Made by a program: the position numbers and the translations under genes
The notes under the pieces: generated by a model
The model's database searches: none
What the model was told of the DNA's origin: nothing
The model's input: only the letters and a program-made list of their open reading frames with translations
In this document: in pieces, positions 1 to 62,711 of the stretch
Layout: every line of letters starts with the position of its first letter
How positions within the stretch are numbered: position 1 is the first letter of the stretch
Origin: Porticoccaceae bacterium
GTDB lineage: Bacteria > Pseudomonadota > Gammaproteobacteria > Pseudomonadales > GM7GCV1
Assembly: GCA_018662305.1 (NCBI GenBank)
Contig: JABJGI010000148.1
Coordinates: 1 to 62,711 of the forward strand
DNA: 62,711 nucleotides
Direction of reading: 5' to 3'

Positions 1-204
1 CAGCCTACCGCGGGTGATTATGAGATCGCGTTTGATAATTACACCGCAGATTTCCCAGTTCAGGTTTGGGGATCACTCTACAAGCCCACAGGAGAAGTGG
101 TAATTGCTCCATTTAATCTCAGTGGGTCTTCCGAGCCTGTTTCCGTTTTAGGGTTTTCGATTTCAAATGAATTTGAATATCAGGAGACTTTCCGTGGACC
201 ATAA
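1..204 (+). CDS. 3' end of an ORF that begins upstream of the window; hypothetical protein
   Basis: Frame 1 is open from base 1 to TAA at 202-204 (QPTAGDYEIAFDNYTADFPVQVWGSLYKPTGEVVIAPFNLSG...). No motif recognised. Confidence 0.3.
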   Translation, partial: QPTAGDYEIAFDNYTADFPVQVWGSLYKPTGEVVIAPFNLSGSSEPVSVLGFSISNEFEYQETFRGP

Positions 205-261
205 ACTAATCATATTCATGGCTTTGCCGGATGTTATATCGGACGCAATAGGAGGGGCCCT

Positions 262-660
262 ATGAAAACTTACATTGTCGGACGAAGTGATTCTGCCGAT
301 ATTCAATTGGAAGATTCTTCAGTATCAGGTCAGCACTTGAGCATTACTCCGCAGTCAGGTCGATGGCACGTAAAGGACTTGGACTCTACCAATGGGACAT
401 TTGTGATGAATACCCAAGGAAAGCATGAGATCAAAGAAGAGACGCTAGAAGGATCAGAGCGACTGCTTTTAGGAAACTGTGTGGTTGCTCTGGCGGATTT
501 GACAGCAGGAATCCAGCCCCAGTCCCAATCTCAGCTAGAGTCAGGGGCAGGGGCAGGTGCAGGTGCACAGAAGGACACAGGTAGACAAAGCTCTGAAGAC
601 AGTGGTTTTAGTCGATATATACGGACCGAAGATGGTCGCTACGTGAGGAAATCAAAATAA
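262..660 (+). CDS. small single-domain FHA protein
   Basis: 132 aa. FHA core IVGRSDSADIQLEDSSVSGQHLSI...VKDLDSTNGTFV. AGGAGG at 250-255. Stop overlaps the next start (TAATG 658-662). Confidence 0.75.
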   Translation: MKTYIVGRSDSADIQLEDSSVSGQHLSITPQSGRWHVKDLDSTNGTFVMNTQGKHEIKEETLEGSERLLLGNCVVALADLTAGIQPQSQSQLESGAGAGAGAQKDTGRQSSEDSGFSRYIRTEDGRYVRKSK

Positions 661-1487
661 TGCTATCACATGCCGTTTTGGTCCGAATTATCGGAATAGT
701 TGTGGGTGTTTTATGGGTGGTACTCCTGAGTTTCGGGTTGCCCATTAGTGTTGACGAGTCCGGTTTCTCCTGGCATGCGTTTTTAATAGCCACTCAAGAC
801 CCCATGTATCCCTTCAATGTGCAGGTGCTGATGTGGATTGCATTCTTTTATTGCCTATCTGAGGTCGCAATAAAAAGTTTTGGACAAATTGAAGAGCGTC
901 GCTGGATGAACGCCTTCTCGCTTTACCAGAACCCGAGCGCTGTCACCGTCTATACCGCAAAGGGGGAAGAGGTTCGCGTTGATCTGGACTCCAATGAAGC
1001 CCTTAAGCCCGAGCTGTTGGCGGCAATTTTTTATGCAAAACGCAAACAGCTGAATCCCAAAGCGGCAATCACAGCTATCTTCAAAAAGATCAATCATCAG
1101 TTTCAGAGTACCAACGACGTGGGTGACGTCTACAGCGCAGTAACAGCGGACATTGATATGCGGTTGCATCAGGTAGACCTGAGCTACACCGTTATTCGCT
1201 ATCTGGTTTGGCTAATCCCCACGCTTGGCTTTATCGGCACGGTTATTGGCATTGCGCTGGCCTTAGGTCAGGCGGCTGCACTGGGAACCGGCGATCCGGA
1301 AATGCTTGAAAAAGTCATTCCCATGCTCGCGACAGCCTTCTACACAACTTTGCTGGCCCTCCTGCAATCTGCCGTGCTTATGATTCTGATTCAAGTAGTA
1401 CAGGCGAAGGATGAGCAATTGGTCAACACAGTGGGTGCCTTCTGTATGGATGAGATAGTGACTAACCTGAAACCCGGCTCAAATTAA
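660..1487 (+). CDS. MotA/TolQ/ExbB-family-like integral membrane protein
   Basis: 275 aa. N-terminal TM segments, a long soluble loop, then LIPTLGFIGTVIGIALAL ... PMLATAFYTTLLALLQSAVLMILI, which resembles the MotA/ExbB channel signature by eye. No ExbD/TolR/MotB-like partner nearby. Confidence 0.5.
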   Translation: MLSHAVLVRIIGIVVGVLWVVLLSFGLPISVDESGFSWHAFLIATQDPMYPFNVQVLMWIAFFYCLSEVAIKSFGQIEERRWMNAFSLYQNPSAVTVYTAKGEEVRVDLDSNEALKPELLAAIFYAKRKQLNPKAAITAIFKKINHQFQSTNDVGDVYSAVTADIDMRLHQVDLSYTVIRYLVWLIPTLGFIGTVIGIALALGQAAALGTGDPEMLEKVIPMLATAFYTTLLALLQSAVLMILIQVVQAKDEQLVNTVGAFCMDEIVTNLKPGSN

Positions 1488-1501
1488 TCTGGTGTATCAC
1501 G

Positions 1502-2173
1502 ATGAGTAGAATTGGCGATGACGACAAGAGTGCAACCCGCATTATCCGTAGCGATCCTACGCGATTAGTGCGCAAGTCCAAGGACAAAAAGCCCGATCAG
1601 GAAAACGCGACAGTCAAGATTAATCCTGCGTCTACGGGGAATAGCAGCAATGCACTATCTCCCGCCGAAGAGGCAACAAAAAAGCTCGACCCAGCTGTCC
1701 AGAAAAAGATTGAAGCAACTGGCAGGCGCGATCAGCCAGAGTTTATGAAGACGGGCGATAAAACCAAGGTGTTCAAGCCATCATCGGACAGTGGCTCCGA
1801 AGAAGATGTTAAAGAGAACGAAACACCTGTCGTGGGCTGGTTGGTTATTGTCGATGGGCCGGGGAAAGGGACGGCACTGGAGTTCAGTTTTGGACTACAG
1901 ACCATCGGGCGAGATTCTGGTCAGTCAATTTCCCTGGATTTTGGCGATGAAGAAATATCTCGTGAAGCACACGCCACCCTTGAATACGACCCCCGAGAGC
2001 GAAAGGTGTACCTGAGCAAAGGCGCAAACCTTGTGTACCTAAACAGCGAACGTGTAGGTCAGGGCGCAGAAATTGGTCTCAAATGGGGTGATGTCATCGA
2101 ACTCGGGGCTACCAAGCTACGATTTGTCTCATTCTGTAGCCCGGATTTTTGCTGGACGGACGGCGACGGCTGA
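1502..2173 (+). CDS. FHA-domain protein with a Lys/Ser/Asp-rich disordered N-terminus
   Basis: 223 aa. C-terminal FHA: VVGWLVIVDGPGKGTALEFSFGLQTIGRDSGQSISLDFGDEEISREAHATLEYD...VYLNSERV. Confidence 0.75.
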   Translation: MSRIGDDDKSATRIIRSDPTRLVRKSKDKKPDQENATVKINPASTGNSSNALSPAEEATKKLDPAVQKKIEATGRRDQPEFMKTGDKTKVFKPSSDSGSEEDVKENETPVVGWLVIVDGPGKGTALEFSFGLQTIGRDSGQSISLDFGDEEISREAHATLEYDPRERKVYLSKGANLVYLNSERVGQGAEIGLKWGDVIELGATKLRFVSFCSPDFCWTDGDG

Positions 2174-2178
2174 TCTAA

Positions 2179-3069
2179 ATGAAAGCAGTCTGGAGCGCAG
2201 CTCAGATTCAGGGATCACGTGATTATCAGGAAGATTTTTTTGCCGTGGTTGATTCCGACCTGGTCTATTACCGTGATCAAGAATACGAACTTGAAGAAGG
2301 CATCGCTTTGCAGGGGCAGACATTGCTCATACTCGCCGATGGCATGGGGGGAATGGGGCACGGTGATTTAGCCGCCGCTCAGATAATCGAAAATTTTATA
2401 AAGTACTACTTAGCGGAATATCAGGATACGCAGGATATTGGCGATAGCATGTTGTCCGGTATGCAGAGCGCAAATCAGATACTCACCGGCCTTGTCGCTG
2501 AAAATTCTGATTATGAAGGTATGGGCGCTACGCTTATCGCGCTGTTGTGGGATGAAGTTGAGAGCAAGATTTACTGGGTAAGCGTGGGTGACTCCATGCT
2601 CTACTTATACCCTCAAGGTGCAAAGCCGAGAAGGCTGAATGAAAAACACACTTGGAGTGAGCAGTCGGAAAAACTCGCCGCTCAGATTAGCCATCTCTCA
2701 GAAAAAGAGTTTACCGAAATCAAGGATGTGCTTTGTTCAGCTGTAGATGGCTCTGAACTGGAAATGTACGACTTGCAGACTGAAGGTATTGAAATCGGGT
2801 CAGGAGATTTTGTGCTGATAGCTTCAGACGGACTGGAAACACTGAGCCTCGATGCTATTGAAGCCTGTGTGAACGACAGTGAGCAAAGTGTGACGCCGGC
2901 AGATGTTGATACTCTAGTTGAAAGGGTTAGCCATACAGTCGCCTCGCTTATCGAGGATGTGGAGGCAGCGGGCCGGCCCGGACAAGACAATACTACGGTG
3001 ATATTACTTAGCAGTTACCAGGACGTTGATTTGAATATAAATGCAGAACAAGAGGCCGCTGCACAATGA
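2179..3069 (+). CDS. PP2C-family Ser/Thr protein phosphatase
   Basis: 296 aa. Motifs QGSRDYQEDFF, ILADGMGGMGHGDLAA, GMGATLIAL, VSVGDSMLY, IASDGL, QDNTTVILL. Confidence 0.85.
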   Translation: MKAVWSAAQIQGSRDYQEDFFAVVDSDLVYYRDQEYELEEGIALQGQTLLILADGMGGMGHGDLAAAQIIENFIKYYLAEYQDTQDIGDSMLSGMQSANQILTGLVAENSDYEGMGATLIALLWDEVESKIYWVSVGDSMLYLYPQGAKPRRLNEKHTWSEQSEKLAAQISHLSEKEFTEIKDVLCSAVDGSELEMYDLQTEGIEIGSGDFVLIASDGLETLSLDAIEACVNDSEQSVTPADVDTLVERVSHTVASLIEDVEAAGRPGQDNTTVILLSSYQDVDLNINAEQEAAAQ

Positions 3070-3833
3070 ATAAAAATATACTTATCTCGGCGTTAGTGTT
3101 TCTCGTTGTACTCGTAGGCGGGTACTTTTTGGTTGCCGGGGGTTCTTCCAGTGATACGTCGGGAAGCGGATCTGCCGGCAGCGAGACAGCTGGTGAGGGA
3201 GTGGCTAACAGCGCTGCTCAATCGACGGACAAGCCCGCGACTGGGGTAAGCACCTCAAATGGCAGTCCAGACAAGGATGCTGACGAGTTGCTTGTCGGTG
3301 AAAGTGGTTTGCCAAGTGTGCGTTATGTTGAGATTGAAGCGGGAACCCTTGTGGAATCGGTCGCACAGGCACAACAAGTGGTCGATCAACAGTCAGCGGC
3401 ACTAGGAATTGAATTTCCAGCGTCCTTAGCAGTGGTAGACAACACCGAGGACGGATTGGGAAACAGCTACTACCAAATAGACCAGTATTATTCGGAGATT
3501 CCAGTCTACGGCGCGAGTGCTCTGCTGGAAGTTCAGAACAATGAGGCAGAGTTTCTTTCGGGTATCTGGGAAGACAATATTGAGCTAGTTACGGAACCGA
3601 CCTACTCTGCAGAAGAGGCACTAACAATCGCTGCGAACAATCTCGGATCAACACAAGAGACATCTCTCGAGTTTCTCGGACAGCCGGCACTGGTTATTTA
3701 CATATCTAACCTGGATACACATCTAGCATGGCATATGAAGGCCAGAATCTTTGCCGGAAGTGACTACGAAGAGCTGATAGTGGATGCCCACAATCCCAAC
3801 TTCCTACTCCAAGTCAGTCTGGAACTTCACTAA
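3066..3833 (+). CDS. membrane-anchored protein resembling an M4-protease propeptide (FTP/PepSY-like)
   Basis: 255 aa. TM anchor ILISALVFLVVLVGGYFLVAG, Ser/Gly-rich spacer, then YYQIDQYYSEIPVYGASALLEVQNNE and AEEALTIAANNLG, reminiscent of FTP + PepSY modules. ATGA overlap at 3066-3069 and TAATG overlap at 3831-3835. Confidence 0.4.
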   Translation: MNKNILISALVFLVVLVGGYFLVAGGSSSDTSGSGSAGSETAGEGVANSAAQSTDKPATGVSTSNGSPDKDADELLVGESGLPSVRYVEIEAGTLVESVAQAQQVVDQQSAALGIEFPASLAVVDNTEDGLGNSYYQIDQYYSEIPVYGASALLEVQNNEAEFLSGIWEDNIELVTEPTYSAEEALTIAANNLGSTQETSLEFLGQPALVIYISNLDTHLAWHMKARIFAGSDYEELIVDAHNPNFLLQVSLELH

Positions 3834-5602
3834 TGAATAGGGTCCTAAACAGCACAGCCCTACTTATTTTGATGCTGGTTTCAGCGGCGGCATCTGCTCA
3901 ATACAACCTGGTTCACTTCGATATGCAGGAGACTTGTATCGCTGATTCGGTGATAAATCGACTCTACGAAGATATCGCCAGCGGAGGGGCCTCTCGTGTC
4001 GGTCAGACAGGTCAGCAGATGGGTGTGGATGTCACAGATGGCATCGGATTGAGCAGCAAGTCGCAACAATCCGTAGAGGACTTATTGTCAGTAATCGATT
4101 TCTTTGGCGAGCTGGGCTGGAATGCCGCAGGGACTTCAGAGCCAATGCTGCTGTTGTCTAATCTAGCCGACTCAACCTGCGATGGGATGAATGCCTGGTA
4201 CATGAATGTCGAAGACAGCGCGCACATCATGGCGATCTATTATGGGCATGAAGATAGCCCGGATAGCATGGCGAAAGACTATGACTTTGCCAGTCATGAA
4301 TATGGGCATGGTTTCTTTGGGCGGCATCAGCGTGCTCGTTCCCATGAGATAAGCGCATTGAATGAATCCGTATCTGACATGTTTGGGGCTGCCTACAAAG
4401 CCTGGATGACGACGGGCAAAAGCATGGACACCCTGACTGCCCGGCAAGACAGCTATTTGGTCGGCGAGTTTTGGGCGGAAGTTATGCGCGACTACTTTGG
4501 CTATGACGTAGATATTATGCGGGATATGGCCAATCCGGCTGTGGCTGGAGACCCAGACTATTACACGCGAGAAACGGCACGAAACACACCGATCCATTCA
4601 TTGGGCGGCGTTTCCAATCTGGCTTTCGTACTGATGTCGCAGGGAGGTTCACATCCCCGCGGCGCTAGCTCGATTGAGGTTCAGGGAATCGGCATTAAGA
4701 AAGCGATTGAAATTGTCTACTACGCTTTCTTTCATCGTATTCCCTTTAACAATATGCCGGAGTTCGGTGATGCGGTGCGAAAGGCGGCAATACGAATGCA
4801 CGGGCCTGAAAGTGTCGAATATCGTTCGGTAGATATGGCATTTCAAGCAGTTGGCCTAAACAACGGGCTGCCGGCAGCGGAATTGCAGCAACCACAGGAA
4901 GAAGCTGAAGAGTCGCAAAGGGAGCAAGCGCAGCCCGAACCCGAGGTTGTGCAAGAAGAAACAGCAGAAATCGAAGTAGCAGACGAAACCCAACAGGAAG
5001 AAACAGCCGCTCAGCCTGTAATAAGCATCTCAGGACCAACCTTTATGGTCATTCTTCTGGCGGCCATTTTTGCCGGCAGCATGTGCATGGTCTGGTTGGG
5101 CCGCAATCAATCAAAAACAGCCAACGCCGCAAACGAGATGATTGTTGATCATTCAGGCGAAGGCATGCTGGACATGGAAAAACGTAACAGGCCAGCGCAG
5201 GCCGATACAGGAGTCGAACCAAAACAGGAAGCATCTCAGGCTACAGAGGTATTCCGCCCCGCAAAAGTAAAAACAAGCCTAGCGGCAATTTTGACAGTTG
5301 CCGGGCAACGTTTTGAGTTAAGCCTGGATTCTGAACCATTAGAGCTTGGTCGAAGCGCTGAACTGAATCTTCCCGGTGCTTTAAAAGCGGTGCTGGCCGA
5401 GCAGGCCCACATTTCCCGAAGGCATTGTGCAATCTGGTACAAAAGCGCAACAGGCGAGCTCTATCTGGAGTCTCGCAGTGACAATGTTTTGCAATTGGCA
5501 GGACAAAGCATCGCGCCACATTCCAAAGCCAAGATTGATTTTGATCAGCCGATAGAAATCACATTGGCGACATTGATCATCACTCTCGAGCCGATCTCCT
5601 GA
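3833..5602 (+). CDS. thermolysin-like (M4) metallopeptidase domain - acidic linker - TM helix - cytoplasmic FHA domain
   Basis: 589 aa. Signal peptide LLILMLVSAAASA|Q. HEYGH (nt 4295-4309) followed 19 residues later by NESVSDMFG (thermolysin NEAISDIFG-type third zinc ligand). IHSLGGVSNLAFVL resembles the M4 C-terminal VH.NSGI.NKA motif. Linker QQPQEEAEESQREQAQPEPEVVQEE. TM FMVILLAAIFAGSMCMVWLG. C-terminal FHA LELGRSAELNLP...ISRRHCAIWYKSATGELYLESRSDNVLQLAG. Confidence 0.7.
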   Translation: MNRVLNSTALLILMLVSAAASAQYNLVHFDMQETCIADSVINRLYEDIASGGASRVGQTGQQMGVDVTDGIGLSSKSQQSVEDLLSVIDFFGELGWNAAGTSEPMLLLSNLADSTCDGMNAWYMNVEDSAHIMAIYYGHEDSPDSMAKDYDFASHEYGHGFFGRHQRARSHEISALNESVSDMFGAAYKAWMTTGKSMDTLTARQDSYLVGEFWAEVMRDYFGYDVDIMRDMANPAVAGDPDYYTRETARNTPIHSLGGVSNLAFVLMSQGGSHPRGASSIEVQGIGIKKAIEIVYYAFFHRIPFNNMPEFGDAVRKAAIRMHGPESVEYRSVDMAFQAVGLNNGLPAAELQQPQEEAEESQREQAQPEPEVVQEETAEIEVADETQQEETAAQPVISISGPTFMVILLAAIFAGSMCMVWLGRNQSKTANAANEMIVDHSGEGMLDMEKRNRPAQADTGVEPKQEASQATEVFRPAKVKTSLAAILTVAGQRFELSLDSEPLELGRSAELNLPGALKAVLAEQAHISRRHCAIWYKSATGELYLESRSDNVLQLAGQSIAPHSKAKIDFDQPIEITLATLIITLEPIS

Positions 5603-5616
5603 AGCCCCAGATAAAT

Positions 5617-6369
5617 ATGAGCTCCTCAGACAAGGTATTTGGAGCCCAGATTCAGGGCGATCGTAAATTTCAGGAGGACGCGTTTCAGATTGAAAAACGC
5701 GATGAAGGAGTGCTGCTTGTCCTTTGTGATGGAATGGGTGGCCATTCCGGCGGAAATCAGGCGAGCAAGTTAGCCATTGCTACTTTCATCGACAGTTTTT
5801 TCAGCACGAGCGACAGCTTGACTTCCCGTTTGAGGGCGGGTGTCGAAGAAGCCAATAATCGGATTCTTCAGGCGGGCGTAGAGAACCCCGAGCTGAATAA
5901 AATGGGTACCACCTTATTGGCGGTATTTGTTCAAAACAGCCAGATAAATTGGATAAGTGTAGGGGATTCGCCACTCTGGCTTATACGCGGTGGCAATATA
6001 CAACGCCTCAATGCGAACCACTCTCTAGCGGCAGTATTTGAAGAGATGGTTAAAACAGGCCATATGAGCGCCGAGGATGCAGCGACAGATCCAAATCGAC
6101 ATTCGCTTCGCTCTTCATTGTCTGGCGACGAGATCAAGTTAATTGACGAGCGTGAAACGCCATTCGAGCTTCAAGTAGGGGACTGTCTGCTACTCGCAAG
6201 TGATGGTTTGGAAACGCTCCCTGAACAGAAGATACTCGACTTGTGGCAGTCCGAGCCGGACCGTTACATTGAGATGCTTTTGGACGCAGTAGAACAAGCG
6301 GGCAAAGAAAATCAGGATAATACGAGTGCCCTATGCTATTTACTCGGTCAGACGGAGACGACAAACTAA
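5617..6369 (+). CDS. PP2C-family Ser/Thr protein phosphatase (second copy)
   Basis: 250 aa. QGDRKFQEDAF, VLCDGMGGHSGGNQAS, MGTTLLAV, ISVGDSPLW, LASDGLETL, QDNTSAL. Confidence 0.85.
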   Translation: MSSSDKVFGAQIQGDRKFQEDAFQIEKRDEGVLLVLCDGMGGHSGGNQASKLAIATFIDSFFSTSDSLTSRLRAGVEEANNRILQAGVENPELNKMGTTLLAVFVQNSQINWISVGDSPLWLIRGGNIQRLNANHSLAAVFEEMVKTGHMSAEDAATDPNRHSLRSSLSGDEIKLIDERETPFELQVGDCLLLASDGLETLPEQKILDLWQSEPDRYIEMLLDAVEQAGKENQDNTSALCYLLGQTETTN

Positions 6370-6474
6370 AAGCCTGGCATCGCTGGAGAGCGGCATCTAG
6401 AACGGCAACTAGAGCGGCGATTAAGGGGCCAACAGAAATTGATAGATACATACTAATGGCAGGTATTTTCACCT

Positions 6475-8586
6475 ATGGATCATCACGCGCTACCTAACGG
6501 CTTCATGCTGTCTGAGTACCGAATCGACAAGCTTTTGGGCGAAGGCGGTTTTGGTCTGACCTATTTGGGTTTTGATACTCATCTGGAAAAGACGGTTGCG
6601 ATCAAAGAATACTACCCAGCGGATTTTGCATTTCGAAAGGATGGTACGACTGTTGTTGCCAAGAGTGATGCCAGCGCGAAGGATTACGACTGGGGGTTGC
6701 AGGCCTTTTTAAGTGAAGCCAAAACTCTCGCCAAATTTACCGATCCAAATATCGTACAAATATTCCGCTTTTTTGAGGCTCACGGCACCGCTTATATGGT
6801 GATGGAGTTCTGTGAGGGCGGAAACCTGAAAGAGCGCCTAACGCCCGATCAGCCCATGAGCGAAGAGGAAGTTAAGGCGTTCATGATTCCTATCATGAAC
6901 GGTCTGCAACTGGTTCATGAGAGCGAGATATTGCATCGCGACATCAAGCCAGAAAACATAATGTTTCGCCGGAATGGCACGCCCGTCCTTATCGATTTTG
7001 GTGCCGCGCGACAGGCGATTGGCGCCAAAAGTCGATCAATCACGACCATTGTTACTCCAGGTTTTGCTCCGATCGAGCAATACAGTTCAAAAGCAGTAGT
7101 GGGTCCCTCAAGTGATATTTATTCCTTGGCTGCCGTTGTATACAACTGTCTGACTGGCCAGAGACCTGATGATGCAATGGATCGCATAATGGTCGATGAA
7201 CTCGATAAATTAGGAGAGAAACCAAACTCCTCAGCATTTTTAAAGTCGATAGACAAAGCTCTGTCCGTTCACGCGGAGCAGCGTCCGCAGAACCTGATTG
7301 ACTGGTATGAAGCCTGGCAAGAGCAAGACGAAGAAGGCGAAGATTCAGTCGCAGCAGAATCTGACCGTTCAATTCGCAAACCGGCAGACCCCACAGTCGT
7401 TATCCCCCGCGAAGAGCAAACTAAAGAAGGGAAAAACAGCGGAGGAAATAATTTCCGCGCACTACCAGTAATCATTATCGTTTTCGTTCTTGCCGGACTA
7501 GGTATTGGGGCCTATAACTTTATGGGCTCACCGGATCCCGACATAACCGATACCACAGGTGAACAAGGCGTCGGGGAAGGAAATGGAGATGTATCTAATG
7601 TGCAAGAAACTGTTGCGGAAGAAATATTACCAACTTCCTCGTCGGAAGAATCTGAGGCTGAAGCCCTGCGCCAGCTGGTGATGGATGTACAGTCCGAATT
7701 GCTGCGATTGGGCTATGACATCGGCACCGCAGATGGTGTTTTAGGTGCGCGAACTACCGCGGCGGTCGGTTATTTTCAGGCGGCTACCGGAACGACGGTG
7801 GACGGTGAAATTGACGAGGTTTTGTTATCTGCCCTGCAATCCACACAAAGCCGCCCCGGGCCTTCACCAGGCGACAGCATTCAGGACTGTGATGAGTGCC
7901 CGCAACTGGTTGTCATCCCAGAAGGAAGTTTCGACATGGGCTCCAATTCTGAAGGGGAAAGCGAGCGGCCTCTAACTTCGGTCAGTATTCGCCAGCCCAT
8001 TGCTATTGGTGTCTATGAAGTTACTTTTGACGAGTGGGGCACTTGCATTCTCGAAGGCGGTTGTTCGACAAGACCCTATTCAGAAGGTTGGGGCCGAGGT
8101 ACTCGCCCGGTGATGAATGTGAGTTGGGAAGATACTCAGCAATATCTTGCCTGGCTAAATAATAAAACCGGTGAGTCCTACCGATTACCCTCAGAAGCAG
8201 AATGGGAGTACGCGGCACGTGCCGGCACATCTACAGATTATTTCTGGGGTACTGATGTCGGTTCATATCGAGCCAACTGTGATGGTTGTGGCAGCGAGTG
8301 GGACAATGAACAAACGGCGCCAGCCGGAAGCTTCTCACCAAACAATTTTGGTCTCTATGACGTTCATGGCAACGTCAATGAATGGGTACAGGATTGCTGG
8401 TACGACAATCACGCTGGGGCTTCCGGAAATGAGGCAGCCCGAGAGTACAGTGGCTGTACTGACCGCGTATACAAAGGCGGATCTTGGTATAGCTACGCTG
8501 AGTTTCTGCGAGTTAGCAACCGAACCCCACAGGCCGCGTCAGAAATTCGCTCCTGGACTGGATTTCGTGTCGTTAGAGACCTCTAA
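6475..8586 (+). CDS. Hanks-type Ser/Thr kinase - TM - peptidoglycan-binding domain - FGE/SUMF1-like domain
   Basis: 703 aa. GEGGFGLTY, VAIKEY, HRDIKPENIM, DFGAAR, GFAPIEQY. TM LPVIIIVFVLAGLGIGAY. PG_binding-like LLRLGYDIGTADGVLGARTTAAVGYFQ. C-terminal FGE-type CDECPQLVVIPEGSFDMGS...YRLPSEAEWEYAARAG...GLYDVHGNVNEW...KGGSW...GFRVV. Confidence 0.85.
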   Translation: MDHHALPNGFMLSEYRIDKLLGEGGFGLTYLGFDTHLEKTVAIKEYYPADFAFRKDGTTVVAKSDASAKDYDWGLQAFLSEAKTLAKFTDPNIVQIFRFFEAHGTAYMVMEFCEGGNLKERLTPDQPMSEEEVKAFMIPIMNGLQLVHESEILHRDIKPENIMFRRNGTPVLIDFGAARQAIGAKSRSITTIVTPGFAPIEQYSSKAVVGPSSDIYSLAAVVYNCLTGQRPDDAMDRIMVDELDKLGEKPNSSAFLKSIDKALSVHAEQRPQNLIDWYEAWQEQDEEGEDSVAAESDRSIRKPADPTVVIPREEQTKEGKNSGGNNFRALPVIIIVFVLAGLGIGAYNFMGSPDPDITDTTGEQGVGEGNGDVSNVQETVAEEILPTSSSEESEAEALRQLVMDVQSELLRLGYDIGTADGVLGARTTAAVGYFQAATGTTVDGEIDEVLLSALQSTQSRPGPSPGDSIQDCDECPQLVVIPEGSFDMGSNSEGESERPLTSVSIRQPIAIGVYEVTFDEWGTCILEGGCSTRPYSEGWGRGTRPVMNVSWEDTQQYLAWLNNKTGESYRLPSEAEWEYAARAGTSTDYFWGTDVGSYRANCDGCGSEWDNEQTAPAGSFSPNNFGLYDVHGNVNEWVQDCWYDNHAGASGNEAAREYSGCTDRVYKGGSWYSYAEFLRVSNRTPQAASEIRSWTGFRVVRDL

Positions 8587-8628
8587 TTGAGCGAATGGGG
8601 TGACATACCTCTGAAATACCTCCCCTTG

Positions 8629-9648
8629 TTAGTCTGAAGCTCGCAAGAACATGCTTGCCGCTTCAGGGTCGCAGTTATAGGGCTCGGGAACTACGTGGGG
8701 GGAATAGATCAATTCGCGTGCGTGGCGAATAGGTGATGCCATGAATTCAGGGTCTTCGACAACAAATTCAAGGGCAATACGCTCTCCATTATCAATTAAC
8801 CTATAACGCTCCACGACGCGCTTCTGCGCGCCAGAGGGAACGCCAATTTGGTAAGGCGCACGGTGATCGGTGAAATTTGCCGTGTTGACCACTAGCGTGT
8901 CACCTTCCCAGTGACCGATCGAATGACCTGTCTGGAAACGCTCACTGATGTCGGGATGCCCACGACCATCCATATGGACGACCCGAACCTCGTCCCAATA
9001 TTCTGTTTGGATGAGGATAGTGTCTTCATCTTGAAAAACGAATTCGATAGGGAAGAGAGTGCTTGAAAGGAGCATTCCTGGTGTCGGTCGACCGACGCAG
9101 CCCGCCATAGGATTTTCGGCGGACAGAGGTTCAAATGCCTCCAGAGCAGCGCGTCCCTTTTCGGTCAGTTCGATGTGAGCCAGAATAAATGCGTCAAATT
9201 CGAACTCACCGTCCGGCAGGCTAGCGTGATCGGTCATCCACAATCCCTCTAGGGTTGTTGCAGCAGCCTGAACAGCGGGCGTATAAAAATTCACGCCTGA
9301 AATCATGCCCTGTTCTAAGTCGACTGAGTCGACCAGACCGTAAGGACGACCATTGACCGCGGCGTGCACTCTCGTCACCACCTGGTCTCCGACACTCAAG
9401 GTGTTCTCCGTCCATCCCATACGCGATGCGGAAGGGATTGAACCCAGTTGCATGGACCACTCCTCGGTCTCACCAGATTCCCCCATTGTCTCGAGCGTGA
9501 AATATGCGTGGGGATTACGCCAATAGAACCCAGTGATGCTTCCTTCAAAGCTTGTGAGGTTCTCCATATCCAAACCTGCATCGCTGTGATGTGCGCTTGC
9601 GGTTGCCGCAAAAAATAAAGCCAGGCTGCATAAGATTAGGGTTTTCAT
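8629..9648 (-). CDS. secreted HH-NPH family protein, long form (P1; DUF6152-like N-terminal module, recalled from memory)
   Basis: 339 aa. Signal peptide ending ATASA then HHSDAG. WRNPH. C-terminal GHSIGHWEGDTLVVNT, VVERY, EDPEF, two Cys in the mature part. AAGGAG upstream. Confidence 0.7.
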   Translation of the reverse strand: MKTLILCSLALFFAATASAHHSDAGLDMENLTSFEGSITGFYWRNPHAYFTLETMGESGETEEWSMQLGSIPSASRMGWTENTLSVGDQVVTRVHAAVNGRPYGLVDSVDLEQGMISGVNFYTPAVQAAATTLEGLWMTDHASLPDGEFEFDAFILAHIELTEKGRAALEAFEPLSAENPMAGCVGRPTPGMLLSSTLFPIEFVFQDEDTILIQTEYWDEVRVVHMDGRGHPDISERFQTGHSIGHWEGDTLVVNTANFTDHRAPYQIGVPSGAQKRVVERYRLIDNGERIALEFVVEDPEFMASPIRHARELIYSPHVVPEPYNCDPEAASMFLRASD

Positions 9649-9696
9649 CGTCGCTCTCCTTTAGTGAGGCTTCATCTCGCTAGATCAGAAAATCAC

Positions 9697-10617
9697 TTAT
9701 CCGAGTGAATGGAAGTGTTCAAACATCCTTTGTCGCATCGCTTCGTCGGGCAGACGTCCAAATCCTGAACTCATATTGTCTAGGGCGTAACGGGGGTTTC
9801 TGGTTTCCGACAGGGCGCATGTCACAGCGGGATGAGAGAGGATGTATTTGAGTGAAAACTGGGCCCAGGAAGTACAATCGAATTCCGCTGCCCAATCTGG
9901 AAGTTCGTGTCCAGCTACCGTGCCAAAGTAGGCGCCATTAACAAAGGGCCGGGTGGTTATCACGGCGACGCCGTTCGCCATTGCCGCAGGCAGAACACGG
10001 TTCGCCGCGTCAGGCTGAAGCATGGAATAGTTGACCTGCATAATATCCAATTCGCCGGCCTCGATAAGTTTCAGAGTTTGCTCTTCTTCTACCTGGTCAG
10101 TGGTATGAGTTATGCCAATGTAGCGCGTTCGTCCCGCATCCTTCCAATCTTTAAGAGTGGGCCAATGGTTGTCCATATCCATCAAGAGGTTGACCATTAA
10201 AAGGTCGGCGGGATTTTTACGCATCGAACGCTGCAATATCTCAAGGTGCTCAATTCCCTCCTGTTTTCCAGTCACCGTGATTTTTGCAGAGAGAAAGGTC
10301 TCGTCCAGCACGTCCATCTCTTCGAGAAGAGAGCCCAAAACCGGAATTCGGCCCCGCAGAATCGAAGGGTTATCTATCACTTTTCCACCCATCTCAAGCA
10401 TGGTCTGAACTACGGACATAGGTACTTCCTTGCCGCCCTCCGGAAGTTCCATAAACACCGGTGAGGAGCCGAGCCCGCACACAGGTAACTCCTCGCCAGT
10501 TTTGGGTATCGCCCGTCTGCGCATGCTCTCCTGAGCTAGTGCAGGAGTTGGCAGCGTTGCAGCAACTGTGGAGGCTGCGCTAGCTGAAAGAAATTGTCTT
10601 CGGTTAAAGCTATTCAT
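9697..10617 (-). CDS. Tat-signal aldo/keto-reductase-fold protein
   Basis: Start moved to the internal ATG (MNSFNRRQFLSASAASTVAATLPTPALA), 8 nt after the stop of the upstream gene. Twin-arginine motif RRQFL. AKR-like (beta/alpha)8 motifs FLSAKITV, YIGITHTT, ITTRPF, SETRNPRYALDNM. Confidence 0.65.
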   Translation of the reverse strand: MNSFNRRQFLSASAASTVAATLPTPALAQESMRRRAIPKTGEELPVCGLGSSPVFMELPEGGKEVPMSVVQTMLEMGGKVIDNPSILRGRIPVLGSLLEEMDVLDETFLSAKITVTGKQEGIEHLEILQRSMRKNPADLLMVNLLMDMDNHWPTLKDWKDAGRTRYIGITHTTDQVEEEQTLKLIEAGELDIMQVNYSMLQPDAANRVLPAAMANGVAVITTRPFVNGAYFGTVAGHELPDWAAEFDCTSWAQFSLKYILSHPAVTCALSETRNPRYALDNMSSGFGRLPDEAMRQRMFEHFHSLG

Positions 10618-10625
10618 CACAGATC

Positions 10626-11654
10626 CTATTGGCTGTCCGTGGCACATTGATAAGGTTTGATTTCTTCACCAGGAACCCAAGGGAAAACTTGTTCCTGTAC
10701 AACGGGCTCGGTAAAGGTATTGGGATCATTGATAGTTGCTTGCCAATGTAGGCCGGTTTCGTCTTCATTGACTGTCCATCGTTCCATAACATGCACTTCG
10801 TTAGACATCGGCGTGCCTCTGTCATCAAATGATTGAGCTTGAATATTGGTTGTTTCAACAACCAAAGTGTCGCCTTCCCAGTGTCCTACTGAATAGCCCT
10901 CGCGTGACGCCGGGAATTCAGCTGCGACGGAAATGTCTCCTCCCATGTGGATAGTGCGCACCGTATCCCATGATTCCAAGCGCAAGATGATGTCGTCGCC
11001 CTGCTGGCTAAATTCAATAGGCATGGAGACGTCCATAACAGCCGGCATGGCAGTGGGAATGCAGTTTAAAACAGGGTCTTTCGTAGGGTCGTAGGCTTCT
11101 TTCGACGCGGCTGCCGATTCAGTTAGAGGCAGTGGATCGTTGAGGTTTCGAACAAAGCCGCGAGACCAGGTGCGGAAAATGCCGTCCGCCTGAGCGATGT
11201 ATTCCTCAATATTTCGAGTTTCGATCTCCGGAACTGAGATGACCAGCTCCCGATCGGGCCAGCGACGTTCGGGAGGATTTCGAGGCCACAAGATAACCTC
11301 GAATTGATCTGCTACCAGGAGGTTGTAGGCGCGCATTTGATTACTGGCACGTCTGGCTGGTGGACCCCAAAAAGAAACAGTATCACCAAGGCTAAGTGTG
11401 TCCGGGCTTACACCCAGTCGTTCCAGCTGGTTTACAGCATTGCTTTCCACAATCCACTCTTCTTCCTGACCACTTTCGTTTGTGACTGTCAGAGTGAAAG
11501 ATGAATGCGGATTGCGCCAGGCGGCATCGGTTACCACTCCGGAGATCTCGACGCGCGAGTCGCCATCAAAAAATACCGCGCCGGAATGATGCGCATAAAG
11601 TTCGGGGGCAACTAGAAAGAGACCGGTAATGATGGCTGCTGAGATTAGTTTCAT
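10626..11654 (-). CDS. secreted HH-NPH family protein, long form (P2)
   Basis: 342 aa. ...PELYA then HHSGAV. WRNPH. GYSVGHWEGDTLVVET. Conserved Cys pair (VLNCIPT, YQCATD). Confidence 0.7.
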   Translation of the reverse strand: MKLISAAIITGLFLVAPELYAHHSGAVFFDGDSRVEISGVVTDAAWRNPHSSFTLTVTNESGQEEEWIVESNAVNQLERLGVSPDTLSLGDTVSFWGPPARRASNQMRAYNLLVADQFEVILWPRNPPERRWPDRELVISVPEIETRNIEEYIAQADGIFRTWSRGFVRNLNDPLPLTESAAASKEAYDPTKDPVLNCIPTAMPAVMDVSMPIEFSQQGDDIILRLESWDTVRTIHMGGDISVAAEFPASREGYSVGHWEGDTLVVETTNIQAQSFDDRGTPMSNEVHVMERWTVNEDETGLHWQATINDPNTFTEPVVQEQVFPWVPGEEIKPYQCATDSQ

Positions 11655-11687
11655 TGCGGATTTATCCTATGGCGTGTCTTGCTTGTC

Positions 11688-12707
11688 TTACTCCGAAAAA
11701 CGTTTGGCAGAATCGACTTCGCATTCGAAGGGCTGAACGGAGACGCCCGTTGCGGCGCGGTTCATGATCATGCTCCCAGTATAGAGATCTGTGAGATATA
11801 CCGGGTCTTCAATATCGTAATCGAGTGTAAGCACCTGCCCATCTTCGCTGACTGAATATCGCTCAACCACCCGTTTTTGCTCACTTGATGGGATATCTGC
11901 AGGAGGCCCCTTAGGTTGTGCTTCAGATGAAAGCCCCCAACGAGAAGCCGGATAAGCCTGACTTTCAATCACCATGACATCTCCTTCCCAACTGGCAGCA
12001 GCTACTCCCATATAACCGGTAGGATCGGCTGGGATAGGATCGGAATCAAAAGGAATGGTTCTGGTTATGCCGTAAGCCTCGTGCACAAAAATCACTTTTT
12101 CATCATCGATCTGAATATCCGTCAGATAGGGTGAAAGCTGGAGATCTGGAATGGAGAAGGGCTCACAGGTTGTCGCGGGCGAAAGGGTATGGTCGTAGTT
12201 CTCCGCAGCGATTTGTCCAGCTTCGTTCAGAGGTAAAGCCGGTTGAGGGTTCAGGAAGGGCAGGGGCGATGTCCACATGCCTTCGATGCCCATTCCGGCT
12301 TCTTCTTGGGCTGCTTGCGCGGACAGGTCAGGGTGCTCCCCGTAAACCGCACCAGATACTGCGGTCATGGCTCGACCGTAAACTAGGTTTCTTCCTTCTA
12401 CTCGGTTCGGCCACACCACTGCGGAGACATTGTCTCCCGGGCTAAAGGTACTCTGGGCAATACCCATACGCCGTAACATGATGCTCGAGGGGAGTTCGAC
12501 CTCCCAGACAAAGGTTTCACCGCGCTCATCTAGAGACTCGAGCGTGAAAAAAGAATGCGGATTGCGCAAATTAAAATCGGTAACAATACCTTCGATCTCC
12601 ATAGTCCTGCTGGGATCAAAATGCATGGCAAAAGCGTGATGAGATTGCGCTGTTGAGCAAAGCAAGCTGACTACGACAGCTAAGATCGAGAACAGAATGG
12701 CCTTCAT
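11688..12707 (-). CDS. secreted HH-NPH family protein, long form (P3)
   Basis: 339 aa. ...TAQS then HHAFAMHFD. LRNPH. SWEGDVMVIES. VVERY. Cys pair (TTCEPF, FECEVD). GGGGGAAG upstream. Confidence 0.7.
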   Translation of the reverse strand: MKAILFSILAVVVSLLCSTAQSHHAFAMHFDPSRTMEIEGIVTDFNLRNPHSFFTLESLDERGETFVWEVELPSSIMLRRMGIAQSTFSPGDNVSAVVWPNRVEGRNLVYGRAMTAVSGAVYGEHPDLSAQAAQEEAGMGIEGMWTSPLPFLNPQPALPLNEAGQIAAENYDHTLSPATTCEPFSIPDLQLSPYLTDIQIDDEKVIFVHEAYGITRTIPFDSDPIPADPTGYMGVAAASWEGDVMVIESQAYPASRWGLSSEAQPKGPPADIPSSEQKRVVERYSVSEDGQVLTLDYDIEDPVYLTDLYTGSMIMNRAATGVSVQPFECEVDSAKRFSE

Positions 12708-12972
12708 TTGCTTCCCCCAAGCATCATTGAACCAATTGGTAAGTGTGACTTGATCGCTAAAATTTGCAACCGAGCCTAATGCTGTTCCTTTCCCGAGAAA
12801 TCATGCGCCAAAGAGTCCCTTTGTGTCAGGATTTAGGGTCCAGGTCTTCAGAGTTTCTTAACAACCCTAATGCCGTCCTTATGCTAGTATTTTTGCGTGG
12901 CCTGCCGAAGTTGTTCTTCTGCAGGCGTATGGTTTAACCCTTCGGTATCCACTCCAACAGAGGAATAGTTAA

Positions 12973-13443
12973 TTGAAAAAACTGATATCCGCACTCACCT
13001 TTTTAACCCTCACTTTCTTCGGCTCGAATGCCTTTGCTCAGTACTCAGAGTACGGAGATCCCATTGGCACTGAGTTGGCCAAGGAAGCAGCAGCTGCGGC
13101 GCTAGCTGTTGTCGAGGAGAACGGATGGCAGATGGCTGTTTCGGTTGTCGATCCTTCCGGTAATCTTGTCTACTTTGAGAAAGTAGATGGCACTCAGCAT
13201 GCCTCCATTGAGATCTCAATGGCCAAAGCACAAGCTGCTGCCGGTTTTAGACGACCATCTTCAGTCTGGGTAAACGTTATTGCGAATGTCCCCTCCATTA
13301 CTACATTGCCTGGCGTTGTAGGCTCACCTGGTGGAGTTCCTATCGTAGTTGATGGCGCGGTCATCGGCGCTATCGGTTGTTCAGGAGCGACTGGCGAGCA
13401 AGACGGCATCGCCTGTGACGCGGGTGCTGCAGCAATAGACTAA
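12973..13443 (+). CDS. exported GlcG/HbpS-like (DUF336) protein
   Basis: 156 aa, TTG start. Signal peptide LTFFGSNAFA|Q. WQMAVSVVDPSGNLVYFEKVDG...ISMAKAQAAA...GGVPIVVDGAVIGAIGCSGATGEQD is typical of the GlcG/DUF336 family. Confidence 0.65.
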   Translation: MKKLISALTFLTLTFFGSNAFAQYSEYGDPIGTELAKEAAAAALAVVEENGWQMAVSVVDPSGNLVYFEKVDGTQHASIEISMAKAQAAAGFRRPSSVWVNVIANVPSITTLPGVVGSPGGVPIVVDGAVIGAIGCSGATGEQDGIACDAGAAAID

Positions 13444-13483
13444 GACACTAAATGAATATCTTGGGCCTGTGTGATGTCCAGGT

Positions 13484-13517
13484 AAAAAAAAGCCCTACCA
13501 AGTTGGTGGGGCTTTTT
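13484..13517. terminator. bidirectional intrinsic terminator between convergent genes
   Basis: A-run, stem GCCCTACCA / TGGTGGGGC (one G-U), 3-nt loop, then TTTTT. Confidence 0.6.
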
Positions 13518-13568
13518 ATTTAGGAGTTTTTATTTAGGGCTTCCCCCTAGGCTATTTTTTGAGCAAGG

Positions 13569-14528
13569 CTATTGAGGATTGCATTCGTAGGAATAAAGTT
13601 GCAGCTCTGGGGAATACACCAGAGTGGTTTGGCCCCTAAAGGGTTCTGAGAGATATTCCGGATCTTCAAACCAGATATCGACAATGGCCCGGGTGCGGTC
13701 TTCGCTAAGAGAATACTTTTCGATGACATGTTTGCCCGCGGTTGAGGGAAGGCCGAAAAACGCTCCGCCGATTCTGTGATCTGCCAGCAATCGAGTCTCG
13801 ACTACAAAGACATCATCTTCCCACCAACCAATGGAATGCCCCTGTGGGGTTCGTGCGCCATTTTCTGGATGAGTCCTTCCATCCATGTAGATAGTGCGCT
13901 CTACATCGAAAAATTCGTTTCTAATAAATGCAGCGTCCTCCGCGAATTCTATCTCTGTGAGGTAAAGAGCGTTTGAATTCAAGAAGGGAGGCGGCAAGGG
14001 TTCGCAGCGTAAGTTTTGCGTATGCGATGACTCCTCATATGCGCGCTCGGCTTGCGTACCCGCCTCTGTAAACTGAAAGCTGGTGTTGTTCAGGCTGAGC
14101 TCGGTTGAAGGCTCACCACGCCATACGCCCTCAATGCTTTCCGCAGCTGCAGTTACTTCAGGCGCTTCTTCCACCTGAATCCAGGTGTTTCCGTCTGCAG
14201 ACTGAATGCTGTTAAGAATAGCCTTTAGCTGACCGGTTTGAGCTGGGTGTGCTCTGACCTGAATCGCGTCACCCACCGCAAATAATTCTTCCGACCAGCC
14301 ACTTCTTCGCATTATGGGAGTCGATCCCGTCTCAATTTCCCATTGGCGGCGATCACCTTCTTCTTCCTGAACAAAAATGGTGACGTGGGGATTTCTGAAC
14401 TCGAATCCCACAACGGTTGCGTTAAAAGCGACAAGCTGACTGCGGTCATAAATAGCGTCGCTGTGGTGCGACCAACTAGCGCTTGCTATCAGACAACCGA
14501 GAACAATGAGATAGCTTTTCAGGAACAT
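13569..14528 (-). CDS. secreted HH-NPH family protein, long form (P4)
   Basis: 319 aa. ...SASWS then HHSDAI. FRNPH. GHSIGWWEDDVFVVET. VIEKY. Cys pair (LRCEPL, YECNPQ). Confidence 0.7.
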   Translation of the reverse strand: MFLKSYLIVLGCLIASASWSHHSDAIYDRSQLVAFNATVVGFEFRNPHVTIFVQEEEGDRRQWEIETGSTPIMRRSGWSEELFAVGDAIQVRAHPAQTGQLKAILNSIQSADGNTWIQVEEAPEVTAAAESIEGVWRGEPSTELSLNNTSFQFTEAGTQAERAYEESSHTQNLRCEPLPPPFLNSNALYLTEIEFAEDAAFIRNEFFDVERTIYMDGRTHPENGARTPQGHSIGWWEDDVFVVETRLLADHRIGGAFFGLPSTAGKHVIEKYSLSEDRTRAIVDIWFEDPEYLSEPFRGQTTLVYSPELQLYSYECNPQ

Positions 14529-14848
14529 CGGTAATCTCCAAATTGAATCGATCGAAGATTGTATGTCGCCAAGCTAACTTTGTCAGTTTGTGAGCTTATG
14601 AAAGTGCGAGCTGGCTGCACTAGGAGTCGCCGAGATTCAGTGATTCTTTTTCATCCAAGGAAGAGGTTGGATTCGATGGTTCTGTTTTGTGTTCAGTCTT
14701 CAGCGTTCAGGTTTCAAACTTCGGTAACTAAGACTAACCACCTGGTCAAATCTGCTTCAATGGTCACACCTCGTTAGGGCACTTATACTTTCTGCCTTGT
14801 TGCATTCCATACTCACGGGATGCCCGTCTATCAAAACGAGAATTATTT

Positions 14849-15550
14849 ATGTATCCCTTGCGGTCGCTCTTGATTTTATTCTTCAGTTTTTCTGCTGCTC
14901 AGGCGTTTGCTCAATCCGAATGGGAAACCCCCAATGAGCAGGTTACCGGCGAAGAACTCTATGTCGCCTGTACTTTTTGCCATGGTCTGGAAGCCCAAGG
15001 GAATGATAGAAGAGACGGTCCGGCCCTTGCTGGACTGCAAGCTTGGTATATCGAAAAGCAGATCTACAATTTCAGAAATGGTTTGCGCGCGTACTCTGAA
15101 GAGGATATTCCAGGCAAGATAATGCATGGCAGCACGCCCATGATCAGAGACGAATTCACCATTAAGAGTATTTCCGAATACATAGCAGGACTTGAGCCCG
15201 GGCTACCTATGGCGAGAAACGCGGTAGGTGATAGGCCATTCGTTTGGGATTCTCCCTATGCGGGTTTAGATGAATCGATCGTTGGCGATGCCGCTGCTGG
15301 TGCCTCAACCTACAACGGTATCTGCATGATCTGCCATGGAGCTGAGGGTAGCGGCAATGAAGCGCTCGGCGCAGGCAGCTTAAAGTACCTCTCCGGTATG
15401 TATATGGAGCGCCAGCTGATGTATTTCAGAGATGGAATACGGGGAGCGCATCCGGAGGATGTAACTGGGCAGCAGATGGCGGCAATGGCCAAAACCCTAA
15501 CAACAGATCAAGCAATCGCCGACGTGGTTGCCTATATATTGGAGCTTTGA
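14849..15550 (+). CDS. periplasmic diheme c-type cytochrome (cytochrome c4-like), copy 1
   Basis: 233 aa. Signal peptide. Two CxxCH sites (CTFCHG, CMICHG), each followed by a W/M-Y-x-E-K/R-Q-x-x-x-F-R-x-G-x-R motif and a Met-rich distal segment. Confidence 0.8.
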   Translation: MYPLRSLLILFFSFSAAQAFAQSEWETPNEQVTGEELYVACTFCHGLEAQGNDRRDGPALAGLQAWYIEKQIYNFRNGLRAYSEEDIPGKIMHGSTPMIRDEFTIKSISEYIAGLEPGLPMARNAVGDRPFVWDSPYAGLDESIVGDAAAGASTYNGICMICHGAEGSGNEALGAGSLKYLSGMYMERQLMYFRDGIRGAHPEDVTGQQMAAMAKTLTTDQAIADVVAYILEL

Positions 15551-15588
15551 TTGTGAGACAGAATAGACAGTTCCGGAGTATCGAGACT

Positions 15589-16215
15589 ATGAAGAGTATA
15601 CGAACCTTGGCAAGCGCTCTTTTTGTTTTATGCGCACTAAACCTTAACGCCCAAACACCGGCAGAGGTGAAACTGGTTGCAGCTCTGGAAGAAGATAGAG
15701 GCTGGTGTCTTGATCTGCGTGGCGCACAGCAAAACGCAGCGCCCATAGGTGGCGTGCATGGACACACCTGTTATACCTATCAGGGCAATGGTGTGGCGCT
15801 TGATCAGGGGTTTTTTGTAGAGAACGTTCAGGAGAACAATGAGTTTCGGATGTCGGGATTCCCAGATCTCTGCATGACGCTCTACGAGCCAATAGCTGGT
15901 TCCTTTATCTCCATCGAAACCTGTGATGATCGTGCTTCACAAGACTTTGTATTGGATGAAAGTGGAAAGATTTATTCCGAGACGCATCCCGAATTGTGTA
16001 TGACTTTGGACGATTTTGTTCTACCCGGTGGCGGTGGTCGACCCTTGCATATCATGCGGGATGTCAGCTTCGAAGAATGCGGCAGCGTGGACAGTGTTCT
16101 ACAGACTTGGGAACTGCGGTCCGAGTGGAACGGCCTTGAAGAAACAACGCTTCCGCGACCTTACGAAGTTGGAGCACCTCCTCCAGGTGCGCCCGGAGGA
16201 ATGGGGGCTGGTTAG
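15589..16215 (+). CDS. secreted ricin-B/beta-trefoil-like protein, copy 1
   Basis: Start moved to MKSIRTLASALFVLCALNLNA. Three-fold internal pattern WCLDL / LCMTL / LCMTL with Q-x-F/W motifs (QDFVLDESGKI, QTWELR). Gly/Met-rich tail PGGMGAG. Confidence 0.5.
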   Translation: MKSIRTLASALFVLCALNLNAQTPAEVKLVAALEEDRGWCLDLRGAQQNAAPIGGVHGHTCYTYQGNGVALDQGFFVENVQENNEFRMSGFPDLCMTLYEPIAGSFISIETCDDRASQDFVLDESGKIYSETHPELCMTLDDFVLPGGGGRPLHIMRDVSFEECGSVDSVLQTWELRSEWNGLEETTLPRPYEVGAPPPGAPGGMGAG

Positions 16216-16224
16216 CCCCCTCAT

Positions 16225-17268
16225 TTAATCCGTCAGAAAGTGATACATCCCTAAAACATTCTCATTTAGCCAGTTGTATCCAGCCCAATGCGCAAAGTCT
16301 GGAATCTCGATACTGGTGCGCATTTCTTCCAGTGATTGCCCATCATCAATAGCCTGAGACACGGCGTCTTCCAATTGTTGAAAATAACCGCGCAGCTCAG
16401 CGATGCTATCTGCATTTCCAAGTGGGCCGTGGCCAGTCGTGACGTATTCGTAGTCTCTGGCAATCACTTCGGTTGATTCGATCGCCGCCATCCATTCTGG
16501 ATACATGCCATTTTCAAAATCCATCTCTCGGAAGGGGAGGCGTCCGAAGGTGATGTAGTCCACCAGGAACATTACGCTATCCTCGGGAAAGCTTATCCGG
16601 CTCACATCATCGGAATGATTCATCTCTCCAACCCAGGTGGCAGTGACTTGCTTTCCGCCCAGCTCGATTTTTAGATGCTCGGTATAGGTGATATTGGGAG
16701 GCTGTACAAATGATAAGGGGCCTCGAACAATTTCTGCTCCGTTAAGAAGGCGATCTCCGTTTTCGTCGAACGCATCGAACTGGAGTTGGGAGATACTGTC
16801 GCCCGCTTCACTTTGGTCAACAAAGCCGTCTCCGTTAGAGTCCAGCGCAGCAACTGGTGCGTATTGCCCAATTACATTGGATAGAGTTGTGCTTTCTGGG
16901 GGCATTGCCAAGTTCTTTAGCATATTGGCGTGGCCCACATATTGAGCGGTGTCTGCAAAGACAGCTCCGCCCGACGCGTGATCCCAGTGGTTATGGCTAT
17001 AAACGACATATCTTACCGGCAGGCCGAATCTGGTATCGAGCTCGGTTTTTAACCATTCAGCGAATTCGGCATTAAGAGGGTCACCCAAAATAATTCCCTC
17101 GGAAGTCACCATAAAGGCGGTATTGTGATTGTTGTTCTGAGCACGATACACATCGCCTGCAATGTGGCTGATCACGCGTTGTGGTGCATTCTGAGCGCTG
17201 GCCGTATTTACCAGAAAAAATAGGCACAGGCCGACAAAGATCAAAATTGAGTGGCACAGGTTTTTCAT
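16225..17268 (-). CDS. exported metallo-beta-lactamase-fold hydrolase with an inserted EF-hand pair
   Basis: Start moved to MKNLCHSILIFVGLCLFFLVNTASA (GAGGAAGGGGGA upstream). HNHWDH (HxHxDH). Insert DSNGDGFVDQSE and DENGDRLLNGAE. Distal TGHGP. Confidence 0.75.
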   Translation of the reverse strand: MKNLCHSILIFVGLCLFFLVNTASAQNAPQRVISHIAGDVYRAQNNNHNTAFMVTSEGIILGDPLNAEFAEWLKTELDTRFGLPVRYVVYSHNHWDHASGGAVFADTAQYVGHANMLKNLAMPPESTTLSNVIGQYAPVAALDSNGDGFVDQSEAGDSISQLQFDAFDENGDRLLNGAEIVRGPLSFVQPPNITYTEHLKIELGGKQVTATWVGEMNHSDDVSRISFPEDSVMFLVDYITFGRLPFREMDFENGMYPEWMAAIESTEVIARDYEYVTTGHGPLGNADSIAELRGYFQQLEDAVSQAIDDGQSLEEMRTSIEIPDFAHWAGYNWLNENVLGMYHFLTD

Positions 17269-17359
17269 TGGATTCCCCCTTCCTCGAATCGATATCAATC
17301 AGGGTAGCATCAGACAATCTGAAATATCCTATTTTGGTCTCATCCCTTAACGATTCTTA

Positions 17360-17405
17360 CCTTTCCCTCTTCCTTTCCCTCTCCCTCTCCCTCTCCCTCT
17401 CCCTC
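17360..17405. repeat. 46-nt pure polypyrimidine tract ending in (TCCCTC)x5; reads (GAGGGA)x5 on the minus strand
   Basis: Five perfect hexamers at 17376-17405 with degenerate copies upstream. Lies between the stop of 17422-17709(-) and the start of the MBL gene (17268). Confidence 0.9.
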
Positions 17406-17421
17406 GTGATATTTAAGTATC

Positions 17422-17709
17422 TTATATGACCCTAGATACCAGCACTAAGCTGGGAAAATAAAATGCTATGGACAATACGCAATCCACGGTTGTGAGAATT
17501 CCAAAATGATCTTGAAACCAAGGTTGTTTCCGTAAATAGAAATCTATACTCCAGACCACTGCAATCACTCCAGGAAGACCGAACACGCCCAATGACCAAT
17601 GGGTCGCGCCAACATCATGGATAAATTTGCCATAGAAAATTGTGCTCGAGTACCAAAATGCTAAAAAAATTAGCGTAGAAATAACAAGTCTAAGGGCGAC
17701 GTTTTGCAT
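17422..17709 (-). CDS. small integral membrane protein, unknown function
   Basis: 95 aa with three hydrophobic segments. No recognisable motif. Confidence 0.4.
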   Translation of the reverse strand: MQNVALRLVISTLIFLAFWYSSTIFYGKFIHDVGATHWSLGVFGLPGVIAVVWSIDFYLRKQPWFQDHFGILTTVDCVLSIAFYFPSLVLVSRVI

Positions 17710-17767
17710 TCAATTCCGCTTCTGATTTACCCAGTTGTCCGTTCCTGAAAATCCTCGTACAAACTTA

Positions 17768-18175
17768 TCAAGTGGATTGATTTGTAAAACCTACGAACAA
17801 CCAACAATCGTTGACCTCAGAGAATCGGTACTCGATGTTGAAGCCGCTGTCGGGACTACGAAAGATTACATTTATTGCACGCCCATTGTTTTCAGTGATT
17901 TGCTCAGCACCGATTGATATAGCGTAGTCATACGAGTCGATGAAAATATCGACATGTTTCTGCAACGAGGTCTGATCTAACACCTCTCGTCTAAGTGTTG
18001 GCTCATAGCCGTCATCCACAAGGTACGAATAGTTGAACGGAGCGTTAACCGGCTGCCCATTCAATAAATCGCCAAATATAGATTCTTCGTTGAAATCGCG
18101 AACACAATCCGCCTGAACAGAAACCATAGGGAGCGCAAAGATAAGGAGTGTAGAGAGGCTAACGTCACGATTCAT
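17768..18175 (-). CDS. secreted hypothetical protein
   Basis: 135 aa. Signal peptide LLIFALPMVSVQA. No recognisable motif. Confidence 0.4.
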   Translation of the reverse strand: MNRDVSLSTLLIFALPMVSVQADCVRDFNEESIFGDLLNGQPVNAPFNYSYLVDDGYEPTLRREVLDQTSLQKHVDIFIDSYDYAISIGAEQITENNGRAINVIFRSPDSGFNIEYRFSEVNDCWLFVGFTNQST

Positions 18176-18248
18176 GCTTAGCTTTCCATGTTGTGCTTGT
18201 CCAAGTGTGAGAAGGCATGAGAGCCTATGTTCCTATGCAATGCATTTC

Positions 18249-18764
18249 TTAGCCCAACTCAATTGGAGATGAGGCATATATTTCTGTTTCACACACAGCC
18301 AAACTCTTTCCGGGCTGCTTGATACATGTGAACGCTGGGATGGGTCTTCCAAGAATTTCAGACGCCTCTTCTCGATTCCCATCAGTATGACGCTCAGGCT
18401 GTTCCAACAAAATCTCTCCATCAGTTGTTCGGATGATGGAATAGCTGCTTTCGGAGCACCCCGTTCCACCGCACATATGATTCACGAGAATTACACTCTC
18501 ATCGAGAGAATTGGTAGTGCATGAAACCTGCAGGAAATCTTTTCTAACATGAAAGGGATAGGTTCTTTCGTTGTCGACGGATAAAACCACTAATGAAAAA
18601 TACGGATAGCTGCTTGTTGCGCTATTTAGAACTTGAACCTGGGAATCCCCACAAGGGATAGAATTTCCAGGGGCGACAGTCGTCTGTGCCGAACTATGGG
18701 AAGTCAGGAAAAAGAGCCAAAGTATTAGTAGATAGGAGATCGGCGAACAATATCGAATATCCAT
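18249..18764 (-). CDS. secreted hypothetical protein
   Basis: Start moved to MDIRYCSPISYLLILWLFFLTSHSSA, which avoids overlap with the GNAT gene. Cys-rich mature part. Confidence 0.35.
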   Translation of the reverse strand: MDIRYCSPISYLLILWLFFLTSHSSAQTTVAPGNSIPCGDSQVQVLNSATSSYPYFSLVVLSVDNERTYPFHVRKDFLQVSCTTNSLDESVILVNHMCGGTGCSESSYSIIRTTDGEILLEQPERHTDGNREEASEILGRPIPAFTCIKQPGKSLAVCETEIYASSPIELG

Positions 18765-18843
18765 ACTCACTGCTTCGTCCAAGTCTTGTTGTTTAATTCG
18801 CTCACGAGAATACATGAGATTACTTGAGAAGCTCTGCCAGCGT

Positions 18844-19317
18844 TCAGCGTTTTTGCGAATCATCATTCAGCAATTTAGAAAATAGAATAGTCGGAGGAGG
18901 GTCTCCTCCGTCCATTTCTGTGCCGCTAATCTGAAAGCCTTCTTGAATGTTCAAAATCATCATCTTTGGAAATGAATTTCGGGAATTAGTGAGAATTTTT
19001 TCGTATCCCTGTTCTTCACACCATTGGTGCTGTCGCTGCAACAATTCCCGCGCAATACCCTGTCTTCTGTATTCTGGCCGGACGCAACCCAACCAGCTAA
19101 AAAATGTGCCCTGCCATCTTTCGTAGCCAAGTTTGAACCCCACAACCTCGTTGGCGTTTTTGGCCAGTATCACCATGGGATGGGATTTAGTGCGAACACG
19201 CTCTGGAAAGTTCGGCTCTGGATATTGTTCGCCAAATGTCTCAGAGATAAGACGAGCCATGGCCTCAATTACAGAATCGGCGATGTCGTTTTGGTGCATT
19301 GTGAAGATAAACTTCAT
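18844..19317 (-). CDS. GNAT-family N-acetyltransferase
   Basis: 157 aa. Motif A VRPEYRRQGIARELL followed by GYEKI. Confidence 0.7.
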   Translation of the reverse strand: MKFIFTMHQNDIADSVIEAMARLISETFGEQYPEPNFPERVRTKSHPMVILAKNANEVVGFKLGYERWQGTFFSWLGCVRPEYRRQGIARELLQRQHQWCEEQGYEKILTNSRNSFPKMMILNIQEGFQISGTEMDGGDPPPTILFSKLLNDDSQKR

Positions 19318-19492
19318 CTAATGTCATATCTCCTTCGCTGTGGGCTTGGTATTAGCCAAAGTACCACGCACTAGAGCTCATGAGAATGCATGAAAAACCA
19401 AATTGGGAAAGGTCGTGCAACCTGTAATTGGTACCTTGATGGCAATAGATATAACCTGACAAGAATTCAATTTCTTCCGAGATAGAGGCGAC

Positions 19493-20353
19493 ATGCTTAA
19501 TCTTCTTGGCTTTGCTCGATCAAAAGCTATCTTGTGCATAGCTTCCGCGCTGGTATCAATTTCTCTCATTGGATGCACGAACTATCCAACGTCCGCCGGA
19601 ATCGAGTTAGCCGATGAGGCTGGTGCATCAAGAATCAATACACCAGCACGAATTCTTTCGGCCTATCACGGCCTGGATTCACTGCCTGCACTGGGTACGG
19701 GTCTTTGCGGGATACGGATTACCGGCGAGGATGGAATGCCCGTCGTCTTTTCTGTTCAGATTGATAACGATTCGATTTCGCCGGAGGTATTCGCAGTTGA
19801 AACTTCCGCTGAAGATATTGTGACACCAGTTTGCGCGACGCTTAGACCGGCAGTGGAACCTCTCGAGCAACGAACGATTCTTCTTGTCGGACCTTTTAGT
19901 AGCAGTGATTCACATCCCACTGGGGTGGAGGTAGTAGGGGAGCTCAAAGGTCGCAACGGCAATTCGCTGCTTGGATTGCGTATAGGAGAGGTCACTGCGC
20001 TCGCCGCTGGCCCAAGCCTGGTATTTGCCGAGCGGTTTTCGCCAAATACGCGGGGGATAGCAGGTGAGTGCCCGGAAGAATCAGTTCAGGCCATTCAACT
20101 AACCTGGGAAGGCGGGGTTACCGGGCCTCAGGGAGAAGATCTGGCTGAGGAGCAACGAACGGCTATCTCTGTGCTGCTCGAAAACGGTGATCTAGTGCAC
20201 CCGATCTCGCTTGGTGAAGATGATCCCGACAATCACATAATTGCCTGCTTGGCAGAAAGCAGTAGGGCTGTTTCGGTGAGTGTTCTGCCGGGATATTTCC
20301 ACGACCCGGGCGACGATGCGAATCCCGCTACTAGCATAGTGGTTGGCTATTGA
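19493..20353 (+). CDS. lipoprotein, unknown function
   Basis: 286 aa. Lipobox SISLIGC. Confidence 0.45.
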   Translation: MLNLLGFARSKAILCIASALVSISLIGCTNYPTSAGIELADEAGASRINTPARILSAYHGLDSLPALGTGLCGIRITGEDGMPVVFSVQIDNDSISPEVFAVETSAEDIVTPVCATLRPAVEPLEQRTILLVGPFSSSDSHPTGVEVVGELKGRNGNSLLGLRIGEVTALAAGPSLVFAERFSPNTRGIAGECPEESVQAIQLTWEGGVTGPQGEDLAEEQRTAISVLLENGDLVHPISLGEDDPDNHIIACLAESSRAVSVSVLPGYFHDPGDDANPATSIVVGY

Positions 20354-20356
20354 TCC

Positions 20357-21031
20357 ATGTGTGGTCGTTACAACATCATCGACGATCCAGTTATTCATGT
20401 ACTGCTGGATATTTTGGGGGTCGATCTCGGGCCTCTCCCGACTCGACTCAATGTCGCTCCAACCGAGTCTGTGCCCGTAATCCATCGGCATGAAGGCCGT
20501 AATCAATTGTCGGAAATGCGGTGGTGGTTAGTTCCTCATTGGTCCGATGGACCCTCACAGAAATACGCCATGTTCAACGCGCGATGCGAAAATCTTGAGA
20601 AAAGCAGGGCGTTTAAAGGGCCTTTCAGTCGACGCCGTGCGGTTATTCCGGCGAGTTCATTTATTGAATGGCAGAAACAGGAGGGCGGCAAGCAACCCTA
20701 TTTGATTCAGGCCGAAGATCAGGCGCTAGCCTTTGCAGGACTATGGGATTATTGGAGCGATGGCACTGACCACCTGCTCTCATGCACCATAGTGACCACG
20801 GAGGCGTCAGAGGCTTTTCGGCCGATTCATACAAGGATGCCAGTGATACTGGATCAGGAAAGTCTTGATATTTGGCTTGACGAAGAGTCCTCCCCGGAGG
20901 TGCTCAAGCCGATGTTCAAGCCCTTCGCTGGTTCGTTAATTGCGACACCGGTAGATCGAAGGATTGGTAATTCTCGATTTAAAGAAATGCCAGAGCCCTT
21001 AGGTGATTCCTATGAAATTAGCCAGAAATAA
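20357..21031 (+). CDS. SOS-response-associated peptidase (SRAP/YedK family, abasic-site processing)
   Basis: 224 aa. N-terminal MCGRY with catalytic Cys2, WWLVPHWS, and family-typical length. Confidence 0.75.
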   Translation: MCGRYNIIDDPVIHVLLDILGVDLGPLPTRLNVAPTESVPVIHRHEGRNQLSEMRWWLVPHWSDGPSQKYAMFNARCENLEKSRAFKGPFSRRRAVIPASSFIEWQKQEGGKQPYLIQAEDQALAFAGLWDYWSDGTDHLLSCTIVTTEASEAFRPIHTRMPVILDQESLDIWLDEESSPEVLKPMFKPFAGSLIATPVDRRIGNSRFKEMPEPLGDSYEISQK

Positions 21032-21165
21032 AAACTCACGAGATTGCTAGAGGATTTTTACAGATAAATAGGAGTCGCTTGAGGCATGCACTTGGTAACC
21101 GGAGAAATAGGGGAGCTCTATCAGAGGAGTTTGATTTCTCAAGAGGTTGATTCTGCCGAGTCTGA

Positions 21166-21915
21166 CTAATGGGTCATTGAGTAGATAACCGCATTGGTTC
21201 CCAGCCGAAACGCATCGGTTGAGGGTTTGAGTGGCATTGATCCGTCGCCGTACCAATCCCAGAAATTGGCCAGATCGTTATTGTGTCCCGCCATAATGGC
21301 CAGGCGGCCATCGTCGGTGTAAATGCCATAGTAGGTTATGCCGCCTCCAGGCACATACTGTGACATGGCTTGCAGGTTCTCCAGCGTTTCATGGGCGCGA
21401 AAAACAATGTGATTTTCGTCTATGGGCACAAAGACTCTTTCAGGAAATGCTCTGCGCACCTGTGATTCCATCTGATCCCACTGTCGAGTTCCATCGAAGT
21501 CGTCCATGATGATGGTGCCGCCTCTCAGTATGTATTCACGCAGATGCCTGACTTCAATCTCAGATAGCAGCATTTCCCCAGGCTCTGAAAGGTAGACAAA
21601 GGGGAAATCAAAAATTTTCTCATCGCTTAGGTCGACGATCTGGAAAGAGAATTCCTCGACATCAATAGAAGTAGACCTTTCCAGAAAAGAATTAAGGTGC
21701 CGATCTGAGCCCGGGTAGTTGTGAGACCAGCCGGGATAATTACTAAAACTGTTCGAGTTAAATCTCAGGCGTGCAACAACAAGTTCCGTGTTGGGCGGAC
21801 TATTCTGAGCGGTGCTTCGAAAAGAACCACCAAAAAACTGCGCTTGAACGGGCTGAATAAAACTGCCAAAGGCCACCCATATTGCGAAAATCAGAATATA
21901 TTGCAGTCGAGACAT
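21166..21915 (-). CDS. exported DUF4159-like protein
   Basis: 249 aa. Signal peptide. ARLRF...YPGWSHNYPGSDRHL...FPFVYLSEPGEMLLSEIEVRHLREYILRGGTIIMDDF matches my recollection of DUF4159. Confidence 0.55.
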   Translation of the reverse strand: MSRLQYILIFAIWVAFGSFIQPVQAQFFGGSFRSTAQNSPPNTELVVARLRFNSNSFSNYPGWSHNYPGSDRHLNSFLERSTSIDVEEFSFQIVDLSDEKIFDFPFVYLSEPGEMLLSEIEVRHLREYILRGGTIIMDDFDGTRQWDQMESQVRRAFPERVFVPIDENHIVFRAHETLENLQAMSQYVPGGGITYYGIYTDDGRLAIMAGHNNDLANFWDWYGDGSMPLKPSTDAFRLGTNAVIYSMTH

Positions 21916-22057
21916 AAGTCGGACATCTACGAAAACGTCTGGGGAAATATATCAGTCGGTTTGATAAGGGTCGAACCCGATACTCGATACTCAATACTCA
22001 ACAGATATTCACAAAGGCAGTGTAAAATCTGGCTGATTAGGTTTAGGAGGAGCTGTA

Positions 22058-23014
22058 GTGCTCGAATTTCCACAACCAGCAAAGGAAGATCCAAGAATCT
22101 TTATTGAAGATACGGATGCTTCTCTGCCTGAAAAACTCAATCCAAATACTCGCTACGCCTTTTTCAGCACCATTGCTACGGGTGGCAAATCCTTAATCAA
22201 ATCCTGTAAAGATCTCCACTTGGGGCGGACTATTGCTTACAAGACGCTTCGCCCCGAATTTGTCGACGATCCCATTGAGAATAATCGGTTATTAAGAGAA
22301 GCGCGTATCTCGTCAATGTTGCAGCACCCCAATACAGTTCCGACATATGAACTGGGGCGAGACAATCGAGGCAGCTATTACTTCACGATGAAGCTGGTGC
22401 ATGGCTATACCCTGCGCGAAATTCTCAACTATAGAGAGCGCTACGACTTGGGTCAGTTGATGGATGTTGTTATCCAAATAGGATTGGCCTTAGGTTACGC
22501 CCATTCCCATGGTGTTCTGCATAGAGACATAAAACCAGACAACATTCTTATAGGGCCCTTCGGAGAGGTGCTACTTCTCGATTGGGGGCTGGCAAAAGTA
22601 TGGAGTAAGGAAGGTGAAGCTGATCTGTCCGAGGCGGAAATTGACGAGTTTGATGCCGAGCAGGGAATGACGGGTCAAGGCAAGCTTCAGGGCACTGTCA
22701 TGTATATGTCACCTGAGCAAATTAAGCGCGACCCCTCTATCGGCTATTCATCGGATATTTACAGTCTTGGAGCCGTACTCTACGAAGTTCTGTCTGGTCA
22801 GACTCCCTTTACTGGGGACAAGATACAGGCGCTGTTGCTGCAGATAGAAAATGATGTGCCCGCCGACCCTCGAGAGGTGGCTGGCTTTGCTATACCCAAT
22901 GTACTTGCGACTTTAGCCATGAGTTGCCTGCAAAAGGACCCGCAAACAAGGCCTTCTTCAGCCGAGGAAGTTGTGCGCATTATGCGAGAGAATTGGCGTA
23001 TCTCGGAAAGCTAG
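22058..23014 (+). CDS. stand-alone Hanks-type Ser/Thr kinase catalytic domain
   Basis: 318 aa, GTG start 8 nt after AGGAGG. IAYKTL, HRDIKPDNIL, DWGLAK (in place of DFG), MYMSPEQ. No TM or sensor domain. Confidence 0.8.
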   Translation: MLEFPQPAKEDPRIFIEDTDASLPEKLNPNTRYAFFSTIATGGKSLIKSCKDLHLGRTIAYKTLRPEFVDDPIENNRLLREARISSMLQHPNTVPTYELGRDNRGSYYFTMKLVHGYTLREILNYRERYDLGQLMDVVIQIGLALGYAHSHGVLHRDIKPDNILIGPFGEVLLLDWGLAKVWSKEGEADLSEAEIDEFDAEQGMTGQGKLQGTVMYMSPEQIKRDPSIGYSSDIYSLGAVLYEVLSGQTPFTGDKIQALLLQIENDVPADPREVAGFAIPNVLATLAMSCLQKDPQTRPSSAEEVVRIMRENWRISES

Positions 23015-23168
23015 CGAGTGGTAATTCCTGTTTCTTCCTGGGCAATAATTCTTTCGTGGTTAGGCAAACTTAGGGATAGGCTAAAAATCTTTGTGTAAAG
23101 GATTGATGTCTCTAATAGACAGGAATCCCCGGAGAAAAATAGACTGCGGACTACCATAGGGGGAGATT

Positions 23169-24230
23169 ATGTTCGAACAATTCAACACCAAAAGGAGTGC
23201 ATTTGTAGCACTTCTGTCAGCTCTTTTGTTTTACCCGCAGGCAGTTCTGTCTCACCACGGGGCAAACAACAACCCTGAAATGTATCTGGCAGAGAATCTG
23301 GTTCGCATAGAAGGCAGTGTCAGCAGAGTTTTTTGGCGCAACCCCCATCCAAGAATTATGGTCACTTCAGTTGACGAGTCCGGCGAAGAAATGGAGTGGG
23401 AGCTTGAAATGGGCTCCAATGTAAATGGCTACAACGCTATGGGTATTAGCGCCGATTTTGTAAAAGTCGGTGATCGAGTTCGAGCGGCAGGCGTGGTCTC
23501 ACGTCGTGATCCAAGCTCGATGGGACTACAGAATTTACTTCTCCCCAATGGTGAAGAACTCGTTACCCGAAATAACAGTCCAACGCTTTGGTCGGATGAC
23601 CGTATCTCCTCTGAACGGCGCGGTCCTACAGCAGAGCAAATTCGTGAAGCCGAAGCTACTGCCGATGGGCTGTTTCGTACTTGGGGCCGGCGCACTGGAC
23701 CTCGTCCGAGCCCAGAGGAATATTCACACCTCTTGACGGAGGAGGGCAGAGCGATGCAGGAAGCCTACGACTTCGCATTTGACAATCCTGAGTTGGACTG
23801 CCAATCAGGTCTAGCCTCAAACATGTTTGATCCAACCCCGATGCAAATCATTAATAACGGGGACCACCTTGTGATTTACACTGAGGAATACGACCTTATG
23901 CGTTCTGTATACATGACCGACGACCGTCCGGAACCTGAATACTCGAATCTCGGCTATTCTGTGGGCCGTATGGAGGGTGAGGTACTGGTGGTAGAAACCA
24001 GTCACATCGATTGGCCAAACTTTGATCCATACGGTACGCCACAATCCAGGGAAATGACCTATGTGGAGCGCTTCTGGGTCGCGGAGGATGACAGCCGACT
24101 GCAGTACCGTATCGAAGCAACGGATCCTGTCTATTTAACCGACACGATCATGCTAGAGAGAGAATGGATGTGGCAGCCGGGTGTGCAAATGGTGGAGTTT
24201 AACTGTGCCGCTGAAGTAGCTGCCGACTAA
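23169..24230 (+). CDS. secreted HH-NPH family protein, long form (P5)
   Basis: 353 aa. ...QAVLS then HHGANN. WRNPH. GYSVGRMEGEVLVVET. YVERF. Cys pair (LDCQSG, FNCAAE). GGGGGAG upstream. Confidence 0.7.
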   Translation: MFEQFNTKRSAFVALLSALLFYPQAVLSHHGANNNPEMYLAENLVRIEGSVSRVFWRNPHPRIMVTSVDESGEEMEWELEMGSNVNGYNAMGISADFVKVGDRVRAAGVVSRRDPSSMGLQNLLLPNGEELVTRNNSPTLWSDDRISSERRGPTAEQIREAEATADGLFRTWGRRTGPRPSPEEYSHLLTEEGRAMQEAYDFAFDNPELDCQSGLASNMFDPTPMQIINNGDHLVIYTEEYDLMRSVYMTDDRPEPEYSNLGYSVGRMEGEVLVVETSHIDWPNFDPYGTPQSREMTYVERFWVAEDDSRLQYRIEATDPVYLTDTIMLEREWMWQPGVQMVEFNCAAEVAAD

Positions 24231-24260
24231 CTTTTCTTTTCTTTCATTTTAGATTTAAAA

Positions 24261-24289
24261 AGCCCAGCTCTGAGTAGCTGGGCTTTTTC
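24261..24289 (+). terminator. intrinsic terminator
   Basis: AGCCCAGCT / AGCTGGGCT stem, 6-nt loop, then TTTTT. Confidence 0.75.
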
Positions 24290-24385
24290 ATGGGCGACTT
24301 TTGTAAAGAGACTTGCGCTCAATACACTCTTATTAGAGTCTTAATTCTCGGATTTAAATCGAGCCAGGCTTAAAGGGGTAAGCAC

Positions 24386-24784
24386 ATGCGCATTTTATTA
24401 TTTTCTCTCTCCGTTCTGATCCTATTGCTTAGTTCTAGCGCAGCCTTTTCCCAAGCGACCGGTGTTTCAACGCCAGAAATGACGATGGTAAACTTTAACG
24501 ACGGCGAGCCGAGAGTGATGGCAGATGGTCGAATCGTGCATCGCGTCAGCGCCGCCACAACTGGCCTTGTCTATGTCGAGTGGCCCGAGGGATCTTCGAC
24601 TACGCCGCACAATCACGCCAATGAACTGGTATTAGCAGTCGTGTCAGGTAGTCTTCGCGCCATCAGTGGGGATAAGGAATTCATAATGGAGGCCGGTGAT
24701 GTTGTCATTATCCCGGCCTGGGTGGAACACAGTTATACAGCCTTGGAAGACACACTGACTTACGAAGCATCGGGGCCGGGCTAA
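24386..24784 (+). CDS. exported cupin-domain protein
   Basis: 132 aa. Signal peptide. TPHNHANELVLAVVSG...AGDVVIIPAWVEHSY (cupin motifs 1 and 2). Confidence 0.65.
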   Translation: MRILLFSLSVLILLLSSSAAFSQATGVSTPEMTMVNFNDGEPRVMADGRIVHRVSAATTGLVYVEWPEGSSTTPHNHANELVLAVVSGSLRAISGDKEFIMEAGDVVIIPAWVEHSYTALEDTLTYEASGPG

Positions 24785-24825
24785 AACGAGAAACTTGCAT
24801 ACTTGCTAATTCAACTGGGGGACTA

Positions 24826-26337
24826 ATGTACTTTTTAACAAAGATCAGATGGGTGCTAACAGCGCCTCTATTAATTGCAGCATTTTTTGTTCATTCGCAG
24901 GAATATGGCTCTACCGATTTTGAAGCCACTGGTCTGCCCGAGGCACACGAAGCCTTTACCCTGGGGCTTCTAAAGATGCATAACTTTGAATATGCAGATG
25001 CTTTAGAGTCATTTAAAGAAGCACAAGCTATAGACCCCAATTTTACGATGGCCTATTGGGGCGAAGCTCTCGCCTACGATCAATTCTTCTGGCATCGGCA
25101 TGATCTAGAAAAGTCTCGAGCCGCGATGGCCAAGCTTGGAAGTACAGCTGAAGAGAGAGCATCCCGAGCGGTTACTCAAAGAGAGAAGGACTACTTACAT
25201 ACTATTGAAGTTCTTTTTGGTGAGGGAAGCGAGCATGAGAGGGAAGTGGCCTATTCTGATGCCCTCCAAGCCCTCCATGAGAAATATCCCGAAGATCTTG
25301 ATGCGGCTGCATTTTATGCTCTGTCCATATTAGCGACTAGCTATGACGGACGAGACTACGCTCGCTATATGAAGGCTGGGGCTATAACGGAAAGTATTTT
25401 GGCGGTGAACCCCCGGCATCCAGGGGCACTCCACTACAACATTCACAGTTATGACGACCCAATCCACGCGCCTCTCGGGCTGCGTTCCGCCAAAACCTAT
25501 AACGAAGTAGCCCCTTCTGCCGTGCATGCGCTGCATATGGGATCTCATATTTACTATGCTTTGGGCATGTGGGAGCTAGGTGTTGAGCGAAACATCCGTT
25601 CCTATGAGGAAGATGTTTCTCGCCAAGCTGATCCAAACGATCCATATGGTGGGCAGGCCTATCACGCGCTAACCTGGGTCCCCTATGGTTATCAGCAGAT
25701 GGGTGATTTTGAAACAGCGAGAGAATATATCGGTCGAATTGAAAAGCAGGTTGAGCAATATGGTGATCAGGCGTCAGTGCACCGAAATCACTATGTCACA
25801 ACTAGAGCCTCCTTCCTTGTGGATTCTCTGGATTGGGATGGAGATTTGGCGGATGTACAGATTAGCCATGACGGACTTAGTGACTACGCCATAACAACTG
25901 ACCTCTATGTGGATGGATTAGTGGCTTTAAACAGAGGCGATGTAGATAAAAGTCGCTCAGCCTTGAGAATGATGAATATGCACGCCGGTGAAGAGATGGG
26001 CGGTATGAGTTCAATGGAAGGCATGGTGATGACGTCAGCCAGGAGAGCGGATACGGCTCCACTCTTGTTACGTCTGGCGCTCGAAGGACAAATTGAGCTT
26101 GCCAGCGGAAATGCCGAAAAGGCAGTTGAACTGATTTCTCGTGCCGAGCAGATTGAGGGTGCGTTGGCCTCCGAATATGGCCCGGCAGTGCCTGTGCAAC
26201 CTATGGCGGAACTTTTGGCCGACGTCTACAGAGAGACTGGCGATAATGAAATGGCTCGCAAATATTACGAGCTCTCGCTAACCCGAGCTGTTGGTAGACA
26301 TCGCTCGCTTGAGGGATTGGCCAAACTGTCGGACTAA
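24826..26337 (+). CDS. exported helical-repeat (TPR-like) protein
   Basis: 503 aa. Signal peptide. Repeated A-x-x-x-F/Y-x-x-A helical-pair patterns (YADALESFKEAQAIDPNFTMAYWG...). Confidence 0.4.
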   Translation: MYFLTKIRWVLTAPLLIAAFFVHSQEYGSTDFEATGLPEAHEAFTLGLLKMHNFEYADALESFKEAQAIDPNFTMAYWGEALAYDQFFWHRHDLEKSRAAMAKLGSTAEERASRAVTQREKDYLHTIEVLFGEGSEHEREVAYSDALQALHEKYPEDLDAAAFYALSILATSYDGRDYARYMKAGAITESILAVNPRHPGALHYNIHSYDDPIHAPLGLRSAKTYNEVAPSAVHALHMGSHIYYALGMWELGVERNIRSYEEDVSRQADPNDPYGGQAYHALTWVPYGYQQMGDFETAREYIGRIEKQVEQYGDQASVHRNHYVTTRASFLVDSLDWDGDLADVQISHDGLSDYAITTDLYVDGLVALNRGDVDKSRSALRMMNMHAGEEMGGMSSMEGMVMTSARRADTAPLLLRLALEGQIELASGNAEKAVELISRAEQIEGALASEYGPAVPVQPMAELLADVYRETGDNEMARKYYELSLTRAVGRHRSLEGLAKLSD

Positions 26338-26442
26338 CAGTAAAAACTGTATTCGAGGTAAAAACTGCCGAACCAAAAGGGTTCAATTTTCAGGTTCAAT
26401 TCGGGCCTCTTTAGCAACAAGTTATTCAACTCTGGGGGCTCG

Positions 26443-28065
26443 ATGTTTTCTATCCAAAGGCAAAACCTGACTGTTCTGCTTTCTCTTTCTTTGTGGGCTG
26501 GCGTTGTTGCGGCCCAGCAGAACCCGCTGCTGCTAACCAACGGAAAAATTCTTACGCTCGATTCGGAAAACTCCATTGCTTCCAGCATGCTCCTATACCG
26601 GGGTCAGATTGAAGCCGTCGATGATCTATCCCATGGCCTGATTCGGGACGCAGAAGTTTTGGATCTTGAAGGGCGGACTGTAATTCCCGGTATGTATGAC
26701 TCCCATATGCACTTTATCCGAGGCACCTTGCGACCTGGCTACGATATGCGTCGAGTTGAAGAAGCCAGTTCCATAGCGGAGTTGCTCGAAGAAATTGAGG
26801 ACCACTCTTCGCAGGTGCCGGCAGGGGAGTTTATTACCGCGATAGGCGGTTGGGATCCGATTCAGTTTCTTGGTGAAAACCGGTTTCCCACTTTGGATGA
26901 GCTCGACTCTGTGGCAACCGAACACCCTTTCTATATGCATCTGCGTGCAAACGGTCCAGCGGTTACCAACTCTCTAGGCAAAACCATTCTTGAGAACGCC
27001 GGTATCGAGGTCGCAGAAGATGGAATGATTACCACTGGCGAACAGGCTGTTGCTGCTTTCAATTATCTTAAGAGCCAACAAACAGATGAAGACAGAGTCC
27101 GAGGCGCTCGTGATTTTATGCATTACGCTAATAGCCTTGGTTTGACCGCTGTCCGGGACCATGGTGGTACACCAATAGCCGGCGCTCAGCTTTTTGAACC
27201 CTATAACGACTACGACACCATGCTTGACCTCTGGCGCAACGATTTGATGAGTATGAGAGTGCGGCTTGGATTAATGAATTCGGATGAGATGGTAGGTGAT
27301 GGCACCGGAAACTCGGGCGTCGAACAGAGATTGCGGAATAATTTCATGGGCCTGGGTGACGACATGCTTAAAGTTTCCGGGTTGGGGGAGAACAACGTCA
27401 GAAACGCAACAGGTGAAGCTTTCGTCAATATGGCTAAATTGGCCGCTCAAGCTGGTTGGAGTTTGGAGCAGCACTCTTCTCAGCTGGCTCAAAACGAATT
27501 TCATATTGCAGCCTTTGAGGCGGCAAACGAAGTTGCCTCAATAGAAGACCTTCGTTGGACGCTTACCCATGTGCAGCAAATTACTCCTGATATTGCACAG
27601 CGCCTCTTAAATTTGGGCGGCGGCGTAACCGTTCAGGTGCATCGGTATTTGAATAGAGGGAATGTCACCAATAATCAGGGTGGCCCACCTCTGCGAATGC
27701 TGACAGATATGGGAGTTCCCATCGGTGGTGGAACGGACAGCACAAATGCACAACCCATGAATCCCTGGTACTCCATCTATTACATGGTAACGGGCAAAAA
27801 TGTTGGCGGATACGAAGTAAACGCTGGGCAGCAACTTACGCGTATGGAAGCTCTACGTACCTACACCATGGGTAGCGCCTGGGTTACGAAAGATGATGAG
27901 AAGTTTGGTTCTCTCGAGGTGGGTAAGCTTGCCGACCTAGTGGTGCTAAATGAAGATTATCTGGAAGTCTCGGATAGCGAGATTCGAGACTTGAGTTCAG
28001 TTCTGACTCTGCTCAATGGGGAGATTGTTTATACTGACCCGAGCGTTAACCTGATGGCGCATTGA
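26443..28065 (+). CDS. exported amidohydrolase-superfamily metallo-hydrolase (Amidohydro_3/YtcJ-like)
   Basis: 540 aa. Signal peptide. GMYDSHMHF (HxH), GGGTDS, KLADLVVLNEDY C-terminal motif. Confidence 0.7.
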   Translation: MFSIQRQNLTVLLSLSLWAGVVAAQQNPLLLTNGKILTLDSENSIASSMLLYRGQIEAVDDLSHGLIRDAEVLDLEGRTVIPGMYDSHMHFIRGTLRPGYDMRRVEEASSIAELLEEIEDHSSQVPAGEFITAIGGWDPIQFLGENRFPTLDELDSVATEHPFYMHLRANGPAVTNSLGKTILENAGIEVAEDGMITTGEQAVAAFNYLKSQQTDEDRVRGARDFMHYANSLGLTAVRDHGGTPIAGAQLFEPYNDYDTMLDLWRNDLMSMRVRLGLMNSDEMVGDGTGNSGVEQRLRNNFMGLGDDMLKVSGLGENNVRNATGEAFVNMAKLAAQAGWSLEQHSSQLAQNEFHIAAFEAANEVASIEDLRWTLTHVQQITPDIAQRLLNLGGGVTVQVHRYLNRGNVTNNQGGPPLRMLTDMGVPIGGGTDSTNAQPMNPWYSIYYMVTGKNVGGYEVNAGQQLTRMEALRTYTMGSAWVTKDDEKFGSLEVGKLADLVVLNEDYLEVSDSEIRDLSSVLTLLNGEIVYTDPSVNLMAH

Positions 28066-28100
28066 ACTGAATTTTGTTGTCAGTATTTAAGGAATAAGGA

Positions 28101-28826
28101 ATGAAGCGGTTTAAGGTTCTACTCTTTGTCGTTGCTAATCTCTGCGTCTCTGCGAGCATTGCTCAAATGTATCCTGCCGACGGCAATGTCGGTGTGCCGG
28201 GAGAGGAGATGTTCCAGGCCTGCGGATTTTGCCACGGCAATCAGGGGCAGGGCCGTCAACGTCTGGACGCGCCGCCCATTGCGGGTCTGCAAGCATGGTA
28301 CGTGGAACGCCAGCTCAACAATTTCGACAACGGGGTTCGCGGCCAACATTCAGAAGACCTTCCCGGTGCACAGATGGATATTATTTCCGTGATGTTGCGA
28401 AATGAGGCAACAGTCGAGAATGTTGCAGCTTATGTGGAAACTCTGGAACCGGGAGGCCCGCGCATGACTATTGGACCTCCCGGGCAAGAGCGCCCCGAGC
28501 CCTTGGAACGGCCTTTTACCTGGGAGTCCGAATATGCTTCTCTCGATGTGCCAGAGCCAGGCAATGCCGAACGTGGCGGGAATTTATATAACGCCGTCTG
28601 CCTCGCCTGCCATGGCGCAACGGGGCTTGGCTTGGAGACTCTGGGCGCGCCTAACTTAACCGTATTGCCCGGTTGGTATATGGAGCGGCAGATGGAGTAT
28701 TTCCGCGACGGTATTCGCGGGGCCGACACTCGGGACAGCTATGGTCAACAGATGGCGGCTTTCGCACAATTTCTCGCAGACGATCAGGCAATCGCTGATG
28801 TGGTTGCTTACATCGAAACTCTATAG
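28101..28826 (+). CDS. periplasmic diheme c-type cytochrome (cytochrome c4-like), copy 2
   Basis: 241 aa. CGFCHG and CLACHG. Same motif layout as 14849-15550, with roughly half the positions identical by eye and an identical DQAIADVVAYI tail. Confidence 0.8.
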   Translation: MKRFKVLLFVVANLCVSASIAQMYPADGNVGVPGEEMFQACGFCHGNQGQGRQRLDAPPIAGLQAWYVERQLNNFDNGVRGQHSEDLPGAQMDIISVMLRNEATVENVAAYVETLEPGGPRMTIGPPGQERPEPLERPFTWESEYASLDVPEPGNAERGGNLYNAVCLACHGATGLGLETLGAPNLTVLPGWYMERQMEYFRDGIRGADTRDSYGQQMAAFAQFLADDQAIADVVAYIETL

Positions 28827-28852
28827 AACTCATTGGATCGGAAGTGACTCAG

Positions 28853-29434
28853 ATGAAACCTGTACTTAGATCAACCGCCTTTCTAATGGCATTTTTCTTT
28901 TCACACTTAAGTTCAGCAGCGACTCTCGCAGAGCTCAAATTAATAGCACCCTTGGAAGAAGAGCGGGGCTGGTGTGTCGATCTTTTTGCCCACCTAACCG
29001 GGGGACTGCCTATTGGCGGTTTCCAGGGGCACAATTGCTTTTCCTATTTCAACGAAACTCCGACGGAGGATCAGGGCTTTGATGCCGAGATGTTTCTGCA
29101 GGAGGGAGTGATCCGTCTAGCCTATTTTGATATTTGTATGACGGTGCATGAGCCCAGAGCGGGTTCCTTTGTCGCCTCGGAGCCTTGTACCGGAGAAGAT
29201 GTTCAGAAGTTTGATATCCAGGAGAGTGGGGAGATTGTTTCGGTCTCTTCTCCTAGCCTTTGCCTAACAGCGGGAACGAGGTTGGTGACTGGCGGCGGTG
29301 GTGATCCAATTCATCTAATCCGTGGGCTAACATTTGAGGAGTGCGATGCGGCAATTGCGGAGAGACAGCAATGGGAACTGCGCTATCAGTGGGAAGGGCC
29401 AGAAGAGGCCACCTTGCCTAGACCCTATAATTAG
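28853..29434 (+). CDS. secreted ricin-B/beta-trefoil-like protein, copy 2
   Basis: Start moved to the ATG (MKPVLRS) after GGAAG. WCVDL / ICMTV / LCLTA, QKFDIQESGEI, QQWELR. Shares the ...TLPRPY C-terminus with copy 1. Confidence 0.5.
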   Translation: MKPVLRSTAFLMAFFFSHLSSAATLAELKLIAPLEEERGWCVDLFAHLTGGLPIGGFQGHNCFSYFNETPTEDQGFDAEMFLQEGVIRLAYFDICMTVHEPRAGSFVASEPCTGEDVQKFDIQESGEIVSVSSPSLCLTAGTRLVTGGGGDPIHLIRGLTFEECDAAIAERQQWELRYQWEGPEEATLPRPYN

Positions 29435-29474
29435 CCAGACTCTATTTTTAGAAAACAATTAGAACCCCATAAAT

Positions 29475-29505
29475 AAAAAAAAGAGGCCAGTTGGCCTCTT
29501 TTTTT
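29475..29505. terminator. bidirectional intrinsic terminator
   Basis: A-run, GAGGCC / GGCCTC stem, then T7. Lies between convergent genes. Confidence 0.7.
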
Positions 29506-29518
29506 AGATGCCTTACTG

Positions 29519-29953
29519 CTACTCGAAAATAACACTTTGATTGGAAAAATTGACGCGGATATTAAAAGTGCCCTCGTTAAGGCTCCAGCGCCTGAGGGTG
29601 TATGTCCGCAACCCGTTTGCATGCATTGGGTCTGAGTCGGCAATTTCTCGTGCGTGCTCAAAGGAATCCGCACGAATAATAATCAGTCCTGAAGTGGGTG
29701 GACCTCCCTCGACGCCTTCTTCACGCAGAGATCCGGCACCAAACATAATGCCTCTTCTTTCAAGATCATCCTGGTGGGCGAGGTGGGACTGCATGAAGTT
29801 TCCGGCCTCTGATGCTCGTTCGGGAACTCCTGTTGTTTCGATCACATACAAAGCCATGCGCAGCGGATTGCGTTCTTGTGCTAGAGCCGGTTGGATACTC
29901 GCAAAGACCAATATCGCCAGCATGCTTAAAGCCTTAATCACTCTAATTTTCAT
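29519..29953 (-). CDS. exported YciI-like protein
   Basis: Start moved to MKIRVIKALSMLAILVFASIQPALA. ALYVIE...HLAHQDDLERRGIMFGAG...IIRADSFEHAREIADSDPMHANGL is typical of the YciI family. Confidence 0.6.
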   Translation of the reverse strand: MKIRVIKALSMLAILVFASIQPALAQERNPLRMALYVIETTGVPERASEAGNFMQSHLAHQDDLERRGIMFGAGSLREEGVEGGPPTSGLIIIRADSFEHAREIADSDPMHANGLRTYTLRRWSLNEGTFNIRVNFSNQSVIFE

Positions 29954-30120
29954 TTTCTGTCCCTTCCCCACAATCAAAAAATTGAATCTCCATTCTAGAC
30001 CTTTGCACTAGACCTTCGCCCCATGGTCGCGCCCAACTTAGCAAAAGTTTTCAATCTAAAGCAGTTGGCGCTTAAGTGAAGGGAAGGCTAACATCTAGGT
30101 TATTCTCTGAGACTTGATTT

Positions 30121-31386
30121 GTGAGGCAGAACTTCTTGCGTAAAGATTCTAATAACCGACTAATCGCGTTGATGCTTCTGCTATTTCTCTCGAGTCTGGC
30201 GGCGCAGTCTCTAGCACAGTCGCAGGCAGAGAAGTTTAACGATGCCCGCTATGCCACCTATCGAACTTGGGCTTTGGCTCCGCCCTGGGCTGAAAATGGA
30301 TACAAGATTGTTTCCTTTATTCCGGAGAGCTATTTGCTCTTCCTCTCAGACGACGATCCTATCTATGTCTCCGGTCAAGAATACCGACTTGCTCTGACTC
30401 AAGACGGCGCAGAGGTCTTGGTCTTTTCCGAAGCTATATCTGAGCTGAGCTTTCAACGTTCCGTAGGCGACCATCAAGTAATTTTTAACGCTGACTATTT
30501 GCTTTGTAAGACAGTAGGTTGTTCTCCTGCTCTGGAAAGAGATTGGCTTGTGGCTCGGGGTGAGGCATTTCGGATCACCTCTTCGAGTCAGAGCTTGATC
30601 ACCTTAAGAGGAACTCGTGCAGGGCAAGTTGTAGAGGGATATGTGACACCCTCTGAATTAGATCGGCTGGCTCGTGTGGGTAAGGTCACTCGAGCAGATT
30701 TGCCGCAGCCGAGATACCAGATTGACAAGTATCTAGTGCCAACACTTTCTACAACCTGCGGACAAAGAAGAGAAGTTGGCGAGCAGATTCTGCTATCTGA
30801 AGAGGATATGGTCACGCGGGATTTGATCGAGCTGATTCCCATCGCACAGGCCAGCACAGAAGGACTTGAAGAAGAGCCTGAAAGTGAAAACGAAGAGACC
30901 GAACAGCTTTCCAGCACTGAGATAACCATTACCAGTGGATTTGGTGGGGAAGGCTATGCCAACGCTTTTTATCTCTACCGAATACGCAACTTCGAAACCG
31001 TATTTGATTCAGAAGAAGGCTATTTTGAAGTGGCCACTGCCCTGAAGATCGATTGCACCAGTTACGAGGATGGTTCCTATACGGAGAACTTTATTCAGCA
31101 TATGACCTTGGTCAATTCCAAGAATTTCTTTAATGGTCGGCCAATACCCAATGAAATACCCATCGACTATTTCGATACACCGAGAGACTTGCTGGATTAC
31201 ACAGGTGACGCCTACATGGTTAGCATCAACAAACCAGACCACTTCGAAGACGCACTGGAAATTCTGACCAGTCGCATAGGAGACAGACAGCTGTCAGGCT
31301 TTCTGCTCACCGAGCTGAACCGCAGTTGCCGATCCAGTATGCGCAACCCTTATTCCGAAAGTCCCTGCGTTTCCTACGACTATTAG
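30121..31386 (+). CDS. secreted hypothetical protein
   Basis: 421 aa, GTG start. Signal peptide LLLFLSSLAAQSLA. Acidic internal stretch. No motif recognised. Confidence 0.4.
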   Translation: MRQNFLRKDSNNRLIALMLLLFLSSLAAQSLAQSQAEKFNDARYATYRTWALAPPWAENGYKIVSFIPESYLLFLSDDDPIYVSGQEYRLALTQDGAEVLVFSEAISELSFQRSVGDHQVIFNADYLLCKTVGCSPALERDWLVARGEAFRITSSSQSLITLRGTRAGQVVEGYVTPSELDRLARVGKVTRADLPQPRYQIDKYLVPTLSTTCGQRREVGEQILLSEEDMVTRDLIELIPIAQASTEGLEEEPESENEETEQLSSTEITITSGFGGEGYANAFYLYRIRNFETVFDSEEGYFEVATALKIDCTSYEDGSYTENFIQHMTLVNSKNFFNGRPIPNEIPIDYFDTPRDLLDYTGDAYMVSINKPDHFEDALEILTSRIGDRQLSGFLLTELNRSCRSSMRNPYSESPCVSYDY

Positions 31387-31585
31387 TCGAACCGCTAGGG
31401 GCGGCAAGAACGCTGGGGCAAACCATCTCTTTTTCAAGAGCGATACTGTCACCTCTTTGACGTCGGTCAAGCAAATTCCCAAATAACTTTTTGAGGCCTA
31501 CTCCCTCATTCTCAGGTTGATGAAGATCAAATTTCTTCAGCCAATCTGGCGGGATGATGTGCTTATCCAATAAGGGAGAAATCAG

Positions 31586-32023
31586 ATGAATTCAAAATTT
31601 TTTATATCTTTATTACTTGTCTCAGGATTGGGACTTGGCGCGCATTCGGTTGTTGCTCAGGACGAAGTGCAAGATTTGGCCAATACCTGGGTAGCGGCCT
31701 ACAACTCATTTGACGGCGACGCTCTGGGCGATCTTTATACCGACAACGCCCACCTCTATGTGCACGGCTCACCTATGGTAATTGGGAGGGAGAGTATTCA
31801 GGCATTTTGGGAAGAGGATTTTCAGATCGATGTGCCTATGACTTTACTCACTGTGACCCACAGCGTGGAGGGGTACGACATGATGTTGGTTCACGGCAAC
31901 TATCAGGTAGTAGGTCGAGACACTGGCGAGCTTCTAGGGTCCGGACGTTTTGCTCATATTTGGCATGATGTCGAAGGTGGGTGGAAGTTGGATCAAGACC
32001 TCTGGAACCAGCCATACGACTAG
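31586..32023 (+). CDS. exported SnoaL/NTF2-like (DUF4440-type) protein
   Basis: 145 aa. Signal peptide. WVAAYNSFDGDALGDLYTDNAHLY...GRFAHIWHDVEGGWKL. Confidence 0.55.
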   Translation: MNSKFFISLLLVSGLGLGAHSVVAQDEVQDLANTWVAAYNSFDGDALGDLYTDNAHLYVHGSPMVIGRESIQAFWEEDFQIDVPMTLLTVTHSVEGYDMMLVHGNYQVVGRDTGELLGSGRFAHIWHDVEGGWKLDQDLWNQPYD

Positions 32024-32041
32024 AGCCCCAGTCGGGCATGG

Positions 32042-32069
32042 AAACCCAGCGCATCAGCTGGGTTTTTTT
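32042..32069 (+). terminator. intrinsic terminator
   Basis: AAACCCAGC / GCTGGGTTT stem, 6-nt loop, T-run. Confidence 0.7.
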
Positions 32070-32195
32070 GTTCCAAATAATAATTCGTATATCTATCGCA
32101 TCACTCCCTCTTTGTGCTGATAGGAAGTGTGGTCTCTGGCTAGTACTCGTATAATCGCTTTTTTTGAAGTGAGCGCTCTTCAACTTGAGTGAGCT

Positions 32196-32942
32196 ATGAC
32201 TACCCTTTATGTAGATTCCGGTAATACCAACGTGAAATGGCGGATGGGTGAAGTGGAAGAGGTATTTACCTCGCCGTCGAACTCGCCAAAGCTATTTGAC
32301 TGGATACTAGGCAATAGAGCAAAGCTGGAATTTGTAGCAGTTAGCAGTGTTCAGACAGACAAGTGGAATCTTGAGTTGCAGCAATTCTGCCAACAACAGG
32401 AGTTAGAGCTCTGGTTCGCCAGCTCGCCGGCAGAGGCGCAGGGACTACAATCCGCCTATTCCTCTGCTGAACAACTCGGTGTGGACAGGTGGTTGGCGCT
32501 ATTGGCGCTTTGGTGCCGATTTAGAAATGGTTTTTTGTTAGTTGACTCTGGTACAGCGATCACCCTGGATGTGGTCGATAACCAAGGCCAGCATTTGGGC
32601 GGCTTTATCTTGCCGGGGCTGGCGTTGCAGAGGGCTACATTAATGCAGGCAAGTGAAAACCTTGCGGCCTTAGTTAAATCCACTCCAACTTATAGTTCCT
32701 CCCTTGGCAAAAATACAGCTGAGGCCATCGACCATGGAGTCATCGCCTCAACAGTAGCTCTGATTGAAAAACAATTACGGCTCACGGGTTGCCCTGAAGA
32801 GAGGCTAATATTCGCTGGAGGAGGAGCTGGCGCACTGCGAGACGAGGTGGGCGCAGGTATTCTTGTAGAGGGCTTAGTATTACAAGGTTTATCCCTCGCT
32901 TGGGATAGGCATCGGGCATTGGAGGAAAATAACGAATCATGA
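32196..32942 (+). CDS. coaX: type III pantothenate kinase
   Basis: 248 aa. LYVDSGNTNVKW, LGVDRW, LLVDSGTAITLD. Position just before the SPOR gene and the tRNA-tuf cluster. Confidence 0.85.
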   Translation: MTTLYVDSGNTNVKWRMGEVEEVFTSPSNSPKLFDWILGNRAKLEFVAVSSVQTDKWNLELQQFCQQQELELWFASSPAEAQGLQSAYSSAEQLGVDRWLALLALWCRFRNGFLLVDSGTAITLDVVDNQGQHLGGFILPGLALQRATLMQASENLAALVKSTPTYSSSLGKNTAEAIDHGVIASTVALIEKQLRLTGCPEERLIFAGGGAGALRDEVGAGILVEGLVLQGLSLAWDRHRALEENNES

Positions 32943-33712
32943 AGTGGATGGCGCTAATCTTGATTGTTGCCAATATGGCTGCCTTCTACCTTTTTCATGA
33001 CGATGATAGTCAGGAGGCTGTTAGCGATTTGCCGCGGCCTGTTGGCGCCGCTCGCCTAATATTGATTGATGAGCTGAATTTCACCGAGCGCGACGCATTG
33101 CGGATTCAGGAAGATGAGTCCCGACAAGTCAGCGCGCCAGCTCCTGATAGTTTTAACCTGCTTCGACAACCCTTGGTTGGAGAGGACGAGGTTGTTCAAG
33201 CGCAGCCCTTTGAGCCCGAACCTGAACCTGAACCAGAAATCGATCCAGCACTGGAAGGCCTCTGTGAAATTTTGCGCGCGGATCAAAATCAACTGAGCCG
33301 AATTGTTGAACGACTCGAAGCCGTCGATATGAATCCCTATATAGTGGAAGAGGTGGTTGAGAGCCCTGGTCCTATCATGGTGTATATCCAGCCTTTTGAT
33401 TCATACCGAGAAGCCTCACTAGAAATAAACGTGCTTCGCCGGGAGAACGTTGAGAGTTTTATTATCGCCGATGGCGAATTGCAAAACGGTATCTCTGTCG
33501 GAGTATTTGGAACCCAGGAAAATGCGCTTACCAGGGCCAACCAGATGCAAGCTCTTGGGTACCAGACTGGAGAGTATCAATACACCGTTGAAAACTCTGA
33601 ATATTTGGCCCATTTACCCCTTCAGGAATCGATAAATCTGTCAGCAAATTATTGGCTCGAACTGGAGTCAGATTTCCCTTCACTAAACCGCGAGCAAAAT
33701 TCCTGTTTTTAG
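32939..33712 (+). CDS. SPOR-domain protein
   Basis: 257 aa. N-terminal TM, (EP)n acidic linker, C-terminal SPOR-like VYIQPFDSYREA...ISVGVFGTQENA. ATGA overlap with coaX. Confidence 0.6.
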   Translation: MKWMALILIVANMAAFYLFHDDDSQEAVSDLPRPVGAARLILIDELNFTERDALRIQEDESRQVSAPAPDSFNLLRQPLVGEDEVVQAQPFEPEPEPEPEIDPALEGLCEILRADQNQLSRIVERLEAVDMNPYIVEEVVESPGPIMVYIQPFDSYREASLEINVLRRENVESFIIADGELQNGISVGVFGTQENALTRANQMQALGYQTGEYQYTVENSEYLAHLPLQESINLSANYWLELESDFPSLNREQNSCF

Positions 33713-33713
33713 G

Positions 33714-33742
33714 TTGCTTCGGCGCATAAGTTTCAATAGAAT
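33714..33742 (+). promoter_or_regulatory. sigma70-type promoter for the tRNA-tuf cluster
   Basis: TTGCTT, 17 nt, TAGAAT, followed by the GC-rich discriminator CCCGCCTCC. About 45 nt upstream of the first tRNA. Confidence 0.5.
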
Positions 33743-33789
33743 CCCGCCTCCACTGCGCCCAGCCAATTTGGTTGGGCTATTTGAGTAAA

Positions 33790-33865
33790 GCTGGTGTAGC
33801 TCAATTGGTAGAGCAGCTGACTTGTAATCAGCAGGTCGGGGGTTCGACTCCTCTCACCAGCTCCA
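33790..33865 (+). tRNA. tRNA-Thr (anticodon UGU)
   Basis: Cloverleaf read by eye: acceptor GCTGGTG/CACCAGC, anticodon loop CTTGTAA, GTTCGACT T-loop, encoded CCA. Confidence 0.9.
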
Positions 33866-33911
33866 TCAAATTTGGCCGAGTTGTCAGGTGGAGTTATAAG
33901 AATTTGAGTTT

Positions 33912-33995
33912 GGTGGGGTTCCCGAGCGGCCAAAGGGATCAGACTGTAAATCTGACGCGAAAGCTTCGGTGGTTCGAATCCACCCCCCACCACCA
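33912..33995 (+). tRNA. tRNA-Tyr (anticodon GUA)
   Basis: Acceptor GGTGGGG/CCCCACC, anticodon loop CTGTAAA, long variable arm, GTTCGAATC T-loop, CCA. Confidence 0.9.
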
Positions 33996-34095
33996 AGTTT
34001 TAGGTCGGGGAGAGAGAATCTTTCTTGAGACTGGGAAATGCTCTGGAAAGAGCAGGTGAGAACCGGAATTGGACTCGCCAATTGAGTTAGGTACG

Positions 34096-34169
34096 GCGGG
34101 TATAGTTCAGTGGTAGAACGTCAGCCTTCCAAGCTGAATATGCGGGTTCGATTCCCGCTACCCGCTCCA
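34096..34169 (+). tRNA. tRNA-Gly (anticodon UCC)
   Basis: Acceptor GCGGGTA/TACCCGC, anticodon loop CTTCCAA, GTTCGATTC, CCA. Confidence 0.9.
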
Positions 34170-34204
34170 ACCCTTCTTAGTGAAGAGTGAGCGGACAAGG
34201 GTTT

Positions 34205-34280
<76 letters not shown>

Positions 34281-34377
34281 AATTTTTGGGTAGTTATAGG
34301 TAGGTGGTTGATTTTCAGGTTTGGAATGAATCATCAAATTAAATTGCAATACAGGCTGACTTGAGGAGAAGCTAGAG

Positions 34378-35571
34378 ATGGCAAAAGAGAAGTTTGAGCG
34401 GAGTAAGCCGCACGTAAATGTGGGCACCATTGGTCACGTCGATCACGGTAAAACTACACTGACGGCTGCGCTAACACGCGTATGTGCAGAAGTATGGGGT
34501 GGTGATGCGGTTGCATTTGACGGTATCGATAACGCACCAGAAGAAAGAGAGCGTGGTATTACCATTGCGACTTCTCACGTGGAATATGAATCACCAACGC
34601 GTCACTACGCACACGTTGACTGTCCAGGACACGCCGATTATGTGAAAAACATGATTACTGGTGCTGCTCAGATGGACGGTGCGATTCTGGTTTGTTCTGC
34701 AGCTGACGGCCCCATGCCTCAGACGCGTGAGCACATCCTACTTTCTCGTCAGGTTGGTGTTCCATTCATCGTAGTATTCCTGAACAAAGCTGACATGGTT
34801 GACGACGAAGAGCTCCTAGAGTTGGTTGAAATGGAAGTTCGTGAACTTCTCGACCAGTACGAGTTCCCAGGTGACGATACTCCAATCATCACTGGTTCTG
34901 CTCTTATGGCGCTGAACGGTGAAGACGACAACGAAATGGGCACAACTGCGGTTAAGAAGCTTGTTGAAACTCTGGATGAATACATCCCAGAGCCTGAGCG
35001 TGCAGTTGATGGTGCGTTCCTTATGCCTATCGAAGACGTATTCTCTATCTCTGGTCGAGGAACTGTTGTAACAGGTCGTGTTGAGCGCGGTATCGTTACA
35101 GTGGGCGACGAAATGGAGATTATCGGAATTAAGGACACTGAAACTACCACTTGTACTGGTGTTGAAATGTTCCGCAAGCTGCTTGACGAAGGTCGTGCTG
35201 GTGAGAACGTTGGTGTTCTTCTGCGTGGTACCAAGCGTGAAGAAGTTGAGCGTGGTCAAGTTCTGGCTAAGCCAGGTTCTATTACGCCACACACCAAGTT
35301 TGAGGCCGAAGTTTATGTTCTGTCCAAAGACGAAGGTGGTCGTCACACTCCATTCTTTAAAGGCTATCGCCCACAATTCTACTTCCGTACTACGGACGTA
35401 ACTGGTGCGTGTGAGCTGCCTGATGGTGTTGAGATGGTAATGCCTGGTGACAATGTACAAATGACAGTTGATCTGCATGCTCCTATCGCGATGGAAGAAG
35501 GTCTTCGATTTGCGATTCGTGAAGGTGGTCGTACTGTTGGTGCAGGTGTTGTAGCCAAAATTATCGAGTAA
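34378..35571 (+). CDS. tuf: elongation factor Tu
   Basis: 397 aa. [24 protein letters not shown]. Unmistakable EF-Tu. Confidence 0.98.
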
Positions 35572-35588
35572 TAAGAAATACGACTAAA

Positions 35589-35620
35589 AGCCGGGGCGCA
35601 AAAGCGCTCCGGCTTTGTCC
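35589..35620 (+). terminator. hairpin after tuf (terminator/attenuator)
   Basis: 11-bp stem AGCCGGGGCGC / GCGCTCCGGCT (one G-U), AAAA loop, short T-run. Confidence 0.5.
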
Positions 35621-35640
35621 GTTTCTTTAAAAGAGGTTTT

Positions 35641-35716
35641 AGGCCAGTAGTTCAATTGGTAGAGCACCGGTCTCCAAAACCGGGTGTTGGGGGTTCGAGT
35701 CCCTCCTGGCCTGCCA
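35641..35716 (+). tRNA. tRNA-Trp (anticodon CCA)
   Basis: Acceptor AGGCCAG/CTGGCCT, anticodon stem-loop CCGGT-CTCCAAA-ACCGG, GTTCGAGTC, CCA. Confidence 0.9.
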
Positions 35717-35756
35717 AATAGACGCTGTCTCTTAGACAAGGTTTTAGATAGAAAGT

Positions 35757-36128
35757 ATGAGTACTGAAGAAGTTAAGCAAAAAAACGGTGCGCTGAATGT
35801 TGTGCTTTGGCTAGTAGTCTTAGTGCTGATAGCAGCGGTGCCGGTGATTAACTCGGTATATGCCGACGAATCGCTTCTTTATCGAGTGATGGGAGCCTTA
35901 GTTATAGCAATCATCGCCTGTGCTATTGCTGTGCAAACCTCTCAAGGGGCAGCTTTTTGGCACATTGCCAAAGGCGCTCGTACTGAGGTACGTCGCGTTG
36001 TTTGGCCCACTCAGGATGAGCGCAACAAAGCCACTCTTATGGTTGTTGCTGTGGTTGCCTTTATGGCAGTAGTTTTGTGGGGTTTAGACGCGATATTTGG
36101 CGCCTTGGCTCAGTGGTTGCTTGGATAG
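35757..36128 (+). CDS. secE: preprotein translocase subunit SecE
   Basis: 123 aa, three TM segments. ARTEVRRVVWPTQDE motif. Position between tRNA-Trp and nusG. Confidence 0.9.
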   Translation: MSTEEVKQKNGALNVVLWLVVLVLIAAVPVINSVYADESLLYRVMGALVIAIIACAIAVQTSQGAAFWHIAKGARTEVRRVVWPTQDERNKATLMVVAVVAFMAVVLWGLDAIFGALAQWLLG

Positions 36129-36665
36129 GTGACGAATTTGCGTTGGTACGTAGTACATGCCTTTTCAGGCTATGAAAAAAAAGTTGTAGGTTCCCTCCGT
36201 GAGCGAATTGAGCTGTTGGGGATGGAAGACAAATTCGGTGAGATCCTAGTTCCCACTGAAGAAGTCGTAGAAATGAAAGATGGTCAGAAGCGCAAGAGTG
36301 AGCGCAAGTTTTTCCCTGGCTATGTGTTGGTGCAGATGGAACTCGATGACGATTCATGGCACCTAGTTAAAGAAACACCTCGTGTTATGGGCTTTATTGG
36401 TGGCAAGGCAGACAAGCCGGCACCTATTACTCAGCGCGAAGCAGATTTGATTTTGCAAAGGGTGCAGGACTCTGGTGAAGCGCCACGTCCAAAAACGGTA
36501 TACGAGCCTGGAGAAATGGTTCGCGTTACCGATGGGCCCTTTAACGACTTCAACGGTGTTGTTGAAGAAGTTAACTACGAGAAGAGCAAGCTGCGTGTTG
36601 CAGTAACAATTTTCGGTCGATCTACTCCGGTGGATCTCGAATTTACTCAGGTCGAAAAAGCCTGA
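36129..36665 (+). CDS. nusG: transcription termination/antitermination factor NusG
   Basis: 178 aa, GTG start. [18 protein letters not shown] motif [21 protein letters not shown]. Confidence 0.95.
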
Positions 36666-36761
36666 TTAAAAAAATGTCTTTCACAATGGTGTGAAAGGCG
36701 GGGAGCCTAAGACGGGTGGAGACACCTTGAGGCGATAACACCCAATTTGGAGAAAGCTAAA

Positions 36762-37193
36762 ATGGCGAAGAAAGTAGAAGCCTACATCAAGCTGCAGGTG
36801 CCAGCTGGTCAGGCAAACCCAAGCCCCCCTGTTGGACCAGCTCTTGGTCAACACGGCGTTAATATTATGGAATTCTGTAAGGCCTTCAATGCTCAAACTC
36901 AGGGCACTGAACCTGGTCTTCCTGTTCCAGTAGTAATCACTGTTTATGCAGATCGCAGCTTCACCTTTGTGATGAAGACGCCGCCGGCAGCTATTTTGTT
37001 GCTAAAAGCGGCAGGCATTAAGTCTGGAAGCGGCCGACCTAACACTGAGAAAGTGGGCAAGGTTAATCGAGGTCAACTCGAAGAGATTGCTAAAACTAAA
37101 GAACCTGATTTGACGGCTGCAGATATGGACGCAGCGGTAAGAACAATTGCCGGTACTGCTCGCAGTATGGGTCTTGACGTGGAGGGTGTCTAA
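36762..37193 (+). CDS. rplK: 50S ribosomal protein L11
   Basis: Start moved to [43 protein letters not shown]. Confidence 0.97.
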
Positions 37194-37194
37194 G

Positions 37195-37893
37195 ATGGCT
37201 AAAGCATCAAAACGCGTTCGTGCGTTCCAAGAAAAAGTAGAAACGGGTAAGCCATATCCATTTGATGAAGCGGTTTCCCTATTAAAAGAATTCGCTTCTA
37301 AAAACTTCAGCGAAACCGTTGAAGCGGCGATCAAGCTAGGTATTGATGCTCGTAAATCAGACCAGGCTGTTCGAGGTGCAACTACTCTCCCTTCAGGCAG
37401 CGGTAAGTCTGTTCGTGTTGCTGTCTTTGCCCAAGGCGAGAATGCGGAAGCTGCAAAAGCAGCTGGTGCGGACGAAGTGGGTATGGATGACCTGGCCGAG
37501 AAAATGAAAGGCGGTGACCTGGATTTCGGCGTGGTAATTGCCACTCCAGACGCAATGCGCGTTGTTGGTGCTCTGGGTCAGGTTCTGGGTCCACGTGGAC
37601 TTATGCCAAACCCAAAAACCGGCACAGTTACGCCAACGCCAGCGGTTGCAGTTGAAAACGCGAAAGCGGGTCAGGTGCGTTATCGAACCGATAAGAACGG
37701 CATCATTCACGGCGGCATCGGCAAAGTTGATTTTGAAGGTCCAGCGCTAAAAGCGAATCTTGAAGCGCTTGTTGCTGATCTCAGAAAACTTAAGCCTGCT
37801 GCTGCAAAAGGCGTATATCTTCAGAAAATCGTGCTCTCGACCACTATGGGCCCGGGCGTGACTCTGGATAGCACAACAATCGAGGCTGATTAG
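37195..37893 (+). CDS. rplA: 50S ribosomal protein L1
   Basis: Start moved to [11 protein letters not shown], 1 nt after the rplK stop. Typical L1 sequence throughout. Confidence 0.97.
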
Positions 37894-38111
37894 CCCGATA
37901 AAAAATTTGGGGGTCTGCTTTTTCTCTTTAATTAGGGGCAGAGCAGGCTGTCAAAGACCGCAGGAGCTGAGAGTGTTGAACTCAAGGCTTAATAAGCAAT
38001 ACATCCTGCGCAGATGGTGAACCCCAGCGAAATTTGCTGGTTACTTCACTGATTAGGTGGGTATTCGAATTTTGAATGCCTTAACAGTAACCAATTCCAG
38101 GAGTAGCACAA
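37894..38111 (+). promoter_or_regulatory. rplJ 5' leader region (expected L10/L12 autoregulatory leader and internal promoter)
   Basis: 218-nt untranslated gap between rplA and rplJ. In Gammaproteobacteria this position carries the L10 leader. The structure was not verified here. Confidence 0.35.
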
Positions 38112-38639
38112 GTGGCACTTGGATTTGAAGACAAGAAAACGATTGTCGCTGACGTAAGCGAGACTGCTTCCAATGCGCTGTCATTAGTCGTTGCTGACGC
38201 CCGTGGGGTGGAAGTAGGGGATATGACAGAGCTGCGTAAGAAAGCTCGTGAGAATCAGATTGTTCTGCGTGTAGTCAAAAATACTTTGGCAAAGCGTGCA
38301 TTTAAGGACACTGATTTTGAGTGTGTAGACGACGTGCTGAAAGGCCCATCAATATTTGGCTTTTCTATGGAAGACCCAGGTGCAGCCGCAAGGTTGTTCA
38401 AGGCGTTTGCCAAAGAAAATGACAATTTTGAAGTTAAGGCTTTATCAGTTGGTGGAGAGCTTCTCGACAAAGGTCAGATTGACGTATTGGCAACCTTGCC
38501 GACGCGTGATCAGGCACTTGCGATGCTCGCCGGCGTCATGCTTGCACCCGTCACTAAGATGGTTCGTACCTTCAATGATGTACCCGGACGTGTTGTCCGC
38601 GTAACTGATCAGGTGCGTGTCCAGAAAGACGCGGCTTAA
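38112..38639 (+). CDS. rplJ: 50S ribosomal protein L10
   Basis: 175 aa, GTG start after AGGAG. Typical L10 sequence. Confidence 0.95.
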   Translation: MALGFEDKKTIVADVSETASNALSLVVADARGVEVGDMTELRKKARENQIVLRVVKNTLAKRAFKDTDFECVDDVLKGPSIFGFSMEDPGAAARLFKAFAKENDNFEVKALSVGGELLDKGQIDVLATLPTRDQALAMLAGVMLAPVTKMVRTFNDVPGRVVRVTDQVRVQKDAA

Positions 38640-38692
38640 ATTAATCGACTGTTTATTTATAAACATAGCAAAAATTATTTGGAGTTATAAAA

Positions 38693-39076
38693 ATGGCACT
38701 TTCAAAAGACGAAATCCTCGACGCTATTGCCGAAATGAGTGTAATGGACGTTGTTGAGCTTGTTAGCGCAATGGAAGAAAAGTTTGGTGTATCTGCACAA
38801 GCTGCTGCGGCAGTAGTTGCAGCTCCTGCTGCTGGCGGTGACGCTGGTGGTGCGGCTGAAGAGCAGACTGAATTTGACATCGTTCTGACCGCTGCTGGCG
38901 AGAAGAAAGTTAACGCTATTAAGGCAGTTCGCACTATTACAGGTCTTGGCCTGAAAGAAGCGAAAGAGCTTGTTGACGGCGCACCTTCTACTCTTAAAGA
39001 AGGCGTAGCGAAGGAAGAAGCTGAAGAAGCCAAGAAGGCACTTGAAGAAGCTGGCGCATCTGTAGAGCTGAAGTAA
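38693..39076 (+). CDS. rplL: 50S ribosomal protein L7/L12
   Basis: 127 aa. Ala-rich hinge. [27 protein letters not shown]. Confidence 0.97.
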
Positions 39077-39110
39077 TTCAGCTCTTGATAAGCCTAGTTG
39101 CTTGAATACC

Positions 39111-39138
39111 AAGGCTGGCGGATTTATCCGTCGGCCTT
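39111..39138 (+). terminator. rplL-rpoB intergenic hairpin (attenuator position)
   Basis: 11-bp stem AAGGCTGGCGG / CCGTCGGCCTT (two G-U), 6-nt loop. A partial terminator is known at this position in enterobacteria. Confidence 0.45.
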
Positions 39139-39286
39139 GTGTTGCTTCTGAGAAAGCATAAGTAACTGAATTTGTAGAATTTCTGCGGCTGGCCCATTTG
39201 CTGGGGCGGTCGATTCAACTCTTGGACTGCGGGTTGAATAGAGTATGCAGGCAGTCCACCTACTGAAAGCTAGGGAGCTGAAACTG

Positions 39287-42200
39287 ATGGCGTTTTCTTA
39301 TACCGAAAAACAGCGAATTCGTAAGACCTTTGGCACATTGCCGAAAGTGATGGAGCAGCCTTATCTGCTCGCGATTCAGCTGGATTCGTACCGCGAATTT
39401 ACTCAAGCCGATACCCCCGCTGAAGAGCGTGAGGACAGAGGCTTGCACGCAGCCTTCCAATCCATTTTTCCGATTATCGCCAACTCTGGTAATGCGGCAC
39501 TTGAATACGTCGATTACCAACTAGGCAAACCTGCCTTTGATGTAAGCGAATGTATTTTGCGTGGCGTCACATACTCTGTGCCATTGCGAGTTCGTGTTCG
39601 TCTGGTAATTTACGATCGCGAAACTTCTTCCAGGTCTGTTAAAGACATTAAAGAGCAAGAAGTTTATATGGGCGAAATTCCGCTCATGACCGAAAACGGT
39701 ACCTTTGTTATTAATGGTACCGAGCGCGTTATTGTTTCTCAGCTACACCGTTCGCCTGGTGTGTTCTTCGATCACGATAAAGGCAAGACACACTCATCAG
39801 GTAAGCTGCTTTATTCAGCGCGGGTTATTCCCTACCGTGGTTCATGGTTGGATTTTGAATTTGATCCAAAAGATCAGGTTTTTGTTCGTATTGACCGTCG
39901 TCGAAAATTGCACGCCACTATCTTGTTGCGTGCGCTTGGGTATACCTCAGAAGAAATTCTGGCGATGTTCTTTGAGACCACATCATTTAAGTACCAGAAA
40001 GATGCTTATTTGATGGAGCTTGAGCCTAGCCGTCTGCGCGGCGAGATCGCTCAATTTGATATCAAGGGTGCTCGTGGCAAGGTGCTTGTCGAGCAAGGCC
40101 GTCGTATCACCGGTCGTCACATACGCGACCTGGAAAAGGCTGAAATCAATCAGCTCGAAGTTCCTGAGGAATACCTCTGGGGTAAGGCTCTAGCCAGGGA
40201 TCTTATCGATCCAGAGACTGGAGAGCTTTTACACGAGTGTAATACCGAGCTGACAACCGAGGTTCTGGAATCTCTGGTTGAAGCGAATATCAGCGAATTT
40301 GATGTTCTCTATACCAACGATCTAGACGCAGGTCCTTTCGTATCTGAAACTCTGCGAAACGATCCTACCCGTACTCAGCTTGAAGCGCAGGTAGAAATCT
40401 ACCGCATGATGCGCCCAGGCGAGCCACCAACTAAAGATTCTGCGGAAGGCTTATTCCACAATCTTTTCTTCAGTGGAGAGCGTTATAACCTGTCCGCTGT
40501 TGGGCGAATGAAGTTTAACCGCCGTCTCAACATTGAGACTGACACTGGTTCTGGTGTCCTCGTTGATGGCCGTTACTTTGGCATCAAATACGCCGACAAA
40601 AAGCCAGAAAACAAGATCGATGTCTCCAATCTGCCCGACGAGATTCAGAAGCTTGTGGCATCTGTTGGTGCCGAGCCAAAAACACACGGCGAGCTGCGCG
40701 AAGTATTCGAAGCAATGCGCTCTGACATCGTTAACGTGATGGAAACATTGATTGATATCCGTAACGGTAAAGGCATGGTCGACGATATCGATCACCTGGG
40801 TAACCGCCGTATTCGCTCTGTTGGTGAAATGGCTGAAAACCAATTCCGTGTTGGCCTAGTTCGCGTAGAACGTGCCGTACGTGAAAGACTATCTGTTGCG
40901 GAAAGCGAAGGCTTGATGCCACAAGATCTTATCAACGCTAAGCCAGTTGCCGCAGCGGTTAAAGAGTTCTTTGGTTCTTCTCAGTTGTCGCAATTTATGG
41001 ATCAAAACAACCCACTTTCCGAAGTGACGCACAAACGCCGTGTTTCGGCTCTTGGGCCAGGTGGTTTGACCCGTGAGCGAGCTGGCTTTGAGGTTCGAGA
41101 TGTGCATCCAACGCATTACGGTCGAGTTTGCCCAATTGAGACTCCGGAAGGCCCAAATATCGGTCTGATTAACTCTCTGGCAACCTATGCTCGAACCAAC
41201 AACTACGGCTTCCTCGAAGCGCCATATCGTAAAGTTGTTAACGGTAAGGCCACTGATGAAATCGAATTCCTGTCTGCCATTAACGAAGCCCAATTTGTAG
41301 TTGCACAGGCTTCAGCCGGACTGGACAAAAACAACAAGCTAACGGATGAGTTGGTTGCGGTGCGTCACCTCAACGAATTTACCGTTAAGCCACCAGAAGA
41401 AGTTCAATATATGGATGTATCACCTCGTCAGGTGGTGTCCGTTGCAGCTTCTTTGATTCCATTCCTTGAGCACGATGATGCTAACCGCGCCTTGATGGGC
41501 TCGAATATGCAACGTCAGGCAGTGCCTGCATTACGTGCAGACAAGCCTCTGGTGGGGACTGGTATCGAGCGCGATGTAGCCAAAGACTCCGGTGTTTGTG
41601 TGGTTGCGCGACGCGGTGGCGTGATCGACAGCGTTGATGCTGCTCGAATTGTGATACGTGTTGATGAAAAAGAGATCGAGCCAGGCGAAGCCGGTATTGA
41701 TATCTACAACCTGACCAAATACACCCGTTCTAACCAGAATACCTGTATTAACCAGACGCCTATCGTTAAGCGTGGCGCCAAAGTAGCCAAGGGCGACATT
41801 GTTGCTGACGGCCCTTCCGTTGATATTGGTGAACTGGCTCTCGGGCAGAATATGCGCATCGCATTTATGCCTTGGAACGGTTACAACTTTGAGGATTCCA
41901 TCCTTGTCAGCGAGCGTGTTGTTGAAGAAGATCGCTTCACCAGCATCCATATTCAGGAACTTACCTGTGTGGCTCGGGATACCAAGTTGGGGCCAGAGGA
42001 AATTACAGCAGATATCCCCAATGTGGGTGAAGCTGCGCTTGGCAAACTGGACGAGTCCGGCATTGTTTACGTAGGTGCTGAAGTGAACGCCGGCGATATT
42101 CTGGTGGGCAAGGTAACACCTAAGGGTGAGACCCAGCTGACTCCGGAAGAAAAACTGCTGAGAGCAATCTTTGGTGAAAAAGCCTCTGACGTGAAAGACA

Positions 42201-43519
42201 CTTCATTGCGTGTGCCTGGAAGTACTAAGGGTACCGTTATTGATGTTCAGGTCTTCACTCGTGATGGCTTGCCAAAAGACGATCGCGCCAAGTCGATCGA
42301 AAAAGCTGAGCTTGAGAAGGTTCGTAAAGACCTGCGCACAGAGGAATCTATCTTCGAAGGCGCGGTTAAGACTCGATTGGTTAAAGCCTTGGTTGGCAGC
42401 AAAGTCACTAAAGCCCCAGGCCTGAAAAAAGGCGCCAAGCTTGAGCTGGACGGTGCAACTCAATACAGCATGGAAGACTGGAGCAAGGTCCGTATGGAAA
42501 CGGCGGATCAGAACGAAGTTCTTGATCGTGCTTTGGGTTATCTGGAAGAGCGTAAAGCTGAGCTGGAAGCTCGCTACGAAGACAAGCGTGGCAAGCTGGA
42601 ATCAGGCGATGACCTGGCTCCTGGTGTGCTGAAAATCGTCAAGGTTTATATGGCCATTAAGCGTCGTATTCAGCCAGGCGACAAGATGGCGGGTCGTCAC
42701 GGAAACAAAGGTGTTATCTCGGTAATTAAGCCGGTTGAAGATATGCCTTATGACGAACATGGCGTGCCGGTAGATATCGTTCTCAACCCACTGGGTGTGC
42801 CTTCGCGGATGAACGTTGGTCAAATTCTAGAAACCCATCTCGGCTTAGCAGCTAAGGGACTGGGCGAAAAGATCGACCAAATGTTGGTAGAACAAAAAGC
42901 TGCCGGTGATCTGCGTAAGTTCCTAGAGAAAATTTACAACCTCGGAAATGGCTCTATCCAAACTTCGCTGAAAGATTTCAGTGATAAGGATGTGTTTAAC
43001 CTGGCCAATAATTTGCGCGGTGGTGTACCGATGGCGACACCGGTATTTGATGGCGCGGACGAAGCCGAAATTAAAGGTCTATTGGAGCTTGCAGGGCAAC
43101 CTACGAGCGGCCAAGTCACTTTATATGATGGGCGCACAGGCGATGCCTTTGATCGACCCGTCACCGTTGGCTACATGTATATGCTCAAACTCAACCACCT
43201 TGTGGATGACAAGATGCATGCACGTTCCACTGGCTCCTACAGCTTGGTTACTCAGCAACCGCTGGGTGGTAAGGCTCAGTTTGGTGGTCAGCGCTTTGGT
43301 GAGATGGAGGTCTGGGCACTGGAAGCTTATGGCGCCGCTCATACATTGCAGGAAATGCTTACGGTCAAATCCGATGACGTTAATGGTCGTACTAAGATGT
43401 ATAAAAACATCGTTGACGGTGACCACAGAATGGAGCCCGGCATGCCGGAATCCTTCAACGTACTGGTACGAGAGATCAGATCTCTGGGTATCAACATCGA
43501 ATTGGAAGAAGATAATTAA
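39287..43519 (+). CDS. rpoB: DNA-directed RNA polymerase beta subunit
   Basis: Start moved to [16 protein letters not shown] (AGGGAG upstream). Rif-region [23 protein letters not shown]. Conserved throughout. Confidence 0.98.
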
Positions 43520-43571
43520 AACAGTAAGTGATACGCCCCTTACTGTTTAACTCTCTATTGGAGGAAAGGCC

Positions 43572-46500
43572 TTGAAAGACCTGTTGAAAATGCTGAAGTC
43601 CCAGACTGAAGTCGAAGAATTTGATTCGATTCGTATCAGTCTGGCCTCCCCGGACATGATTCGTTCGTGGTCCTTTGGTGAAGTAAAGAAACCTGAAACC
43701 ATTAACTATCGGACTTTTAAGCCCGAACGTGATGGTCTCTTCTGTGCCAAGGTGTTTGGTCCTATTAAGGATTACGAATGCCTTTGTGGTAAGTACCGAC
43801 GCATGAAGCATCGCGGCATCGTCTGTGAAAAGTGTGGTGTTGAAGTTACTGTTGCCAAGGTTCGTCGTGAGCGTATGGCCCACATTGAACTGGCTACGCC
43901 CTGTGCACACATCTGGTTCCTGAAATCTCTGCCTTCTCGTATCGGCTTAATGCTGGATATGACACTGCGCGAGATTGAGCGAGTGCTTTACTTTGAATCC
44001 TATATCGTCACCGAACCTGGTATGACCGATCTGGAGCGTGGTCAACTACTGACCGACGACCAGTACTTTGAAGCCATGGAAAACTATGGTGATGAGTTTG
44101 AAGCCAAGATGGGTGCTGAGGCGATTCAGGCACTATTGGCTGATATCGATCTGGATTCAGAAATTGCTCAGCTGCGCGAAGAAATTCCTGCGACCAATTC
44201 AGAAACCAAAATCAAGAAACTGTCCAAGCGCCTAAAACTGCTTGAGGCCTTTCACGGTTCCGGCAACAAGCCAGAGTGGATGGTTCTGGAAGTACTTCCA
44301 GTTCTGCCACCTGATTTGCGTCCTTTGGTTCCATTGGACGGTGGTCGTTTTGCGACTTCCGATCTGAATGATCTCTACCGTCGTGTGATTAACCGAAATA
44401 ATCGTTTGAAGCGTCTGCTTGAACTGAACGCGCCAGATATTATTGTTCGCAACGAAAAGCGTATGCTGCAAGAAGCAGTTGATGCGCTTCTCGATAACGG
44501 CCGTCGCGGCCGAGCCATTACGGGTTCCAACAAGCGTCCTCTGAAATCTTTGGCCGATATGATCAAAGGTAAGCAAGGTCGTTTCCGTCAGAACCTTCTT
44601 GGTAAGCGTGTTGATTATTCAGGACGTTCGGTAATTGTTTGTGGTCCTACACTGCGTTTGCATCAGTGTGGTCTGCCCAAGAAAATGGCGCTAGAGCTAT
44701 TTAAACCCTTTATTTTCAGCAAGTTGGAATTGCGTGGCATGGCCACCACCATCAAGGCTGCGAAGAAAATGGTTGAGCGCGAAGAAGCCATGGTATGGGA
44801 CGTTCTTGACGAAGTAATTCGCGAGCATCCGGTACTGCTTAACCGTGCACCAACGCTTCACAGACTGGGTATTCAGGCTTTTGAACCTATCCTGATTGAA
44901 GGTAAGGCGATTCAGCTTCACCCGCTGGTATGTTCAGCATTTAACGCTGACTTCGATGGTGACCAGATGGCGGTTCACGTACCCCTGACTCTGGAAGCTC
45001 AGCTCGAAGCTCGTGCCCTGATGATGTCTACCAACAACATCCTGTCGCCAGCCAATGGTGACCCGATCATCGTTCCTTCGCAGGACGTTGTATTGGGCCT
45101 CTATTACATGACGCGTTCAAAAATTAACGCTCGTGGTGAAGGTATGCGTTTTGCCAACACGGCGGAAGTTTCTCGCGCTTACGATTCCGGAAAAGTAGAT
45201 CTTCACGCCAAAGTATCTGTGCGCGTCGAAGAAACGGTAAACGGTGAAGATGGTGAGGAAGCTAACCGCACTATGATGGTGGAAACCACCGTTGGTCGAG
45301 CTCTGATCTGGCGCATAATTCCAACGGGAATGGCCTTTGAACTGATTAATCAGCCCCTGAGCAAGAAGGCGATCTCTCGTCTGATCGACGTTTGCTATCG
45401 AACGGTTGGTCTGAAAGCGACAGTTATCTTTGCTGACCAGTTGATGTACACAGGTTTTGCCTACTCAACTCGTTCCGGTGCTTCTATTGGTGTTAACGAC
45501 TTCGTTATCCCAGATGAGAAAGAAGAAATCATCGCCAAAGCCGATGCTGAAGTGAAAGAAATCGAAACCCAGTTTGCTTCCGGTCTGGTAACTCAGGGCG
45601 AGAAGTACAACAAGGTGATCGATATCTGGTCGCGTGCCAACGATGTGGTTGCCAAGTCTATGATGAAAGGCATCAGCACTGAGATGGTGACCAACGCCAA
45701 AGGCGAAGAGGAAGAACAAGATTCCTACAACAGCGTCTTTATGATGGCTGATTCTGGTGCTCGGGGTTCCCCCGCACAGATTCGTCAACTCGCGGGTATG
45801 CGTGGTCTGATGGCTCGACCAGATGGTTCTATTATTGAAACACCAATCGTTGCGAATTTCCGTGAAGGCCTGAACGTACTCCAGTACTTCATCTCTACTC
45901 ACGGTGCTCGTAAAGGTTTGGCGGATACCGCACTCAAGACAGCTAACTCCGGTTACCTGACCCGTCGTCTAGTAGACGTCGCTCAGGATGTTGTAATCAC
46001 CGAAGTTGATTGTGGCACTACAGAAGGCGTGCTGATGACGCCAGTAATCGAAGGTGGTGACATCATCGAATCTCTGGGTGATCGAATCCTCGGTCGTGTT
46101 GTTGCCAAGGACGTAGTTCGCGGTGATGACGAAGAAGTGGTGGTTCCAAAGGCTACTATGATCGATGAAGCCTGGATGGCTCGTATTGAGCAGATGGGTA
46201 TCGATGAAGTTCTGGTTCGCTCACCAATCTCTTGTGAGAGTTCCCACGGTATTTGTGCCGAGTGTTACGGCCGTGATTTGGCCCGTGGACACAAAATCAA
46301 CCAGGGCGAGGCCGTCGGTGTTATTGCCGCGCAGTCCATTGGTGAGCCTGGCACACAGCTGACAATGCGTACCTTCCACATTGGTGGTGCAGCATCTCGA
46401 GCTTCAGCAGCCGACAGCATTCAAGTTAAACAGGAAGGTATTGTCCGTCTGGTTAACGTGAAGGTTGTTGAGCGTAAAAATGGTGAGCTGGTAACGGTAT

Positions 46501-47843
46501 CCCGTTCCGGTGAACTGGTAGTGGCTGAGAAAGAAACTGGCCGTGAGCGTGAGCGCTACAAGCTGCCATACGGTGCAACCATTAAGGTTCAGCACGGTGC
46601 AGAAGTTGAAGGTGGTGCTGTCGTAACTACCTGGGATCCACACACTCACCCCATCGTTGCTGAAGTGGCTGGTAAAGCTAAGTTCAGTGGTATGGAAGAG
46701 GGACTCTCAATCCGTCTGCAAACAGATGAGTTGACAGGTCTGAGCAGTGCTTCGGTTATCGATCCAAACGAACGTTCTGCTGCTGGTAAAGATCTTAAGC
46801 CTGCTATTACTTTGGTTGACGGCAAAGGCAAAGAGCTTTCATTGCCGAATTCCAAGGCTCCGGCTCACTACTTGCTGCCCGCTGGCGCAATTGTGAACAA
46901 AGCCGACGGCGACAAGATCGAAGTGGGTGACGTTATTGCGAGAATTCCTCAGGAAGGCTCCAAGACACGTGACATCACAGGTGGTCTGCCACGCGTTGCT
47001 GACTTGTTCGAAGCGCGTAAGCCGAAAGAGCACTCCATACTTGCAGAAATCGCCGGTACTTTTGCATTCGGTAAAGAGACCAAAGGCAAGAAGCGTATTC
47101 AAATCTTCCCACTTAACGGTGAGTTGCTAGAAGATGGTTCAGATCACTGGGAGATGTTGATTCCTAAGTGGCGTGCCACTCAAGTATTTGAAGGTGAAAC
47201 GGTAGAGAAGGGCGAGGTGATCTGTGACGGACCTCCAAGCCAGCACGATATTCTGCGTCTCATGGGTGTTGAGGCATTGTCCAAGTACATCACTAATGAG
47301 ATTCAGGAGGTTTACCGCCTGCAGGGTGTGAAAATCAATGATAAACACATTGAAGTTATCGCCCGTCAAATGCTGCGTAAGGTTGAAATCACCGATATGG
47401 GTGACTCACCTTATATTCGCGGCGAGCAGGTTGAGTACAACCGTGCAGTAGCCATGGTTGAGAAATTGGAGAAAGAAGGTAAGCAGCCGCCCAAGTTTGA
47501 GCGCCTGTTGCTGGGTATCACCAAAGCTTCTTTGGCTACCGAGTCCTTTATCTCAGCGGCTTCCTTCCAGGAAACCACGCGTGTTCTTACCGAAGCTTCG
47601 GTTACCGGTAAGTCCGACATACTGCGCGGTCTAAAGGAAAATGTGGTTGTTGGTCGTCTGATACCTGCGGGTACTGGTCTGGCTTACCACGAGAACCGTC
47701 GCAAACAGCGTGAAGCAGGTTATGAAATGACCGGTGAAGTGCTGGAAGCACAGCTTGCAGAAGCCCTCGGAGATTCAGGTGAAGGAGCAGAAATTGATGC
47801 TCCAGAAGCGATTCTCGACGAGCAGCCGGCTGCTGAAGAGTAA
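43572..47843 (+). CDS. rpoC: DNA-directed RNA polymerase beta' subunit
   Basis: 1423 aa, TTG start after GGAGGAAAGG. Zn-finger [20 protein letters not shown]. Catalytic NADFDGDQM. Confidence 0.98.
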
Positions 47844-47860
47844 GTCGATCTTGACTGACA

Positions 47861-47889
47861 AAAAAGACCCCTGAAAAGGGGTCTTTTTT
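47861..47889 (+). terminator. intrinsic terminator after rpoC
   Basis: AAGACCCC / GGGGTCTT stem, then T6. Confidence 0.8.
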
Positions 47890-47926
47890 AATTTCATTTT
47901 TATAAAAACAAAGAGCCCGCAAGCGC

Positions 47927-47955
47927 TTGACGCTGCTACAGCCACTCATTAGAAT
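47927..47955 (+). promoter_or_regulatory. sigma70 promoter of the str (rpsL) operon
   Basis: TTGACG, 17 nt, TAGAAT. A/T-rich UP-like tract upstream (47885-47915). GC-rich discriminator GCGCGCTCGC. Confidence 0.6.
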
Positions 47956-48034
47956 GCGCGCTCGCTAAATTCAGCTGAAAACCGCCTATTTACTAAGGCC
48001 GATCGCTGATTTAACCCAATTTACGGAGCATTGA

Positions 48035-48406
48035 ATGTCCACAATTAACCAGTTGGTGCGCAAACCTCGTAAGCGCAAAGTTGCCAAGAGTGACGTACCA
48101 GCGCTACAAGCGAGCCCACAGCGCCGTGGCGTATGTACTCGCGTGTACACCACCACGCCTAAGAAGCCTAACTCGGCACTACGCAAAGTTTGTCGTGTTC
48201 GTCTAACGAATGGCTATGAAGTGAGTTCTTATATCGGCGGTGAAGGCCATAATCTGCAAGAGCACAGTGTTGTGCTGATTCGCGGTGGCCGGGTGAAGGA
48301 TCTTCCAGGTGTTCGCTATCACACTGTGCGTGGATCACTGGATTGCTCTGGTGTATCTGACCGCAAACAGCGCCGTTCCAAGTACGGGGCTAAAAAGCCA
48401 AAATAA
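48035..48406 (+). CDS. rpsL: 30S ribosomal protein S12
   Basis: 123 aa. [15 protein letters not shown]...[11 protein letters not shown]. Confidence 0.98.
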
Positions 48407-48506
48407 GAAAGCCTAAGTAGCTTTAAACAAATAATTTAACAACAACCAGTAAGGCCGGGCTGAAGTTCGAAAGAACGTCCCGGGTTAACCTGAAGAGGAA
48501 ATAGAA

Positions 48507-48977
48507 ATGCCAAGACGTCGCGTCGCCGCCAAACGAGAAATTCTGCCAGATCCTAAATTCGGCAACATCGTTCTCGCAAAATTCATCAACCATGTCATGG
48601 AAAGCGGTAAAAAATCTATCGCTGAAAAGATCGTCTATGGCGCGATGGATATCGTTACTGAAAAATCCGATAAAGAGCCTATGGAAGTATTTGAGCTGGC
48701 TCTAGACAACATCGCTCCACACGTAGAGGTTAAATCTCGTCGTGTTGGTGGTGCTACCTACCAAGTACCCGTAGAAGTTCGTCCATCACGTCGCAACGCT
48801 TTGGCAATGCGCTGGTTGGTTGAATACGCTCGCGCCCGTGGTGAAAAATCCATGCGTCAGCGTCTGGCTGGTGAATTGCTCGAAGCAGCAGAAGGTCGTG
48901 GTAACGCGGTCAAGAAGCGTGAAGACGTTCACCGTATGGCTGAAGCTAACAAGGCGTTCTCGCACTTCCGCTTCTAG
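48507..48977 (+). CDS. rpsG: 30S ribosomal protein S7
   Basis: 156 aa. [18 protein letters not shown]... Confidence 0.98.
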
Positions 48978-49137
48978 CTGAAAACTATCTGCGTTGCCGC
49001 TGCGGTGTTAGCGGCTGGCTGCAAAATGCTCATTTACCAGTTGTAAACTGCGCTCTTTCGCCAACCACTGCCTAGCAGCGCCTGCCTCGATAACCTTTTC
49101 AGAACTTTTGACAGGGCAGATATTTAAATTCACTTAA

Positions 49138-49164
49138 AAGGCAGCTTTAATAGCTGCCTTTTTT
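49138..49164 (+). terminator. canonical intrinsic terminator inside the rpsG-fusA spacer
   Basis: 9-bp stem AAGGCAGCT / AGCTGCCTT, 5-nt loop, followed by TTTT. Confidence 0.7.
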
Positions 49165-49209
49165 GTATCACAAGATTATTGATCTAGAGACTCACCGGAG
49201 AAAACAGAA

Positions 49210-51303
49210 GTGGCACGTAAAACTCCCATCGCCCGTTATCGCAACATCGGAATTGCTGCGCATGTAGACGCAGGCAAGACCACGACGACAGAGCGGGTGC
49301 TTTTCTATACCGGAATTTCTCACAAGATTGGTGAGGTACATGACGGTGCCGCCACCATGGACTGGATGGAGCAGGAGCAAGAGCGCGGAATTACCATTAC
49401 CTCTGCGGCTACCACCTGTTTCTGGCGCGGTATGGATGCTCAATTCGACGAACATCGCATCAATATCATCGATACACCGGGACACGTAGACTTCACCATT
49501 GAAGTTGAGCGATCTTTAAGAGTTCTCGATGGCGCCGTGGTGGTGCTTTGTGGCTCCTCAGGCGTACAGCCCCAGACAGAAACCGTATGGCGACAGGCCA
49601 ATAAATACGAAGTGCCACGTATGGTATTCGTCAACAAGATGGATCGTGCCGGTGCAGATTTCATGATGGTGGTAAACCAGCTGAAAGAACGCCTGGGTGC
49701 CAACCCCGTTCCTCTGCAAATGACCATTGGCTCTGAAGAAGATTTCAAGGGTGTGGTTGATCTGGTGAAGATGAAAAACATCATCTGGAGTGAAGAAGAT
49801 CAAGGCGCAAGCTTCGAGTATCAGGACATTCCCGAAGACCTCTTGGCTCAGTGCAAAGAGATGCGTGAATTTCTGATTGAGTCAGCGGCCGAAGCCAATG
49901 ACGAGCTGATGGATAAATACCTCGAAGGTGAAGAGCTTAGCGAAGAAGAAATTAAGCAGGGTATTCGCGCTCGAACTCTGGCCAACGAAATTATTCCGGT
50001 AATTGGCGGATCAGCCTTCAAAAACAAAGGTGTGCAAGCCATGTTGGATGCGGTGGTGGAATACTTACCGGCACCGACCGAAGTAAAAGCCATTCAGGGC
50101 ACTCTGCCGGACGGTGAGACCCTTGAATCCCGTGAAGCAGATGATCAGGCGCCTTTCTCCGCATTGGCCTTTAAGATCGCTACAGACCCCTTTGTGGGCA
50201 CTCTGACCTTCTTCCGTGTGTATTCCGGTCGCTTGGAAAGCGGTACAGCGCTATACAACTCAGTTAAGCAGAAGAAAGAGCGTGTCGGCCGTATGGTGCA
50301 GATGCACGCAAATAGTCGCGAAGAGATTAAAGAAGTGCTGGCTGGTGATATCGCTGCGGCGGTAGGCCTGAAGGACGTAACGACGGGCGATACGCTCTGT
50401 GATGCCGATCAGCAAATCGTACTCGAACGTATGGAGTTCCCCGAGCCTGTTATTTCGGTTGCGGTCGAACCTCGTTCAAAACCCGATCAGGAAAAAATGG
50501 GTGTCGCACTGGGTAAACTGGCGCAAGAAGACCCTTCTTTCCGGGTAAAAACCGATGAAGAGACCGGCCAGACCATTATTTCCGGTATGGGTGAATTGCA
50601 CCTGGACATTATTGTCGATCGTATGAAGCGGGAATTCTCCGTCGACGCCAATATTGGTAAGCCTCAGGTTGCCTATCGTGAAGCCATCAAAAACACCTGT
50701 GAGATTGAGGGCAAGTTTGTACGTCAGTCCGGTGGTCGTGGTCAGTACGGACACGTTTGGGTGAAGTTCGAGCCAACCGAGGAAGAAGGTCTCGAGTTTG
50801 TGAACGAGATCGTCGGCGGTACGGTTCCCAAGGAATACATCCCTGCCGTTCAAAAAGGCATCGAAGAACAAATGCAGAACGGTGTGGTAGCCGGGTATCC
50901 ACTACTTGGCCTCAAAGCGACTCTCTATGATGGTTCATTCCACGATGTCGACTCCAACGAAATGGCATTTAAGATTGCTGGTTCTCTGGCGACCAGAGAA
51001 CTTTCTGAACACGGCGGTGCCGTGGTGCTAGAGCCTGTGATGTCTGTGGAAGTAGTCACACCCGAAGCAAATATGGGTGATGTAGTAGGCGATTTGAATC
51101 GTAGACGTGGCCTGATTCTGGGCATGGATGAAAACCCATCCGGTAAGGTAGTTAACGCCGAAGTGCCTCTAGGTGAGATGTTCGGTTACGCCACGGATTT
51201 GCGTTCAGCAACTCAGGGTAGGGCGACCTATACCATGGAGTTTTGTAAGTATGCTGAGGCGCCTAGTGCTGTGGCGCAGGCGATTATTGAGCGTTCTACC
51301 TAA
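49210..51303 (+). CDS. fusA: elongation factor G
   Basis: 697 aa, GTG start after [29 protein letters not shown]. Confidence 0.98.
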
Positions 51304-51305
51304 AG

Positions 51306-51902
51306 CTAGGTAATTTCTTTCTCCCATACAACACATCGATTGTTAGCGGGCATGGAAATGTCTTCAATCAGTTTGAATCTTTCCGCTTCGGCCAAAGAGT
51401 TCACCCATTCAAAGTCGCGAATTGCACTTTCGGGGTTTTGCGACTTTAGGTGCATATCAAATTGCTGGTTACTTGGTGAGCTGTACTCCCCCTTGTGGTT
51501 AAAGGGCCCATAGACAACCAGTTTGCCGCCTTCTCCTAGCACGCTACCAACCAGTTCAAAGAACTGCTCAACGGCGTCGGCCGACATGATGTGTAAGGTA
51601 TTGGCAGAAAAGACGGCATCGTATTCGCTGGATGGCTTTTTACTCGAGCGGACATCTAGCTCTAATGCTCCGCGCAGATTGGGCAATGGGGATGTTTGTA
51701 ATCTGGCTCGCAGGCCTGGCAGGTAATTACCAAAGTCTGAGGGCTGCCAAACTAGGTGAGGAAGGTTATGTGCAAAGTGAAGAGCGTGCTGGCCTGTGCC
51801 GCTTCCGATTTCTAGTACAGATTGTCGGTCGGCAAAGGCCTGCTTAAGAACCTCAAGTATTGGGCCCTTATTGCGTTCGCAGGCTTCGGAAATGGGTAAC
51901 AT
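51306..51902 (-). CDS. DUF938-family (class I SAM-methyltransferase-like) protein
   Basis: 198 aa. ACERNKGPILEVL...VLEIGSGTGQHALHFA...LVWQPSD...YDAVFSANTLHIM...MPANNRCVVW matches my recollection of DUF938. Confidence 0.7.
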   Translation of the reverse strand: MLPISEACERNKGPILEVLKQAFADRQSVLEIGSGTGQHALHFAHNLPHLVWQPSDFGNYLPGLRARLQTSPLPNLRGALELDVRSSKKPSSEYDAVFSANTLHIMSADAVEQFFELVGSVLGEGGKLVVYGPFNHKGEYSSPSNQQFDMHLKSQNPESAIRDFEWVNSLAEAERFKLIEDISMPANNRCVVWEKEIT

Positions 51903-52129
51903 GGGATTGATCTGTCTAATTTATGTGTAGACCGCAGTATGCCAATTCTTTTCGCATACGTGGGTTCGGAGTCCTTTTTTGGTCACTCTATTACGGTTCG
52001 TAAAGTCTTTAGTTTCGGGCCTTTGGGGTTGGTAAAGTGCCTTGGTAAGAGTTTTTCTTTGGTCGTACTTAGCTGTCCGAAGTGCGGCATCCAAATTCAA
52101 ATTTACTGATAAAACCAATGAGGTTTTCT

Positions 52130-52699
52130 ATGAGATTAGTTTCCAAGTCCTTCGTCGCCCTTGCGTCTTTAGTTCTCGCAGTGTCGACGGTATCCGCCGA
52201 TGAGTATTTGATTGATACAAGAGGCGGTCATGCTTCTGTAGCTACCAAGTTCTTACACCAAGGTATTAGCTGGCTAACAGCAGAGTTTAAAGTGTTTGAA
52301 GGAAGCTTTTTCTACGATCCAGACAACGTGGAAGCCTCGTCAATCAACTTGACCGTCAATGTGATGAGCCTGGATTCGAATCATGAAACCCGGGACAGCC
52401 ATATACTGGCTGCCGATTACTTGGACGCTGAAAACTTTGCTCAGGCCAGTTTTGTCAGTACTAGCGCTATGGATAAAGGCAATGGAAGCATGATGCTTAC
52501 CGGCGATATTACTTTGCACGGTGTAAGCAAAGAGATCACTGTTGATGTTGTTATGGTTGGCGAAGGAGAAGTACGTGGAACTCCGAGACTTGGTTTCGAA
52601 GGAACCACTACACTTGATTTAAGAGACTTTGGCTATGATAGGTTTGCGCCTACTCACCAGGTTCATCTCGAAGTTAATGTCGAAGGTATTCAGCAGTAA
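52130..52699 (+). CDS. periplasmic YceI-family protein
   Basis: Start moved to MRLVSKSFVALASLVLAVSTVSA (GAGG 6 nt upstream). SNHETRDSHI...LTGDITLHGVSKEITVD is typical of YceI. Confidence 0.75.
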   Translation: MRLVSKSFVALASLVLAVSTVSADEYLIDTRGGHASVATKFLHQGISWLTAEFKVFEGSFFYDPDNVEASSINLTVNVMSLDSNHETRDSHILAADYLDAENFAQASFVSTSAMDKGNGSMMLTGDITLHGVSKEITVDVVMVGEGEVRGTPRLGFEGTTTLDLRDFGYDRFAPTHQVHLEVNVEGIQQ

Positions 52700-52713
52700 C
52701 TGGCTTTTGTTTT

Positions 52714-52751
52714 AAAAGGCCGCTGCCTAACTAGGTGAGCGGCCTTTTTTA
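52714..52751. terminator. bidirectional intrinsic terminator
   Basis: AGGCCGCT / AGCGGCCT stem flanked by an A-run and T6. Lies between convergent genes. Confidence 0.7.
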
Positions 52752-52794
52752 TGTCCGCAACTAATCTATGAGGCGGATGTGCTGAATATTTCCA

Positions 52795-54540
52795 TTAGTC
52801 CAACAAGGGCACACCAGCCGCTGGATTAATTCCATTGTGGAATCCTCCCTGATCACGTACTACCAAAGCTTGACCTTCTTCGTCATATTTCACCCAGACT
52901 AATCCGTGGGGTTCGCCGTAGTTAGGCATGGGAATCACATCGAGCTGCTCTCGAGATTCCGCATCAAATACGTAGAGACTGCCGTCTCCCATGCTGCTTG
53001 CCCAAATTTCCTTACCGTTAGGGGCGAGCAATACATGGTCTGATTTATAGCCAGAAAATAGCGTCGCCAGACCTCGACCATTGTTGGCATCCAAGACCGT
53101 TATGGTGCGGCCTATCTGCCCGGAAGACTCGCCTTTATTGGTGACCCAGAGTTCCGATTCGTCGGCATTCAAAGTAGCGGCGTAGGGGCCTACTCCCGTA
53201 GGGCTAGACCATAGGGTTTCACCCGTCTCCGTGCTGATTTTGGACACCGCCGAAGAGGCGGTGGGTACATAAATATGCTCACTGTTGGAGTCAATAACAA
53301 TCCAGTCGCCTCGGTAGCCTTTGTGGGGGTATTCATCAACGACCTCCCATGTTTCAGGATCGAGCTTGGCAACCCAATAGGGCCGCAGGGCCGTATTCGA
53401 ACCAACGATCAGGTCGTGCGCGCCATCTCTGGGAAGCCCTTCGATGGGCGGTGGCATCATCAGGATGTAGATAAATTCGTTGTCGGTAAATGCAGTGTAG
53501 TTGATGCCCCCAAGGTCTCTGGCGTTAACGCCGCCAACGACCTCATCGGTCTCAGGGTCGTATAGGAATACATTTAGACCATCAGGTTCTGCCACAAAGG
53601 TATCCAGCAGGAGATAGCGGTCTTGGAATATTTGTCCGTGGTGCAGGCGGCCACCCACAGTGATTTGCTTGATCGGTTGCAGAGTTAAGGCGTCGATTTT
53701 TAGCAGAGTTGCAGAGCCGCGTAGCCCCGCAGGTGCTCCACCAGCCTCGGGGCCTCCAATGCCAGATGCCGCTGGGGGGCCGACCATATAGACGTAGCGC
53801 CCATCGGGAGACAAAACCGTTGTATGCATTGCGCCACGCATATCTTGAGGAATGAGCTTGGATACCAGAACCTCTCGAGTGGTAGCATCGCCTACGACCA
53901 CTTGATTGGTTCGTATGGGGTTTTCGGGCGTTACGCCTATGGAAGCGGACACTCCGGTGTTTTCATAAAAATAGGTTTTACCGGGTTCTGGAAAGAATAT
54001 TTGTTCACCGGGGTCATATTCAGCAACTATGCGCGAAGGGTAGGTGCGTTTGAGGGGGCCATCCTTAGAGCGTTTTTGCCAATCTTCCATAACTGAATCG
54101 AAAGACATTATTTCCAATATCAGGCGGTCCCTTTCGGTTATCAGATACTCGGTATTGTCTTGTGTGGCTTCAATATAGGCGGCCAATTCGGTGCGCCAAA
54201 TGCCTGTTTGCTCGTCAGAGATCGCAACACCACCCAGAGAGGAAAGGTAGGTAGATAAGGCCACCAGATCGTCTGCATCGGGGTTAAGCTCGGAAACGAT
54301 GACAGCCATCTGAGGATTACTGTCCAACTGTTCCTGAATTTGCTTTGGTGTCGGTCCGTATTGGATAGAAGGCCCAACACGCCCTGCAGCATCATCACCG
54401 TGACAAACCCAGCAGGAAACCTGTTGAAAATAGAGCTCCTCGCCTTGGGTAAGTAACTCATCCATTTCTGATTGAGCATAGGCAAAGTTGACAGCCGCAG
54501 CGCTCAACAAGGCACTTATAGATATTCGAAACATAGTCAT
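52795..54540 (-). CDS. exported mono-heme cytochrome c domain fused to a beta-propeller domain
   Basis: 581 aa. Signal peptide. CWVCHG within the first ~60 mature residues. The rest has repeated propeller-like blades (YVYMVGP, LWVTNKGES, EIWASSMGDGSLYVFD). Confidence 0.6.
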   Translation of the reverse strand: MTMFRISISALLSAAAVNFAYAQSEMDELLTQGEELYFQQVSCWVCHGDDAAGRVGPSIQYGPTPKQIQEQLDSNPQMAVIVSELNPDADDLVALSTYLSSLGGVAISDEQTGIWRTELAAYIEATQDNTEYLITERDRLILEIMSFDSVMEDWQKRSKDGPLKRTYPSRIVAEYDPGEQIFFPEPGKTYFYENTGVSASIGVTPENPIRTNQVVVGDATTREVLVSKLIPQDMRGAMHTTVLSPDGRYVYMVGPPAASGIGGPEAGGAPAGLRGSATLLKIDALTLQPIKQITVGGRLHHGQIFQDRYLLLDTFVAEPDGLNVFLYDPETDEVVGGVNARDLGGINYTAFTDNEFIYILMMPPPIEGLPRDGAHDLIVGSNTALRPYWVAKLDPETWEVVDEYPHKGYRGDWIVIDSNSEHIYVPTASSAVSKISTETGETLWSSPTGVGPYAATLNADESELWVTNKGESSGQIGRTITVLDANNGRGLATLFSGYKSDHVLLAPNGKEIWASSMGDGSLYVFDAESREQLDVIPMPNYGEPHGLVWVKYDEEGQALVVRDQGGFHNGINPAAGVPLLD

Positions 54541-54820
54541 CGGATCCCCCTAGATCTCCAGCCAATTGGCACACTGGCGAGTATTGCACTCCATAATATG
54601 TGATGCTCAATAATTAACCCATTGTTTGCCAAGTGGTTTTTGGTACTTATTTATGAACCAGAAGGTCAGTGTCTTTGAATAATGAATTTCGCAGAAATTG
54701 TGCAATTTATTTCCGGAAGGGTTTTTCGTTGGGCGACCGGGTCAATTTGGGTTAGATTTGCTTCTTAACGAATAGGTTCTGGCCTCTTTGGTCGGAGCCT
54801 AATAACTATTGGGGGACTAA

Positions 54821-55933
54821 ATGAATAAATCACTTTTTGCATCCGCTGTATTGGCGCTGGTTTTAGGAGCGGCGCCTGCGGCAATAGCTCATCACGGGCC
54901 TGGTCAATTTCGAGGTGGTGAAGTCACCGTGACTGGTGTCGTAACTAATATCCGCTTTGTGAATCCGCACGCCTATATTTATATGGATGTGGTTGGAGAA
55001 GACGGCGAAACCGAGGCCTGGCGATTTGAAATGCAGGCAGGATCGCTCTTGCGACGAGCGGGCTGGGACGAGAGCATGTTCCCAGAGGGCACTGAAATCA
55101 CCATTACCGGTGCAGCGGGAACCAGAGAAAGAACAGCGGCTCTGTATTCAACCGGCGTATTTGCGGATGGTACGGAGCTTGGTCGTTCAACCCAGCGTCG
55201 AGAAGTAGTCGATGATGTCAGCGCCATGGAAGTCGAAAGCAGGTTGGCTAGCGGCACATTAGACTTAAATGGCACTTGGGCCGCGCCGCAGAGATATTTT
55301 GATCCAACGGAAGCGGCGCGTCGCGCCAACGCAGCAGCGGGTGGCGGCATGGGTGCGCCCACTGGTAGGGGCGGTGGCGGCGGTGGTCTGCCTAATGGTG
55401 TTTCTGGTCTAACCGAAGCGGGCGAGGCGGCTGTTGAGCGTTATGCAGCTGCGGGTGGTGGTAACCCTCGCCACAGATGTGAAGCGGTCAATATCTTCCA
55501 CGACTGGACCTTTGATCGTCACGTAAACGAAATTATTCAGACTGAAGATACTATCGTTATGAAGATGGGGCTTATGGATATTGTTCGTACGATCCACCTG
55601 GATATGGATGAACACCCTGCCAACATCGTACCTTCCAAAGGCGGTCACTCAATTGGGCGCTTGGACGGAGCCACGCTGCATGTCGACACCATTGGTTTTA
55701 CCGGCGACGGCTATCTTTCCGCTAGTCTGTTGCACAGTGACCAGTTCCATGTGACCGAGACCTTCACCTATAACCCGGAAGACCACAGTCTGACTCGCGT
55801 ATATTCCGCGGTTGATCCAGTTAACTTTACTGGAACCTACAGTGGCGAGGACGTTGTTTACATATCTAACACTCCTTTTGAAGACTACGCCTGTGTTGAA
55901 TTGATGGACGATTTCATCGAACCAATTGAGTAG
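54821..55933 (+). CDS. secreted HH-NPH family protein, long form with Gly-rich insert (P6)
   Basis: 370 aa. ...PAAIA then HHGPGQ. FVNPH. GHSIGRLDGATLHVDT. Cys pair (HRCEAV, YACVEL). Insert AAAGGGMGAPTGRGGGGGG. Confidence 0.7.
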   Translation: MNKSLFASAVLALVLGAAPAAIAHHGPGQFRGGEVTVTGVVTNIRFVNPHAYIYMDVVGEDGETEAWRFEMQAGSLLRRAGWDESMFPEGTEITITGAAGTRERTAALYSTGVFADGTELGRSTQRREVVDDVSAMEVESRLASGTLDLNGTWAAPQRYFDPTEAARRANAAAGGGMGAPTGRGGGGGGLPNGVSGLTEAGEAAVERYAAAGGGNPRHRCEAVNIFHDWTFDRHVNEIIQTEDTIVMKMGLMDIVRTIHLDMDEHPANIVPSKGGHSIGRLDGATLHVDTIGFTGDGYLSASLLHSDQFHVTETFTYNPEDHSLTRVYSAVDPVNFTGTYSGEDVVYISNTPFEDYACVELMDDFIEPIE

Positions 55934-55950
55934 TACATTGCTCATATAGA

Positions 55951-55976
55951 AAAAGGCAGCTGAGGCTGCTTTTTTG
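55951..55976. terminator. short hairpin with flanking A/T runs between convergent genes
   Basis: GCAGC / GCTGC stem, A-run before and T6 after. The stem is short. Confidence 0.35.
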
Positions 55977-56000
55977 TTCTCAAAGAATATTAGGTGGAGA

Positions 56001-57056
56001 CTATTGCTCAGTAATCGATCCTGCGCAGTCGTAGGGTTGAATCTCCTGGCCTGGAACATACTGCCACCACTTCTGCGCAACGTTTGACGTTCGTTGCATC
56101 AGTGGGTCAATTTCTACTCTAGTGTAGGCAAGTTGATTGCGATCATGGCTAAGGTTAAAGGTCTCAACTGCCTGTACAAAATCGAGGCCATCAGTACCAC
56201 CCTCGCGATATTGGATAGTTTCAACAACCAGTGTATCTCCTAGCATTCGGCCTCGAGAATAGCCGAGATGATCCCTTGGGATCTCATTCGGAATAGCCTT
56301 GTTCGGATCCATATAGACGGTGCGAACAGTATCCAAAAACTCGAATTGAATTTCGATGGTATCGCCATTATTAACGAGAGCCATGGGGTAGGGTTCACCG
56401 ATAACTGACAGCGCAGGTCTAGCCGAACAGTCGTGTCTGTCTGGCCTTCCGCCGAGCCCAGCTGCTTGCCGTGCAGCTTGATATTCCAGAGCATATTCAG
56501 TTGGATCACCGCCCCTTGCTCGACCAGCTCCATGGCTTCCCTCGGCACCATAGACAATGTGCCAACTGCCAAAGATCGAAGTCGGGCGCTCATCAAGATT
56601 ATCTTCAACAACGCCACCATGGAGTGCCGCAGTATCACCAATTAGACCAGAGGCTTCATCTGTCCAGCGACGCCCTGCCGTTCTCGACATAACCACTTCA
56701 GTGTTGTCTGCCAGCAGTAAGTGATTTACAAACATTTCTGGTCTGCCCTGAAGAGAGGGTAGACCAGCGGCCTTCACCTGATCGCCAATTTTAATTACAT
56801 CTCTGGATACCCCCATACGAGTCAGTCTGGCGACTGCGTTACTTTCAATGGTCCAGACCGTTTCGTTCGCCGTATCTTGATCCACGGTAATCTGGAACTG
56901 GACATGTGGATTGCGCCAAAGAATTTTTGATACGACGCCCTCAATTTCTACGTCGCCATCGGCATCAAAGATAGCGGCCCAAGTGTGATGGGCGTTTACC
57001 TGACTTGAGGCGAGTACTATGAAACATAGGACGGTTAACTTTCTTAGAATTGACAT
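56001..57056 (-). CDS. secreted HH-NPH family protein, long form (P7)
   Basis: Start moved to MSILRKLTVLCFIVLASSQVNA (GGGGA upstream) then HHTWAA. WRNPH. GYSRGRMLGDTLVVET. Cys pair (HDCSAR, YDCAGS). Confidence 0.7.
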   Translation of the reverse strand: MSILRKLTVLCFIVLASSQVNAHHTWAAIFDADGDVEIEGVVSKILWRNPHVQFQITVDQDTANETVWTIESNAVARLTRMGVSRDVIKIGDQVKAAGLPSLQGRPEMFVNHLLLADNTEVVMSRTAGRRWTDEASGLIGDTAALHGGVVEDNLDERPTSIFGSWHIVYGAEGSHGAGRARGGDPTEYALEYQAARQAAGLGGRPDRHDCSARPALSVIGEPYPMALVNNGDTIEIQFEFLDTVRTVYMDPNKAIPNEIPRDHLGYSRGRMLGDTLVVETIQYREGGTDGLDFVQAVETFNLSHDRNQLAYTRVEIDPLMQRTSNVAQKWWQYVPGQEIQPYDCAGSITEQ

Positions 57057-57229
57057 TTTTATCCCCATAATTCGCTGATATTTATTAGATACATTATTCT
57101 TGGCTTTCCTTCGAATGAAGGCGAGTCCTTTGTATTGTGTCTAAAATATGGCCAAAGTGTGCCTAATTCGAAAACGGATTGGAAATATTTCTTTCGAAAA
57201 GCCATACAAATTTACTTTAATTAGGGGTA

Positions 57230-57590
57230 GTGATGCATAAATCTTCTTGTCATTGCGGTGCGGTGGAGATTGAAATTTATCAATTGCCGGCGAGTTTGGT
57301 AGCTTGCAACTGCTCGATATGCCGTCGTTACGCATCCTTGTGGGGACATTTGACCCAGGAGACCGCTAAGGTCTCTTATGAATCCGGTGCTGCCTCATTC
57401 TATAAGTGGGGTGATGGTGCTTGAGTTTTATCACTGTAATAGCTGCGGTTGTATCACCCACTACGAGCTAATGGATAAAGATAGCGAAGCTAGATTGTCG
57501 GTGAATTTTAAAATGTTTCCGCAAGGTCTTATCGATACCCTTGAAACTAAGAGGTTTGATGGTGCGGACAGCTGGAAATTTTTGGACTGA
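57230..57590 (+). pseudogene. GFA/CENP-V-family (glutathione-dependent formaldehyde-activating-like) gene split by a frameshift
   Basis: ORF 57230-57424 carries SCHCGAV and CNCSIC. ORF 57378-57590 in the +1 frame carries HCNSCGC and the family C-terminus. The two halves join near 57410-57425. Confidence 0.6.
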
Positions 57591-57632
57591 TCAGGTTGTA
57601 CTGCTCTCGTATCTTTAGTTGCCGAACTACTG

Positions 57633-58337
57633 ATGGAAATTTATGTCCAAGCTGGGATGGAATTATGGATGCTAAAGCTTGCCCGTGGAGATAGGAAAGT
57701 GAGAGTTGGAAAGGTCGTTCAGGAAAATAGGTTTTTTATTCTGTTTTTGATTTTATGGTCTGTTGGCCGTATTAGCTTTGCAGACTGGTCACCAGTGCCC
57801 ACAGGTTCAATGGAACCGACAATAGTGCCAGGCGACGTGCTGCTAATCGACAAAACCGCATTTGGTCCTTCTGTTCCTTTTCTCAACAAGCGATTGCTAA
57901 CCTGGGGATCGCCAGATCGTGGTGACATCATCACTTTTATCCCTCCGCACGAAGATATCCTTTATGTAAAAAGGGTTATCGGTATTCCCGGAGACCTGAT
58001 TCAAATCGAGGGAGCGGCGATAAGTGTTAACGGCGCAGAATTGCCTCAGAGTTTGGTTTCTGCAGATGACGAGAGATTGATTCTGGAAGAATCTTTGGTG
58101 GATTTGGGGCATTCCATCCAATACAGCAGTTCCAGACCTGCGCCTTCCAGTCGACATTTTATTACCGTGCCAGTCGACAAGTATTTTGTGATGGGCGACC
58201 ACAGAAACAACAGTTCAGATTCACGTTATTGGGGCTTTGTGGATGCCGAGAAGATCACCGGTAAAGTTGATCGAGTGATGCTTTCTCTTTCGTCAGAATG
58301 GCCATACCTGTCGCGAGTGGGAAAGATACTGGACTAA
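57633..58337 (+). CDS. lepB: type I signal peptidase (short, single-TM paralogue type)
   Basis: SMEPTIVPGDVLLIDK (catalytic Ser), YVKRVIGIPGD (catalytic Lys), GDHRNNSSDSRYWGFV. The start codon is uncertain (alternatives at 57657 and 57669). Confidence 0.75.
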   Translation: MEIYVQAGMELWMLKLARGDRKVRVGKVVQENRFFILFLILWSVGRISFADWSPVPTGSMEPTIVPGDVLLIDKTAFGPSVPFLNKRLLTWGSPDRGDIITFIPPHEDILYVKRVIGIPGDLIQIEGAAISVNGAELPQSLVSADDERLILEESLVDLGHSIQYSSSRPAPSSRHFITVPVDKYFVMGDHRNNSSDSRYWGFVDAEKITGKVDRVMLSLSSEWPYLSRVGKILD

Positions 58338-58354
58338 TACGTGACCCTACTTAC

Positions 58355-58385
58355 AAAAAAGGCCGCTAGAAAGCGGCCTTTTTTA
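58355..58385. terminator. bidirectional intrinsic terminator
   Basis: AAGGCCGCT / AGCGGCCTT stem, 4-nt loop, A6 before and T6 after. Confidence 0.8.
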
Positions 58386-58402
58386 ATTCAGGTTCGAAAC
58401 CC

Positions 58403-59893
58403 TTAGTTTTCGCTATTGTGTAGATCTTCTATTTGGGCCTTTAAGCTAGCGAACCGGCTTCTTTCAGCATTAGAAAGTTCGCCGTCGAGTAGGTTGTTGT
58501 ACTCGTAAGGGTCCACTTCAAGATCAAAGAAATATTCCGTGCCTTCATCATTCAAATACTTGTATTTTTGGTCACGGATGGCGTATTCACCGGCTTTTAC
58601 GCCTTCTTCGGTGTTGAAACGATCCACATAGATCCAATCGCGGATCGACTCACGATCGGGGTTACTTAGGTAGGGCATCAAGCTGACGCTGTCGTGGGCA
58701 ATATTGTCCGGGACAGTCTCTTCAAAATTGATTCCCGCCATTTCCATCATGGTTGAATAGAGGTCGGTGGAATTGACCAAGGCGTGGGAAGTTTCACCCT
58801 GGGCTACACCCGGGCCAGTAATAATAAAGGGAACCATAATGCCGCCATTCCACACTGTCCCTTTGTGGGAGCTGCCACGGAAGGGTTCGTCTATTACACC
58901 TCGGCCGGTGCCGTTGTCACCGATAAAGATTACATAGGTGTTTTCCAGCTCTTCTGGGCCGATATAGTCGAGCAGGCGACCGATTTCGGTATCCATGGCT
59001 TCGATCATGGCTTTGAAGGCAGGCCTGTTACCAGCTTCTGGATCATCCAGAGCGGGATCATCGGATTGAAGCAGTTCGCGAGGCGGAATATGTATAGGGC
59101 TGTGAGGCGTGTTGAATGCCAGCCACAAAAACCATGGTTCCTCACGATCTGAAGGATTACCGAGCCAGTCGATAGCGTCGTCAACTTTGGCTGAAGGTGC
59201 ATAGCCAGTTCGTGTAGAGAATTCGCCGTTTTCCAGATCAACCCAACCGTAATAGTGCTCTGGGCAGCAACGAACAAGCCCTTTGAAGTGCTCAAATCCG
59301 GCAAGATTAGGATGGTCTTCCCAGCCATTCCGAGTATCAGCTAGATGCCATTTGCCGATAGCGGCTTTGTCATATCCAAGCTCTGGAACTTCGTTGAATG
59401 CCTGCGGAAGCGTAAATTCTTCTAGGCTAATGCCCCAGCGAGCAGAGGTGACACCTTGGCCTCCACCGCCGCCACCGCCAGCTCCCATTCCACCGTTACC
59501 AGCGCCACCACCGGCAGCTGATGAGACGGGTAGTGCGCCCAAATTAGCTGGCACGATAGCAGGGGGTGCTGGCATTTCACCACGAGCAACATTGTCCCCT
59601 GTAGGGCCCCCAACTCCGGTTCTAAATCCATAGCGTCCGGTGAGAATGGTAGCTCGGGTAGGAGAACACACAGGCTGTGCCCACATATTAGTGAAGCTCA
59701 CGCCGTTGCTAGCTAGTTCACCTAGGGTAGCCGTCTTTGGTGGATCCAAACCAATACCATAGGATTCGACGGTCTCGATTCCCATATCATCGGAAATAAT
59801 AAACAGAATGTTTGGTTTGTCGGTTTGGGCAAGCAGCGAATTGCTTGCACAAAATAAAACTGTACCCACTAGGACGGATAGAAAGCTTTTCAT
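58403..59893 (-). CDS. exported Cys-type sulfatase with a Gly-rich insert
   Basis: 496 aa. Signal peptide. ILFIISDDMG. CSPTRATILTGR (CxPxR formylglycine motif). KWHL. Insert AAGGGAGNGGMGAGGGGGGGQG. Confidence 0.8.
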   Translation of the reverse strand: MKSFLSVLVGTVLFCASNSLLAQTDKPNILFIISDDMGIETVESYGIGLDPPKTATLGELASNGVSFTNMWAQPVCSPTRATILTGRYGFRTGVGGPTGDNVARGEMPAPPAIVPANLGALPVSSAAGGGAGNGGMGAGGGGGGGQGVTSARWGISLEEFTLPQAFNEVPELGYDKAAIGKWHLADTRNGWEDHPNLAGFEHFKGLVRCCPEHYYGWVDLENGEFSTRTGYAPSAKVDDAIDWLGNPSDREEPWFLWLAFNTPHSPIHIPPRELLQSDDPALDDPEAGNRPAFKAMIEAMDTEIGRLLDYIGPEELENTYVIFIGDNGTGRGVIDEPFRGSSHKGTVWNGGIMVPFIITGPGVAQGETSHALVNSTDLYSTMMEMAGINFEETVPDNIAHDSVSLMPYLSNPDRESIRDWIYVDRFNTEEGVKAGEYAIRDQKYKYLNDEGTEYFFDLEVDPYEYNNLLDGELSNAERSRFASLKAQIEDLHNSEN

Positions 59894-59927
59894 ATTTTCC
59901 TCATAAATTCCTTATGTCATTACTGAC

Positions 59928-60344
59928 TTATTCTTGATCGCCATCCAGTCTGTCGGCTTCTTCAACTGCAGATCGTTGACGTATCTGTGGTGTTATTTCG
60001 TAGTATTCGCCTTTCAACTCAAAACCGCTGAGAACCGCTTCTGGTGAACCATTTCGCGCGGGCCATAGGCGTGCTCTAAGCTCGTCGCCGGATTGGATGA
60101 CATCGCTACTTTCCTCAAGCCCAGTATTGCTCCAATTTCTTGGCGTGATTTCAATGGTCCAGAGGCGGCCGTCGTTTTCCTGCAATTCGAGAATCGGATG
60201 GGGGCGAACGTATCTAAAGCTCTCGACCACACCGCTGATCTCCATTGGGTCGTTAATTGCGTAGGGAGAAAAGGAATGATGGGCCATACTTGTCGTCGAG
60301 AATAGCAGGGCTGTCACAGCGGTAAGCCTAAGTAAAAGTTTCAT
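59928..60344 (-). CDS. secreted HH-NPH family protein, short form (P8; DUF6152-like)
   Basis: 138 aa. ...TTSMA then HHSFSPYA. YVRPH. WTIEI. GDELRARLWP. Lacks the C-terminal module. 34 nt upstream of the sulfatase start. Confidence 0.7.
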   Translation of the reverse strand: MKLLLRLTAVTALLFSTTSMAHHSFSPYAINDPMEISGVVESFRYVRPHPILELQENDGRLWTIEITPRNWSNTGLEESSDVIQSGDELRARLWPARNGSPEAVLSGFELKGEYYEITPQIRQRSAVEEADRLDGDQE

Positions 60345-60569
60345 TGTTTAAAATCCACTGTGAGTTTTTTAAAACGTGCGCGGAATGTACCAATAAATTG
60401 GCTTGGCGTAACTACAGCTCCATTTAATTGGTAATTAAGTTTTGCTGAAGGAGATCGCGCTGAATTTAAATTGGTCGAAGAATTTTGCAGATTAAGTTCG
60501 CTGAAGGAGTATTTATCCACTAAATCTGTTGTGAAATGATGCGACCTTAATTATCCAAAAGACCACCTG

Positions 60570-61583
60570 ATGACACTTTTAATTGTCTATGCCCTAGTTG
60601 CCGTAATTTTCTCTTTTCTCTGCTCTATTGCCGAAGCGGTTCTACTCAGCGTGGACTCACCCTATCTGGCAGGCAAGGAACAGGAAGGTAAGCGCAGCGC
60701 GCCGGTACTGCGAAAACTGAAGGAGAATATTAACGAGCCTCTGGCTGTCATCCTGACACTCAATACGATCGCCCATACAGTTGGAGCAGCAGGTGTCGGT
60801 GGACAGGCAGCCATCGTCTTTGGCAGTGCCTATAAGGGCGTAATCTATGGTGTGTTGACTCTCATAATCTTGGTTTTTTCGGAGATTATTCCCAAGGCGA
60901 TTGGCGCTCAGTATTGGCGACAACTGGCTCCCGCAACCGCATTCACCTTAAGCTTTCTAGTAAGAGCTTTATACCCCTTTGTTGTGATGTCCAATTTGCT
61001 TACCAGTTGGTTTTCTCCAAAAAATCCGGAGAGAGTCTTTAACCGGGGCGAATATGCTGCCTTAGCGGATGTAGGTGAGCAGGAGGGGGAGCTCGATCCA
61101 CAGGAGGCCAAAGTACTTAGAAATTTATTCTTGTTGCGGGAAAATACAGTGCATTCAGCCATGACTCCGGTCTCGGTCATCTACTCATTGCCCGCAGATA
61201 GCAGTTGTTTAGATTATGTCGAAAATGCTGGGGAGAACCGCTTTTCTCGGATTCCTCTTACGGAAGGTATGACAGACTACATTGGCTTTGTATTGAAATC
61301 AGATGTGTTACTTGCCGTGGCCAATGGAGAGGGTGACAAACCGCTTCGTGAAATCTGCCGTGAACTGCCGGCGATCTTGGACAAGTTTTCTTTACTGAAA
61401 GCATTTGATGATTTTGTTGAGGAGAAGCATCACATCAAACTTGTCGTCAACGAATACGGTGACGGTATGGGCCTCTTAACTTTAGAGGATATTCTTGAGT
61501 CTTTAATAGGCTTGGAAATTGTCGATGAAACAGATTCCGTTATCGACATGCAGAAACTCGCGCGGCGGCTGTACAAGAAATAA
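60570..61583 (+). CDS. CNNM/DUF21 transmembrane domain + CBS-pair protein (HlyC/CorC-type transporter family)
   Basis: 337 aa. N-terminal four-TM DUF21-like region (LNTIAHTVGAAGVG), then a CBS pair (VHSAMTP...RIPL...GLLTLEDILE). Confidence 0.7.
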   Translation: MTLLIVYALVAVIFSFLCSIAEAVLLSVDSPYLAGKEQEGKRSAPVLRKLKENINEPLAVILTLNTIAHTVGAAGVGGQAAIVFGSAYKGVIYGVLTLIILVFSEIIPKAIGAQYWRQLAPATAFTLSFLVRALYPFVVMSNLLTSWFSPKNPERVFNRGEYAALADVGEQEGELDPQEAKVLRNLFLLRENTVHSAMTPVSVIYSLPADSSCLDYVENAGENRFSRIPLTEGMTDYIGFVLKSDVLLAVANGEGDKPLREICRELPAILDKFSLLKAFDDFVEEKHHIKLVVNEYGDGMGLLTLEDILESLIGLEIVDETDSVIDMQKLARRLYKK

Positions 61584-61811
61584 AAAAAGGGGCCGAGGCC
61601 CCAAATATCTCACAAAACTGAGCGTCTAGATTGTTCCGGCAACCTGAAATCTCCAGATTAGGCCAGAGCCTAGAATAGTAGGCCTTCGATCCGAAGGATT
61701 GTCTGATCCATATCAAGAGTTGCTAAATCGTTGCCCAGCAAGATTGCTGGACCGAGCTCAGGAATAACCCAAAAGTCCTTAGTCTTTTTACACTTCTTGA
61801 TGAAATAGGGG

Positions 61812-61853
61812 TTTACTCCTTGCCGACCATTAATGATAATGAGTCTCATTTAG
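61812..61853 (+). promoter_or_regulatory. candidate sigma70 promoter overlapped by a Fur-box-like sequence
   Basis: TTTACT, 17 nt, GATAAT (61835-61840). GATAATGAGTCTCATTTAG matches 13 of 19 positions of GATAATGATAATCATTATC and contains the perfect palindrome AATGAG-T-CTCATT. Confidence 0.35.
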
Positions 61854-61973
61854 AGTGATGCTTATGGTGTGGCTAGGCTGGTATAAAAAGGCGCGTAATC
61901 GACTTCGCCGCTATGCCAGAGACAGAGGTAGAAACTGAAAAGAGGAGGCCGCCTCCTTTCTTGCTTTCTCTTT
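61847..61973 (+). ncRNA. candidate Fur-controlled small RNA or terminated 5' leader
   Basis: Runs from the predicted start just after the -10/Fur box to a hairpin AGGAGGC / GCCTCCT (61943-61957) followed by a U-rich tract. No ORF with an RBS inside. Confidence 0.25.
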
Positions 61974-62030
61974 GCAAACAATTACCATTCGCGTCTCAAT
62001 TTTAAGCGGCTAGATCTACAGGAAAACCTT

Positions 62031-62711
62031 ATGAAAACACTGCTGCTCAGACAAAAAACTTTATTCCTGGCATTCGGCCTAGCAGCTTTGTTTGGCGCCG
62101 GGCAGGCCGCAGCCAATGGCGAAATTGGCGCTCATGTGAATGATTTGTCCAGCAACATTGATCACTACTCAGAGGAAGTTAGCTGGATCATTGCCGAGAT
62201 TGATAAAGTCGTCGCTCTTTATGGAGAAGATGCTGGCAGCGCGAGTCCGGAACGAGTGACCGATCTCTGGGAAGAGGTCGATTTCCATTCAGCAATTGAA
62301 GTGAATTACATTCCTATTTATGCCTCGATATGGCAGGGGCTTTTCGGGGTGCGCATGGCAATGGCTAATGGACAAGATTTGGCCAGTGTTCGTGTAGAGC
62401 AAGAAACCTTAAATCATACATTCTGGCAGGCGCTTGGTGCGGTGAAGATGGCTTCTTTGATGCAAGATCGGGGGTTGCTCCAACCGGTGGCAGTCACCGA
62501 ATCAATGACACCCATCGAAACACTGGATGAAATTAAAACCCGCCTAGACCGTGTCACGGCCAAACATGCCGAACAGCTTCCAGAAGAAGCTACCGAAATT
62601 GTCCAAGATACTTATCTGACTCTTTTTGAAGGTCTGGAAGGTATGCTGATCGAGCAGGATGCAGAATTGGTTGTGGATCTTGAAATCGACTTCAACGTGA
62701 CTCTTCTCCAG
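62031..62711 (+). CDS. 5' part of an ORF running off the window; secreted protein, possibly the periplasmic N-terminal part of an iron-uptake protein
   Basis: ATG at 62031 after AGGA. Open for 227 codons to the window end. Signal peptide LFLAFGLAALFGAGQAAA. The functional guess rests only on the upstream Fur-like box and a vague resemblance to N-terminal regions of FTR1-type permeases. Confidence 0.45.
   Translation, partial: MKTLLLRQKTLFLAFGLAALFGAGQAAANGEIGAHVNDLSSNIDHYSEEVSWIIAEIDKVVALYGEDAGSASPERVTDLWEEVDFHSAIEVNYIPIYASIWQGLFGVRMAMANGQDLASVRVEQETLNHTFWQALGAVKMASLMQDRGLLQPVAVTESMTPIETLDEIKTRLDRVTAKHAEQLPEEATEIVQDTYLTLFEGLEGMLIEQDAELVVDLEIDFNVTLLQ

Follow-up and report, generated by a model that had tools for sequence, protein, structure and literature searches.

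Obligate gene linkage of a c4-type dihaem cytochrome and an R-type beta-trefoil protein, possible halves of one targeted electron shuttle

Obligate gene linkage is shown here for a distinct type of c4-like dihaem cytochrome c and the R-type beta-trefoil protein encoded directly behind it, starting from two such pairs in the window, that is, the whole 62,711-nt stretch of Porticoccaceae DNA under analysis. We regard it as an evenly balanced matter whether the two genes supply the two halves of one extracytoplasmic unit, a two-subunit targeted electron shuttle, whose complex and redox partner we infer from the comparisons given below. The usual view of soluble c-type cytochromes is that they diffuse to their partners and dock transiently, and a cytochrome equipped with a lectin-fold subunit that aims it would solve this task in another way. 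Linkage and gene fusions taken together suggest that an electron carrier is directed to an extracytoplasmic target in a manner not described before. The unit has survived at least four old duplications as a whole and was twice independently fused, and, if the reading is true, it would bring respiratory carriers of c4 type under the idea of “redox protein plus carbohydrate-binding module”, which comes from secreted cellulolytic systems.

In pair A, the gene for an exported c4-type dihaem cytochrome c (14849..15550, plus strand; 233 aa, two CxxCH motifs, two Pfam Cytochrom_C matches, 60 bits) precedes that for an exported R-type beta-trefoil protein (15589..16215, plus strand; 208 aa from ATG 15589), whose C-terminal tail is rich in Gly, Ala, Met, and Pro. 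Pair B has the same layout, with the exported c4-type dihaem cytochrome c at 28101..28826 (plus strand; 241 aa, Cytochrom_C twice) and the exported R-type trefoil at 28853..29434 (plus strand; 193 aa from ATG 28853), and its operon ends at a terminator-like hairpin (29476..29505; stem of 13 bp, then a T run) located 42 nt past the trefoil stop codon. The cytochromes are 47% identical over their full length (E 2e-76) and the trefoils 43% (E 6e-56), which agrees with the estimate of about one half made for the former in an earlier note on this DNA; both CxxCH motifs and the DQAIADVVAYI tail were confirmed at either locus, and WC(L/V)DL, CMT(L/V), LC(M/L)T, three Q-x-F/W motifs and TLPRPY are common to both trefoils, as had been described. 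Revised starts of the second genes, placed 38 nt (A) and 26 nt (B) behind the cytochrome stops, are likewise supported by homologues and ribosome-binding sites; thus, GGAG stands upstream of ATG 15589, and the homologue P0066 agrees with this start. Judging by sequence, each of the four proteins has its own Sec-type signal peptide.

The pair had been reported as present twice, and both copies are real, but the count was too low, since the source genome contains at least four pairs. Whole-genome search added those at C75:2-1296 and C99:10172-11664, and a probable fifth is divided across the ends of contigs C146 and C56. The view that an old duplication has been retained as a pair is upheld, as for each copy the cytochrome and the trefoil share their nearest relatives in other genomes; for the pair A cytochrome these are the cytochromes of loci L046 and L045 (83-86%). 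Solo family members are also encoded in the source genome, namely a separate ordinary c4 (C128:13828-14472) and trefoil paralogues on contigs C16, C129, C76, and C95. Lipoprotein signals were found on the C99 copy and on P0087, P0089, and P0095.

Outside the source genome, cytochrome–trefoil adjacency was observed in every testable locus. In all 30 loci that extend upstream of the trefoil, the gene immediately preceding it on the same strand encodes the cytochrome, and reciprocal look-up from distant cytochromes found a trefoil downstream in all three cases. Carriers are labelled Porticoccaceae, Cellvibrionales, Arenicellaceae, Ca. Rariloculaceae, and Woeseiaceae, with one “Rhodospirillaceae” MAG among them. 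Distance matrices of cytochromes and trefoils, calculated for 34 distinct pairs, correlate with r = 0.91, a value reached in none of 2000 permutations. Both genes are absent together from one genome of the same genus (G044) and from two of the same family (G092 and G172), while another genome, G134, possesses three adjacent pairs. Intact open reading frames of trefoil paralogues having no linked cytochrome occur at two loci (L050 and L051). Gene linkage and co-divergence uphold the proposal of a conserved functional unit made in the earlier note, its ligand-binding component being putative. The note had named failure of the small proteins to model as beta-trefoils and lack of co-occurrence with the cytochrome elsewhere as refuting outcomes, and both checks turned out in favour of its reading.

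Fusion evidence comes from P0223, from the group of P0224, P0274, and P0322, and from a reverse-order protein of G134. In the first two cases (P0223 at L048, P0224 at L049, P0274, and P0322) the cytochrome is followed by the trefoil with no second signal peptide, while in the third (L053:1044-2267, 407 aa) the trefoil comes first and a Gly/Ala/Met linker leads to the cytochrome. Alignment of trefoils devoid of their signal peptides against cytochromes and fusions gave clean blocks. Word-index search revealed no further fusions of P0223 type, leaving this protein a singleton. Its AF2 model (442 aa, pLDDT 89.7, pTM 0.87) suggests that the two domains adopt a fixed arrangement; the long flexible linker of the reverse-order fusion implies that a rigid interface is not required. 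Trefoil relatives are also fused to an esterase (C34:5654-7165 in the source genome; P0315), to a metallo-beta-lactamase (P0257), and to YHYH and DUF3500 domains, so the trefoil is a reusable module.

The assumption that the small partners fold as beta-trefoils found support in a confident model and in matches to CBM13 and R-type lectins by both fold and profile. For the AF2 model of the pair B protein (pLDDT 87.1, pTM 0.82), Foldseek returned CBM13 structures 1knm/1knl as the best hits (TM 0.75-0.77, probability 1.0) along with more than 100 other R-type domains, and the family profile matched R-type lectin chains in PDB with E 4e-9. Pfam Ricin_B_lectin (PF00652; cut-off 29) scored 29.3 bits for the pair A trefoil and 27.5 bits for that of pair B, and most homologues carry a precomputed match to this family. 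As modelled, the protein is a true R-type/CBM13 beta-trefoil. It shares with the CBM13 module of Streptomyces lividans xylanase 10A (1KNL/1KNM) three lobes, each with Q-x-W/F and a Cys pair, as well as the use of the fold as a module appended to hydrolases; Q74-G-F76, Q118-K-F120, and Q172-Q-W174 (pair B numbering) show little or no variation among 35 sequences. Unlike CBM13, the pair trefoil forms a secreted protein of its own, with a single domain and dedicated to a cytochrome; a Gly-rich loop (GGG) is additional, and the C-terminal tail is conserved. Another difference lies in its candidate ligand site, which the sequence places in the alpha lobe only (C41-x-D43, Q58, and H60): Asp follows the first Cys in this lobe alone, being replaced by Thr at the equivalent positions of the beta and gamma lobes, and His stands where R-type sites usually have an aromatic residue for stacking, which counts against ligand binding. 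Asp43, His60, Asp73, and Gln74 are equally conserved in trefoil paralogues free of cytochrome, which argues for a role other than cytochrome contact; binding of a glycan-type ligand is putative. A second set of residues in the beta lobe (T97, L98, P101, F106, and E110) is conserved in cytochrome-linked trefoils only.

Across 25 members of the cytochrome family, C41, C44, H45, M92, C167, C170, H171, and M218 (pair B numbering) are invariant, and M92 and M218 probably serve as distal haem ligands. Such His/Met ligation in both halves implies a high-potential electron carrier rather than a catalyst. The best fold match is cytochrome c4 of Pseudomonas stutzeri (1ETP), P. aeruginosa (8SMR, where c4 stands within the bc1-cbb3 supercomplex), and Acidithiobacillus ferrooxidans (1H1O), with TM of 0.71-0.78; this comparison was made on the cytochrome part of the fusion P0223, 52% identical to the pair B cytochrome, rather than on the window's own protein, and listed 8smr_K, 1etp, 6q2u, and 1h1o at TM 0.70-0.78. 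By sequence, the pair B cytochrome itself matches CcoP and cytochrome c4 in PDB. Like c4, a periplasmic carrier supplying haem-copper oxidases, it has two class-I cytochrome c domains per chain, with one CxxCH and one distal Met apiece, and the helix motif Y-x-x-x-Q-x-x-x-F-x-x-G-x-R repeated in both halves. It departs from c4 in low sequence similarity (E 1e-9 to 1e-6), in being always encoded with, or fused to, a trefoil, and in a conserved stretch of some 20-30 aa inserted between the domains (R137, W141, S143, and Y145), in which R137 and W141 are also invariant among the 25 members. The insert pattern R-P-F-x-W-x-S-x-Y is confined to pair-type cytochromes and is missing from the reverse-order fusion and from a homologue fused to COX2 (L046:7295-8656). 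The dihaem domain of this COX2 and the pair cytochrome share 34% identity across the two haem domains (E 6e-37), the same twin AWY-x-x-RQL-x-x-F-x-x-G-x-RG motifs, and the DQAI-x-DVVAYI ending; unlike the COX2 domain, the pair cytochrome is free-standing, contains neither CuA nor a membrane part, possesses the insert, and is linked to a trefoil. At L046 a pair is located 1.6 kb upstream of COX2/COX1/COX3, many pair cytochromes bear the JGI product name “cytochrome c oxidase subunit 2”, and the source genome encodes CcmE and two haem-copper oxidases. Since the cytochrome is a paralogue of the dihaem domain through which electrons enter oxidase subunit II, we lean slightly towards the view that it passes electrons on to a terminal oxidase.

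In the mechanism proposed, both proteins would be exported via Sec, with haems attached by the Ccm system, and the trefoil would bind the cytochrome, the likely contact being formed by the R-P-F-x-W-x-S-x-Y insert with T97, L98, P101, F106, and E110. As an aiming or anchoring subunit, the trefoil may deliver the haems to a glycan-type ligand, to a partner enzyme or, in lipoprotein variants, to the membrane, and the respiratory chain could then exchange electrons with exported enzymes whose genes surround the pair. The same contact surfaces can be read in another way, with the trefoil as a structural or regulatory subunit devoid of external ligand, which stabilizes the cytochrome, tunes its potential, or gates its docking to the oxidase. 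Restriction of the beta-lobe residue set to cytochrome-linked trefoils and of the insert to pair-type cytochromes, the high pTM of the fusion model, and the loss of the sugar-site Asp from two of three lobes all fit such a role, which we nevertheless consider rather unlikely: the alpha-lobe residues are kept just as well where no cytochrome is present, the module behaves as binding modules usually do in appearing on esterases, metallo-beta-lactamase, YHYH, and DUF3500 proteins, and some copies are lipoproteins with long linkers.

Appearance of TsdBA (5lo9) among the fold matches of the cytochrome brings up the idea that the pair is an enzyme, in which the trefoil holds a small substrate and one of the haems oxidizes or reduces it in the manner of dihaem thiosulfate dehydrogenases of TsdA/TsdB type; adjacent hydrolases (sulfatase and amidohydrolase) could supply this substrate. 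Given that the Met residues at both haem sites are invariant, that, apart from CxxCH, the 25-member alignment conserves neither Cys nor Lys nor an open-site residue, and that plain electron-carrier c4 proteins remain the best fold matches, we find this improbable, and TsdA-like catalysis in particular is disfavoured by the invariant Met ligands. Least credible of all is mere co-transcription of a soluble respiratory cytochrome with an unrelated secreted lectin: separate signal peptides and the existence of both families as single genes would be expected of uncoupled neighbours, but adjacency in 30/30 and 3/3 loci of several bacterial families, joint absence from close relatives, co-divergence, and independent fusions in both domain orders leave this reading strongly disfavoured.

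Regarding the surroundings of the pairs, a metallo-hydrolase and an HH-NPH paralogue had been thought to accompany each of them; these neighbours are real and recurrent, but no constant component of the unit. In the window, a gene of the His-His family DUF6152 (the “HH-NPH” gene; 13569..14528, minus strand, Pfam E 4.5e-19) and pair A point away from each other, 320 bp apart, and a metallo-beta-lactamase-fold protein (16225..17298, minus strand; Pfam Lactamase_B, E 2.6e-7) is encoded convergently with the pair A trefoil. The pair B cytochrome is preceded at 35 nt by the gene for an exported Amidohydro_3 enzyme (26443..28065, plus strand, Pfam E 2.3e-69), and a second DUF6152 gene (23169..24230, plus strand, Pfam E 4e-12) lies 3.9 kb upstream of this pair. 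Elsewhere, gene neighbourhoods differ from locus to locus: Amidohydro_3 adjoins the pair in 9 of 38 loci, a DUF6152 gene is found within 5 kb in 18 of the 38, and a metallo-beta-lactamase gene follows the trefoil at L016. Within the source genome, two of four pairs have DUF6152 within 5 kb as compared to 15% of random windows, a difference that is not significant. The association with DUF6152 is strong at the level of genomes only. The source genome encodes 55 copies (about 2.5% of its genes), and from 10 to 150 or more were counted in each of 17 other carrier genomes tested, versus more than 10 copies in 4 of 201 genomes sampled from the order and any copy at all in 7 of 400 sampled from the class. 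DUF6152-rich genomes lacking the pair exist as well (G044 with 21 copies and G106 with 23 or more), and, as carrier lineages are few, the genome-level co-occurrence may partly reflect shared ecology.

The literature search turned up no report of c4-type cytochromes being paired with R-type trefoils, in keeping with the earlier statement that no such pairing was known; that statement has to be qualified by the nearest precedent, a partial one, in cytochromes linked to carbohydrate-binding modules. Cbp2D and Cbp2E of Cellvibrio japonicus and TERTU_3803/2913 of Teredinibacter turnerae are secreted multidomain proteins combining such modules with c-type cytochrome domains X183 and X132 (PMC8981238, PMC10916295). 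Like the pair, these proteins couple a c-type cytochrome to a module of carbohydrate-binding type outside the cytoplasm, and they come from related marine or saprophytic Gammaproteobacteria. The parts differ, being CBM13-like and of dihaem c4 type here versus CBM2/CBM10 and monohaem X183/X132 there, and those of the pair are usually encoded by separate genes, as in the window, with relatives fused in both orders. Membership of the pair cytochrome in the Cbp2D/X183 group was rejected, as the match to CjX183 (7B21) is generic (E 0.004) and falls far below those to c4 and CcoP.

CjX183 reduces a histidine-brace copper enzyme, LPMO (PMC8981238), which suggests an analogy with the pair and the His-His DUF6152 proteins, while X183 domains of T. 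turnerae failed to activate the LPMO tested (PMC10916295). The source genome gave no PF03067 match for AA10 LPMO, and no literature on DUF6152 was found. By this analogy, the family is a candidate counterpart of LPMOs. Its hugely expanded secreted members would be the likeliest enzyme partners of the shuttle. A further step, in which the cytochrome–trefoil unit is the dedicated redox partner of these proteins and forms with them a new periplasmic or extracellular oxidative system, is put forward only as a tentative and rather doubtful extension; there, the lectin-like subunit would guide the c4-type cytochrome to substrate-bound metalloproteins in a way analogous to LPMO with Cbp2D. Since the pair is restricted to DUF6152-expanded genomes among the carriers tested, a redox role of DUF6152 becomes directly testable with two small expressible proteins, which offers a first functional handle on genomes with an expanded, uncharacterised family. 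Some small marine carrier genomes encode from 50 to more than 150 DUF6152 proteins, and the pair itself is found in a few groups of marine bacteria.

Two gene pairs, each on one strand, are recognized in the window by ORF listing and translation, in agreement with the earlier note, and consist of a cytochrome gene (14849-15550, pair A; 28101-28826, pair B) followed by a gene for a smaller protein, hereafter the trefoil. Both cytochromes contain two CxxCH motifs, end with DQAIADVVAYI and share 47% identity over their full length (E 2e-76), while the trefoils (43% identity, E 6e-56) both repeat a C-x-(D/T) and Q-x-(F/W) pattern three times and end with TLPRPY. The revised trefoil starts, ATG 15589 and ATG 28853, are corroborated by the Shine-Dalgarno-like GGAG and GGAAG ahead of them, respectively, and by homologues beginning at the same Met, which leaves 38 nt (pair A) and 26 nt (pair B) after the stop codon of the cytochrome; pair B has a strong hairpin terminator 3′ of its genes. 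The entire genome (2.24 Mb, 170 contigs, 97% complete) bears at least four copies, namely the two on the window's contig (C97) and those at C75:2-1296 and C99:10172-11664, with a probable fifth divided between the ends of contigs C146 and C56. In four places (C75:2, C99:11664, C146:3, and C56:2) a cytochrome or trefoil gene of this family is cut by the end of a contig, which may reflect strain-to-strain variation or otherwise difficult metagenome assembly.

The proposal that the two genes make up one functional unit is supported by sequence comparisons. Scanning 185,579 species genomes with a pattern gave 28 loci, supplemented with three found via protein look-ups, and in all 30 loci having upstream DNA a pair-type cytochrome is encoded immediately 5′ of the trefoil on the same strand (E 1e-63 to 1e-113). 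The search started from three distant cytochromes (47–57% identity) found the trefoil as the next gene in 3/3 cases, so that the co-occurrence outside this genome, by which the earlier note proposed to judge the pairing, is observed from both sides. In family-level comparisons the cytochrome and the trefoil are either both there or both missing, neither being detected in the same-genus genome G044 or in G092 and G172 of the same family, while genome G134 contains three adjacent pairs. Pairwise distances calculated for cytochromes and trefoils of 34 distinct pairs correlate with r = 0.91, the value reached by none of 2000 label permutations. Moreover, both genes of each copy point to the same nearest relatives (loci L046 and L045 for pair A; L018, L017, and L020 for pair B; L041 and L042 for the C75 pair), and therefore cytochrome and trefoil diversified jointly, giving rise to no fewer than four old pair types, two or three of which are present in most carrier genomes; the suggested old duplication maintained as a pair is thereby upheld. 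Exhaustive profile search over 1.84 billion representative proteins also revealed four clusters of cytochrome-first fusions (426–449 aa, two of them verified on contigs) with linkers devoid of a second signal peptide, and G134 encodes a reverse fusion of 407 aa, in which the trefoil is connected via Gly/Ala/Met linker to a dihaem cytochrome. AlphaFold2 model of the 442-residue fusion P0223 (pLDDT 89.7, pTM 0.87) suggests a defined arrangement of domains.

Invariant residues of the cytochrome (C41, C44, H45, M92, C167, C170, H171, and M218, numbered here and below as in pair B) are accompanied by the twin helix motif of c4 style; CcoP and cytochrome c4 are its neighbors by sequence in PDB, and a modelled homologue matches c4 structures with TM 0.70–0.78. 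Identity of 34% (E 6e-37) to the dihaem domain fused to oxidase subunit II in locus L046 marks the pair cytochrome as a free-standing paralogue of this domain, which accounts for the name “cytochrome c oxidase subunit 2” given by JGI. An inter-domain insert with R137, W141, S143, Y145, and A146 is conserved in pair-type cytochromes and cytochrome-first fusions and is missing from the COX2-fused homologue and from the flexibly tethered reverse fusion. Type-I signal peptides are present on both proteins of the pair, although a small number of trefoils, among them that of the C99 copy, are lipoproteins with long linkers. The genome encodes CcmE and two haem-copper oxidases.

For the partner, Pfam Ricin_B_lectin gives borderline scores of 29.3 and 27.5 bits (cut-off 29), and the profile of 35 family members matches R-type lectin chains and CBM13 in PDB (E 4e-9 to 1e-6). 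The model built by AlphaFold2 from this 35-member alignment (pLDDT 87, pTM 0.82) was matched by Foldseek to the CBM13 xylan-binding domain 1knm/1knl (TM 0.75–0.77) and to more than 100 further R-type trefoils, so that the beta-trefoil fold anticipated from the internal repeats is well borne out as a prediction. Six invariant Cys are compatible with one disulfide per lobe, and the Asp that follows the lobe's first Cys (C41-V-D43) is retained, together with Q58 and invariant H60, in the alpha lobe only, being replaced by Thr in the beta and gamma lobes. Comparison of 34 cytochrome-linked trefoils with 70 members without known linkage (65 representative-library proteins and five paralogues from this genome, a few of them possibly linked) assigned C41, D43, H60, C62, D73, Q74, and the Cys and Q-x-W framework to both sets, and W40, L44, G55, G59, G75, T97, L98, P101, F106, E110, and F161 to the linked set only. 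The shared alpha-lobe residues thus appear as a candidate family-wide ligand site, and the beta-lobe residues specific to linked trefoils as a likely contact with the cytochrome.

Of the possible readings, an electron shuttle made of two subunits is best supported; it is single-chain in some organisms, and its CBM13-like subunit would aim or anchor the c4-type carrier. The closest functional precedent is Cbp2D of Cellvibrio japonicus, where cytochrome domains are attached to carbohydrate-binding modules and the X183 domain reduces a histidine-brace copper enzyme (PMC8981238); related Teredinibacter proteins represent a second case of cytochrome combined with such module (PMC10916295). Assignment of the pair to the Cbp2D family itself was rejected, since the similarity to X183 is generic only, the binding module is of another kind and the genome has no AA10 LPMO. 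Literature search found no mention of DUF6152, the Pfam family of genes near both pairs, nor of cytochrome c4/beta-trefoil pairing. The pair is tightly conserved, unstudied, and readily testable, and it is the sole redox component tied so far to the DUF6152-rich lifestyle.

All neighbors named in the earlier note (MBL, Amidohydro_3, and two DUF6152 genes) are real. Genes around the pair differ from locus to locus, yet several families of exported enzymes come back in the 38 loci: DUF6152 (18), Amidohydro_3 and Tat-exported aldo-keto reductase (9 each), sulfatase (7), and FAD_binding_4 (6), along with RidA, cupin, and MBL, the order [amidohydrolase]-[sulfatase]-cytochrome-trefoil-[amidohydrolase]-[DUF6152] being often seen. 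An oxidase operon is located 1.6 kb downstream of the pair in L046, and the fusion in locus L048 comes after a membrane protein of cytochrome b561 type and a protein with DUF1499. In loci of pair A type from other genomes (L046:6523-10702 and L045:6467-6946) a cNMP-binding protein of 159 aa is encoded after the trefoil, and in L046 next comes the COX2/COX1/COX3 operon with the homologous dihaem domain on its COX2. A further redox-rich setting of the trefoil family is found beside fusion P0224 (L049:1049-5018), where one more trefoil gene, not fused, is accompanied by a gene resembling intradiol dioxygenases and by an FAD protein of 755 aa with ferredoxin. Just 5′ of pair A, amid DUF6152 genes, lies an HbpS-like/GlcG (DUF336) gene (12973-13443, Pfam HbpS-like E 1.8e-30); since HbpS-type proteins bind haem, it may belong to the redox context of the pair.

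DUF6152-like genes number 55 in this genome (for instance, within 8629-14528, 23169-24230, and 54821-57068 of the window), and each of the 17 further carrier genomes tested has from 10 to 150 or more matches, one genome of 1.8 Mb having 104; the expansion is seen throughout carriers G202-G217, among which counts of 42 to 150 or more occur. More than 10 copies are found in 4 of 201 genomes of the order-level background sample and any copy in 7 of 400 genomes of the class-level one, the pair-type trefoil occurring in two and one genomes, respectively. Hence the pair is seen in DUF6152-rich genomes alone; the converse fails, as DUF6152 is expanded in G044 and G106, which lack the pair, and within the window's genome the closeness of pairs to DUF6152 genes is not significant (2/4 pairs within 5 kb versus 15% of random windows). 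The pair in L025 (JAHEKF010000002.1), 59% identical to the window's, belongs to G208, a MAG labelled as Rhodospirillaceae, an alphaproteobacterium, with 150 or more DUF6152 matches; either the bin carries a wrong label or the complete toolkit was transferred horizontally.

Trefoil relatives are fused to esterase (contig C34; P0315), MBL (P0257), YHYH, and DUF3500, and therefore the trefoil acts like a portable binding module. Six more paralogues without cytochrome are encoded in the genome, including C34:5654-7165, fused to alpha/beta-hydrolase and adjoining three DUF6152 genes and an amidohydrolase; C76:1088-2655, overlapping the stop of a DUF6152 gene; C129:13881-15316, placed after a DUF1499-like membrane protein, the pairing also met beside the L048 fusion; C16:26254-28205; and C95:4769-5443. 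Low-complexity Gly/Ala/Met(/Pro)-rich stretches are met repeatedly on the exported proteins, as in the pair A trefoil, where they form the tail (window 16165-16212, PPPGAPGGMGAG), the C-terminal tail of the sulfatase adjoining the pair in L017 (2205-4058) and the linker of the reverse fusion (L053:1044-2267), with flexible spacer, Met-rich metal site, or sorting tag as candidate roles.
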